DNA of 59,932 nucleotides from Rhizobium sp. Q54. Its GTDB lineage: Bacteria; Pseudomonadota; Alphaproteobacteria; Rickettsiales; UBA1997. The position numbers were made by a program, and so were the translations under genes. The notes under the pieces were generated by a model. The model ran no database searches, was not told the origin of the DNA, and saw only the letters and a list, made by a program, of their open reading frames with translations. The DNA lies in NCBI GenBank assembly GCA_945871805.1, contig CAMBXE010000003.1:1-59932 (forward strand), read 5' to 3'. Below, one piece after another: positions 1-59,932 of the stretch. The stretch's first letter is position 1, and each line of letters opens with the position of its first letter.

Positions 1-438
1 GTGTTTGGAATTTTCGGAAAATACGAAGATTATGCAATCAGATTTATTTCGAACGCGATCTGTAAAACTCTTTTTGATTTACCAATTGCTATAAAACAAA
101 ATCGCAAATTCGACTACATTTATGTTGATGATTTAATGCCGGTGTTAGAGTTTTTTATCGAGCATGATTCGCGTCACCGCTCTTACAACGTCACTCCAGA
201 TTCAGCGGTTTCACTTTTAGAAATCGCCGAAATCATCAGAAAAATTTCACAAAAAAATTTAGAAATTAAAGTCGCAGAGTCTGGTTTCGGACTCGAATAT
301 AGCGGCGATAATTCACGCTTAAAAACTGAAACACATTGCAAATTCAGAAAAATTGAAGAGGCGATCAGCGAGCTCTATTACTGGTACCGCGACAATTTGA
401 ATTCAATCAATCAACAACTTCTTTTAACTGACAAATGA
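1..438 (+). CDS. NAD-dependent epimerase/dehydratase (extended SDR), C-terminal part; 5' end lies outside the window
   Basis: FGIFGKYE...FDYIYVDDL...YNV motifs typical of the C-half of sugar-nucleotide epimerases/reductases; overlaps next gene (ATGA). Confidence 0.8.
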   Translation: MFGIFGKYEDYAIRFISNAICKTLFDLPIAIKQNRKFDYIYVDDLMPVLEFFIEHDSRHRSYNVTPDSAVSLLEIAEIIRKISQKNLEIKVAESGFGLEYSGDNSRLKTETHCKFRKIEEAISELYYWYRDNLNSINQQLLLTDK

Positions 439-1541
439 CCATCTCACAAAAAGATAAAGCAATTTTTGAAAACCTATTCGTTCTCGAACTTGCGAACAAC
501 CATTGGGGAAAATTAGAGCGCGGTTTGAAGATCGTTCGCGATCACGCAGCAATCGTTCGCTTCAATAACGTCAAGGCCGCGATCAAGTTGCAATTCAGAG
601 ATGTTGAAGAATTTGTTCACCGCGACTTCAAGGGAAATACTGACTTCCGCTACATCAAAAAAACCGAAGATACCAAGCTCAGCAAAGCTGAATTTACTCG
701 CATGGTTGACGAAGTTAAATATCTCGGCTGCATCCCGATGGCCACACCTTTTGATGAAAAATCTGTAGATCTCTGTGTCGAGTTCGAGATGCCAATCATC
801 AAGATCGCCAGCTCTGATGTGAACGATTGGCCATTGATTGAGAAGATCGCTTCAACTCGTCGCCCAACCATTATTTCAACGGGAGGCGCCTCAGAAAAAG
901 ATCTCGACGATATCGTGCGTTTCTTCGAGAAGCGTGACATTCCTTTGTCGATTAATCACTGCGTTTCGCTTTACCCTTCTGAAGATTCCGAGCTGCAACT
1001 TGATCAAATCGATTACTTGAGAGAGCGCTACCCAAGCCACGTGATCGGCCTTTCAACTCACGAATATCACGACTGGAATTCATCAATGTTGATCTCTTAC
1101 GGCAAAGGCGCACGCACTTGGGAACGTCACGTGGATATCGATTTCGAAGGAGTTCCTGTCTCTTCCTATTGCTCAGTTCCAAGCAATTGCGACACCTGGT
1201 TCAAAGCCTTTCACAAAGCCGCTGAAATGTGTGGCGGCGCAGGTTCTTCACGTCGCGTTATTTCGAAAAAAGAAACTGAATATCTCGATGCATTAGTCCG
1301 CGGCGTTTATTGCAAACGTGATCTAGAGCCTGGCTACACCTTCACTAAAGATAATTTTGAAAAGGATTTTTACTTAGCGGTGCCTTTGCAAAAAGGGCAG
1401 CTTTCTTGCCGCGAGGTGATGAATGGCGAAAAATTGACAAAGGCGCTTAAAGCCAATGAGTCTTTGACAATCAATCACATCGATGGCCCTTACAGCGAGA
1501 ACGAAAATTTGAAAAAATTGATTCTGAATCGTGGTCTGTAA
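435..1541 (+). CDS. N-acetylneuraminate synthase (NeuB)-family PEP-condensing enzyme with C-terminal SAF-like domain
   Basis: ELANNHWG, TPFDEKSVD, KIASSD, IISTG, HCVSLYP, GLSTHE, ERH motifs; substrate unknown. Confidence 0.8.
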   Translation: MTISQKDKAIFENLFVLELANNHWGKLERGLKIVRDHAAIVRFNNVKAAIKLQFRDVEEFVHRDFKGNTDFRYIKKTEDTKLSKAEFTRMVDEVKYLGCIPMATPFDEKSVDLCVEFEMPIIKIASSDVNDWPLIEKIASTRRPTIISTGGASEKDLDDIVRFFEKRDIPLSINHCVSLYPSEDSELQLDQIDYLRERYPSHVIGLSTHEYHDWNSSMLISYGKGARTWERHVDIDFEGVPVSSYCSVPSNCDTWFKAFHKAAEMCGGAGSSRRVISKKETEYLDALVRGVYCKRDLEPGYTFTKDNFEKDFYLAVPLQKGQLSCREVMNGEKLTKALKANESLTINHIDGPYSENENLKKLILNRGL

Positions 1542-1573
1542 GAGCGGATTTTAAAATTAAAATAAACCCAGCA

Positions 1574-2716
1574 ATGCAGGTAAAATTTATTGATTTTTTA
1601 CTAGATAAAAAATCCCCAACAGATCTCACGAGCGAGATAATGAGGCCTTTCGAAGGTGTTTTGTCGAATCTCAGTGAAGCTTATATTTTTGGCTCGGCAA
1701 AAATGGGGGCTCGGGTTTATCAGTATCTCGTGATGAAGAAGATCAAGGTTCTTGGTTTTATTGATAACAATCCGGGAAAGCGGGGATCGCAGCTATTTGG
1801 AGTAAAGATTTTTTCTTTAGATGAGATAGATCGCGCCAATAATCCATGTGTCATAATCGCCTCAAGTTATCTGTGCGATATCGGGCTGCAATTGAAGCAA
1901 AATGGTTTTTCTAACGCGGTGCCATATTACCTGCTCGGACTATACGATCCGCAAGGATTCAAGCGGGAATTATCATTTAATAATCCTCACCAAGACATCA
2001 TTTTAAATAAGTCCAAATACATATCTTTTTACAACGATCTGGCAGACGAAAGGTCGAAAGAAGTTTTTGATAAAGTCATGATGTTCCGCCTCACATATGA
2101 TGCCACGCATCTTACTGGCGCTTACGATTCCACAGATAGAGAATATTTCGATGACGAGATCGTAAAATTTAAAAATGATGAAAATGTGTTTGCCGATTGT
2201 GGCGGTTACGACGGAGATACAGTGCAAAAATTTATCGACGCAACTCACGGCAAATACAAAAAAATTTATTATTTCGAGCCAGTGGCTGAGCTATATCAAG
2301 CCGCTAAAGAAAATTTAAAAAATTGCAGAGATATCGAGTTCGTCGATTGCGGCGTATATTCTGAAAATAAGGTGCTGAAATTCGAAGCACTGGACGATCT
2401 TCTTGCTGGTACAATAAGCGAAGAGGGGAGTGTAGAAATAAAAGTAGTCGCCCTGGATGATTACGTAAAAGGCTTGGTTACTTTCATTAAGCTAGATATC
2501 GAAGGCTCAGAAGAAGATGCTATTCTCGGCGCAACAAATCACATCAAAACATCTCCAATACTCACCATTGCCTCATATCACCGGGCTCATGATTTATGGC
2601 GTTTGCCGGAGCTGATTAAGTCGATTAATCCTCATTATAAATTTTACCTCAGGCATTATTCGCAGTCGATTATCGACACCATAATTTACGCCATTCCAAC
2701 AGATCTCGCTAAGTAA
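1574..2716 (+). CDS. FkbM-family methyltransferase with N-terminal Rossmann-like domain
   Basis: DCGGYDGDT, YFEP, FIKLDIEGSE, IASYH motifs; N-terminal IFGSAKMG...GFIDNN. Confidence 0.85.
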   Translation: MQVKFIDFLLDKKSPTDLTSEIMRPFEGVLSNLSEAYIFGSAKMGARVYQYLVMKKIKVLGFIDNNPGKRGSQLFGVKIFSLDEIDRANNPCVIIASSYLCDIGLQLKQNGFSNAVPYYLLGLYDPQGFKRELSFNNPHQDIILNKSKYISFYNDLADERSKEVFDKVMMFRLTYDATHLTGAYDSTDREYFDDEIVKFKNDENVFADCGGYDGDTVQKFIDATHGKYKKIYYFEPVAELYQAAKENLKNCRDIEFVDCGVYSENKVLKFEALDDLLAGTISEEGSVEIKVVALDDYVKGLVTFIKLDIEGSEEDAILGATNHIKTSPILTIASYHRAHDLWRLPELIKSINPHYKFYLRHYSQSIIDTIIYAIPTDLAK

Positions 2717-4494
2717 TGTTAATAAAGCTCTCTGACTACATCGCTAAAGAGTTGGTCAATCACGGCGTTCGCCACGTCTTCATGATTTCTGGCGGTGGTG
2801 CAATGCATCTCAACGACTCATTCGGTAAGCACGAAAATCTCGAATATGTTTGTAATCATCACGAGCAAGCAGCGGCGATTGCGGCGGAAGGATATGCGCG
2901 CTGCAATCAAAAATTAGCAGTGGTGAATGTGACCACGGGACCGGGCGGCATTAATACTCTCAACGGTGTTTTTGGTCAGTGGACAGATTCAATTCCAGCG
3001 CTCTACATCTCTGGTCAGGTGAAATATGAAACCACTCTCGATTCCTGTCCAAACTCAAAATTACGTCAGCTCGGCGATCAAGAAGTCGACATTATCAGCA
3101 TGGTGAAGGTGATCACAAAATATGCTGAAATGGTGAAGGATCCGAAAGACATTAAAAAAATTTTACAGAAGGCGATTCATCTCGCGACCAGCGGCAGACC
3201 TGGCCCGACCTGGATCGACATCCCGATCAATATTCAAGGTGCGATGATCGATGAAGATGAGCTTGAGTCTTACGAAGCAGAAATTTCTGTGCCGCAAAAA
3301 ATAGAAATGCAGAAAATTATTGAATTATTGAGCCAGGCTAAACGCCCAGTAATCGTGGCTGGACACGGCATTAGAATTGCCGATCAGATCGAAAATTTTC
3401 ACCAACTAATTAACCAAACAAACATCCCATTTGTTGCAACGCTTAATGGCTTTGACATCTCTCCGTCAGCTCATCCGCTCTGTATCGGTCGTATTGGAAC
3501 TATTGGTCAAAGGGCCGGAAATTTTGCCCTGCAAAATGCTGACCTCGTTCTCTGTTTAGGTACGCGAAACAACATTCGCCAAGTCAGTTACAACTGGGAA
3601 ATGTATGCGCGCAAAGCGATAAAAATTATTGTTGATATTGACGAAGCTGAGTTGCGTAAGCCGACGATTAAAGCGGATATTGCCATCTGTGCCGACCTAA
3701 AATATTTTCTGCCGCAGCTCAAAGCAGAAGCAAAAATCTCCGCAAAACCAGATTGGATAAAATGGTGCCAAGCCAGGAAAGACAAGTATTCGCCAGCGAA
3801 TAATCCTGAATACACAAAATCTTCTGGCCTAATTAATCCTTACGAATTCATCCAAGTTTTAACTAATTCTGCGAAAGAGGGTGACGCAATTGTTACCGCC
3901 AATGGCACTGCTTGCGTGAGTTTATTTCAAGCTGGTGCGGTGAAAAAAGATCAGAGAATTATTTGGAATTCTGGAAATGCTTCAATGGGTTACGATCTTC
4001 CCGCCGCAATCGGCGCCTGCTTCGCTCGAGATAAAAAAGATGTAATCTGCGTCGCTGGTGACGGCAGCGTAATGATGAATTTACAAGAATTGCAGACGAT
4101 CAAACATTACAATTTGCCGATCAAAATTTTTGTGCTGAACAATAATGGCTACTCTTCGATTCGCCAAACTCAGAGAAATTTTTTCGGTGAAAAATTAGTT
4201 GCTTGCAGTTCGACCTCAGGAGTCTCAACCCCAGATTTCGCTAAGATCGCCGCCGCTTTCGAAATGGCTTCAGCGAAAATTGAAAAGGGAGATGATTTAC
4301 AAAAATCCGTTGCCGCAGTGCTCGCACATCAAGGCCCAATTATTTGCGAAGTAATGCTCGACCACGACTACATCTTCCAACCAAAACTCTCTTCCGAAAA
4401 ACTCCCCGATGGCCGGATTATTTCCAAACCACTCGAAGACATGTTCCCCTTCCTCGATCGCGCAGAGTTTGAGTCGAATATTATCAAAGATTAA
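2716..4494 (+). CDS. Thiamine-diphosphate-dependent enzyme (acetolactate-synthase-like, probably a YerE-type sugar carboligase)
   Basis: HHEQAAAIAAEGY, VTTGPGG, MGYDLPAAIGA, GDGS...NNNGY motifs; lies in a sugar-biosynthesis cluster. Confidence 0.8.
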   Translation: MLIKLSDYIAKELVNHGVRHVFMISGGGAMHLNDSFGKHENLEYVCNHHEQAAAIAAEGYARCNQKLAVVNVTTGPGGINTLNGVFGQWTDSIPALYISGQVKYETTLDSCPNSKLRQLGDQEVDIISMVKVITKYAEMVKDPKDIKKILQKAIHLATSGRPGPTWIDIPINIQGAMIDEDELESYEAEISVPQKIEMQKIIELLSQAKRPVIVAGHGIRIADQIENFHQLINQTNIPFVATLNGFDISPSAHPLCIGRIGTIGQRAGNFALQNADLVLCLGTRNNIRQVSYNWEMYARKAIKIIVDIDEAELRKPTIKADIAICADLKYFLPQLKAEAKISAKPDWIKWCQARKDKYSPANNPEYTKSSGLINPYEFIQVLTNSAKEGDAIVTANGTACVSLFQAGAVKKDQRIIWNSGNASMGYDLPAAIGACFARDKKDVICVAGDGSVMMNLQELQTIKHYNLPIKIFVLNNNGYSSIRQTQRNFFGEKLVACSSTSGVSTPDFAKIAAAFEMASAKIEKGDDLQKSVAAVLAHQGPIICEVMLDHDYIFQPKLSSEKLPDGRIISKPLEDMFPFLDRAEFESNIIKD

Positions 4495-4658
4495 CAACAG
4501 CGATTAACCCTCTCCCACTTTGTCTTCTCTCGTTTGCGGAGGAATTCTTTTTTGCTGAGGGGGTGTTTTTCTCCGCAATGTTTTAGGTAATTTTTGTAAG
4601 CAAAATCACCGCTGATTGTGTCGCGAATTAAGAGTAAGAATTTCTGGAATTTTTTCAT
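4491..4658 (-). CDS. YbdD/YjiX-like small protein (CstA-associated)
   Basis: 55 aa, YKNYLKH...PLSKKEF...RCC-stop; directly downstream of cstA; start moved to ATG at 4658 because the longer ORF runs through a palindrome. Confidence 0.8.
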   Translation of the reverse strand: MKKFQKFLLLIRDTISGDFAYKNYLKHCGEKHPLSKKEFLRKREKTKWERVNRCC

Positions 4659-4673
4659 TTTTCTTTTGTTGGT

Positions 4674-4748
4674 GGCCCCGCAACAAGTGCGGGGTGACAG
4701 CTGAGAGTAGGTGCTAAAAAGTGTCACCCCGCACTTGTTGCGGGGTCC
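4674..4748. repeat. Family-A REP doublet: GG(A)CCCCGCAACAAGTGCGGGGTGAC + 24-nt spacer + inverted copy
   Basis: Arms at 4674-4698 and 4723-4748; spacer AGCTGAGAGTAGGTGCTAAAAAGT is homologous to the spacer at 24590-24613. Confidence 0.95.
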
Positions 4749-6618
4749 ATTTATGACCAAGAACCTTCCTTCCTGCTGCAATCACCACAATCCACAAAAC
4801 CGCTAAAAAACTCAGGGCCAAAGCGCTGAGCAATTTTTGATCATTCACCAAAAACCCAATTCTCACATCCGCCGAGAAAACTTTTTCAATCACCGCAGCG
4901 GTTGTGGTTGTAAGCACGAAGAGCAGCGGAAGCAAAGTCACCAGGCAAAATTTCGCGCCTTTAGTTTTAAAAATAATCACCGTCGCGAGAGTCAAAGCAA
5001 TCCCCGCCAGCATCTGATTCGACATTCCAAAAAGTGGCCAAAGCAGATTCACGCCGCCATTTGGATCAATCACTCCGACGTAAAGAAAATAGCCCCAAGC
5101 ACCCACAATCGCAAAGCTCGAAAAGAGCGGAGATATTTTACGCGAAGTTACATGTTTGAGCAAATCTTCAAGCATGAAGCGCGCTACTCTCGTGCCGGCG
5201 TCGAGCGTGGTTAGAATAAAAATCGCCTCGAACATTATTGCGAAATGATACCACATTGAAAGCATTTGTGAGCCGAAAGCGGAGGAGAAAATATTGGCCA
5301 TTCCGACTGCCAAAGAAGGCGCGCCGCCGGTTCTGGCGTAGAGCGTATTTTCGCCCATTTGTGCGGCAAGATTTTGCATTACTTCGGCGGCAACGGGAAA
5401 TTCTGCGACTAGATTTGGCGAGTTAATCGCGAAGAAAATTCCTGGGTCTAAAACGCAGGCCGAAATCATCGCCATCATTGCCACGCAGCCCTCGAGCAGC
5501 ATGCTGCCGTAGCCGATTAGGCGCACATCTTTTTCGTTAGAAATAATTTTCGGCGTGGTGCCGGAAGCGACGAGAGAATGAAATCCCGAAATCGCGCCGC
5601 AGGCGATCGTAATGAAGAGGAATGGGAAAATTTTTCCGGCGAAAATTGGGCCAGTTCCGTCAACGAATTTTGTTAGTGCCGGCATTTGAATTTCGGGGTG
5701 AAAAATCAGCAAAGCGATTGCGAGCAAAGCGATTGTTCCGAGCTTTAAAAAGGAAGAAAGGTAATCACGCGGAGCGAGGAGAAGCCAGACAGGAAGAGTC
5801 GCCGCAGCAAATCCGTAAATCATTATTGCGAAGGCGAGAAACTTGGCGTCGCGATCAAAAAATATTGCGAGCGCGGAATTTTCATGCACAAATTTTCCGC
5901 CGTAAACTGCGAGTAAAAATAAAATTATTCCTACCAAACTCGCTTCCAGCACGCCTTGCGGGCGGATGAAGTAGAGGTAAACGCCAATCAACATTGCGAT
6001 TGGAATCGTCATTAAAACCGTGAATGAGCCCCACGGGCTGTGCATTAAAGCCTTCACCACAACCAAGCCCAAGACAGAAATTAAAATAATAATAATGGCG
6101 AGAGTGCCGATCAGAGCTGCGTAGCCGGCGGTTGGCCCGAGCTCGTCTTTAATCATTTGTCCCAAAGATTTTCCGTCGCGGCGCAGCGAAGAAAATAAAA
6201 TTACCAAATCTTGTACCGCCCCGGCAAGCGCGCATCCGACCAATATCCACAAGGTTCCAGGCAGGTAGCCAAATTGTGCGGCAAGAGTAGGGCCGATTAG
6301 CGGACCGGGCCCAGCGATTGCGGCGAAGTGGTGTCCGAAGACGATCCAGCGATTTGTCGGCACGAAATCTTTGCCGTCGTTAATACGTCTCGCTGGGGTG
6401 ATTCTGCTTGGATCAAGACACAAAATTTTTGCTGAAATGAAGGCGGAATAAAAGCGGTAGGCGATTAGTTGCGTGCAAATGCAGGCGGTTAAAAACCACA
6501 GTGAGGAAATTTTTTCTTCGCGAATGAGCGCGATTCCGCTGAGTGCTGCAGCGCCTAAAATTCCGATTAAGATCCAAGTCGCTGCTGACCAGAATGAAGT
6601 TGAACGAATGTTTTTCAT
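4714..6618 (-). CDS. cstA: Carbon starvation protein A (peptide/pyruvate transporter)
   Basis: TPA...DGKDFVPT, GHHFAAIAGPGPLIGP, ITIACGAISGFH, TTLDAGTR, LWPLFG motifs; start placed at ATG 6618 because the upstream extension is repeat-derived. Confidence 0.95.
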   Translation of the reverse strand: MKNIRSTSFWSAATWILIGILGAAALSGIALIREEKISSLWFLTACICTQLIAYRFYSAFISAKILCLDPSRITPARRINDGKDFVPTNRWIVFGHHFAAIAGPGPLIGPTLAAQFGYLPGTLWILVGCALAGAVQDLVILFSSLRRDGKSLGQMIKDELGPTAGYAALIGTLAIIIILISVLGLVVVKALMHSPWGSFTVLMTIPIAMLIGVYLYFIRPQGVLEASLVGIILFLLAVYGGKFVHENSALAIFFDRDAKFLAFAIMIYGFAAATLPVWLLLAPRDYLSSFLKLGTIALLAIALLIFHPEIQMPALTKFVDGTGPIFAGKIFPFLFITIACGAISGFHSLVASGTTPKIISNEKDVRLIGYGSMLLEGCVAMMAMISACVLDPGIFFAINSPNLVAEFPVAAEVMQNLAAQMGENTLYARTGGAPSLAVGMANIFSSAFGSQMLSMWYHFAIMFEAIFILTTLDAGTRVARFMLEDLLKHVTSRKISPLFSSFAIVGAWGYFLYVGVIDPNGGVNLLWPLFGMSNQMLAGIALTLATVIIFKTKGAKFCLVTLLPLLFVLTTTTAAVIEKVFSADVRIGFLVNDQKLLSALALSFLAVLWIVVIAAGRKVLGHKWTPQQVRGDTF

Positions 6619-6650
6619 TTTTTCGATTTGTTGATTTTGGATCTCTCCCC

Positions 6651-6760
6651 CGTCATTCCCGCGAAGGCGGAAATCCAGGAAAGTTCCGGCGCAACGAAGG
6701 AAATTTCCAGCGCATTGCGATCCTTCCTGGATCCCCGCCTGCGCGGGGATGACGTGACGA
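6651..6760. repeat. Family-B palindromic element (GTCATTCCCGCGAAGGCGGAAATCCAG ... CTGGATCCCCGCCTGCGCGGGGATGAC)
   Basis: Inverted arms 6651-6681 and 6724-6754; translates as VIPAKAEIQ / VIPAQAGIQ; right end identical to 33822-33840. Confidence 0.9.
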
Positions 6761-6766
6761 GTTGGG

Positions 6767-7675
6767 TTAATAAATTTCAACCAACCCGCGGTCGAGGAGG
6801 AGTTGGTTTAGGTATTCTCCATTTTCTGCAACTTTTTCTGGACTGCCTTTCCCGTAAAATACATCGGCAATGTAGCGGCCGTAAATGTCGGTTTTGTTGG
6901 TTTTTACGATTAGGAATGGCAGGTCTTTTAGAATTTTTTTCAGGGCTGTCGTCGCTTTTTTCCCTTCTGTTGTTTCGGATTCTGCGGCGTTGATTTTTGC
7001 GAGACGAAGGATTTCGTGGTGCTTAATTCCAAATCCTAAATCGAGTTTTACGTGGATTGTGTCGCCGTCGACAACGCGCTCTAGCTCTGCTTTGTAAGTG
7101 TATTCACCACCCTTGGATTCTTGAGCTTGTCGAAGATTGGCAAAAGATTTCTCGAGGAAAATATTGAAGCCTAAATCGATTTCGCCGGATTTTGTGAGCG
7201 TGTAGGTAAAAGGTTTGCCCCTCTTGATTTTCAACTTTGTCGGAATTTTTTTCACCTGCGCGCGCGGTTTCGATTTTACGATTTCGCGCTGCAAATCTTT
7301 AGCGCCAAGCTGGTTGGTCAGCGCTAAATCTTCGAGTAATTTTCTTTTTTCTTCGTTTTTTACAGTGACGAGATTTCGGTAGTGGCTCCAGTTTAAGTTG
7401 TGCGCGGGCAGGGTGGGGTAGGTTTTGTAGAAGCTGCACATTTGGTAGAGAGTGCGTTTTTCAATCAAAACATCTTTTGCTAAATCGTGGAAAAGTTTTT
7501 TGCCGTAACTGCTGCTGTTGTTTTTCAACAAATGTTCGTCGAGAATTTTTCCGATCTGCCAGCACATTTCGACCTTCTCACGATTCACACTTTGCACAAT
7601 ATCTTGCTTAGTTTCTGAAATTGTTTTTTGAATTTGAGCGAGAAGTTTTTTGTAGTCGTTTAATGCAATTTTCAT
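6767..7675 (-). CDS. DUF1016 (YhcG) N-terminal domain fused to a thermonuclease (SNase-like) domain, copy 1
   Basis: N: WQIGK...YG...MCSFYKTYP...LNWSHY; C: VVDGDTI, RLAKINAAE, DIYGRYIA, NQLLLDRGL; start aligned to the paralog. Confidence 0.8.
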   Translation of the reverse strand: MKIALNDYKKLLAQIQKTISETKQDIVQSVNREKVEMCWQIGKILDEHLLKNNSSSYGKKLFHDLAKDVLIEKRTLYQMCSFYKTYPTLPAHNLNWSHYRNLVTVKNEEKRKLLEDLALTNQLGAKDLQREIVKSKPRAQVKKIPTKLKIKRGKPFTYTLTKSGEIDLGFNIFLEKSFANLRQAQESKGGEYTYKAELERVVDGDTIHVKLDLGFGIKHHEILRLAKINAAESETTEGKKATTALKKILKDLPFLIVKTNKTDIYGRYIADVFYGKGSPEKVAENGEYLNQLLLDRGLVEIY

Positions 7676-7753
7676 TTCGTGAGATGTTGATTTTGCTGGA
7701 TAAAACCTAATTTTGAGCACCGTGCTCAAAATTCAATTTAACTCTCAAAACAA

Positions 7754-8176
7754 ATGAAAAAATCGCAACTTCTTTTAGGTAAAAAAACTTCCTACAAGCT
7801 CGACAAGCCGGATCAAAAAACTTTACAAGCCGTTTTAAATCCTCACGTGGACGTCGATTACGTGGCGAGTTTTACTTGTCCGGAATTCACTTCGATTTGT
7901 CCGATTACTGGTCAGCCAGATTTCGCCGAGTTGGTGATTAATTACGTTCCGGGGAAGTCGATTCTTGAAAGCAAATCGCTGAAACTTTACCTAGTTTCTT
8001 ACCGTAATCACGGCGCTTTTCACGAGGATTGCACGATTCAAATTGCCAAGGACATTGTGAAAACCATTAAGCCGAAATGGCTGCGAATTGCTGGCTACTG
8101 GGCGCCACGTGGCGGGATCCCGATTGATGTTTTCTTCCAGACTGGAGAAATGCCGAACGGTGTCTACGTCGACTAA
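7754..8176 (+). CDS. queF: 7-cyano-7-deazaguanine (preQ0) reductase, short type
   Basis: [36 protein letters not shown] motifs. Confidence 0.95.
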
Positions 8177-8178
8177 AG

Positions 8179-9102
8179 TTAGGCGACTTTAATTCCCCAT
8201 TTTTTTCCGAGATATTTTTCGATCTGAACTCTTTTTGCGGTGGGGATGCGTTTGCTGTAAACGATAATTTCTCCAATGTAGCCGCTGAAAGAGCCGTATA
8301 TTCCCGAGCAAAAACTTACCGAAGGAAAGACAGAAGCTTTTTGGCTGGTTAGGCCGGTTACAACTGAAGTGCCGTTAAGAAAAATTGTCGGAGTTTTGTT
8401 GTTGTAATCGAGCGTAATTACCGAGGCTGCATTCAATGCGTTCGAACTGTAAACCGCTAAAGACGACATGTAGGCGCCACTGTGTTCGTAAACAGAAATG
8501 CCGTTAGTACCAAGAGAAATTCCGGCGCCAGCGATTTCGTCTCTGCCGTATTGAATGCTGCCTTGCAGAGCTCCGAGAATATATTTCTGCCCAGATACTC
8601 CGGTGGTTGAGGAGTTACTTTGCGCGTCGATTTCGTGAGTAGCGGTAGGGCGAGCAACTAGAAAAATTGTAAAATTATTTGTAATGCCTGGCGCGGCAGT
8701 GGGGAAATAATCGCTGCCGGAAGTTACGGTAATTACGTCGTCAACTCCGTCGCATTGTAAGGCGGGTAATCCGTTGATTCCGCTGGTGACGTAAAATGGT
8801 CTTGTCGAGCCGCTGCTGGTCGCATTACTTTTGCTTGCTTGCTGGGGATTGGTGTCATTCCAAATAGCTACCAAAGATTGGTCGTCAATACTACTAACAA
8901 ATCCCGCTTCCGAAGTTGCGTCTAACCACAGAGCAAGATCTTGAGTTCCATTTACGGGAGAACCTTGAGTCACCGATCTTGCTGCGGCTAATTTCATTTT
9001 GACGTAGAGGCTTTTGCCCTGCATTCCTGCGACAATAAGAATGCCAATCACGAGAATAACGATTGAAAGTTCAATGAGTGAAAAGGCGCGATTTAGTTTC
9101 AT
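8179..9102 (-). CDS. Prepilin-type N-terminal methylation protein with LamG/concanavalin-like C-terminal domain
   Basis: RAFSLIELSIVILVIGIL class III signal; LWLDA...W-D, GYIGEIIVY...IEKYLGKKWG. Confidence 0.75.
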   Translation of the reverse strand: MKLNRAFSLIELSIVILVIGILIVAGMQGKSLYVKMKLAAARSVTQGSPVNGTQDLALWLDATSEAGFVSSIDDQSLVAIWNDTNPQQASKSNATSSGSTRPFYVTSGINGLPALQCDGVDDVITVTSGSDYFPTAAPGITNNFTIFLVARPTATHEIDAQSNSSTTGVSGQKYILGALQGSIQYGRDEIAGAGISLGTNGISVYEHSGAYMSSLAVYSSNALNAASVITLDYNNKTPTIFLNGTSVVTGLTSQKASVFPSVSFCSGIYGSFSGYIGEIIVYSKRIPTAKRVQIEKYLGKKWGIKVA

Positions 9103-9104
9103 TT

Positions 9105-10193
9105 TTAGGAAATATTTTTAATGCGAAGAAGGTCGATTTCGTTTAGTAGAAATTTCCCCGGAAGGAGGATTTTCTTACCGTCAGTGACGAAAGAAACCGC
9201 AGTAGTATTTTGTTCGGATTCAGATGCAACTCGCTGAGAAAGTAAGGATTTTAACATTAAAATTTGCTCGCGTCTCGTAATCAAAATTTCGATTTCAGCG
9301 GGAATTTTTTTTGCTTGAGGAGCTGGTTGAATTACTTTTTGTTCAGGAGTTTTTGCTTTGTAACTCGACGAAGAATTTCCTCTAAAATTACGAATTGCTT
9401 GCTGCTTAATATCTTCAAATTCCTCTTTTGCCGCTTCGGTATTTTTCAAGAAATCTTCTAATTTTTTTACGCCCTGAATCAAAATTCTGATTCCGCCTTC
9501 ATCTCTGCGGATCAAGCATTCAAGCGCAACGGCGCTGCCGTCGACTAAAATGTCGCGCGAATTAGTAATTAGCGCTTCGTCGAAAACCATTGTCTCAAAA
9601 ATGCCGAAAGGATCAGAAATATTAATGTAGGCAAAACGTCCGCGCGCACTAGAGCGGTGCTTACTATTCGCGATTACGCCGGCCATTTTTACGAGCGCGC
9701 CATCTTTTAATTCGTCGCGTTCGAGCTTGTCGGAAAATATTACGCCACGCTTGCGCAGGTCGGAAATTACTACGTCGACAGGATGTTCATTTAAGAAAAA
9801 ACCGAAGGCTTCGAATTCTTTTTGTAAGCGCTCAGCTCGGTTCCAATCCTCTGTTTTCTTAAGTTGCGGCTTAGAATTAACTTCGGGCATTCCGCCAAAA
9901 AGACTCATTTGATTCGAAGAAGATTCTTCGTTTTGTTGCGCGGAATAGGCGGAAAGAGTTTCGAATGATTCGGCGATTTGTCGGCGATTTGTTTGCAATT
10001 TGTCAAAGGCACCAGCCTTCGCTAAAGCCTCAATTGATTTTTTATTTATTAGGCGGGGATTGATGCGTTTGGCAAAATCGTAAACATCTTTGAAGTCGCC
10101 ATTTTCTTTACGCTCAGAGGCGACAACTTCCATCGTGCCAAAGCCCACGGCCTTAATAGCACCTAAGCCAAAACGAATCGCGAGATTGCTCAT
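9105..10193 (-). CDS. dnaE: DNA polymerase III alpha subunit, C-terminal portion only (HhH, OB-fold, C-terminal domain)
   Basis: AIRFGLGAIKAVG, ERKENGDFKDVYDFAKR, ALAKAGAFD, EFEAFGFFLNEHP, OB-fold AGVI...FAYINISDPFG; no PHP or palm domain; ATG overlaps uppP stop (ATGA). Confidence 0.85.
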   Translation of the reverse strand: MSNLAIRFGLGAIKAVGFGTMEVVASERKENGDFKDVYDFAKRINPRLINKKSIEALAKAGAFDKLQTNRRQIAESFETLSAYSAQQNEESSSNQMSLFGGMPEVNSKPQLKKTEDWNRAERLQKEFEAFGFFLNEHPVDVVISDLRKRGVIFSDKLERDELKDGALVKMAGVIANSKHRSSARGRFAYINISDPFGIFETMVFDEALITNSRDILVDGSAVALECLIRRDEGGIRILIQGVKKLEDFLKNTEAAKEEFEDIKQQAIRNFRGNSSSSYKAKTPEQKVIQPAPQAKKIPAEIEILITRREQILMLKSLLSQRVASESEQNTTAVSFVTDGKKILLPGKFLLNEIDLLRIKNIS

Positions 10194-10981
10194 GTCAAAA
10201 AGATTAAGACTAAAATTCCGACGGCGATTCGATAAAATCCGAAGGGTACAAAATTATTTTTACTGACGAAATTGATGAACCATTTGATTACCAAAATTGC
10301 CGAGAAAAATGAGGCGAGCAGGCCAACAAAAATCATTTCAATATTTTCAAAATTGAGCTCGGCATAATTTTTGTAGAGGTCGTAAATGCTGGCGGCGGCG
10401 ATTGTCGGAATTGCCAAGAAGAAAGAAAATTCTGCGGCGATTTTGCGATTTAAGCCGAGCAATAATCCGCCAATGATTGTCGCGCCAGACCTTGAAACTC
10501 CGGGGATCATTGCCAGGCACTGAAATAATCCGACGTAAAAAGCGGTGAGAGGAGTAATGTTTTCGAGCTCTTCAACGCTCGATTTTTTAGGCTTGCGCTC
10601 AACCGCAATCATTACGATTCCGCCAAGAATTAGGGCGAAGGCAATTGTTAAGTTGTTGAAAAGAAATGATTTGATTAATCCGTGCAAAGCCACGCCAAGC
10701 AAGGCCGCAGGAAGGAAGGCTAAAGCTAAATTTAAAATGAATTTCTGCTGCGATTTTTCTTTGAAGTGAATCAGAAGATCGAAAATTTTACCGCGGTAAA
10801 TCACACAAATCGCCAAAATTGCGCCGAGCTGAATTACGACTTCAAAGAGATTATTTTTAATTGCGGTGAAGTCGACTAACTGGGAAGTTAGTAGTAAATG
10901 TGCGGTCGAAGAAACGGGAATGAACTCGGTCAAGCCTTCAACAATTCCAAGCAGAGCGGCCTTAAAAAAATCTAACATCAT
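10190..10981 (-). CDS. uppP: Undecaprenyl-diphosphate phosphatase
   Basis: GIVEGLTEFIPVSSTAHL, PGVSRSGATI, AAEFSFFLAIP. Confidence 0.97.
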   Translation of the reverse strand: MMLDFFKAALLGIVEGLTEFIPVSSTAHLLLTSQLVDFTAIKNNLFEVVIQLGAILAICVIYRGKIFDLLIHFKEKSQQKFILNLALAFLPAALLGVALHGLIKSFLFNNLTIAFALILGGIVMIAVERKPKKSSVEELENITPLTAFYVGLFQCLAMIPGVSRSGATIIGGLLLGLNRKIAAEFSFFLAIPTIAAASIYDLYKNYAELNFENIEMIFVGLLASFFSAILVIKWFINFVSKNNFVPFGFYRIAVGILVLIFLT

Positions 10982-10996
10982 TTGCTAATAAAGCTG

Positions 10997-11081
10997 TGGT
11001 ACCTCCGGCCCGACTCGAACGGGCACATCCTAGGGACAATAGATTTTGAGTCTATCGCGTCTACCATTCCGCCACGGAGGC
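10997..11081 (-). tRNA. tRNA-Leu(CAA)
   Basis: GCCTCCGTGGCGGAATGGTAGACGC...CT-CAA-AA loop, long variable arm, GTTCGAGTC, encoded CCA. Confidence 0.95.
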
Positions 11082-11083
11082 CA

Positions 11084-11141
11084 AAGAAATTTGCCAAGAA
11101 ATTTGCCAAGAAATTTGCCAAGAAAATTGCCAAGAAATTGG
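11084..11141. repeat. 12-bp tandem repeat AAGAAATTTGCC, about 4.8 copies, abutting the tRNA-Leu 5' end
   Basis: Units start at 11084, 11096, 11108, 11120, 11132. Confidence 0.9.
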
Positions 11142-11277
11142 TCAGAGGTTATTTCAAGAGAGCCTTACCACTCAAAACCTCTGACCAGTCTAAAAGTAAA
11201 TTCCAAAAGTAAAAAACCTAAAAAGTAAAAATTTTGGGAGGGCGACTGTAGCAAGTGGGAGATTTAAAAGTCAAACC

Positions 11278-11908
11278 GCCACCCCGCATTCCCGAGTGTC
11301 ACTCCGCATTCCCGGCCATCACCTCGCATTCCCGATTGTTACCCCGCATTCTCGACTGTCACCCCGCATTCTCGACTGTCACCCCGCACTTGTTGCGGGG
11401 CCCATCTCGTCCTTGTCAAAGACTTGACTTTGAAATGGACCCCGCAACAAGTGCGGGGTGACAGCTCGGGGTTGATGAGGAGTGATACTCGGGAATTTGG
11501 GGTAACACTCGGGATTACCAGAGTAACACTCCGCATTACCGATTGTTACCCCACATTCCCGGCCATCACCTCGCATTCTCGACTGTCACCCCGCATTCTC
11601 GACTGTCACCCCGCATTCTCGACTGTCACCCCGCACTTGTTGCGGGGCCCATCTCGTCCTTGTCAAAGACTTGACTTTGAAATGGACCCCGCAACAAGTG
11701 CGGGGTGACAGCTCGGGGCTGATGAGGAGTGACAGTCAGGAATGAGTGGCAACACTCTGGATTACACAGGGCAACACTCGGGATTACAGGGCAACACTCG
11801 GGATTACAGGGCAACACTCGGGATTACAGGGCAACACTCGGGATTACAGAGTAACACTCGGGATTACAGAGTAACACTCGGGATTACAGAGTAACACTCG
11901 GGAATGCT
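11278..11908. repeat. Composite locus: two family-A REP doublets (247-bp period) flanked by oppositely oriented 20-bp tandem arrays
   Basis: REP arms 11378-11403, 11437-11462, 11625-11650, 11684-11709; left units ACCCCGCATTCTCGACTGTC; right units GGGCAACACTCGGGATTACA x4 and GAGTAACACTCGGGATTACA x2 plus a partial (11769-11908). Confidence 0.95.
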
Positions 11909-11953
11909 GGAGGACTTGCTGCGTGTGGAACGACAAACTTTATTATTAAAATA

Positions 11954-12547
11954 ATGCAAAAAAATCTTATCGAAAATCTTAGTAAAATCATCAGCAGACT
12001 TCCGGGAATGGGCCCGCGAATTGCGAAAAGAATTGTACTACATCTTGCGACTAACAAAGAAAAAATTCTGCAGCCTCTGCTCGAAAATCTTCGTGCGCTA
12101 AACGAAAAAATTCACGAATGCGAAATTTGCGGAAACATCGACGAGGGAAATATTTGTGCGATTTGTTTAAGTCAAAATCGCGACGAAACTCTACTCTGCG
12201 TTGTCGAAGAAATTGCAGATCTTTGGGCGGTTGAGCGGGCGCAAAATTACCGTGGAAAATATCACGTGCTCGGCGGAAATCTTTCGGCGATTTCTGGAAA
12301 AACTATTCAGGACTTAAATTTAAATTCACTTTATTCGCGTCTAGAAAAAGGCGGAATAGCAGAAGTAATTATTGCCACTAGTGCAACAATTGACGGACAA
12401 ACCACCGCTCATTTTCTTTCCGAAAATTTAAAAGATTTCAAAATCAAAATCACCCGCCTAGCTTACGGAATCCCCGTCGGCAGTGAGCTTGATTATCTTG
12501 ATGAAGGCACGATTGCCATTGCCTTCAAAACACGTTTGGAGTTTTAA
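11954..12547 (+). CDS. recR: Recombination mediator RecR
   Basis: LPGMGPRIAKR, CEICGN...CAIC zinc finger, Toprim CVVEE, GDGQTTA-like DGQTTA, RLAYGIPVGSELDYLD. Confidence 0.97.
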   Translation: MQKNLIENLSKIISRLPGMGPRIAKRIVLHLATNKEKILQPLLENLRALNEKIHECEICGNIDEGNICAICLSQNRDETLLCVVEEIADLWAVERAQNYRGKYHVLGGNLSAISGKTIQDLNLNSLYSRLEKGGIAEVIIATSATIDGQTTAHFLSENLKDFKIKITRLAYGIPVGSELDYLDEGTIAIAFKTRLEF

Positions 12548-12549
12548 AA

Positions 12550-12777
12550 ATGAATTTCTTTACCCGGCACTTACGCGAATCTGGCGAAAATTATTTCGAG
12601 CATTTTCTTTTTACTTTCACCACTTCGCTTTGGTTAATCGGCACTGGTTTAGTTCTGCTTTGCCACGCAATTTTTCCTTTCATTTTCGTTTTTATTGCCA
12701 GCAGTAACATAAAAAAAATCAATCAAGTGATGCAAAAACGAATCGAGTTTTTGATCGAACGTCGCGGTAAAAATTAG
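12550..12777 (+). CDS. Small membrane protein, DUF6356-like
   Basis: FTRHLRESGENYFEHF followed by a hydrophobic segment ending HAIFPF. Confidence 0.55.
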   Translation: MNFFTRHLRESGENYFEHFLFTFTTSLWLIGTGLVLLCHAIFPFIFVFIASSNIKKINQVMQKRIEFLIERRGKN

Positions 12778-12786
12778 TTTAAAAAC

Positions 12787-13395
12787 ATGCATTCTCTCTT
12801 TTCTTCTCTCATTACCTTTCTTACCAATTTTATTGGCGAAGTCGGCTACCTCGGTATTTTTATTGGCATGTTTTTGGAGAGTACTTTGGTGCCCCTGCCA
12901 AGTGAGCTCGTGATGATTCCCGCTGGTCTTGCAGCCCACGCCGGTGTAATGAATGTTTATCTCGCCTTGCTGGTGGGAGTTGCTGGCAATGTCGCTGGCG
13001 CAGTTTTTAGCTACTATTTGGCGGCGTCGATCGGTCGCACGATTTTATTTCGTATTGGGAAATATTTTTTCCTTAAGGCTGAAACGATCATTAAAATTGA
13101 AAAGTTTTTTGAGAGTCACGGCCCCATTTCCATCTTCATCGGCCGTTTATTGCCGGGCTTTCGTCACTTTATCTCAATTCCCGCCGGAGTTGCTAAAATG
13201 GACATGAAATTGTTTTTTATTTACACCACTCTGGGTTCAACAATTTGGAATATTGTTCTAATTGCTCTTGGGTTTTTTATTGGCAGCAATCAGCAATTAA
13301 TTGAGAAAAATTTAGAAGGAATTGCTTTGGGATTGTTCGGTATTTGCGCGCTAGTTGTGATTGGTTACATATTCTTAAAACCGACGCGGAAGTAA
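12787..13395 (+). CDS. DedA-family membrane protein
   Basis: FLESTLVPLPSE, GRLLPGFRHFISIPAG motifs. Confidence 0.92.
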   Translation: MHSLFSSLITFLTNFIGEVGYLGIFIGMFLESTLVPLPSELVMIPAGLAAHAGVMNVYLALLVGVAGNVAGAVFSYYLAASIGRTILFRIGKYFFLKAETIIKIEKFFESHGPISIFIGRLLPGFRHFISIPAGVAKMDMKLFFIYTTLGSTIWNIVLIALGFFIGSNQQLIEKNLEGIALGLFGICALVVIGYIFLKPTRK

Positions 13396-13973
13396 GCGTA
13401 GCCTGTGATCACAGTTAAAGCGGCGGCAAGAATAAATAAAGCTTTTGCTGCAGTAACGACGGCGCTAACGAGAAGAAATTTCATATCCATTTCGATGAAG
13501 CCGTTCAGCCAGTAGTAGAACATGTAAGTAGAGCCGCGTTCGCCTAGCATCAATCCGCCAATCGCAAACATTTGCACCATTGTTTTGTATTTTGCCAATT
13601 TGCTCACCGGCACGCTGATCCGTATTTCGGCAAGAAATTCACGTAACCCAGAAACTAAAACTTCGCGGCAGATGATGATTAAGCCGGGATAGAGGATCCA
13701 ATTGTTAGTTGGGTTGAAACGGACGAGCATTACGATTGCTACAATCACCAAAAGTTTGTCGGCGATCGGGTCTAAACATTTTCCAAAATTCGATTGCGCT
13801 TTCATTGATCGCGCGAAGTAACCGTCGAAATAATCAGTGATTGCCGCAACTCCAAACAAGGCCGCAGATACAATATTGGCAAGCATTCCTGGGATGTAGA
13901 ATGAGCAAATTAACAGAGGAATAATTGCGAGACGCAAAGCGGTAAGAAAGTTTGGAAGCTGTTTAAATCTCAT
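13365..13973 (-). CDS. pgsA: CDP-diacylglycerol--glycerol-3-phosphate 3-phosphatidyltransferase
   Basis: PNFLTALR, TDYFDGYFAR...GKCLDPIADK, REVLVSGLRE, KYKTMVQM. Confidence 0.93.
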   Translation of the reverse strand: MRFKQLPNFLTALRLAIIPLLICSFYIPGMLANIVSAALFGVAAITDYFDGYFARSMKAQSNFGKCLDPIADKLLVIVAIVMLVRFNPTNNWILYPGLIIICREVLVSGLREFLAEIRISVPVSKLAKYKTMVQMFAIGGLMLGERGSTYMFYYWLNGFIEMDMKFLLVSAVVTAAKALFILAAALTVITGYAYFRVGFKNM

Positions 13974-13979
13974 GGTGAT

Positions 13980-14231
13980 TTACCCGTTTTTTGTTTTTGA
14001 AATTACTTCGATTTTCATCTTGGCTTCGGCCAATTTTTCTTCGCAAAATTCTTTGAGTAGGGTTCCTTCTTCGTGAAGAGAAATCATTGAATCGAGATTA
14101 ATTTTCTGTGACGACAAAGTTTCGACAATTTCTTCGAGCCGCGTCATTGCGGTCTCAAAACTCATTTTGGCGATTTGTTTTTTTAGTTTTTCTGACATTT
14201 CGTTTGGTTTATTTTTATCATCTAGACCCAT
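13980..14231 (-). CDS. xseB: Exodeoxyribonuclease VII small subunit
   Basis: MSFETAMTRLEEIV...L...I.L.EEG..L...CEEKLAEAKMKIE; start uncertain (14231 or 14198). Confidence 0.9.
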   Translation of the reverse strand: MGLDDKNKPNEMSEKLKKQIAKMSFETAMTRLEEIVETLSSQKINLDSMISLHEEGTLLKEFCEEKLAEAKMKIEVISKTKNG

Positions 14232-14250
14232 CGCAATGACGAGTGAAAAT

Positions 14251-15129
14251 TTACTCCTCAAATTCGAGCGCAACTTCTTTCCAGATGTCGTATTTGTCGA
14301 GGGGAAGATTGCGCAGCGGACTGCAAAGATCTAGCGCGCGTTGAACATTTGTAATTGTGTTTCGGTAATCAACTTCGTTGGGATCGTCGTAACGTAATTT
14401 ATTAATCAGATCGTCAAAATTTACGCTAATTTTTCCCTCACGACTAATCTGAATTTTCGCCGCAACTTTCGTTTTACTACTAAGCTTCGATTCACTCTGC
14501 GCCATGCGGTAGCAAAATTTTAACTGAGACTGAATGTTGAATTTTTCACGACCAGAGAGATCAAGATTTTCTAGGCTATTAGCCATGTCGACTACTTCAG
14601 AATTTTTAGGATTTTCCTGTTTTTCTTCTTCTAATTCTTTGGTGGATTCTTTCTTGGCTCCTGAATCTTCTTCTTTTTTGGGAGCGTCATTTTCTTCCTT
14701 ATCCTCATTCTGATTTTGGATTTTATCCTCTTCTAATTTTTCAGCGTCTTTTTGCTTTAACTCTTCCTTTTCTTCCGACTTAAATTCTTTAATTTTTTCT
14801 TCAACAATCTCTTTCTTTACCGACTCCGCGGCTTTCACGCGAGCTAATTTTTTTGGCGATTTTTTAACTTTATTTTTTTCGACAACTTTTTTCGATTCCG
14901 CTTCTTTTGTCTCTTCTACTTTTTTTGCGCCGGCATCTTTTTGTGATTCTTCTTTGGCGGCATTAGAGGCTTGATTGACGCTCGACTTCTCTTCGCCAGT
15001 AAGCGTGACAAGGCTCACGGCAATTTCACTGGTTTTACTTTCTGCGGGTTTGCGAAGATTAAAATTGAGGTAGATGACCAAGATCAGCAGAAAATGTACG
15101 AATAGCGAATAGAGCAGATTCTTAATCAT
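14251..15129 (-). CDS. TolA/TonB-like protein
   Basis: N-terminal TM with SLFVH motif, long E/K-rich linker, C-terminal alpha/beta domain; follows tolR. Confidence 0.7.
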   Translation of the reverse strand: MIKNLLYSLFVHFLLILVIYLNFNLRKPAESKTSEIAVSLVTLTGEEKSSVNQASNAAKEESQKDAGAKKVEETKEAESKKVVEKNKVKKSPKKLARVKAAESVKKEIVEEKIKEFKSEEKEELKQKDAEKLEEDKIQNQNEDKEENDAPKKEEDSGAKKESTKELEEEKQENPKNSEVVDMANSLENLDLSGREKFNIQSQLKFCYRMAQSESKLSSKTKVAAKIQISREGKISVNFDDLINKLRYDDPNEVDYRNTITNVQRALDLCSPLRNLPLDKYDIWKEVALEFEE

Positions 15130-15545
15130 TGGGCCAATTCAGTAACCAGAACAACTTGATTAAAACCAGCGACGCTAATGATTCGCACCACTTCCATTAC
15201 GCGACCGTAATCAAGATTTTTGTCGGCGCGCACGAGAATTTTGTTACTCAAATTTTTGCCGCTGAGATCTATTAGATGTGCTCCGAGCACGGATAATTTT
15301 ACCGATTCTTCTTGTAGAAAAATTGCTCCATCAGTTTTAACGGAAACTGTAATTGGCTGAATTTTTTCATTATTTTGATCAGCAGATCCTTTGGGAAGAT
15401 CGATATTCACCGAACTTGTCATCATTGGTGCGGCGACCATGAAGATGATTAATAAAACCAACAAAACATCGACGAATGGCGTGACGTTAATCTCGGAAAT
15501 AATCCGGCGTTTTTTTGAAGATCTTTGGTTTGGCGAGAAGGACAT
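15126..15545 (-). CDS. tolR: TolR/ExbD biopolymer transport protein
   Basis: EINVTPFVDVLLVLLIIFMV, VRADKNLDYGRVMEV. Confidence 0.88.
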   Translation of the reverse strand: MSFSPNQRSSKKRRIISEINVTPFVDVLLVLLIIFMVAAPMMTSSVNIDLPKGSADQNNEKIQPITVSVKTDGAIFLQEESVKLSVLGAHLIDLSGKNLSNKILVRADKNLDYGRVMEVVRIISVAGFNQVVLVTELAQ

Positions 15546-15556
15546 TCTAGAAGATG

Positions 15557-15614
15557 GTCATGCTGAGCTTGTCGAAGCGCGATTTAAGTTTATTCTTAGA
15601 CAGCCTCGGGTGAC
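15557..15614. repeat. Family-D palindromic element (GTCATGCTGAGCTTGTCGAAGC ... TTAGACAGCCTCGGGTGAC)
   Basis: Its reverse complement aligns with 21321-21379; lies between lolA and tolR. Confidence 0.85.
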
Positions 15615-15618
15615 GTAA

Positions 15619-16221
15619 TTATTTTTTACTGCCGATTACAAAATTTTTATTCGGAATTTCGCTCTTAAAATCAATGTCAGAAAGAGTAACGGTAACGATT
15701 TGTTCGAGGTCGTTTTTAACTTTCATTTTTACGAAGCGCAGCGGATTCAAATCAAAAATTAACGTAAATTCTCCGGCATCTTTACGATTTTTTTTGACCA
15801 GAGAAACGCTGATTTGCCCAGATTCTTTTGTGACTTTAGTGACTTCGATGTCTTTCGCTGCGAAGGAAATATTTGGCCTGGTTAGAAAAGAAGCAGGAGT
15901 TGTATTGGTGCTGAGACGCGAGATTTCATCGAGCTCGACATCATAGTAGGAAAGAACTGCGCCATTAACGGTGATAACAATTTTTGGCTCGGCTAAATAT
16001 TCTACGCGCATTTTTCCAACTTCCCCTTTGGCACTTTCGGAATTGCGAGCGAGGTAAAATTTCCCCGCAACTGTGCCCGCTTCGGATTGCTGAGTGAAAT
16101 TAGCCGAGAGGTTTTTGATGTTGTTGAGGTAAGATTCGATCTGAGTTAAATCTTCTGCGGCGTAGCAAGGAGAAAGGCTTAGCGCCAAACACCAAGCTCC
16201 AAGCACTAACTTTTTAAACAT
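15619..16221 (-). CDS. lolA: Outer-membrane lipoprotein carrier LolA family
   Basis: Signal peptide, ANFTQ...GKFYL...KMRVEY...TPASFL pattern; start moved to ATG 16221. Confidence 0.75.
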   Translation of the reverse strand: MFKKLVLGAWCLALSLSPCYAAEDLTQIESYLNNIKNLSANFTQQSEAGTVAGKFYLARNSESAKGEVGKMRVEYLAEPKIVITVNGAVLSYYDVELDEISRLSTNTTPASFLTRPNISFAAKDIEVTKVTKESGQISVSLVKKNRKDAGEFTLIFDLNPLRFVKMKVKNDLEQIVTVTLSDIDFKSEIPNKNFVIGSKK

Positions 16222-17440
16222 TTTTCTTGTGGTAAAGTTTTTCGTCCAATCCGCCTTCGCTCTTGTCGACGATGAGGGTGATTGCACTGTCTCCGGTAAT
16301 ATTAATGGTTGTGCGCACCATGTCTAAAAGTCTGTCGATACCAAGAATGATGCCGATTCCTTCGATTGGTAAACCTACTGAACTTAAAACCATTCCCATG
16401 AAAATAATTGAGCCACTAGGAATTCCGGCGGCGCCGATTGAGCCTAAAGTGCAGGTTAAAACCAACATGATGTAGTTTTGAGTGGTCAGATCAATGCCGT
16501 AAGCCTGAGCGAAGAATAAAGAGCAGATGCCGAGATAAATCGCAGTTCCGTCCATGTTGATACAAACGCCCAAAGGCAGCAAGAAATTGGAATTAGATTT
16601 AGAAACGCCCATTCTTTCTTGGAGCTGACTCATTGCGGTTGAGAGCGTTGCTTTGCTACTACTGGTTGCGAAAGCAAGAGACTGAGTGACAAGAATTTTG
16701 CGGTAAAAAGGCAGTGGAGAAATTTTAGCAAATACCAAAATCATTACGCCAAATATCAAATATTGAAAAGCGCAAGCGACCAAAACTGTAACAACTAATT
16801 TAGCGAGAGCTTCCAAAACTTCCATGCCCTGTGTTCCGACGATCCAGGCGATGAAACCAAACACGCCAAAGGGTGCAAGCTTAACGATGATTTCGATCAT
16901 TCTGAAGGTAACTTGCGAAGCAGAGTAAATAATTTCCTTAAGGGGCTTAGCTTTTTCGCCAACTAAATTAATCACAATTCCAGTGAAGATCGAAAAAATA
17001 ATGATCTGCAAAAAGTTGTCGGTGGCCATTGCGTTGATCGGATTTGTTGGAATCAAGCCGAGTAAAAATTCAGAAATTGTTGGAGGGGCTTTAGCCGCGG
17101 TAACCGTTGTAACTCCTCCGGCTTCGATCATTGAATGTAAATCTACGCCAGCTCCTGGTTGGAAAATTGTTCCGGCAGCAAGGCCAATCAATACGGCAAA
17201 AATTGCGGTAAGAATGTAAGCAGAAAAACCCTTAAGACCTATTCTGGTAAAGTTTCCTTGGCCGTTCATCGAAGTGATTCCAGAAAGAAGAGCGAAGAAA
17301 ATTAACGGAACGATTACCATCTTGATCAAACTGATAAAAACGATGCCAAAAATCTTTAAACCTGCGGCCTGTTCGCCTAGAGTAACTCCGGCAATTACAC
17401 CCAAAGCAAGACCAATAAGAACCTGTTGCCAAAGTTTCAT
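16214..17440 (-). CDS. Dicarboxylate/amino acid:cation symporter (DAACS/GltP family)
   Basis: AFATSSSKATL, INMDGT, AAGIPSG, IDRLLDMVRTTINITGD. Confidence 0.93.
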   Translation of the reverse strand: MKLWQQVLIGLALGVIAGVTLGEQAAGLKIFGIVFISLIKMVIVPLIFFALLSGITSMNGQGNFTRIGLKGFSAYILTAIFAVLIGLAAGTIFQPGAGVDLHSMIEAGGVTTVTAAKAPPTISEFLLGLIPTNPINAMATDNFLQIIIFSIFTGIVINLVGEKAKPLKEIIYSASQVTFRMIEIIVKLAPFGVFGFIAWIVGTQGMEVLEALAKLVVTVLVACAFQYLIFGVMILVFAKISPLPFYRKILVTQSLAFATSSSKATLSTAMSQLQERMGVSKSNSNFLLPLGVCINMDGTAIYLGICSLFFAQAYGIDLTTQNYIMLVLTCTLGSIGAAGIPSGSIIFMGMVLSSVGLPIEGIGIILGIDRLLDMVRTTINITGDSAITLIVDKSEGGLDEKLYHKKNV

Positions 17441-17629
17441 TTTTTTAAATTTTAGAGTTTGAGGAATCGAGCTAGGACTTATTAACATTGTGCGCTGATT
17501 ACAGAACGTAAAAAGCGGTTCCCGTAATGTCAAATTGCCGACCAAAATTTTGCAGAGCCGCTAAAATTGACATTTAAAAAAACGACCGAATCTTCGCCTA
17601 CTACCTTCTTTTAAAAACTTCCTTAATCG

Positions 17630-18610
17630 ATGAAAAAAATATTCCTGCTCCTTCTTGCCTGTGTTTGCTTTTTAACAGAAGAGTCTTTCGCGGCGACACG
17701 TTATGTCTCAGTCGGAACTGGTGCGATTACTGGTGTTTATTACCCAGCTGGTGGGGCGATTTGTCGCTTGGTAAATCGCGGTCGTAAGGAACATGGAATT
17801 CGTTGCTCAGTTGAATCAACAGGTGGATCGGTATCTAATCTTAATGCTATCCGCAACGGCGCGATTGATTTTGGCATCGTGCAATCAGACTGGCAATATC
17901 ACGCTTACAACGGCACTGGATTTTTCTCTGATCAAAAGCCATTCAAAGAATTGCGATCAGTGATGTCTCTTTATACCGAGACTTTCTCAATTGCGGTTTT
18001 AGAAAATTCTAAAATTACTAAGTTGGACGACATCCTGGGCAAGAAAGTTAACTTCGGTCCAGAAGGCTCTGGAGTGCGCGCAACAGCAAATGTATTAATG
18101 GAAACGAAGGGCTGGACAAAGCAAGATTTTGCTGCGGTCACCTATCTTCAACCATCTGAGCAACCTAGAGCATTGTGTGACGGCAAGATTGACGTAATGA
18201 TTTATGTTGCAGGTAATCCGAATGGAGTTCTGCAAGAAGCTACCCAAACTTGTAAGGTGAAAATTATTCCGATTGATCAGGTGACACTAGATAAATTGAT
18301 CGAGAAAAATCCATTTTACGTTAAGACTACAATCCCAGGTGGAATGTATGCTGGTAACGCTAACGACATCGCGAGTTTTGGCGTTAAAGCTGCAATCGTT
18401 ACATCAGAAAAGCAAAGTGCCGATGTAGTTTATAATATTGTCAAAGCGGTAATGGAAAATTTTGATAACTTCAAAACTCTTCACCCGGTTTTCTCTAATC
18501 TTAAAAAAGAAGACTTGATCAAAGAAGGTAACTCAGCCCCATCTCACCCAGGCGCTGAGCGTTATTTTAGAGAAGCTAAAATCTCAGCAAAAGCAGAAGT
18601 TAAGAAATAA
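17630..18610 (+). CDS. TAXI-family TRAP solute-binding protein (no adjacent permease)
   Basis: GTGAITGVYYPAGGAIC, STGGSVSN, QSDWQY, HPGAERYFRE. Confidence 0.92.
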   Translation: MKKIFLLLLACVCFLTEESFAATRYVSVGTGAITGVYYPAGGAICRLVNRGRKEHGIRCSVESTGGSVSNLNAIRNGAIDFGIVQSDWQYHAYNGTGFFSDQKPFKELRSVMSLYTETFSIAVLENSKITKLDDILGKKVNFGPEGSGVRATANVLMETKGWTKQDFAAVTYLQPSEQPRALCDGKIDVMIYVAGNPNGVLQEATQTCKVKIIPIDQVTLDKLIEKNPFYVKTTIPGGMYAGNANDIASFGVKAAIVTSEKQSADVVYNIVKAVMENFDNFKTLHPVFSNLKKEDLIKEGNSAPSHPGAERYFREAKISAKAEVKK

Positions 18611-18636
18611 TAACTTTGCAGACGGTTAAAATTTTT

Positions 18637-18675
18637 ATTGATCGAGCGAGGTTAATTCAGCCTCACTCGATCAAT
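18637..18675. terminator. Hairpin between the convergent TAXI and cysQ genes; probable bidirectional terminator
   Basis: ATTGATCGAGCGAGGTT-AATTC-AGCCTCACTCGATCAAT inverted repeat. Confidence 0.6.
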
Positions 18676-18684
18676 GGACGATTT

Positions 18685-19563
18685 TTAGTTTTGTGATATT
18701 TGTACGGGAATGGCTCGATTGATAAAAGAAACAAAAGATGAGTTCTTAAAAGTAGCTTTTTTGTAAGTTAGATTTTCTCCGATTTCAGATTCTGTTAGTT
18801 TTTTTACCTCGCCGCCAAGTATTTCCACCAGGGCCTGGCCGGCTGCCGTATCCCACTCCATCGATGGACGAAAATGCAAATAAAGATCCGCATCACCTTC
18901 GAGCAAGCGAAAAAATTTAATCGCTGAAGCAAGTTTTTCGGTAGTAAAATTTTGCGAAAATTCCGGACAAATTTGCGCCATGCAATTCGCGACATCGAAA
19001 TCTTTTGAGCGGGAGCTGGTGATGATTCTTAAAGTATTACTCCCATCTTCCTGAATATTTATTCTGTCATCCTGAGCGCAGTTAAGAACTTCCTGAGGCA
19101 AAATTTCTTGAGATCCTTCATTGCGTTCGGGATAACAGATTTTTTTTACTACCTGATTTTCTTCGTCACTAAAAATCATCTTTCCTCCCTCAAAAAGCGG
19201 CGCGTAAATCAGGCCAAAAATTGGTTTTTTATTTTTTACTAAAGCGATGTTTACGCAAAACTCGACATCGCCTTTAATAAAGCTAGACGTGCCATCAATC
19301 GGATCGATCAGAAAAAAAATCTCTCCAGAAATTTCGCGTAATTCACCTTCTTCGCAAATGATTGGAATTGCAGGAAATTCATTTTTTAGATGCTCGCGCA
19401 GAAATTTACTCACTGCAATATCGGCAGAAGTTACGCTTGAGCCATCTGCTTTTTTTGTGATTAAGAAATCTTTCGCTGTGAAGGCGCTCGCCGCTATTTC
19501 TCCGGCCTCAATGGCAAGATTAACGATCTTATCAATTTGAAATTTGGTAAAAAAACTAGGCAC
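18685..19563 (-). CDS. cysQ: 3'(2'),5'-bisphosphate nucleotidase CysQ, carrying an in-frame palindromic insertion
   Basis: KADGSSVTSAD, ICEE, IDPIDGTS, EWDTAAGQA; probable GTG start at 19563 overlapping the ClC stop. Confidence 0.88.
   Translation of the reverse strand: MPSFFTKFQIDKIVNLAIEAGEIAASAFTAKDFLITKKADGSSVTSADIAVSKFLREHLKNEFPAIPIICEEGELREISGEIFFLIDPIDGTSSFIKGDVEFCVNIALVKNKKPIFGLIYAPLFEGGKMIFSDEENQVVKKICYPERNEGSQEILPQEVLNCAQDDRINIQEDGSNTLRIITSSRSKDFDVANCMAQICPEFSQNFTTEKLASAIKFFRLLEGDADLYLHFRPSMEWDTAAGQALVEILGGEVKKLTESEIGENLTYKKATFKNSSFVSFINRAIPVQISQN
19066..19136. repeat. Family-E palindromic element inside cysQ
   Basis: GTCATCCTGAGCGCAGTTAAGAAC ... GATCCTTCATTGCGTTCGGGATAAC degenerate inverted arms; encodes CYPERNEGSQEILPQEVLNCAQDD. 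Confidence 0.8.
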
Positions 19564-20776
19564 GAAGATGTAAAAAATTTGCACAAAATAAAGCGACGAA
19601 GGCTGAAAAAAGTAAAAATGGCAGGATGAAAAATGATTGTGAAGCCGCTTCCAAAACAATGAGAGAGGCGGTGATTGGTAGGCAGATCGTTGATCCTAAA
19701 AATGCCGCCATTCCGCCCAAGATAAAAATTTTTGGATCAAGGTTGGTAAAAATTTCACTGACAACTGAGCCAATTCCGCTGCCGATGGCGATTGACGGAA
19801 CCACGATTCCGCCGGCAGATCCCGAGGCGAAAGTTAATATTGTATTAAAGAAGCGGGCGGCAACTTCGCCGAAAGATAAAAAAGTTTCTGTGCTGGCCAA
19901 AGCGTCGTTCACTGTTTTTACCCCATCCCCAACTGCGTGAATACCGTAGCAAGCGCTGATGATTGAAACCGCAAGGCCAGTGCCAAGAGGCACTAAATGC
20001 CATTTTTTTGATTTTATTGCGACGAATTTTTGATAAAAATAGAGGGCGATTATTTTGAAGAGTGAGGCGAGTAATCCACAAATTAAAGCAACAAGAGTAA
20101 GGGCTAAAATTTCTTTGACTTCGTAGTGAAAATTAATCTGCTCAGTAACGAATAGTGGCGTGGCTTCTTCGGTAATTAGAGCGAAGATAAAAATTGCCGG
20201 CACCGCTAATAAAATCTTTTTTAATTGAGGGAGTTTTTTGAGTTTTGACATTTTTTCGCCGACGTAAGTCAGTCCGGCAATGGGCGCTCCGAATGCTACG
20301 GCCAGGCCAATTCCGGCGCCGGCATAAATCCAATTTTCTAAACTTATTTTGGGTAAATTTTTTTTAAGTCTGTTGGCGGTGACGAAGAAAATACCTGCAG
20401 ACATCTGAGTTGACGGGCCTTCTCGGCCCAAAGATCCGCCGCCAAGAGTTGCGATCAATGAACTGATCGTGCAAATCGCCACGGTCTTTAAGCCTAAAAA
20501 AGAAAAGGCTTTTTGGTTTTCAGCATTTTTTAAACCCAGGTTGAGATTTTCCATATTACTGCCGGAAGCTCCTGGGCTGAAGCGTCGACACAGATAGGCA
20601 GAAACCCAAAAAAGAATTGGCGTGGTGCAAAAAGCAAAGATCGGGCTGAGCAAAATTCTGTCTTTCGCCAAATTGCCGAAGTCGAAAAAAGTCTGGCAGT
20701 AGAAAAGTAAGAAGAGTATCGCAAGAGCCGCAGTGCAGGCGAGTGCAACTGTGGTCTTAATTAGATTTATATTCAC
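19556..20776 (-). CDS. ClC-family chloride channel/transporter
   Basis: GASGS, GGSLGREGP, GSAGGIVVPS motifs; GTG start. Confidence 0.85.
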   Translation of the reverse strand: MNINLIKTTVALACTAALAILFLLFYCQTFFDFGNLAKDRILLSPIFAFCTTPILFWVSAYLCRRFSPGASGSNMENLNLGLKNAENQKAFSFLGLKTVAICTISSLIATLGGGSLGREGPSTQMSAGIFFVTANRLKKNLPKISLENWIYAGAGIGLAVAFGAPIAGLTYVGEKMSKLKKLPQLKKILLAVPAIFIFALITEEATPLFVTEQINFHYEVKEILALTLVALICGLLASLFKIIALYFYQKFVAIKSKKWHLVPLGTGLAVSIISACYGIHAVGDGVKTVNDALASTETFLSFGEVAARFFNTILTFASGSAGGIVVPSIAIGSGIGSVVSEIFTNLDPKIFILGGMAAFLGSTICLPITASLIVLEAASQSFFILPFLLFSAFVALFCANFLHLRA

Positions 20777-21302
20777 GGGCGAGTTCTGCGTAATTATCGG
20801 CGGAGATTTTTATGTAATTTTTTTCAGCATCCGTCATGTCGCGAAAATATTTTGCCGGATTCCCCGCCCAGATTTGTCCGCTTTTAACAACCTTGCCCGG
20901 AGTAAGTACGGCGCCAGCTGCGAGCATTCCAAATGTTTCAACGCGCGCTAAATCCATGATGATTGAGCCCATGCCAACAAAGGCGTAATCTTCGATAATA
21001 CAAGCGTGAATGATGGCATTGTGCCCGATGGTAACATGATCTCCAATCACAACTGGAGCACCTTCGGCCCCAGTTTTATTTTGGGCGTGATGTGGGCGCG
21101 TGCCGTGCAAAACCGTGTTGTCTTGAATGTTGGTATTTTCGCCTACGGTGATTTTGGTAACGTCGCCGCGCAACACGCATCCGTACCAAATTCCCGAATT
21201 TTTGCCGATTTTTACGTCGCCAGAAACGATCGCCGTGTGAGCCACGAAAGCAGATGAATCAATGCTCGGCGAGATGCCGCGATATGTAAGAATATTTTTC
21301 AT
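20757..21302 (-). CDS. Gamma-class carbonic anhydrase family protein (YrdA-like)
   Basis: VLRGDV, NIQDNTVLH, VTIGHNAIIHAC hexapeptide repeats with His ligands. Confidence 0.93.
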   Translation of the reverse strand: MKNILTYRGISPSIDSSAFVAHTAIVSGDVKIGKNSGIWYGCVLRGDVTKITVGENTNIQDNTVLHGTRPHHAQNKTGAEGAPVVIGDHVTIGHNAIIHACIIEDYAFVGMGSIIMDLARVETFGMLAAGAVLTPGKVVKSGQIWAGNPAKYFRDMTDAEKNYIKISADNYAELAREYKSN

Positions 21303-21320
21303 TTTGCTTATTTTATTAGA

Positions 21321-21379
21321 GTCGCCCTGATTCTGTCTAAGGGTGGTAGGCCGTCATGCTTCGACAATCTCAGCATGAC
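21321..21379. repeat. Family-D palindromic element
   Basis: GTCGCCCTGATTCTGTCTAAGGG ... GCTTCGACAATCTCAGCATGAC; last base overlaps the rsmI stop. Confidence 0.8.
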
Positions 21380-22251
21380 TACTTGGTTAGTTTTAAGGCT
21401 AATTGGTAAATTTCTTTTTTATGTGTTCCGTAAATTTCTGCCAAATTTTGTGAGAGATTTTTAAGGCTTTCACCACGCAGCAATGCTGCCTTTATTTCAT
21501 TTTGTAAATCTTCTTCAGAGAAATTTTTCTCATCTTTTTTTGCTTTCTCGACAAGGATCACAAATTCACCGCGCAGCTTTCCAGAATTTTCGCTGAAGAA
21601 TTCTTGCAGGTTTTTTAGTTCTTTAGTGACGATTTCTTCGTGAATTTTAGTGATCTCGCGCGCCGCACAAACTCTGCGTTCGCCGAGGGTTTCAGAAATT
21701 ATTTCCAATGTTTCGACAACGCGATTTGCCGATTCGAAAAAAGCAAAAGTAAAATTTTTCGGCAGAGAGTTTAGTAATTTTTTGCAGGCAGGTTTTGTTG
21801 TTGGCAAAAATCCAAGAAACAAAAAATTGTCGCAAGCAAGGCCAGAGGCGCAAAGCGCCGAAGTCAATGAAGACGGACCGGGAATCGGAATTATTTTTTG
21901 ATTTCTCGCGCGTAAAAAATTTATTAATTTATAGCCAGGATCAGAAATTAATGGCGTTCCCGCATCGGAAATTAAAGCGAGAGATTTTCCTTCGAGCAGC
22001 AAGTGCGAAATTTTTTCGCGCATTTTTTCTTCGCTGAAATCATTGTAAGTTAATGTCTTCTTGCCCTTGATTTCATAGGCGTGAAGCAGGCGCATGGAAA
22101 GGCGAGTATCTTCGCAAATTATGCAATCAACCGAACTCAAAACTTGCAAAGCACGCAAAGTAATGTCGCTTAAATTACCAATTGGCGTAGCTACGATGTA
22201 GAGAGCGCTCTCAAGTTTTATTGCTTGAGTTTTTTGTGAAAGATCGAGCAT
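21379..22251 (-). CDS. rsmI: 16S rRNA (cytidine1402-2'-O)-methyltransferase
   Basis: LYIVATPIGNLSDIT, CEDTR, SDAGTPLISDPG, REITKIHEE, RGEFV. Confidence 0.97.
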   Translation of the reverse strand: MLDLSQKTQAIKLESALYIVATPIGNLSDITLRALQVLSSVDCIICEDTRLSMRLLHAYEIKGKKTLTYNDFSEEKMREKISHLLLEGKSLALISDAGTPLISDPGYKLINFLRARNQKIIPIPGPSSLTSALCASGLACDNFLFLGFLPTTKPACKKLLNSLPKNFTFAFFESANRVVETLEIISETLGERRVCAAREITKIHEEIVTKELKNLQEFFSENSGKLRGEFVILVEKAKKDEKNFSEEDLQNEIKAALLRGESLKNLSQNLAEIYGTHKKEIYQLALKLTK

Positions 22252-22285
22252 TTTGAACCGTATCCCCTTACTTAGTTTTTATTTT

Positions 22286-23584
22286 ATGAAAAAATTTCTG
22301 CCGCTTTTAGCTCTGTTTCTCTTTGGGTGTCAATCCTTTACCAAGCTAGAGCACAAGATGCTTGAGCCCGTTGCTAAAACTCCGGTAATTTCTGAGTCGA
22401 CAACTCACGATCAGTTTGAATCGCAAAATTTGCAGACGAAAAAAATCGAAGAAAAGAAAACTTTGGTCGCCTTATTTTTACCATTTTCGGGCAAGAATAA
22501 AGATCTCGGTTGGAGCCTTTTCAATGCTGCAACTATTTCGCTTTTCGACAATGATCACAACAACGCTATTGAGCTAGTTTTAATCGATTCGAAAGATACC
22601 CCTAAAGAAGCAGAGTTGGCTTTCAAACAGATAGTCGATCGTAAAATTAAAATTGTGATTGGGCCGGTATTTAGTCAGGCAATTCCGGCAATTGAAAAAG
22701 AGGCAAAGCGCAACGAAATTACGGTGATTTCGCTTTCCAACAATCAAGAATTAATCGGGAAAATTAATTCAGATGGCGGAGTTTTTTTAGCGGGAATTTT
22801 GCCGGAAGCACAGATGGATAGAATTATCGAATATGGAATAGATCAAGGCAAACTCAACTTCGCGACCATCGCGCCTAACAGCCAATATGGCAGGACGATC
22901 TCGAGTCTTTTTAGTAAAATTGTTCGTGATCGCGATGGAAATATGATTACCTCTGAATTTTATGATTCCAACGGAGTCAATATTGACCGCACTGTAGAGC
23001 GCGTGATTAATGCATTTACTCTGTCATCAAATTTAACTAAGGGAAAAAGCAAACTCAAAAAAGACGTAGTGCTTGCCGATAAAGATCGCGTTTATCCGCA
23101 AATTATTTTTGTTCCTGAATCAGGAAAAATGCTGTCGAAAATCGCCGCCGCTTTGAAGAAGTTAAATAAGGATGAACGTGATTTTCAGCTGATCGGCACA
23201 AGTCAGTGGGACGATTCCGCAATCGCTAATGATTCAAATCTTCTCGGCGCTTGGTTTCCTGCTCCAGAGAATGGTCGCTTTCGCAATTTCGAGCGCTCTT
23301 ACTACCAAAGTTTCAACAAATTCCCGCCGCGTATTTCTTCGCTCGTTTACGATTTAACTGCAGCGACAATCGAACTCGCCAACCGCAGCGGCAGATTAAA
23401 AGCGCCAAAAATCGTCGATTTTATCGGCTATGAAAATCCACCAATTAATGGCTTCGACGGAATAGATGGTCCATTCAGATTCTTGCCAAATGGTTTGGTG
23501 CAAAGAAATCTAGCAGTGCTGCAAGTGGGCGGGGGAAGGTTTGACACGATTGACCACGCGGTGGAGAGGTTTTTGAAATATTAA
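22286..23584 (+). CDS. Penicillin-binding-protein activator / LppC-like lipoprotein
   Basis: Lipobox FLFGC, VALFLPFSG, IGPVFS, FDGIDGPFRF..NG..QRNLAV. Confidence 0.75.
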   Translation: MKKFLPLLALFLFGCQSFTKLEHKMLEPVAKTPVISESTTHDQFESQNLQTKKIEEKKTLVALFLPFSGKNKDLGWSLFNAATISLFDNDHNNAIELVLIDSKDTPKEAELAFKQIVDRKIKIVIGPVFSQAIPAIEKEAKRNEITVISLSNNQELIGKINSDGGVFLAGILPEAQMDRIIEYGIDQGKLNFATIAPNSQYGRTISSLFSKIVRDRDGNMITSEFYDSNGVNIDRTVERVINAFTLSSNLTKGKSKLKKDVVLADKDRVYPQIIFVPESGKMLSKIAAALKKLNKDERDFQLIGTSQWDDSAIANDSNLLGAWFPAPENGRFRNFERSYYQSFNKFPPRISSLVYDLTAATIELANRSGRLKAPKIVDFIGYENPPINGFDGIDGPFRFLPNGLVQRNLAVLQVGGGRFDTIDHAVERFLKY

Positions 23585-23643
23585 TTCTGTAGACCGAACT
23601 GCTTCTACAGTCTCAGTTGAAAGATGTTAGCGCCAGCGCCTCG

Positions 23644-24543
23644 CTATTTCTTCGGCAACTTTTCCACATCAACTCTCTCGTAACTTTCAACGTCATTCAT
23701 CCAGCCCTCTTTCACCTTCACGAATAAAAAGAGATGAACTTTTGCGCCGACGATTTTGGCTAGATCTGCGCGCGACTCCTCGCCGATTTGTTTAATCATC
23801 GAACCTTTTTTGCCAACGACGATACTTTTTTGACTTTCTTTCGTTACCAAAATCGTCTGACGAATTTTGATTTGGCCATTATCAAGCACATCGTAAGTAT
23901 CGGTTTTAACGGTGAGAGAGTAGGGCAATTCTTGATTCAACTTCAAAAAAAGTTTTTCGCGGGTGATCTCAGAAGCGACGAAACGCATTGGCGCATCGGT
24001 GATTTGATCTTCGTCGTAAATCCATTCCGGATTCAGGCATTTTTCACTCAAGAAACTTTTGAGTTTTTCAACGCCTTCATTGGTTAATGCTGAGATCGGC
24101 AAAATATCTTCAATCCCAAGATCCGAGAGTTTCGCGAAGCTCTCAAGCAGCAAAGATTTTCTTACCGCATCAGTTTTATTTAACACGACAGTCATCGGTA
24201 AATTTTCTTTACGTAGGTCGGCAATAATACGCAGATTTTCCTGATTCATTCCCAGGCTAGCATCAACAACGAAACAAATGTGATCAGCGTCGCGAAGAGC
24301 TTGCCACGCAGATTTAACGATGATGCGTTCCAAAATTTTATCTTCGCGCGGAATAAAAATTCCCGGCGTGTCGATCAAAATAATTTGCGTCTTTTTTTCG
24401 ATTACAATGGCGCGAATTGAGTTGCGCGTTGTTTGAACCTTTGGCGAAACAATGGTAATTTTTTGCCCAAGTAAGGCATTAGTAAGAGTTGATTTGCCCG
24501 CATTTGGCGCTCCAACGATGGCGATAGTTCCGTGTTTTTTCAT
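23644..24543 (-). CDS. era: GTPase Era
   Basis: GAPNAGKSTL, QTTR, DTPG, NKTD, KH domain VVGKKGSMIKQIG. Confidence 0.97.
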   Translation of the reverse strand: MKKHGTIAIVGAPNAGKSTLTNALLGQKITIVSPKVQTTRNSIRAIVIEKKTQIILIDTPGIFIPREDKILERIIVKSAWQALRDADHICFVVDASLGMNQENLRIIADLRKENLPMTVVLNKTDAVRKSLLLESFAKLSDLGIEDILPISALTNEGVEKLKSFLSEKCLNPEWIYDEDQITDAPMRFVASEITREKLFLKLNQELPYSLTVKTDTYDVLDNGQIKIRQTILVTKESQKSIVVGKKGSMIKQIGEESRADLAKIVGAKVHLFLFVKVKEGWMNDVESYERVDVEKLPKK

Positions 24544-24563
24544 TAGTTAGATAAGGTGTTAAT

Positions 24564-24639
24564 GGACCCCGCAACAAGTGCGGGGTGACAGCTGAGAGTA
24601 AGTGCCCCAGAGCGTCACCCCGCACTTGTTGCGGGGTCC
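24564..24639. repeat. Family-A REP doublet with 24-nt spacer
   Basis: Arms 24564-24589 and 24614-24639; spacer AGCTGAGAGTAAGTGCCCCAGAGC. Confidence 0.95.
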
Positions 24640-24658
24640 GTCAGGTTGTGACGATAAA

Positions 24659-26002
24659 TTATTTTTGTAGCTCCTGCGCAATCATGAAAGCCAATTCAAC
24701 ACTTTGCGAAGCATTGAGGCGAGGGTCGCAGTGGGTGTGGTAGCGATCCTGCAAGTTTAGTTCAGAAATCATTTGATTGCCGCCGAGACACTCGGTTACG
24801 TCTTGTCCGGTCATTTCGAAATGCACGCCGCCGGCGTAAGTTCCGAGGGCTTGATGCACAGCGAAGAAGGATTTTATTTCACTCAAAATATCGTCAAATT
24901 TTCGTGTTTTGTAATTGGTTGAAGACTTGATTGTGTTGCCGTGCATCGGGTCGCAAGACCAAATTACAGAAGCGCCTGCAGCTTTTACTGCTTCGACTAA
25001 AGGCGGCAAAAATTCTTCAATTTTTGTAGCGCCCATTCGAGAGATTAAAGTGATTCGGCCCGGTTCATTTTCTGGATTCAGAATTTCGAGCAATCGCAGT
25101 AAATCATCTTTGCTAATCGAAGGCCCAACTTTGAAGGCGATTGGATTAGAAATTCCGCGCATAAATTCAACGTGAGCTTCGTTTGGATGACGCGTGCGAT
25201 CACCGATCCAAAGCATGTGAGCACTGAGGTCGTAGAACTTTCCATTGTCTTTGTTTTTGCGCGTAAATGCTTCTTCGTAGTTCAGTAAAAGCGCTTCGTG
25301 CGAAGTGAAAAAACTTGCGGTAGTAAGTTGCGGAATTGTTTTTGAATTAAGTCCGCAGGCCTGCATAAAATTCATGTGGTCGTTAATTTTGGCAATCAGC
25401 TCTTCGGTATTTTTTTTGCTAGTCAGGCTGTGCGAAAATTCTTCGTTCCACTTATTAACTTTTTCCAAATTGCCGTAACCGCCAAGCGCCAAACAACGCA
25501 AGTGATTCAAGGAAGCGGCAGAGTAAAAATAAGAATCGATTAAACGTTGCGGATCAGCTTTGCGCGCATCTTTTTCAAACTTAATTCCGTTAACGATGTC
25601 GCCGCGATAGGCTGGTAGAGCGACTCCATCGATCGTCTCCGCGTCAAGCGATCTTGGTTTGGCGTATTGCCCAGCAACGCGACCGACTTTGACGATTGGC
25701 TTCTTAAGGCCGTACATCAAGGCGATTGTCATTTGCATCACGGTGCGAAAAAAACCTTTAAGATTGTCGTGCGAAAATTCTTCGAAACTTTCTGCGCAGT
25801 CTCCGCCTTGCAGCAAGAAGGCTTCACCACGAGCAACTTGTGCGAGCTCTGCTTTTAATTTTTCGATTTCATCCGCAGAAACGAGTGGCGGAAAACTAGA
25901 AAGTTGATTCTCGGCCTTTTTAAGTTGGGCCTGATTTTCGTAAATTGGTTGCTGCTTTATTGGAAGGCTTCTCCAAGAATTTGGAGTCCATTTTTTTGTC
26001 AT
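24659..26002 (-). CDS. Class II DAHP synthase
   Basis: QGGDCAE, KVGRVAGQYAKPRS, LWIGDRTR, CDPMHGNT, HCDPRLN. Confidence 0.96.
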   Translation of the reverse strand: MTKKWTPNSWRSLPIKQQPIYENQAQLKKAENQLSSFPPLVSADEIEKLKAELAQVARGEAFLLQGGDCAESFEEFSHDNLKGFFRTVMQMTIALMYGLKKPIVKVGRVAGQYAKPRSLDAETIDGVALPAYRGDIVNGIKFEKDARKADPQRLIDSYFYSAASLNHLRCLALGGYGNLEKVNKWNEEFSHSLTSKKNTEELIAKINDHMNFMQACGLNSKTIPQLTTASFFTSHEALLLNYEEAFTRKNKDNGKFYDLSAHMLWIGDRTRHPNEAHVEFMRGISNPIAFKVGPSISKDDLLRLLEILNPENEPGRITLISRMGATKIEEFLPPLVEAVKAAGASVIWSCDPMHGNTIKSSTNYKTRKFDDILSEIKSFFAVHQALGTYAGGVHFEMTGQDVTECLGGNQMISELNLQDRYHTHCDPRLNASQSVELAFMIAQELQK

Positions 26003-26076
26003 TGGAAGCTTGTGAACTGTTGATTTTAGCGGACTTGGAAGGGATCATCGAGATTCAATTAATCAATGTCAATTGC

Positions 26077-26916
26077 ATGACCAAAAAAATAATTGCCTTC
26101 CAAGGCACGTTTGGCGCCAACTCGAACCTTGCTTGCCAGAAATTTTATTCCGATTTGGAAGCGAAGGCTTTGCCAAGTTTTTACGATGTTTTTGCTGCGG
26201 TTGAAAATGGTGAAGCTGAGTTTGGGATGATCCCGCTAGAGAATTCCTACGCTGGGCGCGTTTCGGAAATTCATGATTTATTAAAAAAACATCAGGTCTC
26301 GATTGTTGCAGAGCATTTTTTTCCGATCTCGCACAATCTTGCCGTGATCCACGGGACAAGGCTCGAAGAGGTGAGAGAGGTTTTGTCGCATCCACAAGCT
26401 TTACTGCAATGTCAAAATAATTTGCGTGAGCTTGCAGTGAAAATTACTGAATTTTCAAATACAGCTGAAGCGGCGAAATTCGTGGCGGGAAGTGGGGATA
26501 AAACTAAAGCAGCGATTTGCTCAAAAGTAGCAGCGGATTTGTACGGACTTCAAATAATCAAAGAAAATTTACAAGATTCTGGCGGCGACAATGTGACGGT
26601 TTTTGTCGTGATTTCTAAAGAAGCAAAAGAGGTAGATTCAAAAATCGCGCCGGTAATTACCGCGCTTTTATTTACGATCCGCAACATTCCTGGCGCGCTC
26701 TACAAGTCGCTCGGGGGCTTTGCAACAAATGGCGTGAGCCTGCTAAAATTAGAAAGTTACATTCCGGGCGGCCTGTCAAAAGAAGCGCAATTTTTTATTT
26801 CGATTGAAGGCCATCCGAATCAAAAAAACGTTGCATTAGCTTTGGAAGAGCTCGGGTTTTTTTCGCAGAATGTGAAATTACTTGGAGTTTATTACGCGGA
26901 TAAAGCGCGGTTTTAA
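26077..26916 (+). CDS. pheA: Prephenate dehydratase with ACT domain
   Basis: IAFQG..GANS, IPLENSYAG, SHPQALLQC, NVTVF, LLKLESY; start moved to ATG 26077. Confidence 0.9.
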   Translation: MTKKIIAFQGTFGANSNLACQKFYSDLEAKALPSFYDVFAAVENGEAEFGMIPLENSYAGRVSEIHDLLKKHQVSIVAEHFFPISHNLAVIHGTRLEEVREVLSHPQALLQCQNNLRELAVKITEFSNTAEAAKFVAGSGDKTKAAICSKVAADLYGLQIIKENLQDSGGDNVTVFVVISKEAKEVDSKIAPVITALLFTIRNIPGALYKSLGGFATNGVSLLKLESYIPGGLSKEAQFFISIEGHPNQKNVALALEELGFFSQNVKLLGVYYADKARF

Positions 26917-26933
26917 AATTTGTTATTCAAGCC

Positions 26934-26962
26934 AACGCTCGCTCGACCGGCGAGCGTTTTTA
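26934..26962 (+). terminator. Rho-independent terminator after pheA
   Basis: AACGCTCGC-TCGACCG-GCGAGCGTT stem followed by T-run. Confidence 0.6.
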
Positions 26963-26977
26963 AAAAAAATATTAAAA

Positions 26978-27538
26978 ATGAGAATAATCACTGGAAAATT
27001 TCGGGGCAGAAACCTGCTCAAATCTGACCACCTAAAATCGCTTCGTCCGACGACAGACAAGAATCGCGAGGCTTTGTTTAATATTTTATCTTTTGGAAGA
27101 TTCGCCAAAGGATTGGATTTCAAATTAATTGATTCAAAGATTTTAGATCTTTGCTGCGGTGTTGGTGCCATTGGCTTCGAAGCTCTTTCGCGCGGGGCAA
27201 AATTTATTACTTTTATCGACAATAATCGCGAACATTTGGAGTTGGTGAAAAAAAATTCTGAGCTGCTTAAGGTCGAAAATGACTGCGAAGTTATTTGCGC
27301 CGACGCAAGAAATTTGCTGGAAAATAAAAAAGAGTTCGATCTCATCTTCCTGGATCCGCCTTACTCTGAAGAATCTGCGCCAATCATTAAAAACCTCTTC
27401 GAGAAAAATTTTATTCACGAAAAAACTCTGCTCGTTGTTGAAATGAGATCCGGAAAAGAGCCGGAAAATTTTTTACCTTTGCAATTGCTCGAAAGCAGAA
27501 AATACAGCTCAACAAGTTTTAATTTTTTAAGAAAATGA
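26978..27538 (+). CDS. rsmD: 16S rRNA (guanine966-N2)-methyltransferase
   Basis: MRIITGKFRG, RPTTD..REALFNIL, EALSRGA, FLDPPY. Confidence 0.93.
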   Translation: MRIITGKFRGRNLLKSDHLKSLRPTTDKNREALFNILSFGRFAKGLDFKLIDSKILDLCCGVGAIGFEALSRGAKFITFIDNNREHLELVKKNSELLKVENDCEVICADARNLLENKKEFDLIFLDPPYSEESAPIIKNLFEKNFIHEKTLLVVEMRSGKEPENFLPLQLLESRKYSSTSFNFLRK

Positions 27539-27957
27539 AGAAAATTCTAATCATCCAAGCCACTTTCTACCAAAATATTTCTGCACTTTTACTTGCTGGC
27601 GCGACGAAAAAAATTACTGAACTTGGTTACGAGTTTGAAGTGATTACGGTGCCTGGAGCGCTGGAAATTCCTGCGGTAATTGCCTTCGTAAAAGAGAGTA
27701 AAAAATATGTTGGCTACGTTGCGCTTGGTTGCGTAATTCGTGGCGAAACTTCGCATTACGACATTGTTGTGGGCGAGAGCGCGCGCGGTTTAAACGACAT
27801 TGCAATCAAAGCGAAATTGCCAATCGCCAACGGAATTATTACAGTTGAAAATGAGCGGCAAGCCTTGGAACGCGCAGATCCAGATAAAAAAAACAAAGGC
27901 GGATTCGCGGCGAATGCTTGTGTAGAAATGATTAAATTGAAGGAACTTTTTTCGTAA
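27535..27957 (+). CDS. ribH: 6,7-dimethyl-8-ribityllumazine synthase
   Basis: VPGALEIP, LGCVIRGETSHYDIV, NGIITVEN..QA..RA, NKGG. Confidence 0.95.
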   Translation: MKKILIIQATFYQNISALLLAGATKKITELGYEFEVITVPGALEIPAVIAFVKESKKYVGYVALGCVIRGETSHYDIVVGESARGLNDIAIKAKLPIANGIITVENERQALERADPDKKNKGGFAANACVEMIKLKELFS

Positions 27958-28007
27958 AAGTTTAAAAGGCTCGTGTGAGATTAGCCGAAACAAATATTAA
28001 CACAAAA

Positions 28008-29066
28008 ATGCTTCACAAATTTTTCAGCACAGTTTTTTTAGTTTTTTTAGCGACGCAAAATAGCAGCGCTTTTGAATGGTCGAAAGAGCGCCCAATTCAC
28101 ATTGTTGGCTCGTCAACGATTTCACCATTTTTGACCGCGGTTTCGGAAGAGTTTGCTCGGGTGCAAGATTTAAAAAATCTCAAAACTCCAACACCATTTG
28201 TTGAATCAACTGGAACGACGAACGGCTTTAGAATTTTTTGTGCAGGGGCTGGTTTAGATTTTCCTGATTTCATTAACGCCTCGCGCCCAATCAAAGAAGA
28301 AGAGGAAGAAAATTGTAGTCACAATGGCGTGAAGAATCTTGTCGAAATCAAGATCGGTTACGACGGAATTGTTTTTGGCAATTTTATTAAAAATAAAAAA
28401 ATTCAGCTCACGCAGGAGCAAATTTTTTTGGCCCTAGCGGAAAAAGTTCCAGAAAATATTCGCGACAAAAAAAGCAAAAAATTGGTGAAGAATTTCTACG
28501 AAACTTGGAACCAAATCGACCCAACTTTACCAAAAAGAAAAATTCTCATCTACGGCCCGCCTCTAACCTCGGGAACGCGTGAAGTTTTTTCTGACATTGT
28601 CCTGGAAGAGGTTTGTTTTCGCAAAAAAGAATTCGTCGAAAATTACCCAGATTACGAATCGCGAAAGAAGCAGTGTAGTGCTTTTAGAAAGGACGGAAAG
28701 TTTGTTGAATCGGGCGAAAATGACCACGTGATTATTGAAAATCTGAAGAGTCACCCCGACGCTTTTGGAATTTTTGGATTTAATTTTTTAATCGAAAATC
28801 AAAAAACTATTCAAGCAGTTGCGATCGCCGGAACTTTGCCAAGCTACAAAAACATTGCCTCTAGGCAGTACAAACTTTCCCGTCCGCTTTTTGTTTATTT
28901 CAACAAAGAGCATCTGAATTTAATTTCGCCAATGCGTGATTTTGTGCGAGAAATTATTAGCGACGAGACAATCGGCGACAAAGGTTACTTGGTGAATAGC
29001 GGCCTTGTGCCCTTGAGCGACGCTGAGTTGGGCGAGGTTAGAGAAAGTATTTTACCCCAACTCTAA
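28008..29066 (+). CDS. pstS: Phosphate ABC transporter substrate-binding protein (no adjacent pstCAB)
   Basis: VGSSTISP, VESTGT..GF..FC, NASRPIK, GPPLTSGTR, SRPLFVY. Confidence 0.8.
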   Translation: MLHKFFSTVFLVFLATQNSSAFEWSKERPIHIVGSSTISPFLTAVSEEFARVQDLKNLKTPTPFVESTGTTNGFRIFCAGAGLDFPDFINASRPIKEEEEENCSHNGVKNLVEIKIGYDGIVFGNFIKNKKIQLTQEQIFLALAEKVPENIRDKKSKKLVKNFYETWNQIDPTLPKRKILIYGPPLTSGTREVFSDIVLEEVCFRKKEFVENYPDYESRKKQCSAFRKDGKFVESGENDHVIIENLKSHPDAFGIFGFNFLIENQKTIQAVAIAGTLPSYKNIASRQYKLSRPLFVYFNKEHLNLISPMRDFVREIISDETIGDKGYLVNSGLVPLSDAELGEVRESILPQL

Positions 29067-29654
29067 ATGAAAATTACTCGCCTAGCTCTAGTTTTGATTT
29101 TGTTTTTACAGACCTCTTGCGTCACTCAGGCATTGTGGGGAGACAAGAGTTACGAAGAAAAAATTAATCAGTTTTTTGTCGGATCGGACGGAAGATACGT
29201 GGTGCTAGTTGGTGAAAAATACCACTACATTTTCGCCGATAATTCAGGGATTTTAAAAGTGATTTTATCTTCAGGAAAAAATAATGCCCTGGTCATTAAG
29301 TCAGATCAGAGCTACCTCAAATTAAGTTCAGAAAATGAAGTAAAAGGTGATTTGGTAATGGGCGGGCCAGCTAGCTTACTTTCGGGTGAAGAGTTGCAAA
29401 ACCTTGATCGCCTAGGAGTAAGGCCGAATGCAAATGGTGACGTTAAGGTTTACATTAATCTTTCCGGTCGAAGATACGCCGCAAAATATTTGGGCGAGGG
29501 TTTGTCTAGATCGAATACTGCGCAAGTAATCAAGATTTATTACCTTGATTCTAACCTGGTAAAAAATGTTGGGAAAGTTGCAGTGACCCCAATTGCCGTA
29601 GGTTTGGACGCGGTGTTGTTGATTGGCAAAGTTGTGCTTCTTGCTCTTGATTAG
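29067..29654 (+). CDS. Hypothetical lipoprotein
   Basis: 195-aa ORF with a lipobox-like QTSC after a hydrophobic N-terminus; abuts the pstS stop. Confidence 0.6.
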   Translation: MKITRLALVLILFLQTSCVTQALWGDKSYEEKINQFFVGSDGRYVVLVGEKYHYIFADNSGILKVILSSGKNNALVIKSDQSYLKLSSENEVKGDLVMGGPASLLSGEELQNLDRLGVRPNANGDVKVYINLSGRRYAAKYLGEGLSRSNTAQVIKIYYLDSNLVKNVGKVAVTPIAVGLDAVLLIGKVVLLALD

Positions 29655-29680
29655 ATATTTTTTATCTCCTCCGCCTTTTC

Positions 29681-29697
29681 AACCCAGATCCGTCATT
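29681..29697. repeat. Solo terminal fragment of the family-C element (AACCCAGATCCGTCATT)
   Basis: 17-nt exact match to the termini at 44535 and 51535. Confidence 0.75.
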
Positions 29698-29731
29698 CTT
29701 CAAGTTCTGGCGACTTGGGAGGGTTTAGATT

Positions 29732-30643
29732 TTAGTAAGGTTCAACCAACCCACGGTCGAGCAACAGTTGATTCAAATATTCCCCACCCTCTGCCACTTC
29801 CTTCTCACTGCCTTCGCCAAAAAATACGTCAGCAATGTAACGACCGTAAATATCAGTTTTGTTGGTTTTGACGATTAAAAAAGGCGCGTCTTTTAGAATT
29901 TTTTTCAGCGCCGCCGTGGCTTTTTTTCCGTCGGAAGTTTCCGCCTCTGCCGCATTAATTTTCGCAAGTCTCAAAATCTCCCGGTGCTTAATTCCAAATC
30001 CTAAATCAAGTTTTACGTGGATTGTGTCGCCGTCGACGATTCGCTCTAATTCAGCTTTGTAAGTGTATTCACCACCTTTGGATTCTCGAACTTGTTGAAG
30101 ATTGGCGAAAGATTTCTCGAGGAAAATATTGAAACCCAAATCGATTTCGCCGGATTTGGTGAATGTGTAGGTGGAAATTTTTCCGCGAGTTACGCGGAGT
30201 TTTGTCGTTAAATTTTTCTTCTTAATTTTTTTTGTCGCACCAATCCTTTGTTGTAATTTGTCGGTACCAAGATTTTTTTCGATTACTAAGCCTTCAAGTT
30301 GGGCGCGGGTTTCGGCGTCTTTTACGGAAATTAGATTTCGGTAGTGGCTCCAGCTTAGGGCTTTTTCTTCGCTCGGTAATTTTGGGTAGGTTTTGTAGAA
30401 GCTGTGCATTTTGTACAAAGTTTTTTTCGGAATTGTGACGTCGTTAGTCAGTTTGTTAAAAAACTCTTCTCCGTATCCAGCGCGTTTATTTTCTTTTAAA
30501 TGCGATTCGATTTCTTTGCCAATCTCCCAACTCATTACGACCTTTTCTCGATTCAAATCTCGTACAAGATTTTGCTTCGTTTGCGCGATTGTTTTTTGAA
30601 TTTTGACGAGAAGTTTTTTGTAATTTTGTGAGATAATTTCCAC
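29732..30643 (-). CDS. DUF1016 N-terminal domain-thermonuclease fusion, copy 2
   Basis: Same motifs as 6767-7675 (WEIGK, SFYKTYP, LSWSHY; IVDGDTI, DIYGRYIA); GTG start. Confidence 0.8.
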   Translation of the reverse strand: MEIISQNYKKLLVKIQKTIAQTKQNLVRDLNREKVVMSWEIGKEIESHLKENKRAGYGEEFFNKLTNDVTIPKKTLYKMHSFYKTYPKLPSEEKALSWSHYRNLISVKDAETRAQLEGLVIEKNLGTDKLQQRIGATKKIKKKNLTTKLRVTRGKISTYTFTKSGEIDLGFNIFLEKSFANLQQVRESKGGEYTYKAELERIVDGDTIHVKLDLGFGIKHREILRLAKINAAEAETSDGKKATAALKKILKDAPFLIVKTNKTDIYGRYIADVFFGEGSEKEVAEGGEYLNQLLLDRGLVEPY

Positions 30644-30832
30644 CTGGCTTGAGAGTTTGATTTTAAAGGGCTGAAAAGGATTTTGTTTGAATTGTCGACT
30701 TAAGTCGACAATTCACTTATTTAAGCAAGTAAAAAATAAATATGAGACTTGAGTAAAGGTTTTTCGTGCTGTTATTTTTTGGGCTTGCTAAAAATTAAAA
30801 TTCTTCAACGGCTCAAAATAATTTCCTTAAAA

Positions 30833-32215
30833 ATGGCAGAAAAAAATACTCAATCGATTCTGGAGTCGATCAAAAAAAAGCTGAATAAATTTGATCAAAA
30901 AACGGCAAATAAAATGTCTAATCTTGACGATGAATTTGATTACGTTGCGTCAGCAAAAAAAGAAGGAGAGGGTCGTTACGAATCAGTTCTTTCTCAGGCT
31001 GCTGAGTCAGAGCAAGTTTCTGAGCTGGCACAAGATTCGCAGTCGGAAATTAACAAAGAAAATCCTGCTTTAGAAAATCTTGATTTGGACGATGAATCTA
31101 GCATTAAGCCAATAATGGAAGAGGTTGCCGCTGGTTCACAAAATACAGATTCTTACGAAGAATTCGAAGAAGAGGACCTAGAAGATTTTGAAGATGAAGT
31201 CGATTTTGCAGAGGATGAAGACGATCTTTTAGAAGGTGATTTTTTAGAAGATGAATTCGCAGAAGAGCTCGAAGAAATGCGTGCGAAAGCGTCGATTGAA
31301 ACAGAAGAGAATGACGATTTAAATTTCGGTGAACTTACCCAGTCAGAATCCAAAGTAGAAGAAGAGAGCAAAGAGCCTTTAGTCGAAGAAGAAGAGAGTG
31401 ACGAATTAAATTTTGACGAACTTACTCAAGCAGAATCTGAGGCGGAGGTAAACCAAAAAGAGCTGGTAACTGAAGAAGAAGAGGAAGACGAGGATTTAAA
31501 TTTTACTGAACTTACTGAGGCTAAACCTGCAGAGGTGAAGCAGAAAGAGCCGGTGACTGTAGAAGAGGAAGAAGATGACGATGATTTAGATTTTGACGAT
31601 CTTGAATTTGAAGAAGAGGCTAGAAAAGAGCAGTCACAAAAAGCGGTAGAGCAGCCGGCTGAGCAAGATCCTCACGATGATGAGCTCGACGAATTGGAGC
31701 GCGAGATTCAGAAGTTAAAAGAAACGGCGAAAGAAGAGTCTCCGAAAGAGGCGCACCTTGAGCTTGAAGACGAGTTGCTGGGCATTAAGCCGGCAGAAGT
31801 TGTCGCGTCGGTTGTTGCGCCTGTGCCCCTAGCGCCAGAGCCAGAGCGGGCAGCAGTTCCGCAAGAAGCGCCGTCGCCGCCCAAAGTGGAACTGGATAAT
31901 TTTTCTTCTTTCCCAGAATTGCCGCCAATTCAAGTGCAAGCTGCGCAAGAAATTTCTAACACTCAAATCTTTGAGCGAAGAGGCGTGGCGCTTGACGAAG
32001 CGACTGTAAAACAAACAACAGAATCGGTTAAAAAATTACTCGACGCCAGAAATGTTGTTTCGGGAATCGCTAATTTTTCACAAAGCCCAATACTTGCAGA
32101 GCTAGCAATGCAGATGCTTGAGCCCAAGCTAGAAAAATGGCTGAATGAAAACTTGTCGCAAATGGTTGAGACCGTTGTGCGCGAGGAAATTAAGAAAATT
32201 ATTTCGAAGGAATAG
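30833..32215 (+). CDS. popZ: PopZ-like polar organiser (DUF2497) with a greatly expanded acidic linker
   Basis: N-terminal helix QSILESIKKKL; C-terminal ELAMQMLEPKLEKWLNENLSQMVETVVREEIKKI; start moved to ATG 30833. Confidence 0.72.
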   Translation: MAEKNTQSILESIKKKLNKFDQKTANKMSNLDDEFDYVASAKKEGEGRYESVLSQAAESEQVSELAQDSQSEINKENPALENLDLDDESSIKPIMEEVAAGSQNTDSYEEFEEEDLEDFEDEVDFAEDEDDLLEGDFLEDEFAEELEEMRAKASIETEENDDLNFGELTQSESKVEEESKEPLVEEEESDELNFDELTQAESEAEVNQKELVTEEEEEDEDLNFTELTEAKPAEVKQKEPVTVEEEEDDDDLDFDDLEFEEEARKEQSQKAVEQPAEQDPHDDELDELEREIQKLKETAKEESPKEAHLELEDELLGIKPAEVVASVVAPVPLAPEPERAAVPQEAPSPPKVELDNFSSFPELPPIQVQAAQEISNTQIFERRGVALDEATVKQTTESVKKLLDARNVVSGIANFSQSPILAELAMQMLEPKLEKWLNENLSQMVETVVREEIKKIISKE

Positions 32216-32244
32216 CGCTGAATTCCTGTGAAAACTTTTGCCAG

Positions 32245-32306
32245 TTGAGCGAAGTCGAAACTAAAAAAGTTCGGCGCAAATCTTTTTTCGTTTCGACTTC
32301 GCTCAA
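32245..32306. repeat. Palindromic element related to family D (TTGAGCGAAGTCGAAAC ... GTTTCGACTTCGCTCAA)
   Basis: Perfect 17-bp inverted arms, intergenic between popZ and cysK. Confidence 0.85.
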
Positions 32307-32345
32307 TCGAGGAAAAGATTAGATCAACCCAACAAAAATCAAAAA

Positions 32346-33278
32346 ATGAAAATCGCAAAAAATCTTGCCGAATTAATTGGCAATACGCCACTCGTGCAAA
32401 TCAATCGTCTTAATAATTCGCAGGCACAAGTTGTGGCGAAGTTGGAATATTTTAATCCTGCTAATTCGGTGAAAGATCGAATTGGTGTAAACATGATTGA
32501 GACCGCAGAGAAGCAGGGTTTGATTACGGCGGGCAAGACTGTTTTGATTGAGCCAACTTCGGGAAATACCGGAATTGCTTTGGCTTTTGTGGCGGCGATT
32601 AAGGGTTACCGGCTCATTCTAACAATGCCGGAAACGATGTCGATTGAGCGCAGAAAATTGCTAAAAATTTACGGCGCGGAAGTGGTTTTAACAGAAGGTT
32701 TGAAGGGGATGAGAGGCGCAATTGCTAAGGCGGAAGAGTTGAAAGCAGAAATAAAAGATTCGGTAATTTTACAGCAATTTTCAAATCAGGCGAATGTTGA
32801 AATTCACCAAAGAACTACCGCGGAAGAAATTTGGCGCGACACGGACGGCAAGATTGATATTTTGGTCTCGGGCGTTGGTACTGGTGGCACGATCACTGGT
32901 ATTGCTTCGGTGTTAAAACAAAGAAATCCGAATTTTAAAGTGATTGCGGTTGAGCCGGAAGCGAGTCCGGTTTTATCGGGAGGGCAGGCTGGTCCGCACA
33001 AAATTCAAGGAATTGGCGCGGGATTTATTCCGGCAATTTTGGACGTAAAATTAATCGACGAAGTGTTTTTAGTTTCTAACGACAATGCACTTGAAACCGC
33101 GCGGGCCATGGCTTTGAAAGAGGGAATTCTTGGTGGAATTTCTTCCGGCGCTGCTGCTTACGCGGCGCTTGAAATTGCCAAGAGACCAGAAAATGCCGGG
33201 AAGTTAATTGTCTTTATTTTGCCTTCTTGCGGAGAGAGATATTTGTCTACGGCACTGTTTGAACACATTGCTGCATGA
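32346..33278 (+). CDS. cysK: Cysteine synthase A
   Basis: [43 protein letters not shown]. Confidence 0.97.
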
Positions 33279-33775
33279 AAATCGAATTTTTAGAAAATAT
33301 TAAAAAAAACGATCCGGCGGCGAAGAGTTATTTGGAAATAATTTTGTGCTACCCAGGAGCTCACGCGGTGTTTTTTCATCGGATTGCGCATTTTTTGGAG
33401 GGGCTGGGAGTACCGGTTTTACCTCGCTTTATCGCGCATGTGAGTCGAATTTTAACTGGGATTGAAATTCATCCAAAAGTTAAAATTGGTAAAAATTTTT
33501 TTATTGATCACGGCTTCGGCGTGGTGATTGGCGAGACTTGCGAAATTGGGAATAATGTGACGATTTACCAAGGCGTAACTCTGGGAGGAAGATCGACAAA
33601 AAAAATGAAGCGTCATCCAACAATTTGTGACGAGGTGATGATTGGCGCTGGTGCGAAAATTCTTGGCCCGATTGTGATTGGCAAAGGTGCCAAAATTGGC
33701 GCGGGAGCGATTGTGATTAAAGATCTCGAGAGCAACAAGGTAATGGTGGCGGATGTGGCGAAGGAGATGAATTAG
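33275..33775 (+). CDS. cysE: Serine O-acetyltransferase
   Basis: [36 protein letters not shown]. Confidence 0.93.
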
Positions 33776-33800
33776 ATTTGAGTGTTTGTGTTATTCTTAC

Positions 33801-33840
33801 TCGTCACGTCATCCCCGTCTTCGCGGGGATGACGTGACGA
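33801..33840. repeat. Family-B single hairpin (17-bp perfect stem) between convergent genes; likely also a terminator
   Basis: TCGTCACGTCATCCCCG-TCTTCG-CGGGGATGACGTGACGA. Confidence 0.9.
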
Positions 33841-33853
33841 GATCGAGCAAAAA

Positions 33854-34558
33854 TTACTTAACGTCTAAACCAATCTTCAGCTGACAAAACGGACTCTTCA
33901 CGTCGACGTTATATTTGTCATTTTTTACACAGCCTTCGTTTGCAGGAAGATTCAAACTATCTCCGCCAGCAGCAGTTACGCGGCCTTTTTGCGGATTGCT
34001 GTCGTCAATTTTTTTATCGAAATAAAGAGCGTCTTTGGCAGTGACGCTGCGATTGCCAGTGAAGATGCGTTCGATGTTGGCGAACTTAAATCCTACTTGG
34101 TAAAAATTTTTCCCTTCAGCGCCAAAAACAATAATTCCGTTATTTTCTCCGAGCTTACTGATTGGGAAAGTTTTGCCGAATCTTACTAACTGATTTTCTG
34201 CGCCGTCGTAATTTTCATCGAGCATTTTTGATTGTGATAAATGAAGCCAAAAATTGGTGATTTCGCCATTGGCTTGCGTGATTTCCAGAGTTTGATTGGT
34301 GATAATTCCGTTATTGTCTCCGTCAGTATTTTCAGGCGAGAGGTTTTGATTAATTGTGTTTCTTACATCTCCGGGAAGTGCGTGATATTGGCTGCGAAAT
34401 CCTGCGATTGCTTGATCGTATTTTTGAATTTGTGCGACTAATCCTCGCGCGTCACTTGTGCCTGCAATCATTTGCGCTGCAAAAATTCCGGCGGCGGCAA
34501 CGGCGATTACACAAATTATCATTGCGATTTCGATGAGGGTGAATGCTTTACGATTCAT
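33854..34558 (-). CDS. Prepilin-type N-terminal cleavage/methylation protein
   Basis: KAFTLIEIAMIICVI; Y.ALPGD, DKKIDD.NP..G motifs. Confidence 0.78.
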   Translation of the reverse strand: MNRKAFTLIEIAMIICVIAVAAAGIFAAQMIAGTSDARGLVAQIQKYDQAIAGFRSQYHALPGDVRNTINQNLSPENTDGDNNGIITNQTLEITQANGEITNFWLHLSQSKMLDENYDGAENQLVRFGKTFPISKLGENNGIIVFGAEGKNFYQVGFKFANIERIFTGNRSVTAKDALYFDKKIDDSNPQKGRVTAAGGDSLNLPANEGCVKNDKYNVDVKSPFCQLKIGLDVK

Positions 34559-34659
34559 AATTTAAGCAATTTAAGTTACGGAAATGAGTTGATTAACTTC
34601 GAAGCATTTTTAGAAAACAACCGCGTTTTTTTTAATCCCTTCCAAGCAAGAATACCTTA

Positions 34660-37600
34660 GTGTTAACACAGAATTCGCTCACACAAAATCTTGTCAGATT
34701 TTCTTTGATTTCTCTTGTTTTGCTTGTGCTTTTTTCCTGCACAGATTCTGGATGTATTGATGCCGATGATTTTGGGGAATATGAATCGCAAACTATCATA
34801 GTCACTGCAAATGCTGGGCAAGATGCGTGTTCGTACAACGCGGCATTATCAATAATTGATAGCACTCAAGGCTCTGGTATTAAGTCTTGCCTTACTCGGG
34901 GCACAACAACTGCAACGAATGGGAATGGCGTTTCGGAAAGCAGCACTACAGGATGCTACGGCCTCTCCTCCGGAGAATTTCAAACTATTTGCATAAGTGG
35001 TTGCGTGCAAACATGTCTTTCAGCGGTTGGCAGCGCTAGTTCTGCAGGTGCTGAGCCGGCATGGAATTCAACCGACAAAAAAGGAGCTGGTCAAAATTCT
35101 GGCGTTACAATCAAGCCTGGCTCGCAAATTATTGTTCGAGCCGTTGGCTCAATTTCCTTGGGTAGATCAATAGACTACCCGTCTCTTTATTTGATGGCGA
35201 ATAATCCTCGGTCTCACTCTTACAACTCGTCTTGGCAAAATAATTTTTTTGATGTTCGTTCGGGGCAATCGCTAGGAATTAATTTTAGTGGTTTGGTTTA
35301 TCAAGGCGGTAATGGCACTACGTTGCCACTCGGTCAAACTGCCGATGTTGCCGCGCATCCGGAATATCTAAACAATCTCGCCAGAAAATTAGTGGTTTAT
35401 ACCATTCCTCATCCAGAAAATTACGGTGGTTTTGATATAAATAAAACTACGGAAAAAGAGGGTTCGATAACAGTTCCTCTTTGGCCAGATCCGCAGGCGT
35501 GGCAATGCTCTTACAGTGGAACAAGTTTATTGGAATCAACCTGTGGCAATGCATCTTATCGGGGTATTGGTTACAGCAATGTTGTTGATAAAGCGGCCGA
35601 TTCAACATTTCCGATTACTTCCGCGTTGCAATCCTCAATACTCACACAATATGGCGGGGTTATTAGGCGGAATGGAGACGGTTTAAATACCGGCACTTAT
35701 GATCCTTTTGCGGTTACGGCGAATAATGTGATTTGCAATGGAGCCAATGGATCTTGCACAAATATCGCCAACGTTCCAGTAAATCAGGGCCAAATTATTG
35801 GCGACCTCTCTTCTGCAAGTATCGATATTACCAACAGTAACAGCGATGCTTTTAAAGTTTCTTTTCGTTCGTTAACGGGAGATGTGGGATGTGGTTCTTC
35901 CGCTACGCCTCTCATGCTTAGCGTATCTGTTTTGGATTCCCAGAGTAATCCCCTCTACTCCTACAGCTCATCTGTAATAAACACATCTTGGACAAATACC
36001 GTCATAAATCTTGAGTCTGGTCAAAAATTACGCATCGCTACAAATGCAACTAAACACTTTGGAACTGGAGTAAATTGTGGACGAGTTATTGGGATCAGAT
36101 ATTTGAAATATCATGATCTTATCATGCAGCAATCTGGCTTCTTAAGGTTTGCTACTCTCGGCGCACCAGCACAAGCGGGGGGAACAACGTGCACAATCAA
36201 AGGAAGAATAATTAATCCGAGTGGAAGCCACGTAGATAACGGCACATACGGCGCAGATTTTTATGAATATTTGTCGGTAGATCCAATGGCGGCTGGTTTG
36301 TCGGTTCCGTTTTTAGTAAATGGCTCGACTGGTTCGAATTGGGCGCCTGGCATCGGAGCTAGCACAACTCAGGTTTACGTGCGCAAAGGACAAAAAATCC
36401 GCTTCGATCCCGACAGTTGGAATAATACATGGACCTCTTCTGCCGGAGCGAGACAGTGCGGTATCGGCATGACAATGACGATTGATCCGCGTCCGGCATT
36501 ACTTTGTCGTGGTAAGACGAGTGAGATGATGCCTAATCCCAGTTCTGACTGCATTCCAGATATCAATAGTAGCGGTGTTTTAATAGGTTGTCAGGCGTTA
36601 GCGACGAAAGATTGTTCGGATGAAAGTGGTGCGTCTTATTGCCCTGTTGCAGCTTGCGCAGAAACCGTGACATGTTCTGGTAATGGCGTTTCTCCTGACT
36701 ACACAAAAACATCATGTGCGCTCGGCACCGGAGCTTTTTCCGTTGATAGCTGCATTAACTTAAGTTCAAGTAAATGCACCAGTTGTTCAAACAAAAAGCT
36801 CGCTAATGCCAAGTTGCCAGCCATGGTCAGCGTTACAGGAATAGATCAATGCTACGATTTAGAAAATTACACGGGCAAGGCTGAAAATATTCCTCCAAAC
36901 CCATTAACAGACCCATTATCAATAGAAAATGTAAATGATTTTCTTAATGATCCGCTAAAGGCTAAGGGCGCAGTAAAGCTTAATGGGTTTAATGGCAATT
37001 ACGGCAACATCTCTAGTTTTTCAGATACCGGAACTTCGTCTGTCGACAAAAAAGTATATCGGGCTAACTCTCAATATTTCATCAATAGCGATTCGCGACT
37101 TCGCCTCATTGTGCTCGACGGCAATGTAATGAGTAATATTTGGGGATCTTACTCAGATAACACCAGCCCCACCGTAAGTTATAACGGTAATAACGGTATA
37201 AAAATTGGTTTTTCAGGTGGCCTAGAATTTAAGAATGGGACATGGCTGCAGATGCAGCTCTGTAAAGAAAGTTCAAATAGTAACAGCAGTCTAAGTTATG
37301 ATTGTAAAAGCGTAAGCACTCCTACGGATTTTGCCGCAAGTGCTAATCAGCCTGAATTAGTTAATATTACCCTCCCATCGCCCTCTACCCCAATTGGTTC
37401 TTCACCTAGCTTGACAGGCAATTATGCTTTTGATTCCAGCGGCAATCTCTATCGAATTAATCCTGGTTCGGTTGCCGGCGATTGTACTCTTGCGACTCAG
37501 GGCCTTCAAAATAGTGCGGGCTCGATGTTTTACTGCCACACTTACGAATATTATTCTGAGGCTGGTTTTGCAGCTTTAACTCAAAATGGCAGAGATAGCT

Positions 37601-40600
37601 CAACCACAAATGTCGAGAAGTTGCGTTTAACTTTTAAGATTCTCGATCCAGAAATTGCGAATTGTAAATTGACCACAACTGGAGCGGATGATGGCATCAA
37701 GTTAGACAATCCTTATTACAGTAGCTCGGCGACAAACACCGGAGCCACTTGCACATCTGCCGAGATTCCAGGATCTGCCGCGTGCAAAAAACAATTTTAT
37801 TGCGCCAATAAATACAGCAACAATTCCGGTGAATATTACGTTAACGTTAAGGTGAAGTCTACGCATACCGGCTCAGTCTCTAGTGTCATCAGTGCCGTAG
37901 TAAAACCGATTATAGAAGTGATGGACGGCAAGCAAGATGATCCAGCTACTTTGGATAAGAATGAAGCAACGATCGGCCAATCAGAAAGAATTTATAAATT
38001 ACTAATCGCCGATCCGCGCTACCAAGCGATTCTCACCGTAAGTTTGGTGGTGATGATTACCTTCTGGGGCGTGGGTTATTTACTTGGGGTCAGCGAGTTA
38101 AATCACACAGAAATCATTACTCGTGTCTTCAAGATTGGCTTCATTTATTTGATGGTTGGGGTAACTGGGTGGGAGTGGTTTAAAATGTTCTTCGTCGCCT
38201 TCTTCAAGGAGGGGACAGATTACCTATCTTTCATGATGGCCTCTTCCTTCGATGAGTCGCCAGAGCTAGCTGCAGCCATTGAATCTGGTAATCTCTACGA
38301 TAAATCGGTTCTCTTTAGCAGCGTCGACAATGTTTTTAATTTATTCTTTTCGCCCGCGGTGCAGAAGAAAGTTTACGCATTGTTCTTCGCCAGTATTTTT
38401 GGCTGGGCCTATTGCCTAATAATTATGTGGAGCTTTGTGCACTACGTTTACGCAGTCTCGAACGCCATTTTGCTTTATCTCACTGCCCAAGTTTTTATCT
38501 CGATCATGTTTGTGGTGGGTCCGATCTTTTTCGTCTTCATGATTTTCAGTCAAACCAAAGATATGTTTGATAATTGGTTGAAGCAATTAATCGGCTTTTC
38601 GCTGCAACAAATTTTCCTCCTAATCACTTTGGCCTTCTTCAACATGTTGATGTATGAAGTGATCAAGATGTCGCTCGGCTACAAGGTTTGTTGGGATGAA
38701 ATCTGGGTGATGAATCTCGGCATCACCAGAATTTCTCTGATGTCTTTTTGGACGATCGCCTCACTGCCGCCACGCACTAACGCCAATTCACAAGTTGGCA
38801 ATATTGGCAATCCCGAAGGAATTCCTTCGATCTTTACGATTTTATTTATTTGGGTAATCGCCTCGCTGATGGAACAATTTATTGGCTTCATGACTGAAAT
38901 GGCCGCAACTATTTCGGGTGGTTTGAAGGCGACTGAAATGGGCAAGGGAATAGCTGCGATGGCTAGTAAAATTAAAGGAGCCACTGTTGATAGAGCTCTC
39001 GATTACGCCAAAGCTCAAACTGTCGACAGAGTTCTTGATTATGCTGATGATAAACTTTTCGATCATGGAAAGGCGGCCGATGGTAGGCGTGATGATGCTA
39101 CTAAAAAAGATGCTTCAGATGCTGCTAATGCTAATAGCGCGATTGCCGCGGGTAAAGAGGCTGCAAGCAAACATAGAGCAGAGACAGGAGATAGTTCAGC
39201 AGCTGGATCTGCCGCAGCAGCAGCCAAGGGACAAAGAGATCATTTGACGAAAATGGGAATAACAGATGAGAAAGAAATCGACAAAATATTGAACAGCAAA
39301 GGTGCGAAAACTGGCGGAGCTAAAAGCGTAGCTGGGGCTCTTTATAATGCCGCGAGCAACAGAGGAACTATTAACAAATCTGCGGCAGAACAAGCTGCTG
39401 ACGAGACTGGAAATCTCTCAGAAAAAGAGTTCAGCGCAGCGTTGGAAAATGCGACTCCAAAAGGAAGAGAAGATCTTGTTAAGGCACGCAATAGCGGCGA
39501 GAAGCAAGTTGATAGAAGCGCTGCCGGCACAGCTTACGATATTATGGCTGGTGAAACTAAACTTTCAGAACTTGTGGGTAAGAAAGTCTCTTCCGGACTT
39601 AAACAAGCTGGCGAAACATTAAGCACTGGCGTAGGAGTAGCGATTAAAACAGCAACCGGAATTGACGTTGGCGATGTATCAAATGCGCTCGGGCGCGATA
39701 AAGATCGCAACGAAGCAAAAGATCAATTAATAAAAGAAGGATCGATCACTGAGTTAATGCCTGGCACCGAAATGAGCAGAAACAAAGAAGAGAAAGCCTT
39801 GCTCGATGAGCGCACTGCAGAAATTAAAAAGGATAAAAAACCTCCTACTCCAGCTAAAGCAGTAACAACTGGCGGCTCAATTGCTGGGCAACGCGAGGCC
39901 GAACATTTGAATGAGATGGATAAGATTGACGAAGCTGATCACGGTCCACTTTCGAAAGCTATTCGAAAAACGGGACAGCAATTCAGTACTGCCGCTAAGA
40001 GTCTAAATCCAGGAAGCAACAGCAGAAAAAAATTCGCGAATGAAGCAGCAAAAAACCCCGACCAGGCTACTGTCACGGAAAATCAAATGATTGCTGAAAT
40101 TGAAGTCGGCGATAAAGAGATCGGAGAGTTAAAAGTTGCTCGAGCTGATGCAATGAGTGTCGTGAAAGAGAATAAGGGCTCAGTCGATTCTAAAAAAAGT
40201 GAGATCGGAAAATTAAGAGGCGAATATCAAAAACATCAATCCGAGGCCCGCAAAGGTTTATTGCCAAGCGAAACTAAGGATAGTCATTCAAAAGCAGCTG
40301 CGTCGACTCTCTCTAAAATAAAAGAAAAAGAAAAAGAGCTTTATGGCAGCGATGAATATAAAGCTCATCAATCAGCAACCGTCGCGGTGCATCAAATAGA
40401 TTCTAAAATCAGTAGCAAGGAAGCGAAGGGTGACAATATGAAGGGGATTTTCAGTAATATTGAAAATTCAAGAAAGGCCGTAGTAGATGAGGTCAAAAAA
40501 GCGGCTGGCAAAGGAACAGAAGTGCAGAAACAACCACGCTCTTCGGCACATAGAATATTGGAGAATAAAAAAGATATAAACGAAAAAGATAAAAAAACTC

Positions 40601-40863
40601 TAACCAATGCTGGAGAAATCTTCGATAAAATGGCGCACACTAAGAATGAAACGATAGAGGGTAGCCCCGAACATACACAGGCCGAAGAGGCGTTTAAAGC
40701 CTATCAAGGTGCCGAAAATCAAGACGACTTCGACAAATTCGAAAAAGATTACACAATCAGCAAACAAGAGATAAAAGCTGATAAAATGGAGAAAGATTTC
40801 GACAAGCTAAAATCCCCAGAAGATTTCGCCAAATTCTCCAAAGCAAATCCAGTTAAAAAATAA
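34660..40863 (+). CDS. virB6: Giant rickettsial-type VirB6/TrbL T4SS protein (2067 aa)
   Basis: N-terminal lipobox FSC followed by GCIDADDFG; about 1000-aa Cys/Gly/Ser/Thr-rich region; central multi-TM block with IFFVFMIFSQTKDMFDNWLKQLIGFSLQQI; long charged tail. Confidence 0.85.
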   Translation: MLTQNSLTQNLVRFSLISLVLLVLFSCTDSGCIDADDFGEYESQTIIVTANAGQDACSYNAALSIIDSTQGSGIKSCLTRGTTTATNGNGVSESSTTGCYGLSSGEFQTICISGCVQTCLSAVGSASSAGAEPAWNSTDKKGAGQNSGVTIKPGSQIIVRAVGSISLGRSIDYPSLYLMANNPRSHSYNSSWQNNFFDVRSGQSLGINFSGLVYQGGNGTTLPLGQTADVAAHPEYLNNLARKLVVYTIPHPENYGGFDINKTTEKEGSITVPLWPDPQAWQCSYSGTSLLESTCGNASYRGIGYSNVVDKAADSTFPITSALQSSILTQYGGVIRRNGDGLNTGTYDPFAVTANNVICNGANGSCTNIANVPVNQGQIIGDLSSASIDITNSNSDAFKVSFRSLTGDVGCGSSATPLMLSVSVLDSQSNPLYSYSSSVINTSWTNTVINLESGQKLRIATNATKHFGTGVNCGRVIGIRYLKYHDLIMQQSGFLRFATLGAPAQAGGTTCTIKGRIINPSGSHVDNGTYGADFYEYLSVDPMAAGLSVPFLVNGSTGSNWAPGIGASTTQVYVRKGQKIRFDPDSWNNTWTSSAGARQCGIGMTMTIDPRPALLCRGKTSEMMPNPSSDCIPDINSSGVLIGCQALATKDCSDESGASYCPVAACAETVTCSGNGVSPDYTKTSCALGTGAFSVDSCINLSSSKCTSCSNKKLANAKLPAMVSVTGIDQCYDLENYTGKAENIPPNPLTDPLSIENVNDFLNDPLKAKGAVKLNGFNGNYGNISSFSDTGTSSVDKKVYRANSQYFINSDSRLRLIVLDGNVMSNIWGSYSDNTSPTVSYNGNNGIKIGFSGGLEFKNGTWLQMQLCKESSNSNSSLSYDCKSVSTPTDFAASANQPELVNITLPSPSTPIGSSPSLTGNYAFDSSGNLYRINPGSVAGDCTLATQGLQNSAGSMFYCHTYEYYSEAGFAALTQNGRDSSTTNVEKLRLTFKILDPEIANCKLTTTGADDGIKLDNPYYSSSATNTGATCTSAEIPGSAACKKQFYCANKYSNNSGEYYVNVKVKSTHTGSVSSVISAVVKPIIEVMDGKQDDPATLDKNEATIGQSERIYKLLIADPRYQAILTVSLVVMITFWGVGYLLGVSELNHTEIITRVFKIGFIYLMVGVTGWEWFKMFFVAFFKEGTDYLSFMMASSFDESPELAAAIESGNLYDKSVLFSSVDNVFNLFFSPAVQKKVYALFFASIFGWAYCLIIMWSFVHYVYAVSNAILLYLTAQVFISIMFVVGPIFFVFMIFSQTKDMFDNWLKQLIGFSLQQIFLLITLAFFNMLMYEVIKMSLGYKVCWDEIWVMNLGITRISLMSFWTIASLPPRTNANSQVGNIGNPEGIPSIFTILFIWVIASLMEQFIGFMTEMAATISGGLKATEMGKGIAAMASKIKGATVDRALDYAKAQTVDRVLDYADDKLFDHGKAADGRRDDATKKDASDAANANSAIAAGKEAASKHRAETGDSSAAGSAAAAAKGQRDHLTKMGITDEKEIDKILNSKGAKTGGAKSVAGALYNAASNRGTINKSAAEQAADETGNLSEKEFSAALENATPKGREDLVKARNSGEKQVDRSAAGTAYDIMAGETKLSELVGKKVSSGLKQAGETLSTGVGVAIKTATGIDVGDVSNALGRDKDRNEAKDQLIKEGSITELMPGTEMSRNKEEKALLDERTAEIKKDKKPPTPAKAVTTGGSIAGQREAEHLNEMDKIDEADHGPLSKAIRKTGQQFSTAAKSLNPGSNSRKKFANEAAKNPDQATVTENQMIAEIEVGDKEIGELKVARADAMSVVKENKGSVDSKKSEIGKLRGEYQKHQSEARKGLLPSETKDSHSKAAASTLSKIKEKEKELYGSDEYKAHQSATVAVHQIDSKISSKEAKGDNMKGIFSNIENSRKAVVDEVKKAAGKGTEVQKQPRSSAHRILENKKDINEKDKKTLTNAGEIFDKMAHTKNETIEGSPEHTQAEEAFKAYQGAENQDDFDKFEKDYTISKQEIKADKMEKDFDKLKSPEDFAKFSKANPVKK

Positions 40864-40870
40864 TTGAAAT

Positions 40871-41188
40871 ATGGTCAAAAAATTTACCACAAATTGTGAT
40901 TTCGGTGGGCAGAAAGCGCCAATCGATCTTTATGTTGGAAACCCAGCTTCGGGCTCTCATCCGCTTGGTTTTCAGAGTAAGTGGTTAGCAACTTCTAAGA
41001 GTGGAACGATCCCTTCGGAAATTATGAATTCATTCTCTAAATTAGTGGAGATTTCAGAAAAAAATCGCGTGCCATTCGAGGATCTTTGCGAATATGTAAT
41101 CGCAGAACTCAGATCCAAAAACACGGTTGTTGAAGATGCCAACAAAGCCACCGAACTTTCCAAAGATTCAGAAAAAAATGACAAATAA
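40871..41188 (+). CDS. DUF2610-family protein (typical virB6 neighbour in Rickettsiales)
   Basis: KKFTTNCDFGGQKAP..LYVGNP...HPL.FQ..WL...IP...NS...L..I...N.VPFEDLC.Y. Confidence 0.75.
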   Translation: MVKKFTTNCDFGGQKAPIDLYVGNPASGSHPLGFQSKWLATSKSGTIPSEIMNSFSKLVEISEKNRVPFEDLCEYVIAELRSKNTVVEDANKATELSKDSEKNDK

Positions 41189-42116
41189 CATACATGTTGC
41201 CGTGCTCATGGGCGGCTGGAATTCAGAACGCGAAGTTTCTTTGCGTTCTGGTCAAGCTGTTTTTGAGGCGCTTAACAAGTTGGGTTACAAAGCAACTAAG
41301 ATCGATTTTTCACGCGAGATTTTTACGCAGTTAGCAGAAGTAAAGCCAGATATCGTCTTCAATGCATTGCACGGGCAATATGGCGAAGATGGCCGAGTTC
41401 AGGGCGTTCTCGACATTCTACAAATTCCCTACACCCACTCCGGAATTGTCGCTTCTGCGATTTGCATGGACAAGGTTTTGACTAGAAAAATCTGCACAAC
41501 CGTTGGCGTAAAATCGCCGCATTACGAAATTTTGAAGAAGGGCCTGGGGGATAAACAGGACGCGCAAAATAAAGAAAAAATTTTCGCCGTTGGCAAGCCT
41601 TTTGTGATTAAGCCAATTCATGAAGGCTCATCAATTGGTGTCGAAGTTATTTTACAAAATACCCAATTCGATTTTACAAAATATGAGTGGAAATATGGCG
41701 ACGAAATCATCGTTGAAAAATATTTAGCTGGGCAAGAAATCCAAGTTGCGGTGATGGATGGTAAGGCTCTAGGCGCAATTGAAGTAAGGCCGCATGGCTT
41801 GTTCTACGATTACAAATGTAAATACACCGCAGGCATGACTGACTACATTATGCCCGCCGAAATCAGCGCCGAAAAATATGCGGAAGTTTTGGATTTAGCT
41901 GAGCGCTGTCATTCGGTTGTTGGTTGCCGAGGAGTCAGCAGAATCGATTTTATTTTGAACAATAAAGACGGCGGCGACGATAATTTTTATTTGCTCGAAA
42001 CCAACACTCATCCCGGTTTTACCGCGACTTCTTTAGTGCCAAAAATTGCGAAACATGTTGGAATTTCTTTTGAAGAGATCGTTGAGTTTTTAGTAAAAAA
42101 TGCGCGCTGCGAATAA
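41178..42116 (+). CDS. ddl: D-alanine--D-alanine ligase
   Basis: GGWNSEREVSLRSG, LHGQYGEDG, GSSIGV, YDYKCKY, ETNTHPG. Confidence 0.96.
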   Translation: MTNNIHVAVLMGGWNSEREVSLRSGQAVFEALNKLGYKATKIDFSREIFTQLAEVKPDIVFNALHGQYGEDGRVQGVLDILQIPYTHSGIVASAICMDKVLTRKICTTVGVKSPHYEILKKGLGDKQDAQNKEKIFAVGKPFVIKPIHEGSSIGVEVILQNTQFDFTKYEWKYGDEIIVEKYLAGQEIQVAVMDGKALGAIEVRPHGLFYDYKCKYTAGMTDYIMPAEISAEKYAEVLDLAERCHSVVGCRGVSRIDFILNNKDGGDDNFYLLETNTHPGFTATSLVPKIAKHVGISFEEIVEFLVKNARCE

Positions 42117-42130
42117 GGAATGACGTTAAT

Positions 42131-42412
42131 GGACCCCGCAACAAGTGCGGGGTGACAAATTCTAGACTAGAGTTACAGGGCAACACTTCTAGGAGTTGCA
42201 GGGTAACCTCTCTAGAACTGCAGGGCAACACTCTCTAGAGCTGCAAGGTGCACTCTCTAGAGCTGCAGGGTAAAACTTCTAGAGTTGTGGGTAACGCTTC
42301 TAGGACTGCAGGGTAAACACTCTCTAGAATTGCATGGCGATACTTCTAGAGTTGCAGGGCGAAACTCTAGAGCATTACTCCAATCCGTCACCCCGCACTT
42401 GTTGCGGGGTCC
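42131..42412. repeat. Family-A REP pair enclosing nine 21-24 bp CTAG-containing tandem units
   Basis: Arms 42131-42156 and 42387-42412; CTAG at 42162, 42167, 42189, 42212, 42235, 42257, 42279, 42300, 42324, 42346, 42367; consensus CTAGAGYTGCAGGGYAACACT(C)T. Confidence 0.95.
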
Positions 42413-42431
42413 ATTAAAATTTACAAAAAAA

Positions 42432-43286
42432 ATGGAAAAAAAATTTAGCTCTATTCTCAAAAACTTCCTCCTGACCAATCCATTTTTACGTCGCGTAAGA
42501 ATTTTTCTTAGTCAAAAAGTTAAACCGATCCTGATCAAGTTCGGCGTGTCTTTGGTCGCGTTGCTCATTTTGATCTTCATCTCATTAAAACTTTTTAAGC
42601 CGGACATTTTGCAGAAATTTTATTTGCAATCTCGTGTCTATTTTTTCACGCAACTCAATTCAAATTACGGCGAGTCAGCACAAATCAATATCACTGGCAA
42701 CGGCCGCATTCCTAAGGAGCAAATCATTGCCGCGATCAATAAAAGTAAAAAAAGTAAGCCAGAATTTTTGATCCAAAACTTAGTCGACGAAATAAAAACT
42801 CAGCTGCCTTGGGTGAGTCAAATTACAATTACACGCAGTCTTCCCGACACTTTAAACATTGTGATTACCGAATTCGTGCCTTTCGCAATTTGGCAAAATG
42901 ACGGCGGAAAATATTTGATCGACAAGGATGGAAATATCGTTCCCTTTGAAGATCAGGAAGAATTTCGCGATATGGTGACATTATCGGGAAAGGGCGCTAA
43001 CACTCACGTCAGATCACTTTTTAATATTTTTGTGATTGATCCAAAATTAAGTGAAAATGTTTTTTCAGCAACTTGGGTTGGAGATCGCAGGTGGGATATT
43101 CGTTTTGAAAATGGACTTCTAATTAAACTGCCGGAGACCAATATTTCTGAGGCTTGGCAACGTTTGATTAAAATTAACAACATGCCCGGATCACTACTCG
43201 GGCTGAAAATCATTGACCTACGCATTGCCGACAAAATTTATCTCGAGTACAACGATTCAGTCATTAAAGAATTAAAAAATGTCTAA
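42432..43286 (+). CDS. ftsQ: Cell division protein FtsQ
   Basis: Single TM, POTRA region (LPWVSQITITRSLPDTL), VGDRRWDIRF, IDLRI; start moved to ATG 42432. Confidence 0.9.
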   Translation: MEKKFSSILKNFLLTNPFLRRVRIFLSQKVKPILIKFGVSLVALLILIFISLKLFKPDILQKFYLQSRVYFFTQLNSNYGESAQINITGNGRIPKEQIIAAINKSKKSKPEFLIQNLVDEIKTQLPWVSQITITRSLPDTLNIVITEFVPFAIWQNDGGKYLIDKDGNIVPFEDQEEFRDMVTLSGKGANTHVRSLFNIFVIDPKLSENVFSATWVGDRRWDIRFENGLLIKLPETNISEAWQRLIKINNMPGSLLGLKIIDLRIADKIYLEYNDSVIKELKNV

Positions 43287-44514
43287 AAAATTACAGAAAG
43301 GAAAAATCGTCGCGTGCCTTGATATGGGATCGTCCAAGCTGGTTTGTGTAATCGCAGCGATCAATGGCGAGGATGTAAAAATTCTTGGTTACGGCCACAA
43401 AGAATCGCGCGGAATTTTGGCAAGTGCAATTTCCGAAATGCGTTTGGCGCAAAAATCAATTACCAACGTTGTTGCTGAAGCAGAGCGCATGGCCGGCTTT
43501 AATATTGATCAGTTGCTCGTAGGAATTTCTGGAAGTCAGATCATTTCAACTCATTACGAAGTGAGCTGCAAAGTCTCTTCCGACATCGTGAAAAATTCTG
43601 ATATCATTAATCTCACCAACAAAATTCGCGGCGACTTTAAGAAGAAAAATCGTGAAATAATTCACTTAGTTCCTTTGCAATATAGGCTCGATGATTCCAC
43701 GCCAATCCTAAATCCGCGCTACATGACTGGCGAAAAACTTCACGCCAAATTCCACGTTGCCTACACTTCACAAACTACGATCAGAAATATTGAAAGTTGT
43801 CTGAAGCACTGCCAGTTGTCGGTGAATAGCTACATCGCCGAACCTTACGCCTCAGGTCTTTCATGCCTCTCTGACAACGAGATGAATATTGGCACTTTGC
43901 TGATTGATATTGGAGGAAGTTCGACTTCATTTTCCTTGATTCACGAAGGAAAATTACTCTACGTCGGCAATTCAAAAATCGGCGGAGGTCATATCACTAA
44001 AGACATCTCAACTATTCTCGGCATCAGTGCGCAAGTAGCAGAAAAAATTAAAAATCTAAATAGCTCATTGTTGATTTCGCCGATCGAAGAAAGAGAGGCG
44101 ATTAAGTTTAAATTCTCCGAAGATTACGAAGAGCAAAATATGGTGAGCATCACGCGCATCGAGCTTCGCGATATTATTGCTTCAAGGCTCGAAGAGTTGT
44201 TTGAATCGGTAAAATCCGTTTTAGAAAAATCCGGTGTGCCGTTCTACATGCTTGGAAATATTGTGCTCACTGGCGGCGTTTCTGCGACCGTCGGAATCGA
44301 TAAACTAGCCGCCGAAATTTTCCGAAAAAATGTACGAATCGGTTATCCAAATAAATTTGAGAAAGTTCCATCTGCCATCCTAAACCCAGCAAACTCATGC
44401 TCTCTAGGCATGCTATCTTTCCTTCGCAACCTTCACATGCGCGAAAAAATCAAAGATGGTTTTGAAAGTAGAAATAGCTGGTTCCGTAAATTTATTGAGA
44501 AGTTGGTTGGATAG
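43279..44514 (+). CDS. ftsA: Cell division protein FtsA
   Basis: LDMGSSKLVC, LIDIGGSST, GGGHITKDI, VLTGG. Confidence 0.93.
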   Translation: MSKKLQKGKIVACLDMGSSKLVCVIAAINGEDVKILGYGHKESRGILASAISEMRLAQKSITNVVAEAERMAGFNIDQLLVGISGSQIISTHYEVSCKVSSDIVKNSDIINLTNKIRGDFKKKNREIIHLVPLQYRLDDSTPILNPRYMTGEKLHAKFHVAYTSQTTIRNIESCLKHCQLSVNSYIAEPYASGLSCLSDNEMNIGTLLIDIGGSSTSFSLIHEGKLLYVGNSKIGGGHITKDISTILGISAQVAEKIKNLNSSLLISPIEEREAIKFKFSEDYEEQNMVSITRIELRDIIASRLEELFESVKSVLEKSGVPFYMLGNIVLTGGVSATVGIDKLAAEIFRKNVRIGYPNKFEKVPSAILNPANSCSLGMLSFLRNLHMREKIKDGFESRNSWFRKFIEKLVG

Positions 44515-44534
44515 TTTTTGACTGATCCAGGTTC

Positions 44535-44715
44535 AACCCAGATCCGTCATTAGAATCACGCCATTATCTCTACTAACCCTTAATTCTATTAGCCTCGTTC
44601 TGTGCTCCGCTCCGTCAGCGTATGCATGCTACGCTTCCGGTGCGGTGCTCGTCCGAGACTAATAGAATTAAGGCTTAGCGAGATACTGTCGCAATTCTAA
44701 TGACGGATCTGGGTT
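44535..44715. mobile_element. Family-C MITE-like palindromic element, 181 bp, with 22-bp terminal inverted repeats
   Basis: AACCCAGATCCGTCATTAGAAT ... ATTCTAATGACGGATCTGGGTT; inner arms CCTTAATTCTATTAG / CTAATAGAATTAAGG; folds as a long rod; no coding capacity. Confidence 0.75.
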
Positions 44716-45080
44716 CAATTCTAACTTGGGGAGGATTGATTTATTTGAGCTGAGATTTGGAGCTAATAAACGATTAGCTGGGCTGCAAAATATAACTATC
44801 GATATGACATCTGAAGCGAACAGGGGGACTAAAGCGACTCTGAGATTTTCTTACTGACTGTTGGTGTGAATGTCGGGAGCCACCACCACGCAAACCCGGC
44901 GTGTGTAACTATTTCCTGTGAAGGTGTTGTATTTGTTACTCTCCCGACGGGCGGCACTTTTTCCATGAGATAGAATTTAACAAGAGGAATTTACAAAAAT
45001 TTTCACTTTTTTTGACGCCTTGTTTTTTGGATAAAACAACTTGAAGTAGATGAGTAATTTAATTGAGCACAAAAGATCTT

Positions 45081-45647
45081 CTAACGTCCCATCCCGCCGC
45101 CATCATTTTTATGACCAAAATCTTGTCGGGCTTTAATGATCTGCGAGAATCCGCCTTGTTGTCCGTAGCGACTGTCGTAATTAGTGCCGACACCATTCTT
45201 TTCGCTCTGATCATGCTTGAGATGTTTGCTGATACCGAGTCTGATTTTTTTAAGTCGCCAGAGCATTGATTCTTTGTTTGCTCCTGCCATCGGATTAAAA
45301 GATCCCATTTTATCAACCTCTTCTGAACGCTTGTCCCACACGTCTTCGAGGATTTTTTCTTGCTCATCTTTTTTTTCTTTAACTCCTTTTTCTCCTCCTT
45401 CTAAGCCGCCGACTTCGCGATCTAAATTTCTTTGCTGATAACTTTCTGGACGAATGGAGTGATCAAGATCTTCAAGCGAAAGAGTCGCGCGATATTCTTG
45501 CGACTTATCAGTTTTGTAAGCTGTGGATTCGACGCTGAGGTCGACTGACATCGATTCAACTTTTTTAAAATCTGAAGATTTTTTTAAAAATTTAAACGCT
45601 GCAACTAAAGCTAAAATCACGCCGAGGCTGATTATTATTTCGATCAC
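45081..45647 (-). CDS. Hypothetical protein with N-terminal TM anchor
   Basis: 188-aa ORF, hydrophobic N-terminus, start overlaps the mfd stop, ends GGGMGR. Confidence 0.6.
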   Translation of the reverse strand: MIEIIISLGVILALVAAFKFLKKSSDFKKVESMSVDLSVESTAYKTDKSQEYRATLSLEDLDHSIRPESYQQRNLDREVGGLEGGEKGVKEKKDEQEKILEDVWDKRSEEVDKMGSFNPMAGANKESMLWRLKKIRLGISKHLKHDQSEKNGVGTNYDSRYGQQGGFSQIIKARQDFGHKNDGGGMGR

Positions 45648-48600
45648 AATTCCTCCAATTTTTTTATTACCGAGAAGGCGGAAGAGATTTTATTTTGCGG
45701 CGAAGAGGTGTTGCACAGAAATAAAACTCGCTGACCAGTATGTAGCTTAATCTTGTTCTTACTCGCGAAAATCATCCCCAGTAATTTTTCTGGATTTCTA
45801 AATTGATTATTCTTGAAGCCAAGCACGACGCCTTCCGAAGTCGATTCCAATTTTTCGATCCCGAGTTTTTTACAGAGATGCTTGAGCTTGGCGATTTCGA
45901 TCAAATTCAAAATTTCTTCCGGAATTTTTCCGAAGCGATCATTCATTTCGTCGGTGAGATTTTGTGCGTCTTCTTCGCTTTTTATCATCGCGATTTTTTT
46001 GTAGAAGCTCATGCGTAGAGATAAATCGGGCATGTATTCTTCAGGGATGAGCAAAGAAATCCCAAGCTTAATTTGAATCGAGTAATCTGCCGGCTCGTCA
46101 CGCTGAGCCTGTTTAAGTGTGCTGTCGTTGCTCTTCAAATCCTCAATCGTTTCCAAAAGCATTTGCTGATAAAGCTCAACACCAGTTTCTTTCACATGCC
46201 CAGACTGCTCATCACCAAGTAAATTACCGCTGCCGCGAATATCCATGTCGTGACTTGCAACAGTAAAACCAACGCCAAGTGAATCGAGATTTTGCATCAC
46301 TTCCAATTTTTTCTGCGACTCGTCAGAAACTTTTTTGCGATGATCGATCATCAAATAACAGTAAGCCCGAACCTTGCCGCGACCTACGCGTCCACGGAGT
46401 TGATAGAGTTGCGCGAGGCCGAACATTTCGGCTTTGTAGATAATCATGCTATTGGCCTCAGTGATGTCGATTCCAGATTCGATAATCGTGGTTGAGAGAA
46501 GCATATCGATTTTTCCGTCGACGAAATCATTCATGATTTGATCAAGCTGGTTCGGCGACATTTGGCCGTGCGCGTGGGTAATTTTAATTTCCGGCAGAAG
46601 AATTTTTAGGCGCGGCTCCATCTCTTCGATGTCGCGAATTCGGGGCACCACGAAGAATACGCGACCGCCACGATTATATTCGCGCATCACCGCCTCGCGC
46701 ACGATTACCGAGTCGTAAGGCATCACAAAATTACGAACGGCCAGGCGATCAAGTGGTGGCGTGGCGATCAAGCTCAAATCTTTTACGCCAGTGAGCGACA
46801 TTTGCAACGAGCGTGGAATAGGGGTAGCAGAAAGCGTAAGCACGTGAACCTCGTGACGCAGCTCTTTCAATCTCTCTTTTTGCGCAACACCGAAATGTTG
46901 CTCTTCGTCAATAATTACGAGCGAGAGATTTTTGAATTTAATATTTTTTTGGAGCAGGGCATGCGTTCCAATCACGATTTGCAAGGATCCGGCTTCAATT
47001 TCTTCGCGCGTCTTTTTCGCATCTGCAGCGCTAACAAGACGTGAAAGTTGAGCGATTTTCACGCCAGTCCCTTCGAAGCGTTTAGTAAAATTTTTGAAAT
47101 GCTGTCTTACCAGAAGAGTCGTCGGTGCGACAATCGCGATCTGCGATCCTTTTTTGCCCACTACTGAAGCTGTAGCGCGCATCGCCACTTCAGTTTTTCC
47201 GAAGCCAACGTCGCCGCAAATTAAGCGATCCATCGGTGAGCCCTTGGCTAAATCTTCTTCAACTTCTTCAATTGCGCGCGCTTGATCTTCGGTTTCAACA
47301 AAGCCGAAACGCGATTTGAATTCGTCGTAAAAATGTTGATTGGGAATAAAAATTTCTGCTTTTTTCAAATGACGCGCAGCGGCAATTCTCAAGAGTTCTT
47401 CGGCAGCCACCTTAATTCTTTTACGAACTTTTTCACGGCGATTTTTCCAGCCGGCGAGGCCAAGACGATCGAGTTGAATCAGCGGATTATCTGCGCCGTA
47501 ACGGGTGATTAAATCAATGTCGTGAACAGGAACGAAAAGCGTTTCATTGCCACCGTAAGCAATCTTGATCATGTCGGTTTTGATGCCGATCGCGATGATT
47601 GTTTGAATTCCTTCGAAGCGGCCGATGCCATGATCGCGATGCACGATAAGCTCTCCTGGCGCAATGCTTAAGCCCTCTTCAATTAATCTCCTCGACGCCG
47701 CTTTGCTGCTTTTTTTACGAATAATTTTTTCGCCGAAAATTGATTGCTCGCCGATGAGCATGAAGTCGGAAGTATAAAATCCGAGATTTAGCGGCAGAAG
47801 GATTGTCGGAAATTTAAGATTGTAATCCGGCAGAATTTTGGTGATGCGCTCGCGAAAACTTTCGCTCAAACAAGCGATAATAGTTTTGGTATTTGAGGTA
47901 AATTCTTTGACCAGTTCGAGCGGATCTTTTTGATTGGCGCGGCCGGCGAGTGCGAAGTCGGGAACTGGCTTTATCTCTAGGTCAATGATGCGACGATCTT
48001 TTTCTTCGCAGTCAAATTTATTAAACTGAATCGTAACAGTTTTTTGTAAATTTTTTGCAAATTCTGCGGCAGAAAAATAAGAAAGTTCTGGTGCGATTGC
48101 GTGGTAAGTTTTGTCGTGATCTCGCGCTTGAAAATATTCGTGAATTAATTCATCGCGCTCTTTGGCAAAAAGAAAAACTTCTTCGCTAAAAAATGTGACT
48201 GGGCTTTTTAAGTAATCAAAAAAACTAACTAAATTTTCTTCGTAAAAAAACGGTAACCAGTGCTCCATTCCTGGGTAGGAACGAGATTCGGAAACTGCTG
48301 AATAAAGTTGATCATCAAGCGAGTGTGAAGCCCCTTCGTCGCTCTGACGCGCTGACCAGATCTCTCCCGATACGGGGATTCTTGCGCCAAAATTTTCGCG
48401 ATATTTTCGACGAAAATTCTCAACAGTTTTTTTGTTAAGAATTACTTCATTGCTTGGCAGAATTTCGAGCGACTTTACTGCTTCTTCGGTTATTTGTGTG
48501 ATCGGATTAAAAATTTTAATCGACTCAACTTCCTCGCCAAAAAAATCAATGCGGTAACCAATTAAATCTGCCGCTTGCTGCATCACGACATCAACGATTC

Positions 48601-49117
48601 CACCACGCACTGCAAACTCGCCAACGCTGTTGGCGCAAGCTCTGCGCTCGTAACCTTTGGCGACTAATAATCCGGAAATTTGCGGGATTGAGGCTTTGCT
48701 ACCGACTTGTAAATAGAGCCCGAGATCTTTGATTTGATTAGGCGCGACAGTTTTCTGAAGAAGTGAATTTACCGAAGTGATTACGAAGAATTTTTTACCT
48801 TCAGGGCGCGTCGCTAACTTGTACAATGTCTTGATTCGACTCGCTGAAATCAGGGGTTTGGGCGAGATGCGATCGAATGGTAAACAGTCCCAAGCGTAAA
48901 AATTTAACAGCTCAAAATCGGGTAAGAAAAATTGAATTTGCTTTTGCACAACTTCCATTTCTGCATCATTTTTGGCGACGAAAACGAAATCAAAACCATT
49001 GGCTGAATTAAGAAAATTCTTCGAAATTTCGGCGGATAAAAATCCCTGCGCATCACTGGGAATCTTGGTTAGAACACAAGATTCACGAATGTTTTTAAGT
49101 TTTACTTTGTAGTCCAT
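45644..49117 (-). CDS. mfd: Transcription-repair coupling factor, with two small in-frame insertions
   Basis: GEFAVRGGIVD, CarD-like VHRDHGIGRF, GDVGFGKTEVA, IDEEQHFGV, QLRGRVGR, TRCF C-terminal domain. Confidence 0.97.
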   Translation of the reverse strand: MDYKVKLKNIRESCVLTKIPSDAQGFLSAEISKNFLNSANGFDFVFVAKNDAEMEVVQKQIQFFLPDFELLNFYAWDCLPFDRISPKPLISASRIKTLYKLATRPEGKKFFVITSVNSLLQKTVAPNQIKDLGLYLQVGSKASIPQISGLLVAKGYERRACANSVGEFAVRGGIVDVVMQQAADLIGYRIDFFGEEVESIKIFNPITQITEEAVKSLEILPSNEVILNKKTVENFRRKYRENFGARIPVSGEIWSARQSDEGASHSLDDQLYSAVSESRSYPGMEHWLPFFYEENLVSFFDYLKSPVTFFSEEVFLFAKERDELIHEYFQARDHDKTYHAIAPELSYFSAAEFAKNLQKTVTIQFNKFDCEEKDRRIIDLEIKPVPDFALAGRANQKDPLELVKEFTSNTKTIIACLSESFRERITKILPDYNLKFPTILLPLNLGFYTSDFMLIGEQSIFGEKIIRKKSSKAASRRLIEEGLSIAPGELIVHRDHGIGRFEGIQTIIAIGIKTDMIKIAYGGNETLFVPVHDIDLITRYGADNPLIQLDRLGLAGWKNRREKVRKRIKVAAEELLRIAAARHLKKAEIFIPNQHFYDEFKSRFGFVETEDQARAIEEVEEDLAKGSPMDRLICGDVGFGKTEVAMRATASVVGKKGSQIAIVAPTTLLVRQHFKNFTKRFEGTGVKIAQLSRLVSAADAKKTREEIEAGSLQIVIGTHALLQKNIKFKNLSLVIIDEEQHFGVAQKERLKELRHEVHVLTLSATPIPRSLQMSLTGVKDLSLIATPPLDRLAVRNFVMPYDSVIVREAVMREYNRGGRVFFVVPRIRDIEEMEPRLKILLPEIKITHAHGQMSPNQLDQIMNDFVDGKIDMLLSTTIIESGIDITEANSMIIYKAEMFGLAQLYQLRGRVGRGKVRAYCYLMIDHRKKVSDESQKKLEVMQNLDSLGVGFTVASHDMDIRGSGNLLGDEQSGHVKETGVELYQQMLLETIEDLKSNDSTLKQAQRDEPADYSIQIKLGISLLIPEEYMPDLSLRMSFYKKIAMIKSEEDAQNLTDEMNDRFGKIPEEILNLIEIAKLKHLCKKLGIEKLESTSEGVVLGFKNNQFRNPEKLLGMIFASKNKIKLHTGQRVLFLCNTSSPQNKISSAFSVIKKLEEL

Positions 49118-49131
49118 TTAGTCTCTTTCTT

Positions 49132-49983
49132 CTAAAGCGGAGGTTGTCCCGCTAGGGCTGGATTAATCATCATCGGATTAATTTCCGTCGCTGAACTTGG
49201 GAGATTATTAATGGTGCTATTTGCCTTGCGGATCGTCTGTTTTTCTTTGCCGTTAATGTAGAGATTCATGTTGTAAGCGCAGACGATTTCATCGCCGTTG
49301 CGCAAAGTGAATTGCGGCGCAACTTTCTCGACAATTATGTAGCTTCCCGCTGATCTGAAGTTGATGAGCGATTCAAATCCTTCGGAATCAACAGAAAAAA
49401 TTGCTGGAATTTCGGCATTCTTTTTAGCGAATTGGAAGTAAGTGAACTCGCCATTGTCAAAAATCTTGATCGGCGCAATTGTTGGCTCGCCAGTATATTG
49501 GTAGTTGAAATTATAGATGCTTAAGTCGCGCATGTCAGGCTCGTCTGAGGGCAAAGATTTTGGGAAGGCGACGAGGTTTTTATCTTTCTCATCCGGGTAA
49601 ACAAATTTGGCGACGAAGATTAAATCTTTGTCGGTTATGCCCTTTGCTTCCTTTGCCATCAACTCAAAATGATAGACACGTTTGCTGCTGATTACGGTCA
49701 TGTTGGTTTCTGAATTATCTTCGCCGACCGGTTTTAAAAAAAGACGATTGCCAAGAGTTTCGAATAGCCAAAGCGAAGGATTTCCCATTGAAATCGTGCC
49801 GATTGTTTCGCCTTCTTCAAACTCGATGAAGCCTTGATAGGTGTAGTGCCCAACGTAGCGGTAAACATCGTTTGGATTGTAAATATAACTTCTAAATTTC
49901 TTTTCGCTGCCGAGATAATGCGGAAATTGTGCGGCCAAGGCGCTAGAGGAGAGTAAGAGGAGTAGAAAAAAAATCTTCTTCAT
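49132..49983 (-). CDS. virB9: T4SS outer-membrane core protein VirB9 (TrbG)
   Basis: YNPNDVYR, NRLFLKP, TNMTVI...R.YHFEL, N.NY.Y.G..TIAP..IFDNGEFTYF. Confidence 0.9.
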   Translation of the reverse strand: MKKIFFLLLLLSSSALAAQFPHYLGSEKKFRSYIYNPNDVYRYVGHYTYQGFIEFEEGETIGTISMGNPSLWLFETLGNRLFLKPVGEDNSETNMTVISSKRVYHFELMAKEAKGITDKDLIFVAKFVYPDEKDKNLVAFPKSLPSDEPDMRDLSIYNFNYQYTGEPTIAPIKIFDNGEFTYFQFAKKNAEIPAIFSVDSEGFESLINFRSAGSYIIVEKVAPQFTLRNGDEIVCAYNMNLYINGKEKQTIRKANSTINNLPSSATEINPMMINPALAGQPPL

Positions 49984-50816
49984 TATTTGATTTTGTAGAG
50001 TGTGTAACCGTTGATGGCGAACTTAACTGTGCCGTTTGTAACGCCTTTGTCGATGCCGGCAAAAGTAAAATTGATTTTTGCCAAATAACGTTCTTTTTCT
50101 GCCTTTATTTCTTCGTCACTATTTTTGGTTTTGATCGTGGCGGTGAAGCGAATTTCTACCTCAGTTGGAATCTTGGTAGATAAATATTCGCGTGCCTGAG
50201 TGGCGAAATCTTTAGGATCATTACGAATAAATTTTATTGAATCGATCTCAATAGCTTTAGTGACATCCAGGCCAAAATTACGAATCGGACTATTTGGATT
50301 GTCCTTATTCATTACCGTTTGGAAATTTCTATATTCGCTAGCGGAAGAAAGATTTCTGATTCGATTAAATTTCTTATTGACCTCTTCGATTTCTGCTTCG
50401 CTGAAATCATAACCCTCGCGGTTTTTGACGTAGTAAGACAGCAAATATTTTGCAAAAGATTCGTCGGCAGTTCTGATTTCTGGATCGTAACCAACATTCC
50501 CTCTTTTTGGCTTGAGTTGGATAAGGTTTGGAAATTCTCTCGATTGATCTTTGGCTCTAATAAAAATTGGATCTTTGACCACGAGCGGGAAGGCGCCTTC
50601 AACTAATTGAATTAAAAAATACAAAACTACTGCGGCAATCATTGCGCCGAAAATTAGCAAAGTGCGGTCGCAAATTGGGGCGATGTAACGAAAGAGATAC
50701 CAGTCGAGAGCGTCGTTAAAATAGCTGCGATCGCGAGTTGATGACTTGATGAATTGAAAATATTCAGCTGCTTCTTCGCTATTCTCTTTGGCTAGTTCTG
50801 AGAGTCTTTTTTCCAT
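49983..50816 (-). CDS. virB8: T4SS inner-membrane protein VirB8 (divergent rickettsial-type paralog)
   Basis: YF.DALDWY...Y, single TM, Y.L..YV..REGY motif; coupled to virB9. Confidence 0.72.
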   Translation of the reverse strand: MEKRLSELAKENSEEAAEYFQFIKSSTRDRSYFNDALDWYLFRYIAPICDRTLLIFGAMIAAVVLYFLIQLVEGAFPLVVKDPIFIRAKDQSREFPNLIQLKPKRGNVGYDPEIRTADESFAKYLLSYYVKNREGYDFSEAEIEEVNKKFNRIRNLSSASEYRNFQTVMNKDNPNSPIRNFGLDVTKAIEIDSIKFIRNDPKDFATQAREYLSTKIPTEVEIRFTATIKTKNSDEEIKAEKERYLAKINFTFAGIDKGVTNGTVKFAINGYTLYKIK

Positions 50817-51388
50817 TTTTTAAGAATTGTTTCCATTTCAGATTTAGCTAGCTCTAGCGCTTCGTAATCTGTGCTACGAAATACTAGCGAGGTACCGCCG
50901 TCAAAGGGATATGAGCCCATCGCAACGTTAGGATAGTTTTTTTGTAAGTCAGAAAAATTTTGGGCGATTACACTTTCGGATAAATCGATTTTTATTTCGC
51001 GTGATTCAACTTTTTTACCGCCAACTAAATCTTTTTTTATCGCCTCAAACATGGCGCGGAAAATTTTAGGAATTCCGGCGAGAAGAAAAATATTTTCGAT
51101 TTTGAATTCTTCCGGCTCTCTACCGAATATTTTGGCGATTGAAGGAACGGTGATATCGTCGTGAGTTGGACCGATTCCGCCTGAAGTGAAGATGTAATCA
51201 AATTTTTTTCTGACTGCGTCAACTGCGTCGATTATTTCTCGCTCGATATCTGGAACGACACGCACTTCGCGTAAATTAATTCCCATCTCTGCCAAAGAGC
51301 AGGCGAGGAAATTTAAATTCTCATCCTTCGTGCGACCAGACAGAATTTCGTCTCCGATGATTATTAATGCGGCGGTTACCACTTTCAT
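50792..51388 (-). CDS. Competence/damage-inducible CinA-like (molybdopterin-binding fold) protein, internally short
   Basis: IIIGDEILSGRTKDEN, VVPD, TSGGIGPTHDDIT, LAGIP, GSYP. Confidence 0.82.
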   Translation of the reverse strand: MKVVTAALIIIGDEILSGRTKDENLNFLACSLAEMGINLREVRVVPDIEREIIDAVDAVRKKFDYIFTSGGIGPTHDDITVPSIAKIFGREPEEFKIENIFLLAGIPKIFRAMFEAIKKDLVGGKKVESREIKIDLSESVIAQNFSDLQKNYPNVAMGSYPFDGGTSLVFRSTDYEALELAKSEMETILKKWKKDSQN

Positions 51389-51448
51389 AAATTTTATTTG
51401 TTAATTTTCCTGAATCATCGCCTTCGCGGAGACCCAGGAAGTAATAAC

Positions 51449-51525
51449 TGGTGCGCTCGAGAGGATTTGAACCTCCAACCTTTGCCTTCGGAAAGCAACA
51501 CTCTGTCCAGTTGAGCTACGAGCGC
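51449..51525 (-). tRNA. tRNA-Arg(CCG)
   Basis: GCGCTCGTAGCTCAACTGGACAGAG...TT-CCG-AA loop...GGTTCAAATCC...CGAGCGCACCA. Confidence 0.95.
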
Positions 51526-51534
51526 TTATTTTTT

Positions 51535-51604
51535 AACCCAGATCCGTCATTAGAATTAAGGGTTGGTAGAGATAATGGCGTGATTCTAATGACGGATCCG
51601 GGTT
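51535..51604. mobile_element. Family-C element, 70-bp internal-deletion derivative
   Basis: Same 22-bp TIRs; reverse complement matches the first ~53 nt of 44535-44715 and then jumps to the right TIR at AATTCTA. Confidence 0.8.
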
Positions 51605-52164
51605 TAATCGTCTTGTACTTGTTCCACCGATTCCACTTCTGGAATGTAGTGTTTAAGCATGTTCTCAATCCCATTTTTTAAAGTGATTGTTGAACTAGGG
51701 CATCCAGAACAAGAGCCCTTCAATACTAGGCGAACTATTCCATCCTCGAATGAGTGGAAAATAATATCCCCGCCATCCATTGCCACAGCTGGGCGGACTT
51801 TGATTTCGATTAATTCCTTAATTTGTTTAACGATGTCGGAATCGTTTTCTGAGGCAGTTTCAGATTCTTTTTGTTCAAACATCACTGGTTTGCCAGTAAC
51901 AAAAAAATCCATGATTGTCGCAAGAATTTCTGCTTTGATTTTTGGCCAATCGGTTTGTTCAGATTTAGTAATCGTAATGAAATCACGACCAAAAAAAATC
52001 GCTTCAACTCCAGCAATTTCAAAAAGTTGTAAAGCAAGAGGGGAAGCTGTCGCAGCCTGTTTTTGATTTTTAAATTCTGCCGTACCTTTTTCGAGAACAA
52101 TCTTGTCGTCTGGAATGAATTTTAATGTTGCGGGATTGGGTGTTTCTTCGGATCTAATAAACAT
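51604..52164 (-). CDS. nfuA: NifU/NfuA-type Fe-S cluster carrier
   Basis: ETPNPATLKF, VRPAVAMDGGDI, GSCSGCPSS.ITLKNGIE; start moved to ATG 52164. Confidence 0.9.
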   Translation of the reverse strand: MFIRSEETPNPATLKFIPDDKIVLEKGTAEFKNQKQAATASPLALQLFEIAGVEAIFFGRDFITITKSEQTDWPKIKAEILATIMDFFVTGKPVMFEQKESETASENDSDIVKQIKELIEIKVRPAVAMDGGDIIFHSFEDGIVRLVLKGSCSGCPSSTITLKNGIENMLKHYIPEVESVEQVQDD

Positions 52165-52187
52165 AATGTTTTCCAGTTGTTGTTCGC

Positions 52188-52212
52188 CATGCTTCGACAG
52201 GTTAGGCATGAC
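52188..52212. repeat. Family-D half element
   Basis: CATGCTTCGACAGGTTAGGCATGAC, matches the arm at 21355-21379. Confidence 0.7.
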
Positions 52213-52215
52213 TTT

Positions 52216-53928
52216 TTAAAGTTTTTTTATCCACCAGCTGTCGAGAGCAAGAGAATATTTGGGTTGGGTTTTTGGAAATTCGAAAATGTCGCGATACAGG
52301 ATTCTGTAAGTGTTATTGTGCCACTCGGGAATGGTGTAGTAATTTTCTAGAAGTCGTTGATCAAGTTGGGAAGTTAAGTTTTGTAGTTCGTTTTTATTTT
52401 TAGCGCGAGAAATTTTTTCAACTAATTGGTCCACAGTTTTGTCGTTCAAGCCAGATAAATTGCGACCACCTTTAATATCTTTTTGTGAGGAGTGGAAGTA
52501 GGCAAAAAGTTCGTCGCCAGGAATTGTTGCCTGGCCAAACATTCCGGTAATCACGTCGAAATCAAAATTATTAACACGGGTCTGGTATTGATTTTCCTCG
52601 ACGAAACGCACTTTCGCTTCAATGCCAAGTTTGCGTAAATTTTTGACGAAAGGGGCGATGATCATTTCGAAGGCTTGCGAATCGATCAGAAATTCGACGG
52701 CAATTTTTTCGTTAGTTTTTGGATCGATTAATTTTCCTTCAGAAAATTTGTAACCAGCTTCAAGTAATATTTGGCGCGCTTCCACGAGATTGTCACGATT
52801 GAATCCATCGCCATTTGCTTTCGGTAAATGGAAATTTTTGTAACCGAATTCTGAGTTAGCGAAATAACTTTCGGTGCGTTCGTAAGAGCTGTAAAATATG
52901 TGTTCGCGCAGCCATTCAAAATCGAAAGCGTAAGTCATTGCTTGACGCAAAGATTGATTCTGAAATTTCTCGCGGCGTAAATTTAAGACAAAAGTTTGCA
53001 TCGGTGCTGGCAGGCCGTGCTTAATTTCGCGCTTGATGATCTCGCCATTTTTAATCGCTTCAATATTATAAGCATTGGCCCAATTGCGGGCGACATTTTC
53101 TTGGCGGAGGTCATATTTTTGTGACTTAAACGCCTCAATCAAAACATTGTTGTCGCGGTAATAATCGTAAGTGATTTCGTCGAAATTGTAGCGACCGCGA
53201 TTCACCGGTAAATCTTTTGCCCAATAATCTTTTACGCGCTCAAAAGTGATTGAGCGATTTGGCTTAACCTCCTTGATTTTGTAAGGACCAGATCCTGTCG
53301 GTGGCTGCAGAGTTGTTTTAGAAAAATCGACGGAATCAAAAAAATGTTTTGGTAAAACTGGCAGCGACGCAACCAGCAAAGGCAGATCGCGATTGTGATT
53401 TGGCTTGAAAGAAAATCTGACTAAATGCGCGTCAATTTTCTTCACCTCTTTCACCTCGCGAAAAAGCATTTTGTAACTCGGATGTCCGTCAGAAATTAAT
53501 TTGTTAAAAGTGAAAATTACGTCGTCAGCAGTGATGAAAATTCCGTCGTGAAAACGGGCATTTTTATTTAATCTAAATTCAATCCAACTCTTGTCGGGCG
53601 CGAGTCTAACATCCTCGGCAACCAGCGCGTAACGTGCTGAAATTTCATCTTCACTGCTTTCGGTTAAGCTGTCGTAAAGGTAAGAAATGCCTGAAGCAGG
53701 AAGGCCTTTTAGGATAAAATTATTGAGTGAATTAAATCCGCCTTCAGCACCAAATTTTATTTTTCCACCTTTCGGCGCGTCAGGATTTACGTAATCAAAA
53801 TGCTGAAAATTTTTTGGATATTTGAGATCGCCAAAAGTAGAAATTCCCCAAGTGGGAGTTACTTCTACAGCAAACGCCTCGTGGCTCAGTAAAAAAAATA
53901 GCAGAAAGATCCTAGCCGTGAAAATCAT
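52216..53928 (-). CDS. yejA: YejA-like ABC peptide-binding protein (family 5); permease genes not adjacent
   Basis: LKYPKNFQHFDYVNPDAPKGG, ARFHDG, GSGPY, YW.KDLPVNRGRYNFD. Confidence 0.85.
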   Translation of the reverse strand: MIFTARIFLLFFLLSHEAFAVEVTPTWGISTFGDLKYPKNFQHFDYVNPDAPKGGKIKFGAEGGFNSLNNFILKGLPASGISYLYDSLTESSEDEISARYALVAEDVRLAPDKSWIEFRLNKNARFHDGIFITADDVIFTFNKLISDGHPSYKMLFREVKEVKKIDAHLVRFSFKPNHNRDLPLLVASLPVLPKHFFDSVDFSKTTLQPPTGSGPYKIKEVKPNRSITFERVKDYWAKDLPVNRGRYNFDEITYDYYRDNNVLIEAFKSQKYDLRQENVARNWANAYNIEAIKNGEIIKREIKHGLPAPMQTFVLNLRREKFQNQSLRQAMTYAFDFEWLREHIFYSSYERTESYFANSEFGYKNFHLPKANGDGFNRDNLVEARQILLEAGYKFSEGKLIDPKTNEKIAVEFLIDSQAFEMIIAPFVKNLRKLGIEAKVRFVEENQYQTRVNNFDFDVITGMFGQATIPGDELFAYFHSSQKDIKGGRNLSGLNDKTVDQLVEKISRAKNKNELQNLTSQLDQRLLENYYTIPEWHNNTYRILYRDIFEFPKTQPKYSLALDSWWIKKL

Positions 53929-54862
53929 CAGAAATTTAAATCAAAAAACATTATCCCCTATATTATCCCCTGGGCCAGAGATCGTACTTACAATCGGCAA
54001 TTTCGATGGCGTGCATCTCGGACATTCACAAATCATTTCTCAGGTCAAAAAAATTGCCAAAGAAAAAAATTTAGCTTCAGCGATTTTAACTTTTGAGCCG
54101 CATCCGATTTATTTTTTAAGGCCCGAGAAGCCGCGCGATTTCAGGATTACCAGCTTGGCGCAGAAGTTAAAAATTTTTCGCGAGCAAGAGATTGATTACG
54201 TAATTATTCTGCCTTTTAACAAAAAATTTTCTGAAATTTCGGCGGAAGATTTCGCGCAGAAAATTTTGTCTGAAGCTTTAAACGCCAAGCATTTAGTGAT
54301 TGGCTACGACTTCACTTTCGGTAAAAACCGCCAAGGAAATTTTAGATTTTTGGAAAATTTTAATTTTGCTCTGAGCGAAATTTCTCCCCTTAAGAATTCT
54401 GAGCAAACATGCTCATCAAGTTTAGTACGAAGATTTCTGGCGGAGGGAAATATTTCTGAAGCGAATCAGGTTTTAGGAAGAAATTTTACGATTCAAGGAG
54501 TGGTGAATGAGGGTAGAAAACTCGCGTCGCAACTTGGGTTTCCTACCGCGAATTTAGCGGTTAAGCCGCATATTATTAAACCAAAGTTTGGTGTTTACAA
54601 AACGGAGACTTTTATTCCACATCTCGGAAAAAGATTTTCTTCGATTACGAATTTTGGAGTGAAGCCAACGGTAAATTCTGCCAATCTTCCTTTGTTCGAA
54701 ACTCACATCCCGGGTTTTTCCGAAAAAATTTACGGCAAAAAGATTTGCGTTGAATTTCTTGACTTCATTCGCGACGAAAAAAAATTCACTTCGCTTGAAG
54801 AGTTAAAAGCTCAGATTGGGCGCGATGTGGCTCGCCTTGATTCTAAATTTTTCGCTCAATAA
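53918..54862 (+). CDS. ribF: Bifunctional riboflavin kinase/FAD synthetase
   Basis: TIGNFDGVHLGH, LTFEPHP, IGYDFTFG, SSS.VR, LGFPTANL, ETHI, IRDEKKF; probable GTG start 53918. Confidence 0.93.
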   Translation: MKIIRNLNQKTLSPILSPGPEIVLTIGNFDGVHLGHSQIISQVKKIAKEKNLASAILTFEPHPIYFLRPEKPRDFRITSLAQKLKIFREQEIDYVIILPFNKKFSEISAEDFAQKILSEALNAKHLVIGYDFTFGKNRQGNFRFLENFNFALSEISPLKNSEQTCSSSLVRRFLAEGNISEANQVLGRNFTIQGVVNEGRKLASQLGFPTANLAVKPHIIKPKFGVYKTETFIPHLGKRFSSITNFGVKPTVNSANLPLFETHIPGFSEKIYGKKICVEFLDFIRDEKKFTSLEELKAQIGRDVARLDSKFFAQ

Positions 54863-54904
54863 AAAGCCCCGCGTTTTTCAAAAAAATTCCCCTTACATTT
54901 TTAC

Positions 54905-59932: not shown

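Follow-up and report, generated by a model that had tools for sequence, protein, structure and literature searches.

[quoted passage not shown] In a DNA stretch of 59,932 nucleotides from Rhizobium sp. Q54 (GCA_945871805.1, CAMBXE010000003.1:1-59932; the whole stretch is referred to here as the window), a gene designated dnaE-C encodes only the C-terminal third of this subunit, raising the question of where the remainder of the polymerase is encoded and how the two parts might work together. A sequence-only reading of the window had offered two answers: a two-subunit, intein-free Pol III alpha, or an accessory module retained beside a full-length dnaE. Our analysis shows that the locus is the product of an ancient, single-origin, intein-free fission of the sole C-family polymerase gene of these genomes. 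The features on which this rests are collected in Table 1.

Table 1. Positions of the two dnaE pieces, the segments of dnaE-C, and the genes flanking dnaE-C (window coordinates unless a contig is named).
Feature	Position	Strand	Length or residues	Context and evidence
dnaE-C, C-terminal module of the DNA polymerase III alpha subunit as a gene of its own	9105..10193	(-)	362 aa	ORF, NF004226, AlphaFold/Foldseek
Strand AIRFGLG and helical HhH/beta-binding-domain region	9918..10181	(-)	residues 5-92	HHH_6, modeled helices 10-92
QMSLF, putative internal beta-clamp-binding motif	9897..9911	(-)	residues 95-99	Conserved in 35 C parts
OB fold	9462..9698	(-)	residues 166-244	PF01336; five strands, pLDDT 85-94; Foldseek matches to SSB/RPA OB folds
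C-terminal alpha/beta domain	9117..9296	(-)	residues 300-359	pLDDT 84-89; Foldseek matches to Taq alpha including 4IQJ
uppP (undecaprenyl-diphosphatase)	10190..10981	(-)		Directly upstream of dnaE-C; Pfam BacA, E 2.7e-82
tRNA-Leu(CAA)	10997-11081	(-)		Heads the tRNA-uppP-dnaE-C string; ARAGORN; Rfam tRNA, 55 bits
Pilin-like gene	8179..9102	(-)	307 aa	Start 2 nt past the dnaE-C stop; Pfam N_methyl E 5e-4, below cut-off
dnaE-N	Contig C24, 6726..9260	(+)	844 aa	NF004226 1216 bits, positions 6-819

The dnaE-C open reading frame contains no internal stop across its 362 codons, and its product begins MSNLAIRFGLGAIKAVG. In the NCBIfam DnaE model NF004226, residues 5-305 correspond to positions 823-1124 of 1146, and Pfam places an HHH_6 domain at residues 5-72 (E 4e-21) and an OB fold (PF01336) at residues 168-244. 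The frame and both searches bear out the earlier description of an intact C-terminal third of DnaE; the statement that the frame starts exactly at the HhH motif was slightly off, as translation begins four residues before a conserved beta-strand, AIRFG, that itself precedes the HhH helices, while the content from HhH to C-terminus is as described. In an AlphaFold model built from a 34-sequence alignment (mean pLDDT 79), helices span residues 10-92 and the OB fold spans residues 166-244, disorder is seen at 93-118 and in a linker at 269-294, and residues 300-359 form a folded domain; residues 1-9 are unstructured when the protein is modeled alone (pLDDT 43). The first disordered stretch, a loop of low confidence that separates the HhH region from the OB fold, holds QMSLF, which we take to be the Qxx(L/M)F clamp motif by reference to residues 920-924 of E. 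coli alpha. The best Foldseek matches of the model were Pol III alpha structures (3E0D, 2HPI, 4IQJ, 7PU7, and 5FKU), the alignments spanning 356-371 columns with the Taq and E. coli structures and 237 with M. tuberculosis 7PU7; 4IQJ is a complex of alpha, tau, and DNA. The equivalent C-terminal domain binds tau in E. coli and Taq alpha, and by this likeness the C-terminal domain of dnaE-C is a putative tau-binding domain. The HhH region, clamp motif, OB fold, and C-terminal domain of a DnaE1-type alpha subunit are all found on the window ORF.

A search of the source assembly, a metagenome bin of 1.40 Mb in 63 contigs (94.7% complete), with the DnaE model returned exactly two matches, covering positions 6-819 (N) and 810-1120 (C), and neither a full-length dnaE nor a second C-family polymerase was found in the genome by this search. 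The first match is the PHP-palm-fingers part for which the sequence-only reading had suggested searching the genome; it lies on contig C24 as the gene dnaE-N, which scores above the NF004226 family cut-off of 1002 bits. Pfam finds PHP, DNA_pol3_alpha, and DNA_pol3_finger domains in dnaE-N and nothing more, and the motifs PDFDIDF and KFDFLGL, which presumably hold the catalytic aspartates by comparison with E. coli alpha, can be read in its sequence. Its product ends in ILPPDLNSSEAYFSVELSSGLSAEENNKN before the stop. The gene is internal to C24, with genes on either side, and dnaE-C is likewise internal to its contig. Together, the two products make up a whole normal DnaE, without overlap or gap, over model positions 6-1120 of 1146; in place of one polypeptide of about 1150 aa there are chains of 844 aa and 362 aa encoded on different contigs, and the same holds in 11 genera. 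The gene pair is DnaE1 by descent, in two chains. The split-clade genomes listed contain no full-length dnaE, which refutes the reading of dnaE-C as an accessory module beside such a gene, and the two-subunit, intein-free polymerase is supported by the two matches, by the occurrence of the pair across the clade, and by strong purifying selection on the C part.

The split extends well beyond the window, as a search of related genomes confirmed. In a survey of the family covering 17 genera and 126 genomes, all 43 species genomes of the genus to which the window belongs contained only N-type (~5-820) and/or C-type (~818-1130) pieces, and the same two pieces were found in 10 further genera. The unsplit genera of the family (n=6) possess one-piece frames of 1205-1303 aa, plus one of 1383 aa (G104), and one-piece frames of 1128-1229 aa are found in 14 other families of the order. 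The pieces lie on different contigs or far apart; both are on one contig in G004 (75 kb) and in G115, where they are separated by ~1.05 Mb on a 1.23-Mb contig. Pieces with these same boundaries recur in about 97 species-level genomes, which were produced by many studies and assemblers, and 450 stand-alone homologues (360-400 aa) can be found in public protein data, one of them on a 1.09-Mb contig. In NCBI records the C-part homologues are annotated as "hypothetical protein", leaving the split currently invisible in NCBI annotation. The named C-part records come from lake, reservoir, and aquifer metagenome-assembled genomes (MAGs) deposited as Rickettsiales or Alphaproteobacteria bacterium, and they include UBA2645 and RIFCSPLOWO2_01_FULL_40_26, both placed in Candidatus Gamibacteraceae by Schön et al. 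The unsplit genera of the family, where their contigs matched named records, are represented by MAGs from animal guts. We assign the split clade to freshwater relatives of Rickettsia, the Gamibacteraceae; its genomes are all metagenome-assembled, none being from culture.

In a maximum-likelihood tree of the N region of DnaE (39 rows, with the split trait lying outside the alignment columns used), the 17 split rows, which represent eight genera, formed one clade (SH-aLRT 99), sister to a clade of seven unsplit family members (support 100). On this gene tree, a single change would explain the distribution of the split. A genome of another family, G025, has adjacent pieces and was considered as an in-place intermediate; this was rejected, as it is a single genome and groups with the unsplit outgroups on the tree. 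At its locus (L093, 6409-6451), a frame change inside LPPDINRS produces overlapping frames of 839 aa and 346 aa; this break probably has nothing to do with the split of the clade and reflects either a sequencing error or a lesion of recent date.

The gene neighborhood of dnaE-C is shared across most of the clade. In the window, the ATG of dnaE-C overlaps the uppP stop codon, as had been noted from the sequence alone: the plus strand reads TCAT at 10190-10193, so that the minus-strand ATG overlaps TGA. The claim that no DnaE sequence or intein domain lies upstream also held, uppP and tRNA-Leu(CAA) alone being present there. In almost all split-clade loci (L023-L064) uppP is directly upstream of dnaE-C. 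The distance from uppP stop to dnaE-C ATG was measured in 32 species and lies between -4 and +10 nt in 28 of them, and translation of dnaE-C is probably coupled to that of uppP. In one sub-lineage an insertion of 0.65-1.6 kb separates the two genes; exceptions are G115, which has no uppP upstream, and L049, where the N and C parts form a divergent pair ~170 bp apart. The uppP/dnaE-C junction is shared by about 30 independently assembled species, which answers the question of misassembly at this point. In G021 (L064/L092), the order is uppP-dnaE-C-dnaE-N with TAAATG between the C and N parts (a 0-nt gap); since C precedes N, read-through cannot fuse the pieces, which are translated as separate proteins. 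As G021 is nested within the genus on the N-region tree, and folE-skp(-xer-orf260) upstream of the N part is common to six split genera, the re-linked arrangements are secondary. The neighbors of the one-piece dnaE of the sister genera differ in every genus, and this comparison of neighborhoods favors neither the N-part nor the C-part locus as the ancestral one.

Several other elements were seen beside the two genes. Downstream of dnaE-C, a pilin-like gene with a prepilin-type N-terminal methylation motif (MKLNRAFSLIELSIVILVIGIL) prolongs the tRNA-Leu-uppP-dnaE-C string; only L023 and L024, the closest relatives, have it in the same place, and G105 carries three tandem paralogues of it beside its N part. 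REP-like arrays of dense palindromes lie beside both dnaE pieces (window ~11250-11900; L001 4936-5462), those of the window giving only sub-threshold matches to microRNA families in Rfam, i.e., hairpins. A tandem 7-codon repeat array, (HSKFVTP)n, adjoins the N part.

Both products are under undiminished purifying selection, and both genes are conserved in the absence of an intact copy. In close species pairs, dN/dS of dnaE-C is 0.06-0.11 (window versus L023: dN 0.056, dS 0.70, ratio 0.079), a sign of strong purifying selection with no relaxation. For the N part, five sequences were compared and no pair had unsaturated dS, and the ratio of C-to-N protein divergence was used instead. This ratio is 1.30 within the split clade, and likewise between the split clade and its sisters, versus 1.36-1.50 among unsplit genes; the detached tail has therefore undergone no rate acceleration. 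The combination that the sequence-only reading had set against a split polymerase, a full-length dnaE and relaxed selection on dnaE-C, was looked for on both counts and found on neither. Invariant positions in 34 species include I6, R7, F8, G9, L10, G11, K14, A15, V16, and G17, together with S93, Q95, M96, and F99 (SNQMSLF) and much of the OB fold; across 35 C parts SNQMSLF is nearly invariant, and AIRFGLGAIKAVG is nearly invariant as well. One of these 35 genes, L058 (MAG MiH-22jul19-124), has a single in-frame stop at ~3289-3291 after the clamp motif (QMNFFG-stop-LISE) in a frame that is otherwise intact and conserved; error, polymorphism, and recent damage are all possible origins of this stop.

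Alignment against solved structures defines the cut closely. The N part aligns up to residue 825 of E. coli alpha (~883 of Taq) and the C part from residue 831 (887 of Taq), placing the split between these residues, at loop 826-830. In an AlphaFold model of the split-site segment of an unsplit family member, a strand at 282-287 (YFSVER) is followed by a loop, a second strand at 303-308 (ELAVRY), and the HhH helices, with pLDDT of 62 for loop residues 291-300; on this model, the two strands flanking the cut would pair as a beta-hairpin. The split-site loop has 17-30 residues in unsplit family members (e.g., IDIVGEKDKKVKKYHEDKEL) versus 2-7 in outgroups, and a divergent C part of the split clade, L063, starts MTDKKLKVKKYDESGTEL-CIRFGLG, retaining part of the loop. 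The long loop of the unsplit sisters and the remnant in L063 therefore point to loop enlargement followed by fission inside the loop as the likely order of events, and after the cut the tail appears to have been captured by a housekeeping operon. No added docking element, such as a coiled coil or tag, is visible at the new ends of either piece, and so the affinity between them would rest on pre-existing contacts. In other species the N parts terminate in FSVEKI or EKIS before the stop, and some genome matches extend to model positions 834-842 through stops. A candidate HhH relic after the dnaE-N stop, where HMMER paired the tail LSSGLSAEEN with FGLSAVKN of Taq, was judged a chance resemblance and rejected because 11 other species end their N part in FSVEKI(S) and a stop, followed by unrelated sequence.

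Among the genes for replisome partners, dnaN, dnaQ, and dnaX are present in one copy each. DnaQ (229 aa) carries GGAQIGFGF at the site of the E. coli epsilon clamp motif, GGQTSMAF. DnaX (L108 1495-2772, contig C57) is about 426 aa in length with a short tail ending DELINDILRSFEGSKLI, and in it Pfam recognizes domains I-III only, tau domains IV/V not being recognizable; the DnaX partner site for the C-terminal domain of DnaE-C is therefore a putative one. The family as a whole has a DnaX of about 410-460 aa. A short DnaX was considered as a change accompanying the split and rejected for lack of correlation, as the frames measure 410-505 aa whether or not a genus has the split, being equally short in unsplit genera.

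We propose that the Pol III alpha subunit of this clade very probably consists of two polypeptides that assemble noncovalently. Such a complex is predicted from the severed hairpin and from the invariant N-terminal strand of DnaE-C, which is disordered when alone. One cut in the ancestor of the freshwater Gamibacteraceae clade would have fallen in the loop of the predicted beta-hairpin, at the boundary of the fingers and the beta-binding domain, with DnaE-C coming to be placed at the end of the tRNA-Leu-uppP unit. DnaE-N (844 aa), in which PDFDIDF and KFDFLGL are the catalytic motifs, would then contribute the PHP, palm, thumb, and fingers, and DnaE-C (362 aa) the HhH duplex-DNA-binding region, QMSLF, the OB fold, and the C-terminal domain that is tau-binding in model organisms. 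Under this proposal the hairpin strands (AYFSVE of the N part, AIRFGLG of the C part) would come together in trans, with the domains still meeting at their original interface. Shared partners, namely the clamp dimer, DNA, and the clamp loader, could help to keep the pieces together; the clamp dimer might bind DnaE-C through QMSLF and DnaE-N/epsilon through the clamp-motif-like GGAQIGFGF. Without DnaE-C, the catalytic piece would have no clamp or tau contact of its own.

An apparent fission could also be produced by misassembly, by a chimeric bin, or by decay of a pseudogenised dnaE with the true replicase left unassembled, and in favor of this is the nature of the source genome as a 63-contig metagenome bin of 94.7% completeness. 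Such an origin is scarcely credible given the identical pieces and boundaries in about 97 species-level genomes of diverse provenance, the contig-internal position of both genes and their presence on one contig in G004 and G115, the 450 public stand-alone homologues of 360-400 aa, with one on a 1.09-Mb contig, and dN/dS of ~0.08. In the split-intein DnaE of cyanobacteria, an N-intein of ~100-120 aa ends DnaE-N and a C-intein of ~35 aa starts DnaE-C, and the two pieces described here might similarly be joined after translation by a split intein or as transcripts by a trans-spliced intron. Joining has in its favor that a split intein is at work in the sole natural split of dnaE described to date (Timinskas et al. 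2014; PMC3919608). Pfam detected no Hint/intein domain, of N-intein or C-intein type, in dnaE-N or dnaE-C, and their non-DnaE ends, a head of 4 residues on DnaE-C and a tail of 14 residues on DnaE-N, are too short for a split intein. C-part heads in other species are 3-19 residues long, N parts end 2-14 residues past the conserved DnaE sequence, and the sequence of these extensions is unconserved. The split site also differs from that of cyanobacteria, as residue 5 of the window protein corresponds to position 111 of the 449-position cyanobacterial DnaE-C model NF005616. Joining at the RNA level was rejected on the basis of Rfam, which found no group I or group II intron near either gene, only the tRNA and sub-threshold hairpins of the REP arrays; the uppP coding sequence reaches the dnaE-C ATG. 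We consider joining to be as exceedingly improbable as an artefact, and both explanations are effectively excluded.

It is also conceivable, though improbable, that DnaE-N with epsilon, by way of the epsilon clamp contact, constitutes the whole replicase, leaving DnaE-C as an independent DNA-, clamp-, or tau-binding factor that is part of no defined complex. The pieces are unlinked in most genomes, the cut ends bear no new docking element, epsilon contains a clamp-motif-like sequence, and E. coli alpha truncated at residue 917 remains an active polymerase, each of which is consistent with an independent DnaE-C. In opposition to this, the IRFGLG strand is invariant yet unstructured alone, which points to a partner surface, and the relative rate of the C versus the N part is the same after the split. 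Two lineages have also re-linked the genes, as uppP-C-N with a 0-nt gap and as a divergent pair ~170 bp apart, which suggests co-expression, and DnaE-N alone, without a tau contact, would lack coupling to the clamp loader and helicase. The two-chain polymerase assembled noncovalently remains our preferred reading. As a tentative and rather doubtful extension of it, fission may make the replicase modular, with DnaE-C fixed on the clamp and clamp loader as a DNA-bound platform at which DnaE-N/epsilon docks and from which it leaves. If this were true, polymerase exchange, lagging-strand cycling, or subunit ratios would be controlled through two separate proteins, and the clamp dimer would form the bridge between DnaE-N and DnaE-C.

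A comparison with known polymerases places the gene pair among related arrangements. The one-chain DnaE1 alpha subunits (E. coli 5FKU/5FKV, Taq 2HPI/3E0D/4IQJ, and M. tuberculosis 7PU7) have the same domains, order, and motifs, whereas here the chain is cut and the two genes are usually far apart on the chromosome. In cyanobacteria such as Synechocystis and Nostoc, the replicative DnaE is likewise derived from two unlinked genes, but intein halves ligate their products into one chain; here there is no intein, and the cut is ~70-110 residues further C-terminal in the NF005616 alignment. Intein-free split polymerases are already known in family B, in Methanothermobacter thermautotrophicus and T4-like phages: the PolB halves of the former make up an active noncovalent complex, and some T4-like Aeromonas phages encode an intein-free split family-B polymerase in two genes, gp43A and gp43B. 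These likewise have a replicative polymerase encoded by two genes, the products of which work there as a noncovalent complex; they differ in belonging to family B rather than C, in occurring in archaea or phages, and in being cut inside the polymerase core, while the cut described here falls between the core and the clamp/tau-binding tail. Truncated DnaE3 and minor DnaE1 variants without the OB and/or C-terminal domain, described by Timinskas et al. (2014; PMC3919608), show that a C-family core can exist without the C-terminal modules. Those lineages, however, lost the modules or use PolC as their main replicase, unlike the present clade, in which the modules are kept as a separate, strongly conserved gene and no other C-family polymerase is present.

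The survey by Timinskas et al. (PMC3919608), which covered ~2000 genomes, reported no dnaE split other than those with inteins and took fragments of other kinds for frameshift errors. The literature searched, in which subscription journals were thinly covered, contained no account of a DnaE1 split without an intein, and two comparative papers on Gamibacteraceae make no mention of dnaE or polymerase III. Within the literature searched, a replicase that, as is probable here, works as two pieces without an intein has not previously been described for a cellular bacterium. The clade of ~11 genera amounts to a natural experiment in which the active site is located on one protein and the HhH region, clamp motif, OB fold, and putative tau-binding domain on another, which allows one to ask how far the processivity and coupling of the replisome need a covalent link between core and tail. 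It likewise allows one to ask at which points the chain tolerates cutting, an answer that would offer a design point for polymerase constructs of split or exchangeable type, and how fission of an essential gene can come about.

Some minor observations concern individual dnaE genes and N parts. In another family of the order, G032 (C1:534615-538448) has a dnaE frame of 1302 aa in which ~138 additional residues, in frame, separate model positions 579 and 581; they could represent a mini-intein or else a large fingers insert. In G112-G115 (genus g31), the N-part match falls into two in-frame blocks (model positions 6-425 and 417-819) with a gap of about 15 codons, suggesting that this lineage has an insert of its own in the palm/thumb region. 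In G119 (C26) and G121 (C47), of genus g33 (L090/L091), the frame past the N-part stop (FSIEKIS-stop) enters a long ORF. Interrupted by a single TAA, the frame totals ~2005 aa, and the next gene therefore abuts dnaE-N in frame.

Follow-up and report, generated by a model that had tools for sequence, protein, structure and literature searches.

Half-hairpin tandem arrays on the head side of a TGTCA-tagged hairpin family in an alphaproteobacterial genome

The window, i.e., the whole 59,932-nt stretch of DNA analyzed here, is contig C3 of a 1.40-Mb metagenome-assembled genome (MAG; 63 contigs, 42% GC, 94.7% complete), and MAGs of the same genus carry the labels Alphaproteobacteria or Rickettsiales. 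Within the tRNA-Leu/recR spacer of this contig lies a 630-bp block with four copies of a tagged hairpin, hereafter hairpin A, in alternating orientations; the tagged TGTCA end of the hairpin is termed the head. The block, the genes around it, and further hairpin A pairs in the window are as follows:

4671-4750, unstranded: unexpanded head-to-head hairpin A pair (the basic element) with a 32-nt spacer
10997-11081, minus strand: tRNA-Leu(CAA)
11280-11376, plus strand: left array 1, in phase with the hairpin and made of about five 20-nt units (x + TGTCA + CCCCGCA)
11377-11405, plus strand: hairpin A copy 1, head left, with TGTCA tag, 7- to 8-bp stem, CTTGT loop, and CCCAT tail (DNA fold -9.1 kcal/mol, z -3.8)
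11401-11439, unstranded: 39-nt tail-to-tail linker with a small hairpin of its own (GTCAAAGACTTGAC), the same sequence in both modules
11435-11463, minus strand: hairpin A copy 2, inverted, head right (ATGGA...TGACA)
11464-11531, minus strand: short decayed inverse array of about three units, from the head of copy 2
11532-11623, plus strand: left array 2, about 4.5 units, the three closest to the hairpin identical
11624-11652, plus strand: hairpin A copy 3, head left
11648-11686, unstranded: second copy of the 39-nt linker
11682-11710, minus strand: hairpin A copy 4, inverted
11711-11908, minus strand: right inverse array, decayed proximal units (11711-11747) and then 7.7 units of GGCAACACTCGGGATTACAG
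11954-12547: recR
24562-24641, unstranded: unexpanded head-to-head hairpin A pair with a 32-nt spacer, spacer center GTAAGTGC (GCACTTAC on the opposite strand)
42129-42414, unstranded: second cluster, a head-to-head hairpin A pair with cores at 42134-42152 (minus) and 42391-42409 (plus)

Using TRF, 20-nt arrays were detected at 11280-11388 (5.4 copies, 82% matches), 11527-11635 (5.4 copies), and 11748-11903 (7.7 copies, 96%), and self-identity at a lag of 20 nt was 0.82-0.90, compared to a maximum of 0.44 in 1000 shuffles. An initial annotation of this DNA, made from the sequence alone, had described the left units as running in exact 20-nt phase into a REP, and this is borne out, as they pass without a gap into TGTCACCCCGCA of the hairpin. 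The likeness proposed there between the inverse array and the reverse complement of the left units was also recovered, at 13-15 of 20 positions, with the GGCAACACTCGGGATTACAG units of the right inverse array forming blocks of four and three identical copies. At its outer end, left array 1 adjoins sequence that is kept in relatives (...GTCAAACCGCCA), while the inverse array from copy 2 and left array 2 meet head-on near 11531.

The block is built from a module of array, hairpin, 39-nt linker, inverted hairpin, and inverse array, of which there are two copies at a 247-nt offset. This is the duplication that had been noted at first sight, and the two copies are identical at 221 of 239 nt (92%). 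Their core (11341-11471) is identical throughout, and the differences (18/18) all fall in the arrays. Read along the window, the order is (+) linker (-) arrays (+) linker (-), i.e., the hairpins alternate in orientation, and head-side and tail-side spacers alternate between them. In the second cluster, the inner spacer of the head-to-head pair is enlarged to about nine 22-nt units (42167-42372).

Hairpin A is 28 nt long, TGTCA-CCCCGCA-CTTGT-TGCGGGG-(T/C)CCAT, and its core is found in about 124 copies in the genome (at most two mismatches). The tag, which is TGTCA in the consensus and CGTCA in some copies, stands directly 5' of a 7- to 8-bp stem with a 5-nt loop, and the folds range from -9.1 to -10.1 kcal/mol (z -3.8 to -4.6). 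In the consensus (...GCGGGG-T-CCAT), the closing T is followed by a C in nearly all copies. Neighboring copies are arranged head-to-head in 40 pairs vs. tail-to-tail in 26, and for pairs within 540 nt the numbers are 38 vs. 12. Among the head-to-head neighbors, 10 pairs have a spacer of 19-35 nt, and in 28 the spacer is swollen to 72-540 nt.

Both the composition of the units and the positions of their breakpoints can be read directly from the arrays. In 27 of 27 arrays, the hairpin-proximal unit retains positions 1 to 11-15 of the hairpin, which comprise the tag, the full first arm, and zero to four bases of the loop; the remainder of the unit is made of 6-14 locus-specific bases of the head-side spacer. 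Unit periods are 18-26 nt and peak at 20-21 nt (20 or 21 nt in 18/27). The second arm is present in no unit, and the complete hairpin appears only as the last unit of an array, so that this terminal unit is the only one that can fold. A second class of breakpoint, at hairpin position 19, was seen in 21-nt units of genome G011 and in arrays of 52-54 nt that repeat the whole head-to-head half.

The arrays are restricted to the head side of the hairpin. When all hairpin A copies were placed in one orientation, a large share of them proved to have locus-specific tandem repeats at the head. Taking as periodic any flank that matches itself at 0.7 or more with a lag of 15-32 nt, 20% of hairpin copies with at most two mismatches were periodic at the head and 2% at the tail, compared to 0% of random 90-mers. 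For copies with a perfect stem, the corresponding numbers were 23/71 at the head vs. 2/71 at the tail, and for loci from other MAGs they were 16/147 vs. 0/143. We also analyzed the minisatellites of the genome, defined as TRF arrays with a period of 15-32 nt and at least four copies. Of 46 such arrays, 43 lie at the head side (the GTCA/GTGAC end) of tagged hairpins and essentially none at the tail side, in agreement with the initial annotation, in which the arrays are anchored to one end of the hairpin. A head-facing family-A hairpin lies within 60 nt of 38 of them, and five are bounded by hairpins or located at sister families that have the ACCCCG stem in common; of the remaining three, one is an orphan array built from these half-units and the other two are coding repeats rich in lysine. 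Half-hairpin arrays thus represent nearly all non-coding minisatellites in this reduced genome. Head-side arrays are also present at sister hairpin families of the genome (C7, C11, C31), and the frequency of arrays was 23/71 for family A vs. 3/77 for the other GTCA-tagged hairpins of the genome, pooled.

A further claim of the initial annotation, that units next to the hairpin are identical and distal ones decayed, stands for part of the block only. In the two left arrays, the identity of adjacent units outward from the hairpin is 1.00/0.85/0.70/0.70 and 1.00/1.00/0.75/0.60. In the right array, however, the gradient is reversed, with decayed hairpin-proximal units (0.40) and identical distal ones. 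Nor does the claim hold genome-wide: among 38 hairpin-anchored arrays, greater homogeneity was seen in the proximal half of 16 and in the distal half of 19, with 3 ties (Wilcoxon p = 0.61). In a set picked for good proximal units, half-sites do become less like the hairpin the further away they lie, with values going from 0.79 to about 0.6. A general polar decay gradient is therefore not supported by the 38-array test, and the apparent gradient is partly due to the selection of good proximal units. A CRISPR array has constant repeats alternating with unique spacers, next to a leader and cas genes. The description of the block as a CRISPR-like polar array is not supported, as the units abut without spacers and are locus-specific, and a search of Rfam over the window returned two tRNAs and no other family. 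Together, these results show arrays that are anchored at the hairpin, but without CRISPR-like growth from a consistent young end.

The genome contains five small GIY-YIG genes, one of which, on contig C33 (255-557, also given as 255-577), has hairpin A directly on both sides, inverted and with the heads outward. Its stop codon falls within the downstream hairpin A, and tandem arrays extend outward on both flanks. The encoded protein has 101 aa with a single GIY-YIG domain (PF01541, 60 bits over residues 3-73) and no further domain, and its nearest solved chains are UPF0213 GIY-YIG proteins. A family of such proteins, the Ssn nucleases, was described together with its hairpin motifs only in 2025 (Chenal et al., PMC11893778); its members are single-domain GIY-YIG proteins of about 94-100 aa, and SsnA of Neisseria is inactivated by mutation of residues Y6, Y17, and E64 (PMC11893778). 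In the C33 protein, Y6, Y17, and E64, in MPYYTYILTNKPNGTFYTG...AIAREK, occupy the positions mutated in SsnA. Judging from its sequence, we predict that the C33 gene is a member of the Ssn nuclease family. Homologues of ssn lying between the identical hairpin 23-mer were found in three more MAGs, namely, G011 (C31, 82% identity), UBA8987 (L089, 57%), and the Rickettsiales MAG CAYGRX01 (L076, 57%). The 39-nt linker of the block was considered as a relic of ssn and rejected, having no convincing similarity to the ends of the cassette.

The motifs that go with Ssn, NTS and SRM, have the layout CGTCA-palindrome-TCYRG (PMC11893778). In CGTC-tagged REPs, TGTC is an accepted variant of the tag; these REPs are not associated with RAYTs, and no transposase was known for them in 2013 (PMC3733652). 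Because the layout of hairpin A matches both descriptions and the ssn gene is bracketed by hairpin A, we identify hairpin A, by its predicted structure and setting, as a TGTC/CGTC-tagged REP, i.e., an Ssn-related motif (SRM). The statement that no named system has this architecture hence has to be revised: the CGTC/TGTC-tagged REPs (PMC3733652) are Ssn-related motifs with a GIY-YIG partner (PMC11893778), the gene for which is here on C33.

Both clusters of the window arose in this lineage, because the same sites in the relatives compared are without hairpin A. The four closest relatives, with recR 88-90% identical, have a tRNA-Leu/recR spacer of 344-370 nt that is conserved up to ...GTCAAACCGCCA and carries no hairpin A; in the ddl/ftsQ spacer, where the second cluster lies, hairpin A is absent in 10 of 10 relatives compared. 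Among the relatives checked for the hairpin, the closest (G009, G020) have zero copies, compared to 69-130 in more distant members of the genus, so that the hairpin A family is mobile or was acquired.

We put at roughly 0.6 the probability of our main reading as a whole, namely, that the block is a mosaic, BIME/NIME-like cluster of hairpin A, the SRM of the small GIY-YIG single-strand DNA nuclease encoded on C33, and that its arrays originated by slippage. In their variable part, the units are similar to the right half of the 32- to 35-nt spacer of unexpanded head-to-head pairs. The center of the short spacer, GCACTTAC/GTAAGTGC, is a direct repeat of the arm/loop junction of the hairpin, CGCACTTG, which lies 20-24 nt away, and the youngest array (C24, 12598-12666) consists of three perfect 21-nt units bounded by a 6-nt direct repeat, GCACTT. 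A short direct repeat bounding a duplication is the classical signature of slipped-strand events. The initial annotation had inferred local iterative duplication and listed hairpin-induced slippage as one option, and the direct repeats and the breakpoints favor that option.

Slippage is the likeliest mechanism that we infer for the arrays. Slipped-strand or template-switch duplication would have occurred in situ and independently at each locus, with one endpoint at the apex of the hairpin and the other at a short GCACTT-like direct repeat in the middle of the head-side spacer, 20-24 nt upstream. From two units onward, further slippage and conversion would expand, contract, and homogenize the arrays. 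The arrays of 52-54 nt may reflect slippage via the TGCGGGG arm that is common to both hairpin orientations. The rate of such events may be raised by Ssn, the characterized homologue of which nicks single-stranded DNA at a position that falls inside the arrays, a few bases upstream of the tag; this is the least certain step of the scheme. Since only the head side carries the spacer, slippage would account for the head-only location, and it would likewise explain the breakpoints at positions 11-15, the period, and the concentration of arrays in family A (23/71 vs. 3/77), all without an enzyme. Against this model, the GCACTT microhomology is clear in only three to four of 10 short spacers and in one young array, and it may be what contracted arrays left behind instead of what caused them. 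Moreover, a family-specific microhomology alone gives no explanation for the arrays at sister families (C7, C11, C31), and the clustering of periods at 20-21 nt across breakpoint classes has none in the slippage model. Two metagenome scans with junction 26-mers and 30-mers yielded no length or population variants.

A more demanding view is that cutting of the single-stranded head flank by Ssn is a necessary cause of array growth. SsnA binds the hairpin only as single-stranded DNA and in a strand-specific manner, with its cut in the variable flank, a few bases upstream of the tag (PMC11893778). For example, the nascent strand would run off at the cut, re-anneal in the unpaired loop, and recopy the stretch from cut to apex, adding one unit per cycle; such recopying cycles would also yield blocks of identical units. 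The location of the arrays fits this view, as they lie where the characterized homologue cuts, upstream of the tag and strand-specifically (PMC11893778). The left edge of the units, however, is 6-14 nt upstream of the tag vs. about 3 nt mapped for NTS, as read from the oligonucleotide lengths in PMC11893778, a paper in which Ssn homologues are reported to cut at slightly differing positions. The content of the units fits as well: they correspond to the first half of the site in the terms of that work (cleavage region plus half palindrome), which SsnA cleaves when the second half comes in trans, rolling-circle concatemers included (PMC11893778). Arrays are frequent in family A, for which ssn is intact, and rare in the other tagged hairpins (23/71 vs. 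3/77, as above), the largest non-A group being an NTS-like family whose neighboring ssn has a premature TGA. In contrast, in genome G024, which has 130 hairpin copies and also young arrays, the only ssn genes detected are paralogous ones with other motifs, and none is cognate. Array hits per hairpin number about 0.2 in G000 (the present genome), G011, and G024 alike, whether the gene was found or not. The cleavable strand is on the G-rich strand (the putative lagging-strand template) in 21/32 array-bearing vs. 27/63 array-less cases (p = 0.05), but this bias is marginal and is based on the GC skew of a fragmented MAG and on non-independent points. The plain 6-nt direct repeat of the youngest array needs no nuclease. 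On balance, a role for Ssn in the arrays is possible but unproven, and we consider it doubtful that its cutting is necessary. Only tentatively, and with no greater confidence, can the half-site arrays be regarded as in vivo footprints of Ssn on the chromosome, with the SRM making a growing battery of its own cleavable half-sites. If that were true, it would mean nuclease-driven making of polar minisatellites and provide a clue to the spread of the motif.

It is improbable that the arrays are selected functional elements, be they protein-binding iterons, a processed small-RNA array, or decoy or programmable half-sites for Ssn. Each unit does hold a well-conserved 11- to 12-nt half-site, of a kind that SsnA can use in trans (PMC11893778), and the periods cluster near two helical turns; but the variable part of the unit differs per locus, copy number and decay vary widely, and the orthologous sites of close relatives are without arrays. 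The arrays are also found in arbitrary intergenic gaps, have no Rfam match, and show no promoter-like or terminator-like sites above the level of shuffles.

Less probable still is that RAYT/HUH activity of the REPIN type, or templated synthesis by a reverse transcriptase, left iterative footprints at the REP end, although partners of both kinds had been suggested in the initial annotation. The REP doublets and inverted pairs look like REPINs, and Y1-transposase genes are present in at least 12 genomes of the genus. However, no Y1_Tnp match above the Pfam cut-off was obtained in G000, G011, and G024, the three hairpin-richest genomes, and the genome has no RVT_1 match. A PF01797 hit inside a 1594-aa open frame of G000 was rejected as sub-threshold, at only 21.6 bits. 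The RAYT-like genes of the genus sit in genomes mostly without hairpin A, and the one that was examined, in G012, is flanked by other palindromes, AAAAGGGGTC/GACCCCTTTT. The tag, moreover, is TGTC and not GTAG, and REPs of the CGTC type are not RAYT-associated (PMC3733652). An assembly artefact of a short-read MAG is similarly improbable: this one is in 63 contigs and assemblers can miscount runs of identical units, but most units differ from their neighbors and are hence resolvable, stretches of identical units extend over at most 80 nt here, and the same architecture recurs at about 40 loci here and in the independently assembled MAGs MEMO01, CAIYMZ01, and JBDTIZ01 and a Coxiellaceae MAG.

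Half-hairpin arrays are mentioned neither in the Ssn paper (PMC11893778, where "tandem" occurs 0 times) nor in PMC3733652, and none were found in the REPIN/RAYT and NIME literature searched. We found no paper describing the lopsided, head-side pattern of half-hairpins, whereas the system of hairpin and nuclease is already known. The arrays touch on two questions, namely, the role of Ssn outside Neisseria and the multiplication of its motifs. Their strict head-side asymmetry and half-site units constitute a genome-wide signature that makes the action of Ssn on the chromosome of its own cell testable. Even under plain slippage, hypervariable loci, usable as VNTR markers, are predicted for any genome with such hairpins, those of Rickettsiales and Neisseria included. 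For annotation, the warning is that such arrays are neither CRISPR-like nor products of RAYTs.

Among known systems, hairpin A resembles NTS/SRM (Chenal et al. 2025, Nat Commun 16:2388, PMC11893778) in its unpaired (C/T)GTCA tag, its GC-rich 8-bp palindrome, and the C after the stem. It also shares with them the many intergenic copies (hundreds for NTS/SRM) and a single-domain GIY-YIG gene of about 100 aa between two inverted motifs (PMC11893778). It differs from NTS in stem and loop (ACCCCGCA/CTTGT here vs. ATTCCCGCG; PMC11893778), and cleavage by the C33 homologue is only predicted. With the CGTC-tagged REPs (Di Nocera et al. 2013, BMC Genomics 14:522, PMC3733652), hairpin A has in common the TGTC variant of the tag, an 8-bp stem, a 5-nt loop, a CCA tail, head-to-head dimers in the majority, an alphaproteobacterial host, and no dedicated transposase. 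In those REPs, the stem has 8-9 bp and the loop 4-5 nt, and pairs 1 and 2 of the stem are both A-T, whereas in hairpin A pair 1 is A-T and pair 2 is C-G, and most CGTC-tagged REPs are not associated with other repeats (PMC3733652). The REPIN-RAYT system (Bertels and Rainey 2011, PMC3116915) likewise has inverted REP doublets as its basic dispersed unit and a single-copy partner gene between its own repeats, but its GTAG tag and its HUH Y1 transposase partner are both missing here.

At the level of the block, the closest likeness in layout is to the BIMEs of E. coli and the NIMEs of Neisseria (dRS3 plus RS units), which also have alternating hairpins, two alternating kinds of spacer, and amplification of whole modules, as with the 247-nt module here. 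The repeated units of BIMEs and NIMEs carry whole hairpins, or 50- to 150-bp RS elements between whole hairpins. In contrast, most units here are 18-26 nt long and contain the first arm only.

The closest published case is that of VNTR-141 and VNTR-105 of Wolbachia, where Rickettsiales intergenic tandem repeats likewise surround hairpins (Riegler et al. 2012, PMC3287509). These hairpins are 23 bp long with 9-bp stems, and their strain-variable copy number has been ascribed to hairpin-triggered slippage (PMC3287509). In Wolbachia, however, the periods are 105-141 bp, the units contain complete hairpins, and no head/tail asymmetry is described (PMC3287509). The two systems also differ in scale: the Wolbachia VNTRs are confined to two loci (PMC3287509), whereas the arrays described here are found at a quarter of all hairpin copies.

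The cognate ssn, a small GIY-YIG nuclease gene bracketed by hairpin A (the TGTCA-tagged palindromic repeat of the source MAG, G000) at C33:255-557 (loci L136 and L138), has its TGA stop within GGGGTGACA of the downstream hairpin, so that the repeat encodes the last 7 codons (MDPATSAG) of the gene. Besides this copy, the MAG carries four more small GIY-YIG (ssn-like) genes, two of them with in-frame stops:

C1:21456, ssn-like gene, own hairpin family alongside, in-frame TGA
C2:24454, ssn-like gene, own hairpin family alongside
C5:23651, ssn-like gene, own hairpin family alongside
C23:18580, ssn-like gene, in-frame TAA

Three of the four have their own hairpin families; no hairpin was found flanking the C23 gene.

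Elsewhere in G000, the linkers between hairpins set tail to tail have a common motif, CCATYTCGTCRCAAG, at one end, which did not match the ssn cassette ends when the two were compared. Examples of linkers bearing it, together with an array of half-site units (head-side flank, tag and first stem arm) from which a complete hairpin was absent at both ends, are as follows:

Window 11401-11439, linker
C28 268-323, linker
C46 280-335, linker
C57 1721-1777, linker
C53:5543-5718, orphan half-site array, approximately eight 21-nt units, CCGTCACCC...ATTCTTAAA

The tRNA-Leu(CAA)/recR spacer also contains repeats outside the hairpin-A cluster. Immediately upstream of the tRNA gene, a 12-nt unit, AAGAAATTTGCC, is present in 4.7 tandem copies (window 11084-11139); it is kept in all four closest relatives, with differences in copy number and variants. 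A long conserved hairpin with arms GGTCAGAGGTT...AACCTCTGACC occupies window 11140-11186 and was likewise found in 4/4 close relatives. The conserved flank that borders the left array on its outer side, GTCAAACCGCCA (window 11267-11287), is similar to the half-site GTCACCCCGCA. Since this likeness was also seen in relatives lacking the cluster, it could be either a microhomology junction or chance.

A 362-aa ORF (window 9105-10193, minus strand), with uppP on one side and a prepilin-type gene on the other, aligns with DNA polymerase III alpha over its C-terminal third alone (profile positions 823-1124) and possibly represents a dnaE that has been split or reduced to a fragment. In the ddl/ftsQ spacer of another genome of the genus, G011 (L184), a palindrome made of two opposed heptamer tracts, (CGTGCTC)n and (GAGCACG)n, lies at the same site as the hairpin-A cluster of G000.

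The 23-mer GTCACCCCGCACTTGTTGCGGGG was identical in MAGs that bear the labels Fibrobacter, Alistipes, Heliobacteriaceae, Anaerovoracaceae and Coxiellaceae (loci L013, L025, L035, L050, L072, L113, L090, L122, L039, L047 and L040), where it adjoins sister hairpins of the same frame with different stems. Such a distribution suggests that the repeat has spread across phyla or that bins are contaminated.

Within the genus, a RAYT-like Y1 transposase gene of G012 (L129) is flanked by the palindromes AAAAAGGGGTC/GACCCCTTTTT, and close to the RAYT-like gene of G017 (L128) there is a palindrome that resembles them, AAAAGGGGTC...GACCCCTTTT. Together, these genes and their palindromes seem to form a REP system of their own in this genus.

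Follow-up and report, generated by a model that had tools for sequence, protein, structure and literature searches.

The tandem array that lies between the genes ddl and ftsQ, at positions 42131-42412 of the 59,932-nt stretch of DNA analyzed here (the window, to which all coordinates without a prefix refer), is real, and it is one old member of a family of arrays found throughout the genome rather than a special locus. It consists of a tail-to-tail doublet of a hairpin, a Ssn-related motif (SRM), set in a lineage-specific spacer, and the interior of this doublet has been expanded by tandem duplication. The arrays of the family lie on the side of the hairpin that bears its GTCA tag, which by analogy with published work would be the side where the nuclease Ssn cuts. 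The origin that we favor, with moderate confidence, is a duplication at the boundary of the hairpin, seeded by an Ssn nick, by microhomology or by both and followed by slippage, with no dedicated function for the result. The window is a single contig of a metagenome bin, called G000 below (1.40 Mb, 42% GC, 94.7% complete), and the homologues of its FtsA are named as MAGs of Alphaproteobacteria or Rickettsiales.

The features of the locus are collected in table 1. The left hairpin arm begins after the 14 nt that follow the ddl stop codon; it reads GGACCCCGCAACAAGTGCGGGGTGAC on the plus strand and GTCACCCCGCACTTGTTGCGGGGTCC on the minus strand and, together with its flanks, fits the published SRM search pattern. 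The right arm has a C before its tag, which gives CGTCAC, and both arms turn the tag toward the array. They are perfect inverted 26-nt repeats, extended by the adjoining TTAAT/ATTAA to an inverted repeat of 31 bp, and they enclose 230 nt in which TRF recognizes a period of 22 bp (9.3 copies, 75% matches). Each unit combines a copy of the local linker AAATTCTAGA, in the form CT[CT]TCTAGAG, with the hairpin's inner half in degenerate form (TTGCAGGGCAACA versus GTGCGGGGTGACA). The last piece of the interior, CTCTAGAGCATTACTCCAATCC, is the equivalent of the 24-nt spacer of the simple doublets. A preliminary description of this DNA had already placed nine CTAG-bearing units between hairpin arms, inside a ddl-ftsQ-ftsA cluster; the sequence, the parsing of the units and TRF bear out the first statement, and the Pfam matches that support the gene coordinates bear out the second. 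Directly upstream of ddl (window 34660-41188) there are a DUF2610 gene and a gene for a giant 2067-aa VirB6/TrbL protein, so that a Rickettsiales-style type IV secretion component is found beside the cell-division cluster.

Table 1. Coordinates, in the window, of the ddl-ftsQ array, its neighboring genes and the related loci used for comparison
Feature	Position	Strand	Basis
ddl (D-Ala-D-Ala ligase)	41127..42116	+	Pfam Dala_Dala_lig_C (3.6e-46), Dala_Dala_lig_N
Left hairpin arm, family-1 SRM, CGTC-type REP	42131..42156	-	family consensus, 0 mismatches
Proximal linker AAATTCTAGA	42157..42166	+	sequence inspection
Nine tandem units, 19-23 bp each	42167..42364	+	TRF, unit parsing and statistics
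Fourth unit, copy-number hot spot	42231..42252	+	comparison of ten assemblies
Terminal spacer CTCTAGAGCATTACTCCAATCC	42365..42386	+	comparison with simple doublets 4673-4748 and 24564-24639
Right hairpin arm, family-1 SRM	42387..42412	+	exact reverse complement of left arm
ftsQ	42432..43286	+	Pfam POTRA_1, FtsQ_DivIB_C
ftsA, anchor for retrieving strain variants	43279..44514	+	gene annotation, homologue search
Sister locus: two head-to-head hairpin pairs, 20-bp arrays outward from tag sides	11278..11908		TRF, strain comparison
Unexpanded tail-to-tail doublet, 24-nt spacer	4673..4748		doublet comparison
Unexpanded tail-to-tail doublet, 24-nt spacer	24564..24639		doublet comparison

The 11 CTAG sites reported in that description are indeed present, and their frequency (47.8 per kb versus 1.48 per kb genome-wide) makes this array the densest CTAG cluster of the assembly; a further array of this type ranks second. 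Over the whole genome CTAG is scarcer than base composition predicts (observed/expected 0.40), yet a trinucleotide model accounts for its frequency (1.04). The CTAG richness is a by-product, the mere amplification of a local linker. A homology with the array near 11.8 kb had also been proposed. The exact 15-mer on which it was partly based, TTACAGGGCAACACT, is confirmed by a genome-wide count to occur only in the 42-kb array and, three times, in the 11.8-kb array, and the 11-mer CAGGGCAACAC is likewise restricted to these two arrays within the 1.4-Mb assembly. The homology stands as far as the common hairpin half is concerned; it does not extend to the other half of the units, which in each array copies the local linker (TCTAGA versus CTCGGG). 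Three substitutions are common to both arrays, and they have frequencies of 16%, 14% and 24% across the half copies of all such arrays; since they are among the commonest transitions there, the shared changes may have arisen in parallel.

The resemblance of the units to the end of the hairpin is significant. Their consensus agrees with the last 13 nt of the hairpin at 9 positions, for which P = 0.034 when phase and strand are left free and about 0.001 when the phase is the predicted one. Agreement of 8/13 or better with the hairpin end is reached by eight of the nine units, all in register and on the strand of the arm, whereas the opposite strand of the array yields zero such matches; hits of at least 9/13 number 4, against 0.11 expected. 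The substitutions in 287 half copies are ordinary transitions with no strand bias. A strand-asymmetric process such as deamination was considered as the source of the divergence and was rejected, G>A and C>T having similar frequencies (0.163 and 0.146 per site); the divergence of the units is ordinary, transition-biased decay. As the nine half copies recovered at this locus by a chain search carry 3-5 mismatches apiece, with no gradient along the array, we consider the array to be old.

The hairpin itself belongs to a known kind of element. SRMs, the Neisseria motif NTS and the GIY-YIG nucleases that act on single-stranded DNA are the subject of Chenal et al. (PMC11893778); the Ssn nucleases and their motifs had no description before that paper of 2025. 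Ssn binds the hairpin solely in single-stranded DNA, on one strand, and cleaves upstream of its CGTCA end, in Neisseria about 3 nt upstream; the role of Ssn outside Neisseria was stated to be still to be elucidated (PMC11893778). The most abundant hairpin of G000, which we call family 1 (TGTCACCCCGCACTTGTTGCGGGGTCCAT), fits the SRM pattern HGTCWYN(0-2)YYVSBRHN(0-5)WNVSBRGN(0-2)RNCYNB of these authors. This pattern finds 129 sites in G000, as opposed to 2 for a backwards control: 80 are of family 1, about 40 are near-canonical NTS-like sequences (CGTCATCCCCGCG.AGGCGGGGATCCAG) and a few are of a third family. The layout GTC-ACCCCGCA-CTTGT-TGCGGGGT-CC is conserved in 108 copies, with GTC before the palindrome and C after it; roles for both positions of the SRM have been described (PMC11893778). 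The same hairpin has the tag (T/C)GTC, the loop CTTGT and the tail CCA(T) of the CGTC-tagged REPs, a class defined in an earlier study that reported it to lack a transposase (PMC3733652). The NTS-like family, the second of the three (family 2), occurs at window 53178 and at some 70 further places of G000 (69 copies), comes very close to the NTS consensus of Neisseria and is almost never accompanied by arrays.

The term REP, used in the preliminary description, therefore stands for the layout of a CGTC-tagged REP and not for the RAYT type. A classical REPIN or BIME cluster, mobilized and amplified by a RAYT (Y1 transposase), could also take the form of a short palindrome, paired in inverted orientation and found in over 100 copies, and tandemly reiterated clusters of REPs are known (PMC3116915, PMC3733652). 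Such an origin is very improbable here, however, because a Pfam search reveals no Y1_Tnp gene in either G000 or the related species G011, the lone hit (21.6 bits) falling within a 1594-aa NAD-glutamate dehydrogenase, and because the Y1 genes that congeners do possess are not flanked by the family-1 hairpin. Furthermore, the GTAG tag of the REPIN/RAYT system is absent, the tag of family 1 being (C/T)GTCA, which recalls the CGTC-tagged elements reported without a transposase (PMC3733652). The family-1 hairpin is an SRM, or CGTC-type REP, with a probable GIY-YIG nuclease gene of its own, rather than a REP of the RAYT type.

The 26-nt family-1 hairpin has 114 copies in G000 at up to 3 mismatches. 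They include about 35 convergent pairs, whose inner lengths extend from 24-26 nt, in the simple doublets, up to 532 nt, and nearly all the pairs with long interiors contain tandem arrays. The intermediates between spacer and array that the preliminary description had anticipated are thus plentiful genome-wide. In these arrays the unit joins 4-11 nt from the start of the local linker to a degenerate form of the hairpin's inner half (GTGCGGGGTGAC); at some loci mirror arrays start from both arms, and at others the units are 51-54 nt long and include a whole hairpin. A symmetric chain-finder detects at least one, two or three in-phase half copies on the tag side of 39, 28 and 23 of the 114 hairpins, respectively, and this strongly supports the earlier suggestion that a single array-building process has acted at independent loci. 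On the tail side of the same hairpins the corresponding numbers are 0, 0 and 0. Only 0.35% of random starts give rise to chains of three or more half copies. Among the 121 arrays of period 12 or more that TRF identified in the whole genome, about 55 adjoin the tag (TGAC) end of a hairpin and none adjoins only the non-tag end. Enclosure between two arms, in contrast to what was first supposed, is not required: head-to-head pairs, such as that at 11378/11437, send their arrays outward. The enclosure is incidental, and what remains constant is the side of the hairpin.

Along the arrays the half copies decay with distance from the hairpin, the mean number of mismatches being 1.7 at the first rank and about 3.5 past the eighth, and the trend of mismatches with rank is positive in 21 arrays versus negative in 5 (sign test p = 0.0025); the 42-kb array is an exception to this gradient. 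The array-building capacity is not evenly distributed among the hairpins of G000. Two or more chained half copies accompany 28 of the 114 family-1 hairpins, 1 of the 69 of family 2 and 2 of the 27 of family 3, and such a contrast within one genome indicates that array building is a property of family 1 or of its nuclease and not of GC-rich hairpins generally. Arrays are also present in at least three further species of the genus (G011, G010 and G038). The modal step length is 21 in G000 (96 of 189 steps) and also in G011; the idea of a fixed 21-bp "ruler" is nonetheless weakened by the periods of G038, which range from 17 to 28 and follow the length of the linker.

At G000:C24:10237-12678 two hairpins 2.4 kb apart, with inward arrays of 16 and 3 copies of a 21-bp unit, bracket an open frame of 504 codons with internal repeats of about 38 aa (...DPKRAVSILKQAKEAGSQEAIK...); this motif-gene-motif layout resembles the NTS-gene-NTS arrangement of Neisseria, and the product may be a secreted repeat protein. 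The commonest form in G011 is a head-to-head hairpin pair (loci L040 and L041, G011:C3:2700-3700 and 11150-12150) with a fixed 45-nt gap between 23-nt matched cores. This pair forms part of an inverted element of greater length (…CCACCACACT-hairpin…hairpin-AGTGTGGTGG…), and this points to a more extensive mobile unit in that species. Many contigs of G038 stop a few bases past a hairpin (L104-L107), so that much of the breakage of assemblies in this genus is attributable to the arrays.

In addition to UvrC, G000 has five small GIY-YIG reading frames (three open and two with a stop). One of them, at G000:C33:255-557, encodes a 101-aa protein that scores 59 bits on Pfam GIY-YIG, and its size agrees with that of the Ssn family (cd10448), which consists of single-domain GIY-YIG proteins of about 94-105 aa. 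The gene has family-1 hairpins on both sides (at 251 and 577), with tags that point outward and arrays beyond them, and the hairpin contributes the last eight codons of the gene and its stop (ATG GAC CCC GCA ACA AGT GCG GGG TGA). The contig that carries it (G000:C33:1-2057, 2 kb) consists of this gene and its flanking arrays and nothing else. The ortholog in G011 (C31:10256-10561, 82% identity) is likewise flanked by hairpins on both sides, while the paralogues in G003, G009, G035 and G038 (53-59% identity) are flanked by near-canonical NTS motifs. The 1195 homologues of the C33 protein are mostly 93-105 aa long and are named GIY-YIG nuclease, COG2827 or K07461. Its only matches among PDB sequences are weak ones, to the UPF0213 structures 1ZG2 and 1YWL, and the NCBIfam and PDB sequence searches did not resolve an Ssn subfamily. 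By its size, domain, gene context and paralogy, we infer that the C33 protein is a candidate Ssn, and the hairpins that border its gene suggest that it pairs with family 1.

The cut sites predicted for both arms by mapping from the published Ssn face into the 42-kb array; the unit boundaries here lie 2-13 nt upstream of the tag, and the Neisseria cut, at about 3 nt, is an extrapolation to this genome. Across 44 congeners the cognate gene is intact in G000, G011, G041 and G036 and broken in five species that have 0-8 hairpins. It was undetected in the copy-rich G038, G046, G012 and G044, the assemblies of which are fragmented; G038 has 130 hairpin copies, and young arrays as well, and G046 has 58.

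The comparison of strains reveals that the array is still changing. The FtsA of the window was used as an anchor and retrieved 19 contigs, and ten places from separate samples were compared. In these ten independent assemblies the gap between ddl and ftsQ measures 315, 339 or 363 nt, classes that correspond to 9, 10 and 11 units with 11, 12 and 13 CTAG sites; the longer alleles repeat the fourth unit once or twice more, in steps of 24 bp, and the arms and the other units are identical. A comparison of copy number among strains had been suggested in the preliminary description, and the array proves to change between them in steps of whole units, as a VNTR does. An artefact of the assembly of a short-read metagenome bin might be suspected, as contigs of G000 and of related bins often break at arrays, but we regard this as having a negligible probability: every unit is reproduced in all ten assemblies, and the assembly k-mer of 141 exceeds the variable stretch (48-72 bp), so that the differences in copy number are genuine and the array is a VNTR. 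Between uppP and recR, the sister locus is still more variable, with 1-2 hairpin pairs, 3-8 units on the left and 0-9 on the right in different strains, and in one divergent strain it has just three old and degenerate proto-units. In the same region, at window 11084-11139, there is a 12-bp tandem repeat AAGAAATTTGCC (4.7 copies) of strain-variable copy number, adjoining an apparent tRNA gene on the minus strand (about 10995-11080).

At the ddl-ftsQ junction of 19 congeners the ddl stop codon usually overlaps the ftsQ start (ATGA), as it does in G009 (87% identical), and hence the spacer in G000 is derived. No hairpin array was found at this junction among the 19 congeners. Three close species, G035, G040 and G049, have an unrelated spacer of about 140 nt; the possibility that this is a decayed doublet was considered and set aside, as 179 of 1000 shuffles reach the observed score of local alignment.

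These comparisons bear on whether the array has a function. Phased units of about 22 bp, each with the 8-bp palindrome CTCTAGAG, could be a series of protein-binding sites or an RNA element that sets the expression of ftsQA, and the position of the array inside an essential operon would be in keeping with such a role. The predicted fold of its RNA (-138.7 kcal/mol) is also far beyond that of shuffled sequences (z = -9.2); however, most of this stability comes from the 31-bp duplex of the arms. The palindrome, moreover, is the amplified local linker, and other arrays are mostly without palindromic linkers. The coexistence of three copy-number alleles and the mere 75% identity of the units argue against a tight functional constraint, and most of the 19 congeners manage without any ddl-ftsQ spacer. 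Neither a sigma-70 promoter nor an intrinsic-terminator consensus was found in the array, and Rfam gave no credible match (a single hit, 17 bits versus a gathering score of 80). We therefore think a functional array quite unlikely, and its effect on the cell is probably neutral or slightly disruptive. As G000 encodes RNase III, it is plausible that this enzyme, if the array is transcribed, could cut the 31-bp terminal stem and thereby uncouple ftsQA from ddl.

How, then, could such arrays be built? The duplicated segment of about 22 bp comprises the local linker, the GTCA tag and the adjoining arm of the stem. In the mechanism to which we give a moderate preference, the trigger would be a cut made by the predicted cognate Ssn, the small GIY-YIG nuclease, in single-stranded DNA just upstream of the tag. 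Mis-aligned re-synthesis would then be aided by the built-in direct repeats AGTG/AAGTGC, which are located at the junction of loop and stem and again in the center of the spacer. Later gains and losses of units would be due to slipped-strand mispairing or to unequal exchange between similar units. Nicking by Ssn would confer the specificity of side, and slippage would account for the remainder.

Such expansion would be tolerated in a genome with no detected MutS and MutL. The domains of these proteins (PF00488 and PF01119) were not found in the 94.7%-complete G000 assembly, and RecA is present. MutS is missing in 33 of the 44 congeners, including all those that bear hairpins, and present in the other 11. 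We rejected its absence as a cause, since many hairpin-free congeners are also without MutS and the MutS-positive species may be a single clade; the absence is permissive at most.

Slippage during replication might accomplish all of this without any nuclease. The hairpin would stall the polymerase and the built-in repeats would seed the duplication of 17-28 bp. Microhomology is visible at the ends of arrays: a young array of G000 terminates in a 5-nt AGTGC overlap, and the period of the G038 arrays is the sum of 13 nt of hairpin and the distance that separates it from the first AGTG of the linker. The young arrays of that species are found with no cognate ssn detected in its fragmented assembly. 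The gain of units at 42231-42252 is internal to the array and driven by homology rather than placed beside the hairpin, and MutS and MutL have not been found. The same mechanism was proposed for hairpin-bearing VNTRs of Wolbachia (PMC3287509), and microhomology alone could account for both the founding events and the specificity of family. What such slippage does not easily give is the polarity, 39:0, which is hard to obtain by microhomology alone. Families 2 and 3 have similar GC-rich stems in the same genome and almost no arrays. In addition, the perfect 21-bp arrays of G011 have no microhomology at their junctions, and one and the same 21-nt unit, which begins 2 nt upstream of GTCA, is found there at loci whose spacers differ. 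Pure slippage is an unlikely explanation of the arrays, although one with appreciable weight.

The components of the mechanism that we favor, in which nick or microhomology seeds a duplication that slippage then extends, can be compared with systems already known. The SRM/NTS elements (PMC11893778) have the same GTC tag, GC-rich palindrome of 7-8 bp, 5-nt loop and C after the palindrome; they too number in the hundreds (here in three families) and are associated with a motif-flanked GIY-YIG gene of about 100 aa, and the SRM/Ssn family shows enrichment in symbionts, Rickettsia and Wolbachia among them (PMC11893778). Tandem arrays, on the other hand, are not described in that paper, the text of which does not contain the word "tandem"; here, unlike in published SRMs, there is amplification of units of tag, first stem arm and linker, which is confined to the cleavage side and to one of the three families. 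The CGTC-tagged REPs (Di Nocera et al. 2013, PMC3733652) also have a tag at one end, a 5-nt loop, a CCA tail, an alphaproteobacterial host and no dedicated tyrosine transposase. They occur mostly as head-to-head dimers, with tail-to-tail dimers and grouped elements being rare (PMC3733652), whereas expanded tail-to-tail dimers are common in G000 and what is repeated there is a fragment of the REP instead of whole REPs plus flank. REPINs and BIMEs (Bertels and Rainey 2011, PMC3116915) similarly comprise inverted doublets that form long hairpins, and ordered tandem clusters, but these clusters repeat whole REPINs with their flanks, and G000 has neither RAYT nor GTAG.

Two further systems share the variable interior. 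The BOX elements of the pneumococcus, boxA-(boxB)n-boxC (Croucher et al. 2011, PMC3049150), have ends that pair and an internal module that varies in tandem number; they are dispersed, can be used as VNTRs and can sit within transcription units. The module boxB is nevertheless the same throughout its family and unrelated to the ends, in contrast to the unit described here, which joins the terminal repeat to a local linker and is specific to its locus. The Wolbachia repeats VNTR-105 and VNTR-141 (Riegler et al. 2012, PMC3287509) and the repeats of Ehrlichia ruminantium are, like ours, of a Rickettsiales type, intergenic and hairpin-containing, with a copy number that differs among strains and for which slippage has been proposed (PMC3287509). 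Their periods of 105-141 bp, their whole hairpins and their few loci distinguish them, as does the lack of a polar, genome-wide association with a dispersed motif. The motif, the nuclease family and the doublets are thus of known kinds; polar arrays of half hairpins are described neither by Chenal et al. nor in the papers on REPs that we consulted.

A stronger version of the favored mechanism would make the arrays the footprints of Ssn action, the mis-aligned repair that follows each cut adding one unit of cleavage site plus half hairpin. Because split half-sites can reconstitute a cleavable motif in vitro, each new unit could be a further substrate, and the process would become a self-reinforcing, directional builder. 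We put this forward tentatively and consider it rather doubtful. Should the footprint reading be true, it would be a new route for the generation of tandem repeats and the first read-out of Ssn in a genome outside Neisseria.

The genome described here offers a natural experiment, in which three families of motif and several ssn paralogues are present against one repair background, and only one family builds arrays that are strictly one-sided and still changing in wild populations. In practical terms, the arrays can be used as strain markers for an uncultured Rickettsiales-like lineage, and they account for many of its contig breaks. More generally, they raise the questions of how hairpin repeats affect the DNA that surrounds them and of whether a site-specific nuclease of single-stranded DNA may drive the formation of tandem repeats.
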